DNA from: Candidatus Heimdallarchaeota archaeon
GTDB taxonomy: Archaea > Asgardarchaeota > Heimdallarchaeia > Heimdallarchaeales > Heimdallarchaeaceae
Direction: 5' to 3'
Length of the DNA: 19,202 nucleotides
Assembly (NCBI GenBank): GCA_030668825.1
Contig: DAOVET010000045.1
Location: 1 to 19,202, forward strand
Each line of letters opens with the position of its first letter. Positions within the stretch are counted from its first letter, which is position 1. The position numbers were made by a program, and so were the translations under genes. The notes under the pieces are model-generated. The model made no database searches, had not been told where the DNA came from, and worked only from the letters and a program-made list of their open reading frames with translations. Shown in pieces: positions 1 to 19,202 of this stretch.

Positions 1-226
1 TAATTGGTAAAAGAGCCCATAAAATGCTTAAGGACCCTCTAATATTCTTAAAAATTATATTTTCAAAAATGATGAATATTAATAAAAGTGCTAACACCCA
101 GTTTTTGTTTAGAACTAAAAATCCAAATTGAATTGATATGATTACAATTCCAACTAATGGGTGAATTTGAAGTTTATCTGGTTTATACAGAAAACCATCA
201 TAAATTCTCTTTAACATAAAAGACAT
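1..226 (-). CDS. ecfT: ECF transporter transmembrane (T) component, N-terminal part; runs off the window edge
   Basis: Not in the ORF track. Manual translation from ATG at 226: MSFMLKRIYDGFLYKPDKLQIHPLVGIVIISIQFGFLVLNKNWVLALLLIFIIFENIIFKNIRGSLSILWALLPI, open to position 1. Hydrophobic, with an 'IHP' motif before TM1 as in EcfT/CbiQ. The start abuts the ATPase stop (TAGATG), with AGGAGG at 240-235. Confidence 0.75.
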   Translation of the reverse strand, partial: MSFMLKRIYDGFLYKPDKLQIHPLVGIVIISIQFGFLVLNKNWVLALLLIFIIFENIIFKNIRGSLSILWALLPI

Positions 227-1864
227 CTATTCAACCTCCTTAAGCAACAAGTTGAATTCTTTAGGATTAAGAATTCTAGGAAGAGAGATACCTGTTTCTT
301 CTTCTAGCTTTTGAATGTATCTTACAGTTTGATTAGGTATCAAATTTGTATGTTTTTCCAACTCATATAGCACTTTTCTAGGTGGTCCATCTAGACATAT
401 ATCTCCATTTTCTATAACAACCAATCTATCCAAAGATGTAACGATTCTAGGATCATTGGTTGCAAGAATGACAGTATTTCCATTTTCTTTTGCTGTTTCA
501 ACTAATTCAAGTAGAATTCTTCGACCTTTTTTGTCTAAAGCAATTGTAGGTTCATCCAACAAAATAATATCTTCTTGAAAGTAAAATGAGTTTACCAACG
601 CAAAAAGTCTCCTCTCTCCTTCACTCAAATGATAGAGCTTCCTTTTCATCAGCTTTTGCATTTTAAATTTGTTATAAATTTCTATAACTTCCTCATTATC
701 TCTAAGCTGTCTTTCCAAATCTCTTAATGGTGTAGGTCCAACTAGGAATAATTTTGCGTTTTCAGGAACATATATGCAATCTTTTTTTCCCTTTCTGACA
801 TTCTTGATTTTTCTTCCTTTTATCCATACTTCGCCTTTTCTTGCTTTTACAATTCCCAAAATGACTTTCATCAAAGTAGATTTACCACAGCCATTTATCC
901 CCATTAATCCTATAGATTCTCCTTTCTTCAATTGAAGATCTACATCTTTCAATATCCAGTCAGTTTTGTTGTTATATCTGAAATTAACATGATTCAGAGA
1001 AATGGTTGTATCACTTGGTGTTCCGTTTTCTAACTTGAGCAGCTCTGAAATATTCGCATTCCTAATTTTGGATACTATTCTTTTGGAATCTACTTGATCT
1101 TCAAGAGCAAGTACCTTTTCTTTATTTCTGAAATCTATCAAAGATAATTCTGGCGGGTCAATGTCTTCTAACAAACTTATATTATCCAAGGGATGTTCAT
1201 CACTTACTATCTTACCCTTTTTCAAAATAACTAATCTATCAGCTTTTGTCACAATATAGTCAAGACGGTGCTCAAATGCAATCACTAAATGACCATTATC
1301 AGCTAGTTTTCTTAGGAGTTCAACCAGTTTGACTTCTGTTTTTGGATCAATCCTTGCTATAGGTTCATCTAGAATAATGATAGGGGGAGCAAAGGCTAGA
1401 GCAGATGCTAAAAAGACTCTTTGCAATTCACCAGAACTTAACTCAGGAATTACTCTTCTTTGTAGTGAACTTATTTCAAGTTCAGCCAAGACTTGATTAA
1501 GTCTAGATATAATCTCTTCAGAATCAAGAGCAAGATTTTCTAATAGAAAAACAATTTCCTCCTCAACTAATAATGATATTGTAAAATCACTTGGATATTG
1601 AGGAACATATCCTAGTAAGCTAACAAGTTTTTCTCTTGTCAAATCCTTAAAGGAAATCCCATTATAAGAAATTTCACCAGAAATGTCAGCTTCAGTAAAA
1701 TTGGGGATTAAAGTCATCAGAACCTGAGCAAGTGTGCTTTTACCACTCCCGCTAGGTCCTGCAAAAACAACGAATTCTCCTTTAGATGCTTCAAAATTTA
1801 TGCATTTAAGTGCATCCTCATTGCTTGTCATGTACCTGACAGTTAAATCGTTTATTTGAAGCAT
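227..1864 (-). CDS. ECF-type ABC ATPase with two fused nucleotide-binding domains
   Basis: Two Walker A motifs (GPSGSGKS, GINGCGKS), two signature-like motifs (LSSGELQR, LSEGERR) and two Walker B motifs (IILDEP, ILLDEP). Lies between the S and T components. Confidence 0.92.
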   Translation of the reverse strand: MLQINDLTVRYMTSNEDALKCINFEASKGEFVVFAGPSGSGKSTLAQVLMTLIPNFTEADISGEISYNGISFKDLTREKLVSLLGYVPQYPSDFTISLLVEEEIVFLLENLALDSEEIISRLNQVLAELEISSLQRRVIPELSSGELQRVFLASALAFAPPIIILDEPIARIDPKTEVKLVELLRKLADNGHLVIAFEHRLDYIVTKADRLVILKKGKIVSDEHPLDNISLLEDIDPPELSLIDFRNKEKVLALEDQVDSKRIVSKIRNANISELLKLENGTPSDTTISLNHVNFRYNNKTDWILKDVDLQLKKGESIGLMGINGCGKSTLMKVILGIVKARKGEVWIKGRKIKNVRKGKKDCIYVPENAKLFLVGPTPLRDLERQLRDNEEVIEIYNKFKMQKLMKRKLYHLSEGERRLFALVNSFYFQEDIILLDEPTIALDKKGRRILLELVETAKENGNTVILATNDPRIVTSLDRLVVIENGDICLDGPPRKVLYELEKHTNLIPNQTVRYIQKLEEETGISLPRILNPKEFNLLLKEVE

Positions 1865-1876
1865 TATTACACCAAA

Positions 1877-2677
1877 TTAATCTGACTCCGTCTCTGGAAC
1901 CTCTTCCTCAGCAATTGTTATCTTTTCATATCGTTTTAATATTCCAAGTTCACTAAGATAGGATACTATAGGAATAGCAATAGCTGCACTCAGAACAACT
2001 TGAGCAATATTGAATGGAATTTCTGATACAGCAGCTACAAGTAAATATTTTAGAACCACTGTTTCATAGAAGAAGTAACCTAAAACCATCAGTGATCCTC
2101 CTGTTATGCAAGATAAAGCCATTTCCCCTCTTTCTTTTAGGAAGAAGAGAACAAGTCCAATTACAATACTTAGGAATAATGCAATTATTAGAAAAGCGTA
2201 TCCTGGAACAGTAACTGAAAATTCTTTACTACCATAAAAAGCCATTCCAAATACAAAATCTTGATTGACATAAAACGCAGAAAAACCTATTAGAATTCCA
2301 CATAAAACACCCATAAAAAGGTACCTGATCCACTTTTTTAATCGGCGGCTATAGTGGAAAATTACTCCTACAACAAATCCTTCGATCCCTTTGATGATTA
2401 ATGTACCGGGAGCAAAAACCCCATAACCTAAAGCTATATCAGCTAACATCGCTCCCATTCCTCCTGCAATTGCTCCTGTAATTGGTCCTCCGATTAGAGC
2501 AGCTAAATAAACAAATATTTCCCCAATATTAAAGAATCCATTAGAAGTGGGTATAGCTATAAAGAAGATTGACGTAGAAAGAAAAACCAATCCTGTAAAT
2601 GTGACAATTAATGCTAAATTTCTTATTGAATTTACTTCACCAATTAGACTTTTACGTAAACTTACTTCTTGCTCCAT
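1877..2677 (-). CDS. ECF transporter substrate-binding S component (resembles PdxU/HmpT-like vitamin S components; substrate unproven)
   Basis: Motif FNIGEIFVYLAALIGGPITGAIAGGMGAMLADIALGYGVFAPGTLIIKGIEG and C-terminal EIPFNIAQ are typical of this S-component group. First gene of the S-AA'-T operon. Confidence 0.88.
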   Translation of the reverse strand: MEQEVSLRKSLIGEVNSIRNLALIVTFTGLVFLSTSIFFIAIPTSNGFFNIGEIFVYLAALIGGPITGAIAGGMGAMLADIALGYGVFAPGTLIIKGIEGFVVGVIFHYSRRLKKWIRYLFMGVLCGILIGFSAFYVNQDFVFGMAFYGSKEFSVTVPGYAFLIIALFLSIVIGLVLFFLKERGEMALSCITGGSLMVLGYFFYETVVLKYLLVAAVSEIPFNIAQVVLSAAIAIPIVSYLSELGILKRYEKITIAEEEVPETESD

Positions 2678-2699
2678 TCACAACACATCTTTTGGTTTG

Positions 2700-2717
2700 T
2701 TCAAGTTACAACTTGAA
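2700..2717. promoter_or_regulatory. Perfect palindrome TTCAAGTT-AC-AACTTGAA, candidate operator of the ECF operon
   Basis: 8-bp perfect inverted arms (2700-2707, 2710-2717) lying between the TATA-like box (2730-2723) and the S-component ATG (2677). Confidence 0.65.
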
Positions 2718-2722
2718 TAACT

Positions 2723-2737
2723 TATTATAACTTTTTT
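2723..2737 (-). promoter_or_regulatory. Archaeal BRE/TATA promoter of the ECF operon
   Basis: Minus strand reads AAAAAAG-TTATAATA (purine-rich BRE plus TATA-like box), about 45 nt upstream of the ATG. Confidence 0.6.
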
Positions 2738-2762
2738 GGTCTCTATATCGTTACAAGATATT

Positions 2763-4106
2763 TCAGAGAAAATCTATTAAATCTCTCATTTTTTCTAAGG
2801 TTTCAAATCCTTTCTTTGTTACTTTGAACTCCTTAATTTTGGTGTCTTGTTTAGATAATACTATCAATCCTTTCTCTTGAAGTTCATTTAGATGCTGATA
2901 AATAGATTGTTTAGATTTAGCTCTCCCTAAGGATTCCCACAGAGAAATTCCATAAGTCGCTTTACCTTCTGAAATGAGATTCAATATTTCAAATTTAGTT
3001 GTAGAACTTTCAGATAATCCCCAGACAACTTTTCTTCTATCTCTCAATTGAGTAGCATAAATATTGAGTGCATTAAAACCAGATCCAGAAAGAATCGCAA
3101 CACTATGTTGGGGATTTATTTCTTTTTCCTTAATCAACTTATCAGCAGCTGCTAAAACAGAAGCTGAAGCTGGTTCAATAAATAATCCCTCCTTTCTTGA
3201 AAGATTCAAAGCTTCCTCAATCATCTGTTGAGCATCAATTTCTATCTCTTTTCCTTTAGAAAACTTAATTGTCTCTCGTACTTCCTCTAAAAGAAAAGGT
3301 TGCTCTATTTCTAAGGATTCAGCCATGTAAGCACTCTTTGTTTTTTCTAAAGATATTGCATAGATTCTTGGGAGTTCTTCTATCCATCCTGAAGCAAGTG
3401 CATCTTCCAGACCTCTATAGATTGAATATATAAGAGATCCAGATCCTCTAGGTATAATTAATGCATCAAAAAACTCTTTTTGTAAAGCTATTTCTAAGCC
3501 CAAGGTTTTTTGACCTTCGATAGCTAAAATGTTGTTTTCAGGAGTTGCTAAATAGGTATTTGCTTCATTACTAAGCCTTTTTGCTTCAGCAATAGATTCT
3601 TCAACAGAATCGCCCATTTCGATTACTTTACTACCATAAATCTTCATTTGTTCAATTTTAGAAAGTTCTAAATTCTGAGGAATTACATTTTGAGATTTTA
3701 TTCCAGCTTTTGCTGCATAAGCAGATAAACTGATGCTAAAAGAACCTGTACTTGCACCAACTACTTGAGAGCTTTTGTTCTTAACAGCGTCTGAAATTAT
3801 CAAAGAACTAGCTCTATCTCTAAAGGATCCAGTAGGATTTCTGAATTCTAGTTTCAAACTTAATTCTAGAAGATTCCTTAGATTCTTAACCTTTAGAAGT
3901 GGTGTGTTTCCCTCATGTAAGGAAATAGGATTAGAATAATCTGGAAGAAAATCTCTTAATGACCACATAGATGTGAGAGTAATATTAGATTTAGAGGGAC
4001 CTTGAATTGGAGTAATAGATATGAGATTATTACATATAGAACAACGTAATGAATTACCTATACGCAAACTTCCACACTTTTGACAAATGTTCTGTTCTCT
4101 CTGCAT
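2763..4106 (-). CDS. Threonine-synthase-like (PLP fold type II) protein with N-terminal zinc ribbon, degenerate active site and C-terminal PadR/ArsR-like winged-helix domain; putative transcription regulator
   Basis: CQKC..CSIC ribbon. ThrC-like motifs SLHEGNTPL, KLEFRNPTGSFRDR, EGQKT and EGLFIEPASA. C-terminal FEILNLISEGKATYGISLWESL..SKQSIYQHLNELQEKGLI..FKVTKKG is a wHTH pattern. Confidence 0.85.
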   Translation of the reverse strand: MQREQNICQKCGSLRIGNSLRCSICNNLISITPIQGPSKSNITLTSMWSLRDFLPDYSNPISLHEGNTPLLKVKNLRNLLELSLKLEFRNPTGSFRDRASSLIISDAVKNKSSQVVGASTGSFSISLSAYAAKAGIKSQNVIPQNLELSKIEQMKIYGSKVIEMGDSVEESIAEAKRLSNEANTYLATPENNILAIEGQKTLGLEIALQKEFFDALIIPRGSGSLIYSIYRGLEDALASGWIEELPRIYAISLEKTKSAYMAESLEIEQPFLLEEVRETIKFSKGKEIEIDAQQMIEEALNLSRKEGLFIEPASASVLAAADKLIKEKEINPQHSVAILSGSGFNALNIYATQLRDRRKVVWGLSESSTTKFEILNLISEGKATYGISLWESLGRAKSKQSIYQHLNELQEKGLIVLSKQDTKIKEFKVTKKGFETLEKMRDLIDFL

Positions 4107-4128
4107 CTAAAAATACTAGGTAAAAATC

Positions 4129-4138
4129 TATTATAACT
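4129..4138 (-). promoter_or_regulatory. TATA-like box of the ThrC-like regulator gene (probably leaderless transcript)
   Basis: Minus strand AGTTATAATA ends 22 nt before the ATG at 4106. No SD motif is evident. The same 10-mer occurs at 2732-2723. Confidence 0.5.
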
Positions 4139-4154
4139 CTATGGTATATGCTCT

Positions 4155-4349
4155 TCAGACAATCCCTGAAGGTTCTTCATCTTTGTCTATTAATATCTCG
4201 CATGAGCATAGATCATCAAAAATTGATTCAATTTGAAGAGATAAAGGATCCTCAAAATCTAAAAAAAAGTTCATGTCTTTCTTTTCTAAGCTGTTGAATA
4301 ACTGTATGAGAATAGCTCTTTCTTGCTTTGAATTCACTACAATGTGCAT
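4155..4349 (-). CDS. Small acidic hypothetical protein (64 aa)
   Basis: ATG-start ORF filling an otherwise empty intergenic gap. Plausible composition, no recognisable motif. Confidence 0.45.
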   Translation of the reverse strand: MHIVVNSKQERAILIQLFNSLEKKDMNFFLDFEDPLSLQIESIFDDLCSCEILIDKDEEPSGIV

Positions 4350-4473
4350 AGCTTCATTGTACTTTTATTAAACAAAAATCTTTCTGAAAACAAAACAAAC
4401 GGATAGAAAGTAAATAATTTTCTTTTGTCAGTCCCATCAGATTTAAAAATCATATAAACGAAAGTCACTTGTA

Positions 4474-4920
4474 ATGATTCAAGCTGTTTACATCATCTCA
4501 AGAACGGGTGTTCCTCTATATTTTATGGAAAGGATACCAGAAGAAGATGATGTAACTAAAATTACTTTATTTTCTGGAGTAATTTCTGCAATACGAGCAG
4601 CTTTGCTTGAAATAGATGCTGGGGATGCAAATTACTTTACAACTCAAACCCATGAAGTCTATATAGAAGCTACCACCGATTTTGCTGTAGCTCTTGTAAA
4701 AGATATAAATGATAAATTTGAGTCAGAAGCAATTGATGCAATGATTGCAGAAGTGATAACACAGATTACTTTTAATTTTGAAGAACTTCCAGAAGCAGGG
4801 ATACTAAATGCAGAGGAAGAAGAAAAGATGACTAATATTATTGATGATCTCATGATAAAATGGGATGAATCAGTTAAAGATAGCTCAGCTCTAAAGAAAA
4901 TAAAAGAATCATTTTGGTGA
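4474..4920 (+). CDS. Stand-alone longin-like domain protein (Asgard-type eukaryotic signature protein)
   Basis: N-terminal beta-hairpin MIQAVYIISRTGVPLY, then helix LFSGVISAI, three short strands and C-terminal helices, matching the longin pattern. Pattern recognition only. Confidence 0.7.
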   Translation: MIQAVYIISRTGVPLYFMERIPEEDDVTKITLFSGVISAIRAALLEIDAGDANYFTTQTHEVYIEATTDFAVALVKDINDKFESEAIDAMIAEVITQITFNFEELPEAGILNAEEEEKMTNIIDDLMIKWDESVKDSSALKKIKESFW

Positions 4921-5151
4921 ACCCAATGATTTGGATATCAATTAGTAATGAAATACCCATATTAGCAATAATTATAGACTTTGTGGATATTTGGGATACT
5001 TATTCCCAGATTGGTTAAAAAAGCTATTAAAACTTGGTGGAAACTAGTTCCAAACTCTTTTTCTAATTTTCTTTAATGAACAGTGTTGATTTATAGAAAA
5101 TATTTTATAGGAGTGCTATCAGAGCTTACTAAATTAGAGTAGTGAGAAATT

Positions 5152-6864
5152 ATGCCAGAAAAGATATGGAGCTATTGTGAAGGAATTCCTGATAAGATAG
5201 AAGTACCACTAACCAGCGTAGTAGAAATGTTTTGGAAAACAGCTGAAAAGTTTCCTAATAGAGATCTAACAGAATTTAAGGGAAAATATAAGAAATATTC
5301 AGAGATGGAAGAAGAAGTGAATAGGTTCGCAAATTCTCTTAAAGATTTAGGAGTTGAAAAAGGAGACAGAGTAGCTTGTTTGATGCCAAATTGCCCACAA
5401 TATATTGTGGTATTTTTCGCAACAAATGCATTAGGGGCTATATTTACAGCCATAAGCTCCCTGTATACTCAAAAGGAAATAAGATATCAATTACAAGATA
5501 GTGAAGCAAAAGTTATAGTTACACTTGATCTTTTTCTAGATAAAATAAGAGAAGTACAAGATGATACCAAACTTGAGCATGTCATAGTATCTTCAGTAGG
5601 AGATGAGTTGCCAGGAATTACAGCTTTTTTGTATAAGAATGTAATTGCAAGGAAAAATCCTAAAGTAATAAATGAACTGGTTTACAAAGATCTTCTTAAG
5701 AAAGGAGAAAATAAGAGAATAGAAACAAAAATTAATGTGAAAGAAGATGTAGCATTGCTCCAATATACCGGAGGAACTACAGGAATCATGAAGGGTGCCA
5801 TGCTCACAAATTACAATCTTATGTCTCAAGCTACCATTTTACCTTATTGGGACTTATGGTTACCATCCCGACCTGAAGGTCAGTATAGAATATCTGGTTG
5901 TCTTCCCATGTCCCATATCTTTGGATTTTCTACTTCTTTTCTCTGGACCATAGCAGTTGGAGGATTACTTTATCTCATTCCCGATCCAAGGCAACTTGAG
6001 GAAGTTATGCAGAGCGTATCTAAGCACAAGATTCATTTCATGTTTGCAGTTCCTATTCTTTATCAAAAAATAGCTGAACATCCTAATATAGCCAAATATG
6101 ACCTTTCGTCCCTTTACATGTGTATTTCTGGTGGTGAAGGTCTTCCACAATCAACTTGTGAGAAGTTTGAAGAAGCTTGTAAAGGATTATTAATTGAAGG
6201 ATATGGACTTAGTGAAAGTTCGCCGGTAACTCATGTCAATCCTGGAAATAAGGACCTACGTAAGCTTAATGCTATAGGTATTCCAATTCCTAACACTTTA
6301 GCAATGATTGTTGATCTTGATACCCAAGAAGAAATCAGTGAATATGGTAAGGAAGGAGAACTTTGGATCCGTAGTCCTAGTGTCATGAAAGGATACTGGA
6401 ACAACAAAGAAGCTTCAGATGCAGTTCTGGTTAAGGGTTGGTTAAGAACTGGCGACATTGCTACGATGGATGAAAAAGGTTTCTTCTCAGTTGTAGACAG
6501 AGCAAAAGATATGATTATCGTGTCTGGTTACAAAGTTTGGCCTAGTGATGTTGAAGAAGTTCTTTATGCACATCCCGATATCAATATGGCTGGAGTCGTT
6601 CAAGTCAAAGATGGAAATACTGAGAAAGTTAAAGCATTTCTAGTTGCTGAACCAGGATCTAAAGAATTATCTCGTGATGAAATCAAAGCTTACAGCGAAG
6701 ATAAATTAGCCCCTTACAAGATACCAACAATTATTGAGTATAAGGAAGATTTACCAAGAACTGCTGTTGGAAAAGTCTCCCGAAAAGATTTACGACAAAG
6801 TGATGCAGCTGCTAGAAGTACTACTAAAGCTCCTGTTGTTCAAAAAGAAGTCATTAAGAAATAG
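5152..6864 (+). CDS. fadD: Long-chain-fatty-acid--CoA ligase (ANL adenylate-forming family)
   Basis: AMP-binding motif LQYTGGTTGIMKG, plus EGYGLSESSP, GWLRTGDIA, DRAKDMIIVSGYKVWP and LPRTAVGKV. Confidence 0.92.
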   Translation: MPEKIWSYCEGIPDKIEVPLTSVVEMFWKTAEKFPNRDLTEFKGKYKKYSEMEEEVNRFANSLKDLGVEKGDRVACLMPNCPQYIVVFFATNALGAIFTAISSLYTQKEIRYQLQDSEAKVIVTLDLFLDKIREVQDDTKLEHVIVSSVGDELPGITAFLYKNVIARKNPKVINELVYKDLLKKGENKRIETKINVKEDVALLQYTGGTTGIMKGAMLTNYNLMSQATILPYWDLWLPSRPEGQYRISGCLPMSHIFGFSTSFLWTIAVGGLLYLIPDPRQLEEVMQSVSKHKIHFMFAVPILYQKIAEHPNIAKYDLSSLYMCISGGEGLPQSTCEKFEEACKGLLIEGYGLSESSPVTHVNPGNKDLRKLNAIGIPIPNTLAMIVDLDTQEEISEYGKEGELWIRSPSVMKGYWNNKEASDAVLVKGWLRTGDIATMDEKGFFSVVDRAKDMIIVSGYKVWPSDVEEVLYAHPDINMAGVVQVKDGNTEKVKAFLVAEPGSKELSRDEIKAYSEDKLAPYKIPTIIEYKEDLPRTAVGKVSRKDLRQSDAAARSTTKAPVVQKEVIKK

Positions 6865-6874
6865 TTGAGTTTAT

Positions 6875-7570
6875 TTAAGAATCCAATATCTCTTCTATCC
6901 TCTTTCTATCTTTTTCTTCTAGAAGATCAAGTCCCTTAATATTTTTCTTCTCAAATCTTTGAAGGAATATACATCTCTCATGATGCCATCGATAGTTTAA
7001 ATGATCTTCAAAATAATGAGGTTCGCCTATTCTTACAGTATCCTTCTCAATATTTGAACCACACTTTCTGCATTTGGCACGACTGCTTTTCGCATATTCA
7101 ATTTTCCACTTCTCTTCTCGATCATACATTATAGGTTTGAAGTCTTGATTTTCCATGATAGAATTAATAATCTCATGGGGATTCCCTCCTCCTAACGCAT
7201 TTTTGTCTATCTTCAAGTGGAATGTATCGCGATTGGACAGAATGAAAGCTAGTTGTGCGGGTTTATCAATAATAAGCTTTTTCTCTACCATAATTTTAGG
7301 AGGTAATTTTTCGAAATCAATAATGTATTTTGCACAAGCTTTAGACATCAGTTTACTTAGTTCTCTTTTATTCATTGGTTGAAGCTTATTGCCATCAATT
7401 ATTCCATAAGTGGTCTGAATGACTGTTCTATCTATGTCATCTATGTATTCACGTTCTTTGAAAACAACAAAGGATTTATCTGGAACTTCATCAGTAATTT
7501 CTACAATTTGAAACGAATCAGGATCAACAAAATGACCCCATTCATTATCGGAATCAAGATTAATCTTCAT
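6875..7570 (-). CDS. Protein with unknown N-terminal domain and C-terminal PARP-type zinc finger (zf-PARP)
   Basis: IEYAKSSRAKCRKC..IEKDTVRIG..RWHHERC (C167, C170, H197, C200) followed by IKGLDLLEEKDRKRI, closely matching the PARP1/DNA ligase III finger consensus. Confidence 0.88.
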   Translation of the reverse strand: MKINLDSDNEWGHFVDPDSFQIVEITDEVPDKSFVVFKEREYIDDIDRTVIQTTYGIIDGNKLQPMNKRELSKLMSKACAKYIIDFEKLPPKIMVEKKLIIDKPAQLAFILSNRDTFHLKIDKNALGGGNPHEIINSIMENQDFKPIMYDREEKWKIEYAKSSRAKCRKCGSNIEKDTVRIGEPHYFEDHLNYRWHHERCIFLQRFEKKNIKGLDLLEEKDRKRIEEILDS

Positions 7571-7668
7571 CTTCTATCATCTATTAGCTATGACTAGCAT
7601 ATTATTTAATTTTTCTACAAATAAGATGTAGAAAAATCCAACTTTGATCTATTTAGTGAAAATTGGTC

Positions 7669-8151
7669 TTATCCGCCTGGTGTTCCATGTGAAAAAGCAT
7701 CTTCCCACATGTGGTCCCATATATCTTCTTCTATGAGTGTTTCTTTTTCAACTATAGTTTTATAGATCCATTTCATTAATTCATGATGTCTAAGTTCATC
7801 CTCATAGATTGCTTTGATTACAATCTTTTCTTTGTTATCAATACAGCATAGACTATCTAGATATTCTTTGTATTTCTTTATTGCTAGAGCTTCAAGTTCC
7901 ATATGTTCGTGTATTGCATGAGCAATCTCCTCAGACACCTTCTCATCAATTGCTGGACTTGGTCCAGTTAATCTATCGAGCAAAGCTCGCAACATAGTTT
8001 CGTGTTTTTGTGAATCTAAAGCTACAGCAAGAATCATCTCCCTGATTAATGGATTTTTAAGACCTTTTACAGCTTTTTGGGCAGCTGCGATGATTTTCTT
8101 TTCAACTTCAATTTGTTCTGTAAAAAACTCAATTCTTTCTTTTTCGCTCAT
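7669..8151 (-). CDS. Ferritin-like/rubrerythrin-type four-helix bundle protein
   Basis: Twice-repeated helix pairs with carboxylate/His ligands: EQIEVE..DSQKH and EHMELE..DELRHH. GGTG SD-like motif upstream. Confidence 0.8.
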   Translation of the reverse strand: MSEKERIEFFTEQIEVEKKIIAAAQKAVKGLKNPLIREMILAVALDSQKHETMLRALLDRLTGPSPAIDEKVSEEIAHAIHEHMELEALAIKKYKEYLDSLCCIDNKEKIVIKAIYEDELRHHELMKWIYKTIVEKETLIEEDIWDHMWEDAFSHGTPGG

Positions 8152-8199
8152 TAATTACACCAATAGTTTGGATAAACTTGAAATTTCTTTAACATAACA

Positions 8200-8207
8200 T
8201 TATATAA
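8200..8207. promoter_or_regulatory. Palindromic TATA-like box TTATATAA in a divergent intergenic region
   Basis: About 50 nt upstream of the ferritin-like gene start (8151). AT-rich background limits certainty. Confidence 0.4.
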
Positions 8208-8323
8208 GTATTCACAAAAACCAATAGAAAAGAAAGATTAAGAGCTTTTTTAATATGAAGTAATGAAGAATCAGAAACAATTAAATAATATCCTTGGAAT
8301 TAAATAGTTTGGAGAAAGTTCTC

Positions 8324-9106
8324 ATGTTAAATAGAGTAAAGATTTCAGAAATTACAGTAAATCAACTGAAAACTGCAGGGATATTGTTTGTTTTAGCAGC
8401 AATAGTGATATTAATTGGTAACTTTATACCCAATCTAGTAGCTATTCTGATTTTTATCATTTTAGGTTTAATTTTGATTCTAATTAGTATAGTTTTCATT
8501 GTGTTTGTTTTAACAAAAATGTTAGAACTAAAACCAGATGCTAGCACACCTATCAATGCTGCTCGTTTCGGTTTAGTCTTCTATATGATCTTAATGTTAG
8601 TAATCAATATAGTAGTGTTTTTTGTTTATCCAGGTGTAGCTACAATTGTATTAGCGGTCATACAAGCTATAGCTCAATTAGTAGGTTTTATTGCACTTAA
8701 TATGGCATTCAAAAGTTTTAGTGAATTGCTAGCACCTTCAGACAAGATTGATTCACCAGTTTTTATTATCTACGGTATCTATGGTGTTTTAGAACTGATA
8801 ATGGCTATAATAGCTGCTTTAGTGGGAAGTTGGGGAGCAATAATTGCAGTTGCCTGGATAGATTTGATACTTTCAACTATTGTAATGCTTGGAGTAGGGA
8901 TAGTCTTAATATTAAATGCAGAAAAACTGCTGAAATCTGTAAAAGGAGCGGTGATTGCTCCAACAACAGTATCTCCAGACGTACCAAATGCAAAATACAA
9001 AACCACTCCTGAAGAACCAGAAGAAAGTATTTTCTGTTCACATTGTGGAAATAAATTATCAGTATCTGATGCTTTTTGTCCTAAATGTGGTGCAAAAATG
9101 AAGTAA
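8324..9106 (+). CDS. Six-TM membrane protein with C-terminal zinc ribbon
   Basis: About six hydrophobic segments, a Pro/Thr/Glu linker, then CSHC-x10-CPKC. ATG 8324 with GGAG at 8311 is preferred over the track's TTG at 8294. Confidence 0.8.
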   Translation: MLNRVKISEITVNQLKTAGILFVLAAIVILIGNFIPNLVAILIFIILGLILILISIVFIVFVLTKMLELKPDASTPINAARFGLVFYMILMLVINIVVFFVYPGVATIVLAVIQAIAQLVGFIALNMAFKSFSELLAPSDKIDSPVFIIYGIYGVLELIMAIIAALVGSWGAIIAVAWIDLILSTIVMLGVGIVLILNAEKLLKSVKGAVIAPTTVSPDVPNAKYKTTPEEPEESIFCSHCGNKLSVSDAFCPKCGAKMK

Positions 9107-9138
9107 TTTTTTCATTTTATTTTCTTCTTTTTTCTTTT
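9107..9138 (+). terminator. Oligo-T archaeal terminator-like tract
   Basis: Long pyrimidine/T-run tract immediately after the stop at 9106. Confidence 0.55.
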
Positions 9139-9184
9139 AAATCCGGTAGCAAATATTTTTAACAGAAATAATAATTCTTCTTGT

Positions 9185-10881
9185 ATGAGTTTAGCAGTAG
9201 ATGTTCTGTTAATTCTAATTCCTTTTGTGATAGGGATTGTTTTGCTAGTATTTTTCAAATTCAAGGCAGATACAGTAGGATCAATTCTTTTTGCTTTGAT
9301 AATTCTAATAGGAATATTCTATTTCTTCACTGATTGGAAAGTAGCACTTCTAACCTCACTTGCAGGAATAATCAAATCATTTCCTATATCACTAATGGTT
9401 CTGACTTCAATTTTGATGATTACCTACCAACAGAAAACGGGGCACTAGATAAGATAGTTGTTTCATTCAAGAAAATTGGTGGTGGAAATAAAGCTTTTCA
9501 AATAATGATGATAAATCTTGCAATAGGATGTTTTCTAGTTTCAATTGGAGCAACACCCGTCACTATGTTACCTCCAATTTTGATGGCTATGGTGTATTCT
9601 GCATTCGCTTCAGTTGCCCTTCCAGCAATAGGGTATGATCCTCTTACAACCTATGCTCTACTTGCGGTTCCAGCAGAATTTTTTGCATTCTTTATGAAAG
9701 ACACTCTTATTCTCTCTCAAATTGACCAGCTTTCTCTACTTAGCAATCACATAATTGAACCTGAACTAGTAGCGTCAGGAATTGCGTTTTCATTCTATAT
9801 GCCTTTAGTAACAATAGGAATAGCTCTGGGGATGCTATGGCTAGGAGGGGGGAGAAAACTATTATTCAGCAAGAATGGGATAATTTTTGGTTTAACAGCT
9901 GGAATAACAGCTGGTGGAACAGCTATTTTAGCTAACCTGCTTGAAATGGTAAAATTAACAGGAGTAATAGCAGGGTTAGCAACAGCTCTTGCCTTGATAT
10001 TTGTAGCTAAACTCAAGAAAATCAAGATAGTAGACGCTTCAGTGCTGACGGATGAAGAGAAAATCATCGATAGAAATATGCCTCTTTGGAAAGCTCTTTC
10101 TCCTTGGATTTTTCTAATTGTGTTTGTTTCTCTAATCAATTTCATAACTCCGCTTTATACTTTATTTAACACAAAACTTCTATTTACAATTAAAATAGGG
10201 ATGATTATCATTGACACTAAATTTCTATCTCATGCATACTTCTGGGTTCTAATTGCAACAATATGTTCTATACCTTTTCTAGGTTTTGGAAAGAAGAGTA
10301 TTAAAGAAACTCTAAAAGTATGGGGAAAACGTTCTTTGAGACCAGTTTATGCTGCAGCAATATTCTTTGGAATTGCATTCATAATTATTTATTCTGGAAC
10401 CAGTGCTAGTGGTTATAATATGATTACTGCTTTGGCTGGAGCATCTAGTTTTCTTTTTGGAAATTATTACCCTCTAATAGTTCCTTTTATTGGACTATTT
10501 GGAGGTTTCATAAGTGGTTCTGAAACTTCGGCAATAGCTATGTTTAGTAAATACCATGAAACCACGGCATCAGCTCTTGGATTGAATGCAGTTGCAGTAG
10601 GAACAGCTAATGGTGTAGGGGGAGGGCTTGCATCAGTGCTATCTCCAGCGAAAATACAGAACGCAGCAGCTGTAATTGATAAAGTTGGTATTGAAGGAGA
10701 AGTGATTAAAAAAGCTGCTCCTGTTGCATTTCTAATGACACTTTCAGTTTCAGCTGTTTGTTTATGTTGGGCTAATGGTTATAACTGGTGGCAATGGGTA
10801 ATAGTTTTTGGAATATTTATGACAATTATAGCAATTATTGGAACGCTGCTTTACTTCCGTAAGAGTAGAGAAGAAAGTTAA
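9185..10881 (+). pseudogene. lctP: L-lactate permease (LctP family) interrupted by a single-base frameshift; real lesion or sequencing error
   Basis: ORF 9185-9448 (..ITYQQKTGH*) and ORF 9334-10881 (..GALDKIV..) join at GGGG 9439-9442. One extra G gives a continuous 565-aa protein. LctP-like motifs: PFIGLFGGFISGSETSAIAMF, ANGVGGGLASVLSPAKIQNAAA. Confidence 0.85.
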
Positions 10882-11048
10882 GCACCTACGATTAACTGAT
10901 GCAATAACTTAATTATAAAAAGCAGTAACAGAACAACTCCTACACTTAAAAAAAGATATCCTAAAATAATAGCGGCACCTAAAGCTCCTCCTCCAAGAAT
11001 ATCAACAATTTTATGAATCAATTTTACTTCAGAAGTTTCTTCCATCAT
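10878..11048 (-). CDS. Small membrane protein (56 aa), absent from the ORF track
   Basis: Manual translation MMEETSEVKLIHKIVDILGGGALGAAIILGYLFLSVGVVLLLLFIIKLLHQLIVGA*. Long hydrophobic stretch. Its stop overlaps the convergent lctP stop (TTAA). Confidence 0.6.
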   Translation of the reverse strand: MMEETSEVKLIHKIVDILGGGALGAAIILGYLFLSVGVVLLLLFIIKLLHQLIVGA

Positions 11049-11279
11049 GCTCTAAAAGAAATCGTGTATTTTAAACTTTTCTCAGAATTATTTGTAATTT
11101 CTATCTAGAAAACAACTTATTTAACTCAAAATTAGTAAATATACAATACATCTAAAAAATCAGAATTAGCAACACAAATAACTACTAAAGATCTGGCAGT
11201 ACTCTTAAAAAGATTAACAAACGTGATTGGGAGTCTTTCCTAAATGAAAAAATAGACAGAATCCCATCTCTATAGATAG

Positions 11280-14078
11280 TTAGGAGAAAAAGCACATCTT
11301 TATCTCATAAGGTTTGAAACTCATATCAAGCTGATTATCTTTAATTGTATCTTCTTTTATGACTTTACCATCTATTTTGAGCTGCTCACACTTTGTGAAT
11401 CTAGAATTTACTTGAAAAGTTGATGATTCACTTTCTGAGTTTAAATTGTATAAAGTAATGCACAGCTTATCATATCTTTTCCGCAAAGAAGAGATTCTAA
11501 TCCATGGATTAACAACATGTAAAATTGATTCAGATATTTGATTCTGAAGATCCACGTTCCTAATTAAGATAGACTTAGGTTTTAAGCAGAATGATTCAGA
11601 ATGATTATCACTTTCATACATAGGATCTTCTCTAGAATGAATAACAAAACCATATTCAAATGTATATTTTTCACCAATTTCTTGAGCTCCAGGAGTCTCT
11701 AAAAATGGTCCTGCATGCATTGGTCTTTCATCATAATCTGCTCTGGAAAGAAACCCTACACATCTTAAAAGTGTTAATGCAACTCTGGAATTATTAGCTA
11801 GTTCTACTTCTGGTAATCCTTTATTCATTAGTGAGAAAGCTAAATCTGAACCGTTGTCTTCTATTCTAATAAATCTCTTCTGAGCTTGAATACCAGAAGG
11901 TTGCTCTTCATAACTATCATAACTAATTGGATCACTTATACGTTTTACAACTCCAAAATGTGTTGAAGTAAGTGTTTCCAAAGATGAATAAGGTAAGTCA
12001 AAACAAATTCTTAAACGATGATCTTTTGCGTAATTGGTCAAAGTTGTTTGTATATCTATTCTTGGGATATCTCTGAAAAATCGAAAAACTGTTTTAACTG
12101 TAATAGTAACATTACCTACCCTTTTATCTCGATTCTCATTTAAATGTTCAAAAAGTTCTAGGGTCATATCCTGTTCAATTTCGCTGAATAGAGGTCCTTT
12201 GACAGTTAGTTTTCTTTTCACTTTCTTTATTTTAACAATTTCTGGACCTATTCTTCCGAATGTATATTCATCTCCCTTATCACCATAATCTTCAAATTTA
12301 TGAAGCTGAGCAAATTCTGTATTTGTTCTTTTGTCTAGATAATTAAAAGTCCCATCTGAATTAAACTTAAGTTCATAAAAATTTGTTGAAATCTTGTTTT
12401 TTGATGATAAAAATATTGAATCATCTTTAGTATAATCCATTTTCTCCAGAAGTTTAAATTCGTTGAAATTCCAGCCTTTGAGAGGTGCTAGAACACCATA
12501 GGTTTGTTTTGTCCCTAATGTCGCTTTAACGTGATATTTCTTGTATTTCTTACTGTTTAACAATTCAGCTGCTTGCTTCTTAAATTCATCCACGTCGAAA
12601 TCTCCAAGAGGAGCTTTTCCACATAAAAGAGTGACATCATATATCTCAGGATTAATGTTATCAGAGAGATATACCTCGTTAAGGTAATAATCTAGAATCT
12701 TTCTACCAGGTAACAATCTGAAACCTGCTCTTAACGCAAGAGGAGAGAAGGTGTTCTCAAACAAAATTTCCTCAGAGGAACTTAAAGATTGAACCATATA
12801 ATTGTTACCTAAACTATCCTGTAATCCTACTATTGGTTGTTTTGCAGGGGCAGAGAAATCAAAGAAAGATAGATTGTCAGAATTATTAGTTGGATTAAAA
12901 ACATATAGTTTTGTTTCATCTTCTTTAATTTCAAGCTTATCTAGCTCTTCCTTTAACTCATTTAACTGAGATTCTGCTATACTTTCAGCCCAATAAAACC
13001 TTGATTTCATTTCTTCATGTGTCTGATCTATTGAACAACCGCAAATACCATCATGAGTTTGGTTTTTCAATAACCATTTCCATGCTAGATACAGATAGGA
13101 TGTTGGATAATCATAGTTGTTGAATAACCAAAAAAAAGTGATTAAAGGTTCCACATAGTGAACAAGTAAATCTTCTATTTTCTGGTTCCACTGTTTTATC
13201 CACATCCTCATAGAATAGGTATCTTGAAGGAGATGAGTCCTTACAGATGAGCGAAATTCACCTGAATATTCAGGTAATAAATAACTTGTTTTTTGAAGTG
13301 AATCTTGCAACTCTGTAACATAATTATCTAACAAACTGAGGTTGATTTCGGTGTTTTCAATATCTACAAGTTTTGTTAAGATATTCATATTTGGATTAGG
13401 AAACTGATGATCAGTTCCATACATAAGAAGATACAAAGGAACAGGGGAAAATTGCTTTAATTGTTTTATTTTGTCCACAATTGAATCTTTTAAATCAGTT
13501 TCATTATCAGGTAAGTCTGCAGCATTACCATAACCTTTTGGCATGTACACTCCAAGAATTGAATCGTGAGAGTGATAATCACTTTTCCATTTGAAGGGAA
13601 CAGTAATTATTTCAGGACCAACTCCCCTCCAGATAACAGCTGCTTTGAACGAAGTAAGATTTGAAAGGATTTGAGGAATGGCTCTTGTATGTCCAAATTG
13701 GTCTGGAAGATATCCAATCTGCATTAAAGGAATATTTAATTCCTTAGCTAAATCAATACTTGTTTCTAAATTACGTATGAAACTTTCTTGCCCTATCAAC
13801 CACTCGTCAGGAAGTAAATACCATGGACCAAGAGCAATTTTACCTTCTCTAATTAAGGCTAGAAGTTCATCTTTTTTCTCAGGACGAATTTCAAAATAGT
13901 CTTCTAAAACTACCGTTTGACCATCAAGCATGAAAAAATAATCTTTCTTCTTTGTAGTTTCGAGTAACTCATCGATTAGTTTCACTAGCTTAACTCTGAA
14001 ATTTTGAAATGGGAGATACCATTCACGATCCCAGTGTGTATGAGGAACAATAAAAACTTCACTTTTCTCTTTTTTCAT
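11280..14078 (-). CDS. Glycoside hydrolase family 38 alpha-mannosidase (MngB-like)
   Basis: Zn-binding HTHWDREWY, FMLDGQ, GPWYLLPDEWL, nucleophile motif YLPDQFGH, GTDH and NQTHDGICGCSID. No signal peptide evident. Confidence 0.93.
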   Translation of the reverse strand: MKKEKSEVFIVPHTHWDREWYLPFQNFRVKLVKLIDELLETTKKKDYFFMLDGQTVVLEDYFEIRPEKKDELLALIREGKIALGPWYLLPDEWLIGQESFIRNLETSIDLAKELNIPLMQIGYLPDQFGHTRAIPQILSNLTSFKAAVIWRGVGPEIITVPFKWKSDYHSHDSILGVYMPKGYGNAADLPDNETDLKDSIVDKIKQLKQFSPVPLYLLMYGTDHQFPNPNMNILTKLVDIENTEINLSLLDNYVTELQDSLQKTSYLLPEYSGEFRSSVRTHLLQDTYSMRMWIKQWNQKIEDLLVHYVEPLITFFWLFNNYDYPTSYLYLAWKWLLKNQTHDGICGCSIDQTHEEMKSRFYWAESIAESQLNELKEELDKLEIKEDETKLYVFNPTNNSDNLSFFDFSAPAKQPIVGLQDSLGNNYMVQSLSSSEEILFENTFSPLALRAGFRLLPGRKILDYYLNEVYLSDNINPEIYDVTLLCGKAPLGDFDVDEFKKQAAELLNSKKYKKYHVKATLGTKQTYGVLAPLKGWNFNEFKLLEKMDYTKDDSIFLSSKNKISTNFYELKFNSDGTFNYLDKRTNTEFAQLHKFEDYGDKGDEYTFGRIGPEIVKIKKVKRKLTVKGPLFSEIEQDMTLELFEHLNENRDKRVGNVTITVKTVFRFFRDIPRIDIQTTLTNYAKDHRLRICFDLPYSSLETLTSTHFGVVKRISDPISYDSYEEQPSGIQAQKRFIRIEDNGSDLAFSLMNKGLPEVELANNSRVALTLLRCVGFLSRADYDERPMHAGPFLETPGAQEIGEKYTFEYGFVIHSREDPMYESDNHSESFCLKPKSILIRNVDLQNQISESILHVVNPWIRISSLRKRYDKLCITLYNLNSESESSTFQVNSRFTKCEQLKIDGKVIKEDTIKDNQLDMSFKPYEIKMCFFS

Positions 14079-14177
14079 CCCAATTACCTAACTTCTAAAG
14101 TTGATTATATGTATCAGTATATCTTTTTTTTGCTGACTCTACCAAATCCTGAAAGAAATTAAAAAGAGAGAAACTTT

Positions 14178-14858
14178 TTATTGATTGAGAAGTTCTTTAG
14201 CACTTTCAATGAGTTTTTTTGCTGAAGCTGGACCTATACCTTTTATTGGTGTAAGTTCTTCTACTTTTGCAAGTGCCAGTTGACTCGCATCCTTGAAACC
14301 TGCTTTCCTTAGTTCTACAGCTTTTTGTCCAACTCCTTTCACTTTCTCAATTGGAAAACTTGCAATTTTAGCTTTTGCTTTGTCTTTTTTCACTGGAACT
14401 GTTTTAATTTTGGAATATTCAATAATTCCTTTTATTCTTCCTAAATGTTCAATTCTAATACTCTTATTCTTCTTACTGAGATCTGTAATGGTTTTTAGAA
14501 TATCTTCACTTCGATTAATCATTTGAACAAATTCTTTTTGTTCTTTATTTGAAGCATCATAAAGCAGTCCTAACCCATTAATTGCATCTAAAAATGTGAT
14601 AGTTGAATCAATAACAAGAAGTGGATGAGAAATTGCCATACTTTTTCTAAAGGCTGTTTTAGCAAGAAGAAAACTTTTTTCATAATCTCCTACCTTAATC
14701 ATGATCTGACAATTTAGCAACATAGCAGCTAGTTTTTCAATATCATTTAGTTCAACACCTTTTTCCAACAAATTAAGCTGATTCATTGCTTCAATATGAT
14801 CCCCTTTCTCAAGCAAATCCTCCGCTTGTCTCAATCCATCAAGATATACTCCAAACAT
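14178..14858 (-). CDS. TPR-like helical protein fused to a C-terminal tandem helix-hairpin-helix domain
   Basis: N-terminal helical repeats (AEDLLEKGDHIEAMNQL; IKVGDYEKSFLLAKTAF), a Lys-rich linker, and HhH motifs VKGVGQK and IKGIGPASAKKLIESA. ATG 14858 with upstream GGTGG is preferred over the track's start at 14900. Confidence 0.75.
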   Translation of the reverse strand: MFGVYLDGLRQAEDLLEKGDHIEAMNQLNLLEKGVELNDIEKLAAMLLNCQIMIKVGDYEKSFLLAKTAFRKSMAISHPLLVIDSTITFLDAINGLGLLYDASNKEQKEFVQMINRSEDILKTITDLSKKNKSIRIEHLGRIKGIIEYSKIKTVPVKKDKAKAKIASFPIEKVKGVGQKAVELRKAGFKDASQLALAKVEELTPIKGIGPASAKKLIESAKELLNQ

Positions 14859-15048
14859 AATCAATCGCCACCAATAGAGAAATATGACTTTCTTTACCAA
14901 GAATGTTATGGTAATGTAAGTTTTAATGACTAATAAATTTTCTTGAAGTATTACTTGAGTTCAATGACTATTTTATATTAGAAGGAATATTTCTTCAAAA
15001 TTTCACGATCACTTTACTTACTATTTATTGAAGTCTAGATTATGAGTT

Positions 15049-15073
15049 GAAAAAGAAGAAAAAGAAAGAAAAA
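15049..15073 (-). terminator. Oligo-T terminator-like tract after the truncated MMPL ORF
   Basis: Plus-strand A-rich run (aaaaagaagaaaaagaaagaaaaa) gives a T-tract on the minus strand, about 14 nt after the stop at 15087. Confidence 0.45.
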
Positions 15074-15086
15074 TCTCTATTCAATA

Positions 15087-15278
15087 TCATTGATATCCTT
15101 TGAGAATAGTATTTGCTATGAAGGATGGAGTATCTTCTGGGACATTAAAATCAGAACTAGTCTCAGAAATAAATTTTGGAGCTAGCCAAACACTGAAGCC
15201 AATAATCATAACCCAAGCAATAATAATAAATAATTTGTATTTCTTAAGGAAGTTAGAATATTTTTCAACGAATTTCAT
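15087..15278 (-). pseudogene. N-terminal fragment of an MMPL/RND-family transporter (63 aa)
   Basis: KKYKLFIIIAWVMII (TM1) followed by SDFNVPEDTPSFIANTIL matches the start of MMPL proteins, which are normally several hundred residues. It ends in TGA-TAT-TGA, and the next gene starts about 230 nt later. Confidence 0.65.
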
Positions 15279-15536
15279 ATGAACCCCATGTCAAATTACA
15301 ATATTTCTTGATAAAAGCCGTTTTAAGACTTCTTATCCTTCTAAAGGAAAAGGAATGTTTTATGAACAAACTTATAAAATGAAGAACCCCAAAACGAATT
15401 TTTAAAAGATTTTTTAGTAAATCTTACTTTTATTAAAACAATCATTGTTAATAGAATGATTTATAAGAATTTCAAATTTTGAATAACTATAAACTTAATC
15501 AACTTTAAATTGGGATGAAACTAAAAGGTTTTGAAG

Positions 15537-17171
15537 ATGGCTCTAAAAGAGAAAACACCTATAAAACGGTACTCAAATTATGTTATTTTTGGTTCAGTTA
15601 TGTTTCTGCTCATGGGTTTTATTAACCTTGCTGATCAATTAGTATGGTTTCTATCAGCTCGAAATCAAATCATAGGTTATATTTTAATCAGCTTAACTTG
15701 CGTGAGTTTACTCCCAATTGCTTGGGGATTAAGAGAGGTAACAGATATTTACTTCGTTGATCATATAACAAAAGCTGGACAACAAACAGCTACATGGATT
15801 TTCTTTTATGCAGGTTCAATTTTATTTGATATGCTCACATTTGGTTTTCCAATATCTGCAGGTTTTGTAGGATTAGCTCTTATATTCGGTAGAGTAATTG
15901 CTTATCTAAAAATAAACAAGCTTTTTGTAAAAATTAATCGCATATTTGGTCTAAAAATCGGAAGTTTTTTCTATATTCTTTTTGCTTACTTTGCGATTAT
16001 AATTTCAGTGCTTGGTGCATTATCTAGCTATGCAAGTGATGTAACCTTCCAGGGTTTTTTGAGATTTTTTGATGGTTCTATTGAATCTCTTCTAATGGTA
16101 ATTGTAGGAGTAAGGCTAATAATAGATATTACAAGAATCAAAAAATTTGTGGAAACTTCTAATATTCAACCATATTCGGCAAAGAAAGCATTTTTAACAA
16201 GAGATAGATTTGAAACACCTGTTTTGCAAACAACTAAAACACATTTTCAATCTACTTCCCAAATTAAACGATTACAGGAGAAAACTCAAGCTAGAACAGC
16301 AAGAATAGAAAAGATGAAATCTAAAGCTAGACCTGCTAAAGTTGCTCAAACTTCTAAACCGGACAAACATAAAAAGGAAACAAAAACTGTTTTTACTACA
16401 TGTCCTTATTGTCAAGAAAGGACTGACAGATATCTTGACCACTGCATAAATTGTGGAGAAAAACTACCTGAACTCTCAAAAAGAAAGAGTGGGTCTCAAA
16501 AGGAAACTACAGCTCTTTCTACTAAAAGAATTTTATCTCCAAAGAAAGAGAAAATATTTCAACAAGTAGCCATCGCTATATTCCTAATAGCTTTCGTTAC
16601 ATATGCATTTGTTTCACGTGAGTTTACACTTATTATCTACGCTTCGGTTATAATAGCGCTCTTTGCAACTTACTTAATAGTAAATTATCTTATTCTATTC
16701 TTAGCGGGTGGAGGATTTGCTATATCTACACTTCTAAGTGATATAGCTTTCATGTTAGTTATTATACCAATTTTGTCTACTATCTTGTCATACTTTGTAG
16801 TAAAAGGCATCGAACAAGTCACAGAAAATAATATCCCATTTCAGGTAATCCAGGCAATCCTCTGGGTATTAAGTATCTCTATTTCTCTATTAGCAATTAC
16901 ACTAGTTTTCAGATTTAAGGTCAAAGCTACTAATATGAATATTCGAGAGTACATCAAATACAGACTTGATTTTAAAACAAGAGCTGAGGAACTGAAGGAA
17001 GAGAAACAGAGAGTAGAGAAAAAAAGAGCAGACTTCGACAGTCTTGACAGAATAGAAGCACATATGGCTAAACAGAGACAGGATAAAGTTATGGATTACG
17101 AGGATTTTGACTTCAAACAGAGATTGAAAGATTTAGGAAGTCCATTAACAAATGATGATAAAGAAGAGTAG
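15537..17171 (+). CDS. Multi-pass membrane protein: 6 TM + basic linker + zinc ribbon + about 4 TM + charged C-terminal tail
   Basis: Hydrophobic N- and C-terminal blocks, central CPYC-x10-CINC, and coiled-coil-like RAEELKEEKQRVEKKR. ATG 15537 is preferred over TTG 15531. Confidence 0.8.
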   Translation: MALKEKTPIKRYSNYVIFGSVMFLLMGFINLADQLVWFLSARNQIIGYILISLTCVSLLPIAWGLREVTDIYFVDHITKAGQQTATWIFFYAGSILFDMLTFGFPISAGFVGLALIFGRVIAYLKINKLFVKINRIFGLKIGSFFYILFAYFAIIISVLGALSSYASDVTFQGFLRFFDGSIESLLMVIVGVRLIIDITRIKKFVETSNIQPYSAKKAFLTRDRFETPVLQTTKTHFQSTSQIKRLQEKTQARTARIEKMKSKARPAKVAQTSKPDKHKKETKTVFTTCPYCQERTDRYLDHCINCGEKLPELSKRKSGSQKETTALSTKRILSPKKEKIFQQVAIAIFLIAFVTYAFVSREFTLIIYASVIIALFATYLIVNYLILFLAGGGFAISTLLSDIAFMLVIIPILSTILSYFVVKGIEQVTENNIPFQVIQAILWVLSISISLLAITLVFRFKVKATNMNIREYIKYRLDFKTRAEELKEEKQRVEKKRADFDSLDRIEAHMAKQRQDKVMDYEDFDFKQRLKDLGSPLTNDDKEE

Positions 17172-17283
17172 GAAATATCTAGATTGTCTTCGCATTCAGT
17201 TTTGATAATTTAGACTCAAAAAATACTAACTGACCCATGACAAAAGAGTTTTATTATACATAGGTATTTTTACCTCAATCAAA

Positions 17284-17931
17284 ATGAATCTTCGAGCTCC
17301 AAAATCAAAAGAAACGTTTGCTGCATATTCACATGCTACTGCACTAATTTTTGCTATTATAGGTTCTATTTACTTGATAGTACTGGCAAGAGAAAATATT
17401 GGTTTGTTAATTGCCACAATTGTCTACTCTTTTTGTTTATGTTTTATGTTTGGAGCTAGTGCGTTTTATCACACTGTGAAAAGAGAAGATTTCGAGGAAT
17501 CAGTTTGGAGAAAGGTTGATCATGTAGCCATTTATTTTATGATTGCAGGGTCGTATACTGCTATATCGTATATATACACTGACGGCAATTTTAGGTGGAT
17601 TATTATAGGACTGCAATGGGGATTTGTAGTTGTTGGAACCATTCTCAAAATACTTTACATTAAAGTACCTATTTGGATTGATGTTGGAATATATTTAGTA
17701 ATGGGGTGGATGATTGTAATTAGGTTGGATTATATGTTCAAAGCCTTTCCACTTAGAATCTTTCTACTTGTTCTGTTTGGAGGTATAGCGTATACTGTAG
17801 GAGCAATTTTTCATGCATTAAACAAACAGAAACCATTCCCTGGAGTATTTGTATTTCATGATATTTTTCATGTTCTGATTATAGTTGGAGCTTCAGTTCA
17901 TTATAGTACAATTCTTGAAGCAGTTCTTTAG
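17284..17931 (+). CDS. Hemolysin III / PAQR family membrane protein
   Basis: About seven TM segments with family motifs YSH, SAFYH, RKVDHVAIYFMIAGSYT, YLVMGW, GGIAYTVGA and HDIFH. Confidence 0.92.
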   Translation: MNLRAPKSKETFAAYSHATALIFAIIGSIYLIVLARENIGLLIATIVYSFCLCFMFGASAFYHTVKREDFEESVWRKVDHVAIYFMIAGSYTAISYIYTDGNFRWIIIGLQWGFVVVGTILKILYIKVPIWIDVGIYLVMGWMIVIRLDYMFKAFPLRIFLLVLFGGIAYTVGAIFHALNKQKPFPGVFVFHDIFHVLIIVGASVHYSTILEAVL

Positions 17932-17996
17932 AAATTTTATAACAAAAGATATAATGATTCAGCTTACTTTATATTATTGAAGAACAAAGGATATTT

Positions 17997-18926
17997 GTGA
18001 GCCTAAAGTCTAATATTCGTCAAAAAATTGAATATCAATGTAACAACTGTGGGAAGCAAAGGATTCTCTTTATAGCTCCTGCTCTTCAGAGTGAAAAGGT
18101 TGAATCTCATGGTTATACTGAATATACTGATGTTCATATTTGTAAAGATAATGAGTTACAGGCGATAAAGCTCTTTGTTGATACTAATTATGATGTAAGA
18201 ACACAGGTGACTGTGGAGAGTAAACCGAAAACTGAAATCCCTGGAATTATAGAGATGTCTGGTTTGAATATTCCTGTTCCCAAGAAAACTGAATTCCTTA
18301 CTGAAACAATTGAACCAACAAAAGATTTCGGGGGATATAATATTTTTTGTTTAGAGATTAAAGATAAATTAAGACAACGAAAATATATTCTTAAAACAGA
18401 AAAAGAAGGAAAGATAGTAAGTTCTATATCTCCATTAGGGTTCATTGAAATCAAAGCAAAAGTATTTGAAGATACGACTGAAGAATTTACACAAGAATGG
18501 TTGATTAGTCTAGCAAACACATTAGAATCCCTTGTATTTTTAGATGAGGAGCTCTTAAGCTATCTAGGCATTTATCTGGATTATATGATTACATCTAGAC
18601 CTAAAGAAAAGGAACTCCTAGAATTAAACTTGCTCCTTCATTCTACAAAAGCAATCCCTCACTCAACAGAGGAGCACATCTCAATATTTGAAGAGCACGT
18701 GAATGAACTTTTTCCAGAGCTGAATATCGTCAGTTATCGTATGTACAAAACAATTATGGAAGCCTGTTTCAAGAATGAACAACAAACTCTGATGAATGTT
18801 TTTGAAAAGATAAGAAAGAAAATCCCACAGATTCAGGGTTTTCCATATTTCATATCTGTTGTAAGTATTTTGGTATCATTTGGTTTTGTAAACTTGGAAA
18901 AATTAGAGTTTTATACTGTAGGATAG
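17997..18926 (+). CDS. Hypothetical protein with N-terminal putative Zn site
   Basis: 309-aa ORF with GTG start. CNNC..HIC followed by LFVDTNYDVR. Co-oriented and tightly packed with its neighbours. Confidence 0.75.
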   Translation: MSLKSNIRQKIEYQCNNCGKQRILFIAPALQSEKVESHGYTEYTDVHICKDNELQAIKLFVDTNYDVRTQVTVESKPKTEIPGIIEMSGLNIPVPKKTEFLTETIEPTKDFGGYNIFCLEIKDKLRQRKYILKTEKEGKIVSSISPLGFIEIKAKVFEDTTEEFTQEWLISLANTLESLVFLDEELLSYLGIYLDYMITSRPKEKELLELNLLLHSTKAIPHSTEEHISIFEEHVNELFPELNIVSYRMYKTIMEACFKNEQQTLMNVFEKIRKKIPQIQGFPYFISVVSILVSFGFVNLEKLEFYTVG

Positions 18927-18933
18927 TGATTAG

Positions 18934-19202
18934 ATGGAATTTGATAAAGATATATTTGAAGGTAAAGAAGCTTTCAGTATTTTGAAATTTTTAAGCGATG
19001 AAATAGGACCGAGGGTTACAGGTTCATCTCAAGAAGAAAAAGCTGCTAAATATATTTTAAGTAAATTTGATGAATATAATAGAAATAAATCATCGATTAA
19101 TACTTATTCTCACAAATTCTATTCAGGTAAAGAAGCTTCAGTAGCTAAGTTGCCTGATGGGACTCCAATTCATGGAAAACCCATGTGGATGACAAAATCT
19201 AC
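18934..19202 (+). CDS. M28-family (amino)peptidase, N-terminal part; runs off the window edge
   Basis: Not in the ORF track. Manual translation MEFDKDIFEGKEAFSILKFLSDEIGPRVTGSSQEEKAAKYILSKF.. shows the M28 N-terminal motif L....GPRxxGS..E..AA.YI. Frame is open to the window end. Confidence 0.8.
   Translation, partial: MEFDKDIFEGKEAFSILKFLSDEIGPRVTGSSQEEKAAKYILSKFDEYNRNKSSINTYSHKFYSGKEASVAKLPDGTPIHGKPMWMTKS

Follow-up and report, generated by a model that had tools for sequence, protein, structure and literature searches.

A threonine synthase-like protein with a winged-helix tail as a candidate vitamin B6 regulator in archaea

Introduction

Archaeal vitamin regulators built from an enzyme domain and a DNA-binding domain include ThiR, in which ThiN is joined to an HTH domain. 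RbkR has the same design, and is described in part of PMC8305020 as an enzyme domain and a DNA-binding domain that control the vitamin's own genes. Regulators of the MocR subfamily combine an N-terminal GntR-type domain with a fold-type I aminotransferase-like domain; the relevant section of PMC5320631 states that they are absent from Archaea and lists pdxST, pdxK and the pdxU transporter among the subfamily regulons. On the uptake side, PdxU and PdxU2/HmpT belong to the family PF07155/COG4720 (PMC9997740, in part), and the structure 4hzu_S is that of HmpT/PdxU2 (PMC4860826, in part).

Here we describe a locus of Candidatus Heimdallarchaeota archaeon (GCA_030668825.1, DAOVET010000045.1:1-19202; the whole stretch of 19,202 nt is hereafter termed the window) in which a 447-aa threonine synthase (ThrC)-like protein with a DNA-binding tail is encoded upstream of an ECF importer operon. 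We consider it probable that this protein is a ThrC-derived, PLP-responsive B6 repressor, acting on uptake or synthesis genes via a conserved palindrome. The original prediction of the system, made from the sequence alone, knew of no characterised example, and the literature that we searched likewise contained no description of a ThrC-like winged-helix B6 regulator. Comparative evidence suggests that this ThrC-like protein represents an archaeal regulator that is widespread and has so far gone undescribed.

Results

Architecture of the regulator and its ECF operon

The genes of the locus (regulator, S, AA' and T) are all carried on the minus strand. The candidate B6-responsive transcription factor (2763..4106, minus strand) has a computationally established architecture of a ThrC fold followed by a C-terminal PadR-like winged helix. 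At its N-terminus is a Cys4 zinc-ribbon motif common to archaeal ThrC (C8, C11, C22 and C25; 4032..4085, minus strand), whose cysteines were found in 49-50 of 58 aligned regulators, with a gap in the remaining 8-9 rows, and in 18/18 ThrC sequences. The sensor domain, of the ThrC-like fold-type II PLP class (residues 61-341; 3084..3926, minus strand), was identified by Pfam (PALP, PF00291, E 6.3e-56) and by Foldseek, the top matches of which were the threonine synthases 6nmx, 2zsj and 1uin with a target-normalised TM of approximately 0.80. The full-length protein matched NF004170 over profile positions 4-441 of 442, a match that also spans the C-terminal extension, with 284.7 bits against a cut-off of 421 bits, and scored 96.8 bits against TIGR00260, under the cut-off of 167.1. 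In public records these proteins appear under the names 'pyridoxal-phosphate dependent enzyme' or 'threonine synthase', probably in error.

The AF2 model (mean pLDDT 87.2) displayed a flexible linker of pLDDT <50 (residues 356-365; 3012..3041, minus strand) between the sensor and the DNA-binding domain. The latter is a winged helix-turn-helix (residues 366-447; 2766..3011, minus strand) with the topology H-H-H-strand-strand-H, comprising helices at 366-379, 386-392 and 399-411, strands at 415-419 and 426-429 and a C-terminal helix at 431-446. Profile matches to this region were PadR (PF03551, residues 374-438; 23.1 bits, E 7.5e-5, under the 27-bit Pfam cut-off) and HTH_45 (E 2.3e-4), and a precomputed PF03551 match is present in many regulator homologues. 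All four residues of its YQHL motif (residues 403-406; 2889-2900, minus strand) were invariant in 15 diverse sequences.

The S component of the operon (266 aa; 1877..2677, minus strand) is a candidate B6-vitamer binding subunit. It matched PF07155 with 89.7 bits (E 2.9e-25, cut-off 26.7) and its only significant PDB sequence match was 4hzu_S (E 2.1e-8), in agreement with the PdxU/HmpT resemblance proposed in the original prediction. Conserved ligand residues of HmpT are given in part of PMC4860826 as Glu41, Gln43 and His84; in our alignment, counted along the chain, Glu41 stood opposite Glu and His84 opposite Lys, but position 43 of the HmpT chain is Gly, so the published numbering may be offset. 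Downstream lies a fused A-A' ATPase (545 aa; 227..1864, minus strand) with two ABC_tran stretches (PF00005, E 1.7e-52), which scored 272.6 bits against TIGR04520, under the 315-bit equivalog cut-off. The T component is represented by its first 75 aa (2..226, minus strand), as the contig stops within the gene. This fragment had no Pfam match, and a full 241-aa T orthologue from another locus (L045) matched CbiQ weakly (PF02361, E 6.9e-5, 23 bits, cut-off 25). The predicted order of a regulator directly upstream of an S-AA'-T importer was recovered with S and AA' intact, whilst the completeness also claimed for the importer is unreadable from the window because T ends at the contig edge.

A conserved operator upstream of linked S genes

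As originally predicted, a perfect 8-2-8 palindrome, TTCAAGTTACAACTTGAA (TTCAAGTT-AC-AACTTGAA; 2700..2717, no strand assigned), lies below a TATA-like box in the window, 40 nt upstream of the S-gene ATG, and constitutes the candidate operator. Reading along the coding strand, a BRE-like CCAAAAAAG (2731-2739, minus strand) is followed by the TATA-like TTATAATAA (2722-2730, minus strand), and the palindrome starts 4 nt later. These elements (2722..2739), read from the sequence, would form the promoter of the ECF operon, and the string aaaaaaGTTATAA precedes operators in relatives as well. The window contains one such perfect palindrome, compared to a mean of 0.665 in mononucleotide shuffles, 49.5 % of 200 shuffles containing at least one; the palindrome alone is thus not beyond chance and its significance comes only from conservation.

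Synteny was conserved, as the prediction had anticipated. In 44/61 Asgard loci the regulator gene had an S gene no more than 6 kb away, the linked pairs occurring in same-strand, convergent and divergent orders, and regulator-like ORFs of approximately 500 aa were located beside S, by coordinates, in at least 24 further genomes. Among 46 further loci (L171-L216), mostly from Thermoproteota and with titles that include Bathyarchaeia, Desulfurococcales and Staphylothermus, 22 had S within 4 kb of the regulator. Most Asgard S orthologues were solitary S genes.

Operator sites were scored with a PWM of the palindrome (core AAGTT-N2-AACTT), with a score of at least 12 as the site threshold. The window operator scored 21.2, and no other site in the window scored above 8.2. 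Sites reached the threshold upstream of 41/44 linked S genes, in line with the expectation of palindromes in orthologous promoters, though this count is partly circular as the PWM was trained on S sites; the independent tests are the background and the pdxS promoters only. Just 5/614 other upstream regions reached the threshold. Two of these five matches represented one site shared by pdxS and its divergent neighbour, two represented one site in the divergent region of a regulator itself (L090), and one was unexplained. The three linked S genes with no site were those of L052, L075 and L090. Where S was not linked to the regulator, three genomes (G003, G026 and G074) carried two tandem motif copies at the S gene, and the S homologues of G007 and G041 had no motif site. 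The AGTT-N2-AACT core was kept in non-Asgard operators. These data show a conserved link between regulator, operator and target, albeit with counts that overstate independence because the genomes are related.

Association with vitamin B6 genes

Mapping the genes around the regulator identified pdxS or pdxST as its neighbour in five genomes from four families (G097, G172, G187, G007 and G041). In the first three, the motif was present at the pdxS beside the regulator and an S homologue was looked for and not found. Sites scoring at least 12 were present at pdxS in 5/14 genomes first scored as regulator-positive, and also in G041 (14.7); the other nine of the 14 promoters had no such site. No such site was present in eight other control pdxS promoters, whose genomes had yielded no regulator at E <= 1e-40; a second check at E <= 1e-5 covered four of them. 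An apparent S-pdxS operon in G048 was preceded by a single operator (19.6). S and PdxS were anti-correlated across genomes, S being found in 8/32 pdxS-positive versus 152/169 pdxS-negative genomes. The window's own genome had no PdxS or PdxT match and so offered no pdxS/pdxT near which to scan for the motif, as the original prediction had proposed. In other genomes, the motif was present at pdxS or pdxST beside the regulator. A search for a PdxK-type kinase, which would activate an imported unphosphorylated vitamer, found none. In Thermococcus, Methanomicrobia and part of Bathyarchaeia, no B6 gene was present near the regulator, the neighbours being housekeeping genes.

Computational analysis thus identifies the targets as B6 genes, and the comparative evidence favours B6 as the vitamin of the importer as well. 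Between the B6 vitamer and the amino acid offered as ligands in the original prediction, the motif at pdxS/pdxST and the PF07155 family of S favour the former, and the amino-acid class is less supported.

Proposed mechanism and alternative explanations

We propose that an archaeal threonine synthase gave rise to a ligand-sensing transcription factor, whose PLP-fold domain would no longer be catalytic (Lys96 to Arg) and would instead sense vitamin B6, most likely PLP. The C-terminal PadR-like winged helix, probably dimeric, would bind the palindrome core. The operator follows immediately on the TATA box and would cover the site at which transcription of the S-AA'-T operon is expected to begin. 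With ample B6, ligand-bound protein would sit on the operator and keep RNA polymerase from being recruited; under B6 shortage it would dissociate, allowing synthesis of the importer. Elsewhere among the lineages, this factor and its operator may govern the PLP synthase genes pdxST, either in place of the importer or in addition to it. Within this scheme, we infer that PLP is the direct effector, that the regulator binds its operator as a dimer and that it acts by repression.

The protein might instead be a B6-responsive activator switched off by PLP, which we regard as unlikely. Among bacterial PdxR proteins, several switch on pdxST and are antagonised by PLP, a point carried in part by the title of reference 21 in PMC9997740. 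Two or more sites, an arrangement also known in tandem form for activators, were present in 21/44 promoters of linked S genes. However, the operator here and in close relatives of the window is placed after the TATA-like box, no more than 40 nt before the ATG. Archaeal factors bound downstream of TATA are expected to hinder polymerase recruitment, and a factor bound to these operators would therefore be expected to do the same.

Recognition of an amino acid or O-phosphohomoserine (substrate or product of ThrC), coupled to import of an amino-acid-related compound, is quite improbable in our judgement. The recurrent targets are pdxS/pdxST and S genes of the PdxU/HmpT family and not amino-acid genes, S is anti-correlated with PdxS, and no threonine, serine or methionine gene recurred across the 61 Asgard regulator neighbourhoods, although a glycerate-kinase-type gene (DUF4147 and MOFRL) followed the regulator in three family f11 loci (L057, L060 and L062). 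Threonine synthase is the closest relative of the domain and most members have lost the lysine needed to bind PLP covalently, yet the loops that align with those of ThrC were altered. STGSF is present in place of STGNT, presumably the substrate-binding loop, and the Gly-rich GSGSL (residues 221-225; 3432..3446, minus strand) in place of GNAGN, which we take to bind the PLP phosphate. The glycines were kept (Gly221 in 58/58 regulators, G221 and G223 invariant in alignment A2), with Asn and Thr replaced. Because STGSF departs from STGNT at the asparagine-loop residues, the binding pocket is altered, which also weighs against PLP in our main proposal, as a different ligand might be recognised.

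A bifunctional enzyme-regulator akin to RbkR, still catalysing a PLP-dependent reaction, is very doubtful. In the window protein, Arg96 (codon AGA; 3819..3821, minus strand) aligns with the PLP Schiff-base lysine of ThrC within the motif NPTGSFRDR (S-F-R-D-R instead of S-F-K-D-R), whereas all 20 nearest true ThrC (P0101-P0120) have Lys at this position. Among 58 regulators the residue was Arg in 31, Lys in 18, Ile in six and Leu, Asn or Thr in three. The 18 that keep lysine, which speak for retained activity, all belong to family f13, so the loss of lysine in the originally predicted fusion of ThrC fold and winged helix is true here, as is the winged helix in the AF2 model, but not family-wide. 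Its absence from 40/58 regulators, where any of five other residues (R, I, L, N or T) takes its place, argues that catalysis is dispensable, and the genome encodes a separate ThrC-length paralogue on another contig (C102; 408-aa frame, profile positions 2-358) without the C-terminal extension.

That the palindrome belongs to another factor, with the ThrC-like protein linked in a non-regulatory capacity such as a cytoplasmic trap for imported vitamer, could appeal to the sub-threshold PadR match and to the comparative nature of the regulator-palindrome pairing, but is scarcely credible given the motif at pdxS beside the regulator in the three genomes with no S homologue found, its absence (score of at least 12) from all eight control pdxS promoters of genomes with no regulator found at E <= 1e-40, the confidently predicted winged helix and the equal invariance of YQHL and the operator core.

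Comparison with known systems

The regulator shares with ThrC (TIGR00260, NF004170/PRK05638) its fold, N-terminal zinc ribbon and the NPTGSF-DR and EPASA motifs, and differs in the Arg at the catalytic lysine position, the STGSF and GSGSL loops, the additional winged helix and scores under both curated cut-offs. The window S belongs to the same family (PF07155/COG4720) as PdxU and PdxU2/HmpT (4HZU), yet the similarity is distant, S being 266 aa compared to 166 for HmpT; it is also accompanied by a fused AA' and T module of its own, in contrast to its mostly solitary Asgard orthologues. As in RbkR (riboflavin kinase and HTH) and ThiR (ThiN and HTH), a biosynthetic-enzyme domain is fused to a DNA-binding domain, but the enzyme fold, DNA-binding domain, vitamin and operator all differ, and RbkR keeps its enzyme activity whereas the window regulator is without the catalytic lysine. 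With bacterial PdxR/MocR, the regulator shares a PLP-enzyme-derived sensor fused to a winged helix and the same logic of B6 homeostasis. It differs from these in its fold-type II (ThrC-like) sensor, C-terminal PadR-like winged helix and often replaced lysine, and the likeness between the two is convergent, not homologous.

Gene organization and structure of the candidate regulator

All relevant genes in the window were found on the minus strand. In transcription order, a conserved 64-aa ORF (4155–4349) comes first and the 447-aa regulator (2763–4106) second, followed after a spacer of 85 nt by the ECF S component (1877–2677), the fused AA′ ATPase (227–1864) and the T component (2–226). The original prediction of a complete ECF importer was accurate for S and AA′, whereas only the first 75 codons of T are present before the gene leaves the contig end. 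The 64-aa ORF, which had no Pfam match, immediately precedes the regulator gene in the same orientation and may be co-transcribed with it; it was found in this position in the window and in 15 loci fetched from its family (16 in total), at 48–98 % identity. Divergent from it, the plus strand (4474–4920) encodes a 148-aa protein whose match to Roadblock/LC7 was weak and below cut-off (E 0.0018). The regulator–S spacer measured 0.5–1.8 kb in most relatives of the window's genus (loci L034, L045, L046, L049, L050 and L093) compared with 85 nt in the window. Spacers of these relatives carried a small opposite-strand ORF (104–163 aa, no Pfam match), and the inverted repeat CTTTAGAAAACTAAAG occurs in them once or twice. 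The spacer in the window is the most compact and has neither ORF nor repeat.

Residues 61–341 of the regulator matched PALP in Pfam (PF00291, E 6.3e-56), and its C-terminus gave a weak PadR/HTH_45 match at 23.1 bits, under the 27-bit cut-off. In NCBIfam, the protein matched positions 4–441 of the 442 in the 'threonine synthase' profile NF004170 at 284.7 bits, again below cut-off (421 bits). An AlphaFold2 model utilizing 50 homologues (mean pLDDT 87.2) comprised a ThrC-like body, a disordered linker (356–365) and a winged helix (366–446), and the best Foldseek matches in the PDB were threonine synthases (target-normalised TM ~0.80). A ThrC-length paralogue without the extension is encoded on contig C102 of the same genome.

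Loss of the PLP lysine, as previously proposed, was evident in the window protein, where the lysine motif is replaced by NPTGSFRDR and Arg96 is encoded by AGA (3819–3821), but did not apply to all relatives. Across 58 full-length regulators, this position was Arg in 31 (families f1, f26, f9, f22, f24, f18, f11 and f7), Ile in six (f10, f20 and f25), Leu in one (f12), Asn or Thr in two (f23) and Lys in the remaining 18, all from family f13. Arg was also present in 43/43 non-Asgard members of the tree set, which were retrieved with an Arg-containing pattern. Gly221 of the Gly-rich loop, aligned with what we take to be the PLP-phosphate loop of ThrC, was conserved in 58/58 regulators. Most of the EPASA motif was likewise conserved, as were the zinc-ribbon Cys residues in every row ungapped there, and the STGNT loop was changed. 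Five different lysine replacements alongside conservation of the Gly-rich loop fit a domain retained for binding rather than catalysis. Judged from sequence, PLP binding would be non-covalent in most lineages and possibly via a Schiff base in f13. In an unrooted FastTree phylogeny of 101 regulators and 18 ThrC sequences, Lys-type regulators formed one clade (support 100) among Arg-type neighbours, whilst the ThrC rows fell inside the regulator tree on long branches, beside the Ile/Leu/Asn/Thr clade.

Distribution and synteny

Homologues matching the regulator in both length and domain pair were numerous. At E ≤ 1e-40, 75/201 sampled genomes of the phylum carried one, a figure that a second search with a divergent member as query showed to be an underestimate. 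We examined 6 kb on each side of 60 homologues, giving 61 loci including the window, 44 of which (window counted) contained an S gene, either downstream of the regulator on the same strand, convergent or divergent. A dedicated AA′T module was confined to some lineages and S was solitary elsewhere. In at least 24 more genomes, a regulator-like ORF of ~500 aa abuts an S gene, as judged by coordinate comparison only. A scan of species-representative genomes returned 578 relatives, with titles including Heimdall-, Thor- and Loki-type archaea (e.g. Promethearchaeum syntrophicum MK-D1 and Lokiarchaeum ossiferum) as well as Bathyarchaeia, Desulfurococcales, Staphylothermus, Methanomethylicia, Thermococcus and Methanomicrobia. 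An S gene was present within 4 kb in 22/46 of the loci L171–L216, and together with the 44/61 Asgard loci this supported the expected synteny of regulator and S gene.

Neighbourhood clustering revealed other recurrent neighbours (NiFe hydrogenase, GINS, helicase, ZIP, GatDE, FttA and MCM), which we rejected as regulon members and read as lineage-specific housekeeping synteny. No target was found near the regulator in Thermococcus, Methanomicrobia and some Bathyarchaeia, where the neighbours were housekeeping genes. In six Bathyarchaeia loci (L173, L174, L177, L180, L198 and L206) two genes of ~445 and ~635 aa on the same strand immediately precede the regulator gene, identified as gatD and gatE in L173, the locus scanned; L173 and L174 also have a motif-like site, TTTAAGGTTnAAACTTAAAG, near the start of the first gene of the pair. 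Separately, a DUF4147 and MOFRL (glycerate-kinase-type) gene adjoins the regulator in L057, L060 and L062 (f11) and in L052, and a small MarR-like gene is found on its far side in three of these four loci.

Conservation of the putative operator

The palindrome TTCAAGTTACAACTTGAA is located at 2700–2717. On the coding strand, CCAAAAAAG is followed by TTATAATAA and, after a gap of 4 nt, by the palindrome, whose start is 40 nt before the S-gene ATG. It is the only perfect 8-2-8 palindrome in the window, against a shuffle mean of 0.665, and taken alone is unremarkable. The palindrome recurred upstream of S genes with lineage-specific flanks: the window's family has ATTCAAGTTGTAACTTGAAT or TACAAGTTATAACTTGAA, f13 has ATATAAGTTnnAACTTATAT, frequently as tandem copies, and f23 has ATATAGGTTTnTTCCTATAT. 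We built an 18-nt position weight matrix (PWM) from S-promoter sites and scored upstream regions with a threshold of 12 bits. Sites were identified at 41/44 linked S genes (multiple sites in 21) and three had no scoring site, in keeping with the predicted conservation of the palindrome in orthologous promoters. Because the PWM was trained on S sites, independent testing is limited to the background, where only 5/614 other upstream regions of the same loci reached threshold. Of these five regions, two (those of pdxS and its divergent neighbour) share a single site in a pdxS promoter region, another two share a site in the divergent region of the regulator itself (locus L090) and one was unexplained. 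In genomes G003, G026 and G074, S is found 22 kb to >200 kb from the regulator gene yet has two tandem motif copies; the motif accompanies the S gene, not the regulator gene. Non-Asgard operators retain an AGTT-N2-AACT core (ATAAAGTTnAAACTTTAT in Desulfurococcales, TAGTTnnAACTA in Bathyarchaeia). Within the winged helix, a YQHL motif was invariant in 15 diverse members. Gln three residues before it tends to accompany CAAGTT/AAAGTT operators and Ala/Pro/Ser TAAGTT/TAGTT, a trend with exceptions in f26 and fully confounded by phylogeny. In sum, we consider the link between factor, operator and target highly probable.

The exact pattern of the original prediction, scanned as proposed with up to two mismatches, matched three places in the source genome, compared with six for a reversed-pattern control. 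The degenerate pattern YAAGTTNNAACTTR had two matches there, one at the window site and the other within an unrelated 604-aa ORF on contig C109; no further regulon members emerged from the own-genome pattern scan. All five matches in G003, G026, G074 and G193 were rejected as operators, being inside ORFs or at no gene start, and the real operators of these genomes deviate from the strict pattern. A motif-like site at 5165 of the Thermococcus locus L211 was discarded as no clear gene follows it. Across five genomes of the family, YAAGTTNNAACTTR occurred 1–2 times per genome versus 4–7 for the reversed control, and avoidance of the operator sequence in the rest of those genomes is possible.

Probable association with vitamin B6

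The original prediction left open whether the system responds to a B6 vitamer or an amino acid. Four independent observations favoured B6: adjacency of the regulator to pdxS, the motif at pdxS promoters, an S–pdxS operon, and the family and distribution of S. Firstly, the regulator was found beside pdxS or pdxST, with no adjacent S, in G097 and G172, which share the window's genus, as a divergent pair in G187 (f6) and G041 (f19), and apparently in one operon in G007 (f12). Secondly, the motif scored ≥12 in the pdxS promoters of five of the 14 genomes first scored as regulator-positive (G172, G097, G187, G151 and G076) and had no scoring site in the other nine; G193 and G038 displayed weaker candidates. 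Among nine control pdxS promoters from genomes first scored as regulator-negative, G041 alone scored, and a looser search revealed the divergent regulator adjoining its pdxS. The other controls scored ≥12 in 0/8 cases, four of those genomes having been rechecked for the regulator at the looser threshold. Thirdly, in G048 (locus L110, contig C242) pdxS begins immediately after the S C-terminus, in the same orientation, with one strong operator (19.6 bits) upstream of S, an apparent uptake-plus-synthesis operon.

Finally, the S component belongs to PF07155, a family which according to PMC9997740 includes the B6 transporters PdxU and PdxU2/HmpT. Its sole significant PDB match was 4hzu_S (E 2.1e-8), which is HmpT, shown to carry pyridoxamine according to PMC4860826. 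S homologues (E ≤ 1e-10) were found in 8/32 pdxS-positive versus 152/169 pdxS-negative genomes, a contrast that is indicative rather than a statistical test because the genomes are related and often incomplete. In the window's genus, 0/4 pdxS-positive genomes yielded an S homologue. The distribution of S is complementary to that of PdxS. Taken together, B6 is likely to be the pathway of the regulator and its targets.

PdxS (PF01680) was identified in only 32/201 genomes, which suggests, at the level of gene content, that most Asgard archaea may be unable to make PLP and hence depend on partners for B6. The source genome had no PdxS, PdxT or PdxK/ThiD-family (PF08543) match, and PF08543 exceeded its curated cut-off in only 1/26 family genomes (the source genome and 25 others, two closed genomes included). 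This gap is a pathway hole for phosphorylating imported B6. As no PdxK-type kinase was found, import of the phosphorylated cofactor itself is possible, with PLP as the transported compound; alternatively, phosphorylation may depend on a kinase that was not recognised.

Proposed mechanism and significance

In the mechanism we propose, a dimer of the regulator would bind the palindrome, and the operator would span the region between TATA box and start codon, a position at which archaeal repressors usually prevent polymerase from being recruited. PLP would be the co-repressor, since uptake and synthesis should both fall when PLP is plentiful. Repression is a fairly probable mode of action, and we lean towards PLP as the direct ligand. 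The fullest reading, which we hold as an even call, is that this is the missing archaeal B6 regulator: ancient and multi-phylum (Asgard, Thermoproteota, Thermococci and Methanomicrobia), derived from threonine synthase independently of PdxR, and defining an archaeal B6 regulon and transporter, including Asgard B6 dependence.

If true, this would fill a gap in archaeal B6 transcriptional regulation and provide a second, convergent case of a PLP enzyme turned PLP sensor. Hundreds of genes currently annotated as 'threonine synthase' or 'PLP-dependent enzyme' would need new names, and an ECF S component widespread in archaea would gain a substrate. B6 dependence would also become a general Asgard trait, with bearing on syntrophy and cultivation. 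Cultured or closed-genome carriers include P. syntrophicum MK-D1 and L. ossiferum, as well as Thermococcus and Staphylothermus relatives.

A full-text literature search, covering few subscription journals and no supplements, returned no description of this regulator or of any archaeal B6 regulator. PMC5320631 describes MocR/PdxR regulators as absent from Archaea, and PMC9997740 set aside regulators and transporters. A 2025 preprint on Asgard pdxST promoters (10.1101/2025.11.07.685452) calls regulation of the pathway poorly characterised and, in its accessible portion, does not mention the 447-aa protein.

Novelty appears to extend to the regulator family and to its fold, operator and regulon. 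The underlying principle is known from RbkR, ThiR and PdxR, in each of which an HTH domain is joined to a vitamin sensor derived from an enzyme.

Follow-up and report, generated by a model that had tools for sequence, protein, structure and literature searches.

The gene at positions 2763..4106 (minus strand) of the 19,202-nucleotide stretch of Candidatus Heimdallarchaeota DNA analysed here, hereafter the window, most likely encodes a vitamin B6-sensing transcription factor that was built from a catalytically dead threonine synthase (ThrC) fold and occurs from Thermococcus to Asgard archaea. Its 447-aa product combines a zinc ribbon, a ThrC-like PALP domain devoid of the Schiff-base lysine, and a C-terminal PadR-like winged helix-turn-helix (wHTH). 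We consider it probable that the protein is a homodimeric repressor which senses pyridoxal 5'-phosphate (PLP) and controls archaeal B6 acquisition genes via a palindromic operator.

Translation of the reading frame, which is intact, confirmed the unusual motifs listed in the first-pass annotation: NPTGSFRDR starting at residue 90, STGS at 119, PRGSGSL at 219 and SGSGFN at 340. The codon AGA (3819..3821, minus strand) specifies Arg96, and HMMER alignment with the solved ThrC proteins 2d1f and 2zsj placed this residue opposite the Schiff-base lysine of NPTGSFK, and Ser122 opposite the asparagine of STGN. The N-terminal zinc ribbon (4032..4085, minus strand) contains four cysteines, of which C8, C11 and C25 are invariant and C22 is almost so in alignment A1; the same cysteines are common to archaeal ThrC. 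The PALP domain, that of fold-type II PLP enzymes, spans residues 61-341 (3084..3926, minus strand; Pfam E 6e-56), and the best Foldseek matches of the protein were the ThrC structures 2zsj, 6nmx and 1uim (E 1.7e-22). The winged helix (residues 374-445; 2772..2987, minus strand) was assigned from a conserved helix, Q400-S-I-Y403-Q-H405-L, and from weak Pfam matches to PadR (E 7.5e-5, 23.1 bits) and HTH_45 (21.6 bits), both under the respective cut-offs of 27 and 25.5 bits. Orthologues clear the PadR cut-off (35.6, 43.2 and 47.5 bits), and many homologues carry a precomputed PF03551 annotation.

A dimer prediction, which had been proposed as a check, gave a homodimer score of 0.79 as opposed to 0.00 for the best control. 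In the calibration of this score, 20 of 30 proteins solved as pairs attained the mark, against one of 23 solved as single chains. At least 71% of the contacts were shared between runs, and the partner pLDDT was at least 79. The confident interface lies within the PALP domain and is ThrC-like, so the prediction may reflect the solved ThrC dimers; the winged helices were placed with low confidence. The PALP domain is proposed to serve for both sensing and dimerisation.

Loss of the Schiff-base lysine is a property of the whole family. Arginine occupies the lysine column in all 96 close wHTH-fused homologues, which share 32-95% identity; retention of lysine in such homologues had been named beforehand as an observation that would speak against a non-catalytic role. 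Given this invariance, Arg96 is no sequencing error. In a wider survey of 147 diverse cluster representatives, 93 with the winged helix and 54 without it, the lysine is absent from 91 of the 93 fused and present in 51 of the 54 unfused sequences, two of the three unfused exceptions being fragments. Hence the alignment of homologues suggested by the first-pass annotation did reveal co-occurrence of lysine loss with the appended DNA-binding domain, the replacing residue being variable: Ile in 27 of the 91 fused representatives, Arg in 21, Leu in 17, Val in nine, Thr in five, Met in four, Phe in three, and Tyr, Ser, His, Ala and Asn in one each. The similar fusions in other archaea that the first-pass annotation mentioned also exist, since the family extends over Asgard lineages, Bathyarchaeia, Desulfurococcales, Thermococci, Methanomethylicia and Methanomicrobia.

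A sequencing error in an ordinary ThrC, or a gene decaying into a pseudogene, could be imagined here, as AGA is one base away from AAA and the NCBIfam model NF004170 calls the family threonine synthase. We rejected this explanation as extremely improbable, because the arginine is shared by all 96 homologues, even at 32% identity, the frame is open with 38 invariant columns in alignment A1, and the genome encodes elsewhere a separate, ordinary ThrC with its lysine (572 bits on NF006050, cut-off 303). The regulator itself falls under the curated cut-offs of three ThrC equivalog models: 285 bits against 421 on NF004170, 96.8 against 167.1 on TIGR00260, and 125 against 303 on NF006050. Its match to NF004170 (PRK05638) is full-length, residues 8-440 covering positions 4-441 of the 442 in the profile, wHTH included; such a match with a score under the cut-off marks the window protein as belonging to a diverged Asgard branch of this family. 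Arginine-bearing members from Thermococcus and Desulfurococcales exceed the cut-off of 421 with 726 and 436 bits, respectively. The product name of NF004170 is most likely incorrect for its member proteins, which include those of cultured Pyrococcus and Thermococcus genomes, and the warning that a plain threonine synthase label would be a mistake was justified.

The regulator shares with ThrC (2d1f, 2zsj, 1uim, 6nmx) the fold topology, the dimer mode, the motifs NPTGSF-DR, IEGQKT and EPASA and, as in archaeal ThrC, the N-terminal zinc ribbon. It differs from ThrC not only in the missing lysine and the appended wHTH but also in the deletion of the loop after residue 253 and in the replacement of the substrate-phosphate residues. 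The N, S and R of the N-S...R motif preceding IEGQK, and the T following STGN, are found in 19-20 of 20 ThrC sequences, and the same four columns read P, E/N, T/A and F in the regulator family; from the literature on Thermus ThrC, we take these residues to bind the phosphate of O-phosphohomoserine. The regulator retains the Gly-rich phosphate loop (G221, G223), F95 and S/T340. In its cofactor site the phosphate loop and the ring-nitrogen contact have survived, whereas the substrate site is lost. Among the changed cofactor contacts are Asn122, replaced by Ser, and an alanine that is invariant in ThrC, where it presumably stacks on the PLP ring, replaced by Leu253. Because of these two substitutions, the pocket may not hold PLP in the fashion of ThrC, and with the lysine gone any binding of PLP would have to be non-covalent. 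R89 is a new invariant residue of the regulator pocket. Together with the separate ThrC, these findings bear out the earlier suggestion that several coordinated changes mark a non-catalytic sensor domain.

The same residues bear on the possibility of a bifunctional protein in which some enzymatic activity, dependent on PLP or not, survives. There is a precedent for it in the archaeal riboflavin regulator RbkR, described in PMC5397151 as an active kinase fused to a wHTH, and six family members (P0096, P0173, P0176, P0244, P0251 and L150) keep the lysine. On the other hand, the residues found at the lysine column in 91 of the 93 fused representatives are so varied that no single chemistry fits them, and the residues for binding the ThrC substrate are gone; we regard bifunctionality as quite improbable, and a catalytically dead sensor is preferred.

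The genes next to the regulator encode an ECF transporter. The first of them, a 266-aa protein (1877..2677, minus strand), matches PF07155 with E 2.9e-25 and 89.7 bits, well above the cut-off of 26.7. It is followed by a fused double ECF ATPase (A-A', 545 aa; 227..1864, minus strand) with two ABC_tran stretches, matching the ECF_ATPase models with E 3.5e-81 but under their cut-offs. The last is the start of a probable T component (2..226, minus strand), cut by the end of the window and recognised from its homologues at related loci (241 aa; cluster 8), which themselves show a weak CbiQ match (E 1.3e-4). The PF07155 score above the cut-off, the fused ATPase alongside and the T-like gene next to it identify the first protein as an ECF S component. 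Judging from its sequence, this S component is presumed to be the subunit that binds a vitamin B6 vitamer. Its only sequence match in the PDB is a distant one, 4hzu_S (E 2e-8), HmpT/PdxU2 from Lactobacillus brevis, which according to PMC4860826 binds pyridoxamine and was originally named for hydroxymethylpyrimidine; the substrate of HmpT/PdxU2 was assigned from mass spectrometry and simulation only. Four of the six named pocket residues of HmpT/PdxU2 are identical in the S component of the window (E41, Y120, N140 and Q143), and among 52 archaeal S components H84 is replaced by Lys in 51 and Q87 by Glu in 50, all six positions being nearly invariant. Unlike HmpT/PdxU2, the archaeal proteins of Heimdall-type loci are longer, about 260 aa. 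The NCBIfam matches of the S component were weak, with 33 bits for TIGR04002 and 29 bits for the FolT family, both under the cut-off. The first-pass annotation had not seen the regulated genes; the vitamin B6 targets and their operator are added here.

This gene linkage recurs across archaea: in several phyla the regulator adjoins an ECF S component, and the pair occurs in three orientations. Of the 69 loci whose sequence continues for at least 1 kb downstream of the regulator, 33 have a PF07155 S component as the next gene on that side, among them loci of Asgard type, of Bathyarchaeia and of Desulfurococcales. In 36 of the 69 loci neither an S component nor pdxS/pdxT is adjacent. A further set of 20 Asgard loci, with Ile, Leu or Asn at the lysine column, has an adjacent and mostly divergent S component in 18 cases. 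In four loci, the neighbours are pdxS/pdxT, in three different gene orders (L017, L020 (= L089), L090 and L091). Searches for PdxS in the genome of the window (90.6% complete) found none, nor did they in 99 of 121 Asgard genomes sampled, and no PdxK-type Phos_pyr_kin kinase was found in the genome of the window. A strict either/or relation between the regulator and PdxS was not seen: as read from the listed match ranges, nine of the 22 PdxS-positive Asgard genomes carry a full-length regulator.

The candidate operator is a perfect 18-bp palindrome, TTCAAGTT-GT-AACTTGAA (2700..2717), located 23-40 bp upstream of the S-component ATG, between this gene and a TATA-like box, TTATAATA (2723-2730). 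The box is preceded by an A-rich BRE-like stretch (2731-2737), and by the archaeal promoter consensus the whole element (2723..2737, minus strand) is a putative promoter of the ECF operon. The palindrome is the sole match in the window and, with up to one mismatch allowed, the sole match in the 2.76-Mb genome. In other phyla the palindrome is likewise conserved in front of S genes and of pdxS genes. In the 120 bp before the S gene, 14 of 33 loci contain an exact copy of the core AAGTT-N2-AACTT and four others a copy with one mismatch, the corresponding frequencies in shuffled sequences being 0.1% and 1.6%. Related sites precede pdxS in L017 and L089.

In the Thermococcaceae the regulator is not encoded beside its targets. 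There, a site with at most two mismatches lies beside the pdxS TATA box in 14 of the 16 genomes with a full-length regulator, and the site is also present in one more genome with a truncated regulator copy. The two remaining pdxS promoters of the 16 contain a half-site-like match only, with three mismatches. Upstream of pdxS in three genomes without the regulator no site was found, the best matches having five to six mismatches. All five genomes that have the regulator but in which no PdxS was found carry the site in front of a PF07155 S gene. The recognition helix Q-A/S-I/V-Y-Q-H-L is kept from Thermococcaceae to Heimdall-type loci. In the subfamily with Ile or Leu at the lysine column the recognition helix is similar, yet the candidate motif is another one.

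It might be argued that another factor binds the palindrome and that the winged helix mediates protein contacts, for instance in a cytosolic B6 carrier or chaperone attached to the transporter, and the lack of any operator near the regulator gene would fit such an idea: a site with up to one mismatch lies upstream of the regulator in none of 77 loci, and the palindrome occurs within 1.5 kb of it in none of 28 Thermococcaceae loci. Against this stand the presence of the pdxS operator in genomes with the regulator and its absence from the three without it, the parallel conservation of operator and recognition helix, and the separation of the Thermococcaceae regulator from its targets, which together leave this possibility even more doubtful than bifunctionality. 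Autoregulation through the same palindrome was rejected on the same counts of 77 loci and of 28 Thermococcaceae loci.

A regulator of the same target genes could also respond to another ligand, such as an amino acid, an O-phosphohomoserine-like metabolite or hydroxymethylpyrimidine, which the S component would then import. The remodelled pocket (N122S, A253L, the new invariant R89), the original naming of HmpT and the two of six HmpT pocket residues that differ in this S family would all agree with it. However, pdxS-pdxT, which make only PLP, adjoin the regulator in four loci and are preceded by the same operator in Thermococcaceae, and the parts retained in the pocket are those for the cofactor and not for the substrate. 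A ligand other than PLP is thus unlikely, although the least so of the alternatives considered.

With PLP as the preferred ligand, the following mechanism may be proposed. A ThrC paralogue would have lost the Schiff-base lysine and the O-phosphohomoserine-binding residues while keeping the loop for the cofactor phosphate and the contact to the ring nitrogen, and would have acquired the C-terminal PadR-like winged helix. PLP or a close B6 vitamer phosphate would be a reversible, non-covalent ligand of the former cofactor pocket, and the liganded dimer would occupy CAAGTT-N2-AACTTG, located between TATA box and transcription start, and so turn off B6 acquisition genes: here the ECF importer with its PdxU2/HmpT-like S component, in other genomes pdxS-pdxT. 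The analysis itself establishes the domain architecture, the family-wide lysine loss, the gene linkage and the common operator with its matching distribution; DNA binding by the protein, the ligand and the negative sign of regulation are inferred. We also lean towards a broader view, in which lysine loss created a reversible sensor at the head of an ancient, archaea-wide B6 regulon with one operator from Thermococcales to Heimdall-type loci, most sampled Asgard archaea being scavengers of B6.

Enzyme-derived vitamin regulators of Archaea include ThiR for thiamine. Like RbkR and ThiR, as far as these are described, the regulator joins an enzyme fold to a wHTH and would control genes for biosynthesis or transport of a vitamin. 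It differs from them in fold and vitamin, RbkR also being still an active kinase, and its sensor derives from a cofactor-using enzyme, whereas theirs come from enzymes of the vitamin pathway. The closest functional parallel is bacterial PdxR of the MocR subfamily (GntR), which is PLP-responsive through a PLP-enzyme-like domain and acts as a dimer on repeated boxes near the promoter, as proposed here. According to PMC5320631, PdxR regulons contain pdxST, pdxK and the ECF S component pdxU, similarly to the targets suggested above, and MocR regulators are absent from Archaea. In MocR proteins the sensor is a fold-type I aminotransferase-like domain and the GntR wHTH is N-terminal; in the present protein the ThrC-like domain is of fold type II and the PadR-like wHTH is C-terminal. 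It would be a functional analogue of PdxR and is neither homologous to it nor a MocR member.

If correct, this would be a first in two respects, as a B6 regulator proposed for Archaea and as a PLP sensor built on a fold-type II domain, and it would supply Archaea with their missing counterpart of PdxR, derived from another PLP fold by an independent route; a full-text literature search, which covered few subscription journals, returned no description of the family. The operator would switch between pdxST and the ECF B6 importer as a lineage makes or scavenges the vitamin. The family would offer a clear natural example of an enzyme turned into a sensor through loss of its catalytic lysine, and the predicted operator and small regulon are directly testable in the genetically tractable Thermococcales. 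B6 dependence in most sampled Asgard archaea would be relevant to their syntrophic way of life and to the media used for cultivating them.

A second core palindrome of the genome (C109:32757-32770) lies inside a 604-aa ORF and was rejected as an operator, being treated as a chance match. Functional links to an acyl-CoA synthetase, GatD/GatE, threonyl-tRNA synthetase, ribose-5-phosphate isomerase, MCM and other neighbours were likewise rejected, since these genes recur solely within single lineages and look like inherited synteny. Directly upstream of the regulator is a conserved acidic ORF of 64 aa (4155..4349, minus strand); it has no match in Pfam, and tblastn located it at the same place in 26 loci with 44-98% identity.

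The 447-aa protein encoded at 2763-4106 (minus strand) carries a four-Cys zinc ribbon at its N-terminus, a PALP domain at residues 61-341 (Pfam, E 6e-56) and, at residues 374-445, a PadR/HTH_45-type winged helix with Pfam scores slightly below the cut-offs. In HMMER alignments to the solved threonine synthases (ThrC) 2d1f and 2zsj (E 1e-30), Arg96 (codon AGA at 3821-3819, minus strand) of the NPTGSFRDR motif, which begins at residue 90, pairs with the Lys of NPTGSFK, and Ser122 of STGS (from residue 119) pairs with the Asn of STGN; the PRGSGSL and SGSGFN motifs begin at residues 219 and 340. ThrC structures were also the top Foldseek matches of the AlphaFold model (mean pLDDT 84.3). These data confirm the first-pass annotation, which had described a threonine-synthase fold with the Schiff-base lysine replaced by arginine and a DNA-binding domain appended. 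A ThrC-like homodimer is predicted, with a score of 0.79 (best control, 0.00); at least 71% of contacts recur between runs, and the pLDDT of the partner is 79 or higher. In the calibration of the method, 20 of 30 proteins whose solved structures are pairs passed the mark, as did 1 of 23 whose structures are single chains; the pass may stem from solved ThrC dimers.

The 100 nearest proteins of the same architecture, from Heimdall-, Loki/Promethearchaeota-, Thor- and Hod-type Asgard archaea, have Arg at the Lys column in 96 cases (P0001-P0095, P0097), Lys in one (P0096) and Ile in three, and the next 20 matches, ordinary Bathyarchaeia ThrC without the extension, all have Lys. The earlier view that the arginine was not a sequencing error is thus borne out, and, judging from these alignments, Arg96 is a conserved trait of the family. 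The catalytic residues are lost from the regulator: STGN-T of ThrC has become STGS-F, N-S-x-N-P-x-R before IEGQK has become P-E/N-x-N-L/I-L-T/A, PVGNAGN has become PRGSGSL, and TGHGLKD has become T/S-G-S-G-F/L-N-A. In the Thermus ThrC structures, the replaced residues hold the phosphate of O-phosphohomoserine, and those that are kept (F95, the Gly-rich loop and S/T340) the cofactor. An Ala that is invariant in ThrC and stacks on the cofactor ring is Leu253 in the window protein, so its pocket may differ from that of ThrC in how it would hold PLP. A separate ThrC with NPTGSFKSR is encoded in the same genome (NF006050, 572 bits, cut-off 303).

By the defining tests for threonine synthase, the window protein falls outside this enzyme. 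Arg-bearing relatives from Thermococcus and Desulfurococcales score 726 and 436 bits, respectively, with NF004170 (cut-off 421), an NCBIfam 'equivalog' named threonine synthase, and the members from Pyrococcus abyssi and P. horikoshii bear this name in the sources; the name is very likely wrong.

The first-pass annotation had proposed checking whether the lysine replacement co-occurs with the winged-helix fusion, and it does. Searching 1.84 billion cluster representatives with a profile yielded 18,138 matches at E ≤0.001, of which the best 150 were analysed; three lacking the N-terminal part were left out, and the C-terminal domain of the other 147 was scored with an HMM made from the family alignment A1 (residues 366-447). 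Lys was found in only 2 of the 93 fused representatives and in 51 of the 54 unfused ones among these best matches. The remaining three unfused proteins have Arg, two of them being fragments of 199 and 247 aa, and the fused group has Ile (27), Arg (21), Leu (17), Val (9), Thr (5), Met (4), Phe (3) and one each of Tyr, Ser, His, Ala and Asn. The constraint on the family is thus 'not Lys', Arg being the version of one large clade, which a genome scan placed in several phyla. Arg was present in all 78 family ORFs from 79 loci, a count biased by the FRDR in the search pattern; free of that bias, a search that used a Thermococcus member as query returned 120 proteins, 114 with Arg, two with Lys and four unmatched.

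Three ECF transporter genes, encoded on the strand of the regulator, lie 3' of it: an S component (PF07155, 1877-2677), a fused double ECF ATPase (227-1864) and a T-like gene of which only the start is in the window (2-226). ORFs around the 79 loci, the window among them, were clustered. Of the 69 loci with ≥1 kb of sequence downstream, 33 have a same-cluster S component there on the strand of the regulator (Asgard-type 23/36, Desulfurococcales/Thermoproteota 7/12, Bathyarchaeia 3/15, Thermococci 0/4, Methanomethylicia 0/2), and every other neighbour recurred within single lineages only. A homologous S component (blastp against that of the window, E 1e-17 to 1e-54) also adjoins the regulator in 18 of 20 further Asgard loci, hand-picked among lower-scoring full-length matches, mostly divergently and in two cases convergently; the regulators here have Ile, Leu or Asn at the Lys column, and Arg in two loci. 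The regulator is linked to the S gene in three orientations and across subfamilies, which speaks for a functional connection and against mere inheritance of the gene order.

Several smaller features accompany these loci. A 64-aa acidic ORF without a Pfam match (4155-4349, minus strand) lies immediately 5' of the regulator, and 26 Heimdall-type loci have it in the same position (44-98% identity); it may share a transcript with the regulator or act as its partner. The gap between regulator and S component, 85 bp in the window, is 0.5-1.8 kb in many Heimdall-type loci (L010-L012, L014, L016, L023, L024, L026, L027, L033, L041), where it is occupied by an ORF on the opposite strand (about 115-122 aa, clusters 18 and 32); the window lacks this ORF. 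In five Desulfurococcales loci (L052, L053, L061, L069, L070) a convergent threonyl-tRNA synthetase gene lies close 3' of the regulator, probably as lineage synteny, though a curious neighbour for a ThrC-derived protein.

The only PDB sequence match of the S component was L. brevis HmpT/PdxU2 (4hzu chain S, E 2e-8), which is reported to bind pyridoxamine as its substrate and to have six conserved pocket residues (PMC4860826). These positions are nearly invariant in an alignment of 52 archaeal S components: E41 corresponds to E/D53, H84 to K96 (51/52), Q87 to E99 (50/52), Y120 to Y201 (51/52), N140 to N223 (49/52) and Q143 to Q226 (51/52). In four loci the PLP synthesis genes pdxS-pdxT adjoin the regulator in place of the S component: regulator (Leu), pdxS and pdxT follow on one strand in L090; pdxT and pdxS diverge from the regulator (Ile) across 95 bp in L091; two small opposite-strand ORFs separate the regulator (Arg) from pdxS-pdxT in L020 (=L089), from the window's own genus; and pdxS follows the regulator (Arg) in L017. 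No PdxS (PF01680) was found in the genome of the window (90.6% complete), in five complete or near-complete Asgard genomes, in 99 of 121 sampled Asgard genomes (it was found in 22) or in any of five non-Asgard genomes having the regulator-S pair, many of the genomes used being incomplete MAGs. A Phos_pyr_kin (PdxK-type) kinase was likewise not found in the window's genome, and three of the five complete Asgard genomes gave weak matches.

The putative target genes share a candidate operator sequence. In the window, a perfect 18-bp palindrome, TTCAAGTT-GT-AACTTGAA, lies at 2700-2717. A TATA-like TTATAATA stands 5 bp upstream of it, and the ATG of the S gene follows 23-40 bp downstream; the 2.76-Mb genome has no second match at ≤1 mismatch, and its one other match to the 14-bp core is within an ORF. 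In the 120 bp preceding the S gene, AAGTT-N2-AACTT occurs exactly in 14 of 33 loci and with one mismatch in four more (shuffled sequences, 0.1% and 1.6%). These 18 loci include Heimdall- and Loki-type ones and one locus each from Bathyarchaeia (L057) and Desulfurococcales (L072); L012 also has the site, which the ORF start used had cut off. Related sites precede pdxS in L017 (two mismatches) and L089 (one).

The strongest test of the operator is the comparison of 31 Thermococcaceae genomes, in which the regulator (present in 28, one copy truncated) is not adjacent to its putative targets and PdxS occurs in 20. Upstream of pdxS, TCAAGTTTTAACTTGA stands straight after the TATA box, followed by a second imperfect copy. 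Of the 16 genomes with a full-length regulator, 14 have CAAGTT-N2-AACTTG there at ≤2 mismatches and the other two at three mismatches; the genome with the truncated copy has it at ≤2, and in the three genomes without the regulator the best matches have 5-6 mismatches. The pdxS promoter also has the site in the genome of L150, the single Thermococcaceae regulator with Lys. In all five regulator-positive genomes tested in which PdxS was not detected, the site lies just upstream of an S component of about 200 aa (PF07155, E 1e-37 to 1e-40), as four perfect 16-mers and one with a single mismatch, other one-mismatch matches being inside ORFs. The same operator therefore appears before the same two gene classes in Euryarchaeota and Asgard archaea, and the near-identical recognition helix, Q-A/S-I/V-Y-Q-H-L, accords with this. 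In L160-L164 (Thermococcaceae), a class-III aminotransferase (PLP enzyme) gene precedes the operator-bearing S-component gene; bacterial PdxR regulons have been reported to include aminotransferases too.

The I/L subfamily has a different candidate motif, similar to TATAGG-N5-7-CCTATA. In Asgard loci with I, L or N regulators (L092-L109, L090, L091), the inverted repeat CTATATAGG-N5-7-CCTATATA or CTTATATA sits in the short intergenic regions between divergent regulator and S genes, or, in L091, in the region that separates the regulator from pdxS. This repeat may be an operator specific to the subfamily, or simply a pair of divergent TATA boxes.

We infer the identity of the ligand, the corepressor logic and the binding of DNA by the regulator as follows: PLP or PMP would bind non-covalently in the old cofactor site, and the open-to-closed domain movement typical of the fold would position the two C-terminal winged helices onto the palindrome. 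As the TATA box and the expected start flank the site, the bound dimer would block recruitment of RNA polymerase, and low B6 would release it. The proposed mode is like that of bacterial PdxR, but the window protein is not a member of that family: it is of PLP fold type II rather than I, lacks the Lys, and has a winged helix of another family and its domains in reverse order. The archaeal regulators RbkR and ThiR, in which an enzyme fold is likewise reused as a vitamin sensor, are alike in concept. Bacterial PdxR regulons are reported to hold pdxST, pdxK and pdxU, and Archaea to have no MocR regulators (PMC5320631). Full-text literature searches, with most subscription journals outside their coverage, returned no description of the present family.

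Elsewhere, the window encodes a 231-aa protein (6875-7570, minus strand) with a zf-PARP zinc finger (PARP/DNA-ligase type, E 4e-16) at its C-terminus; this domain is known mainly from eukaryotes. Two further eukaryote-flavoured families in this Asgard genome are represented by a GH38 alpha-mannosidase-like protein of 932 aa (11280-14078, minus strand) and a haemolysin-III/PAQR-family membrane protein of 215 aa (17284-17931, plus strand).
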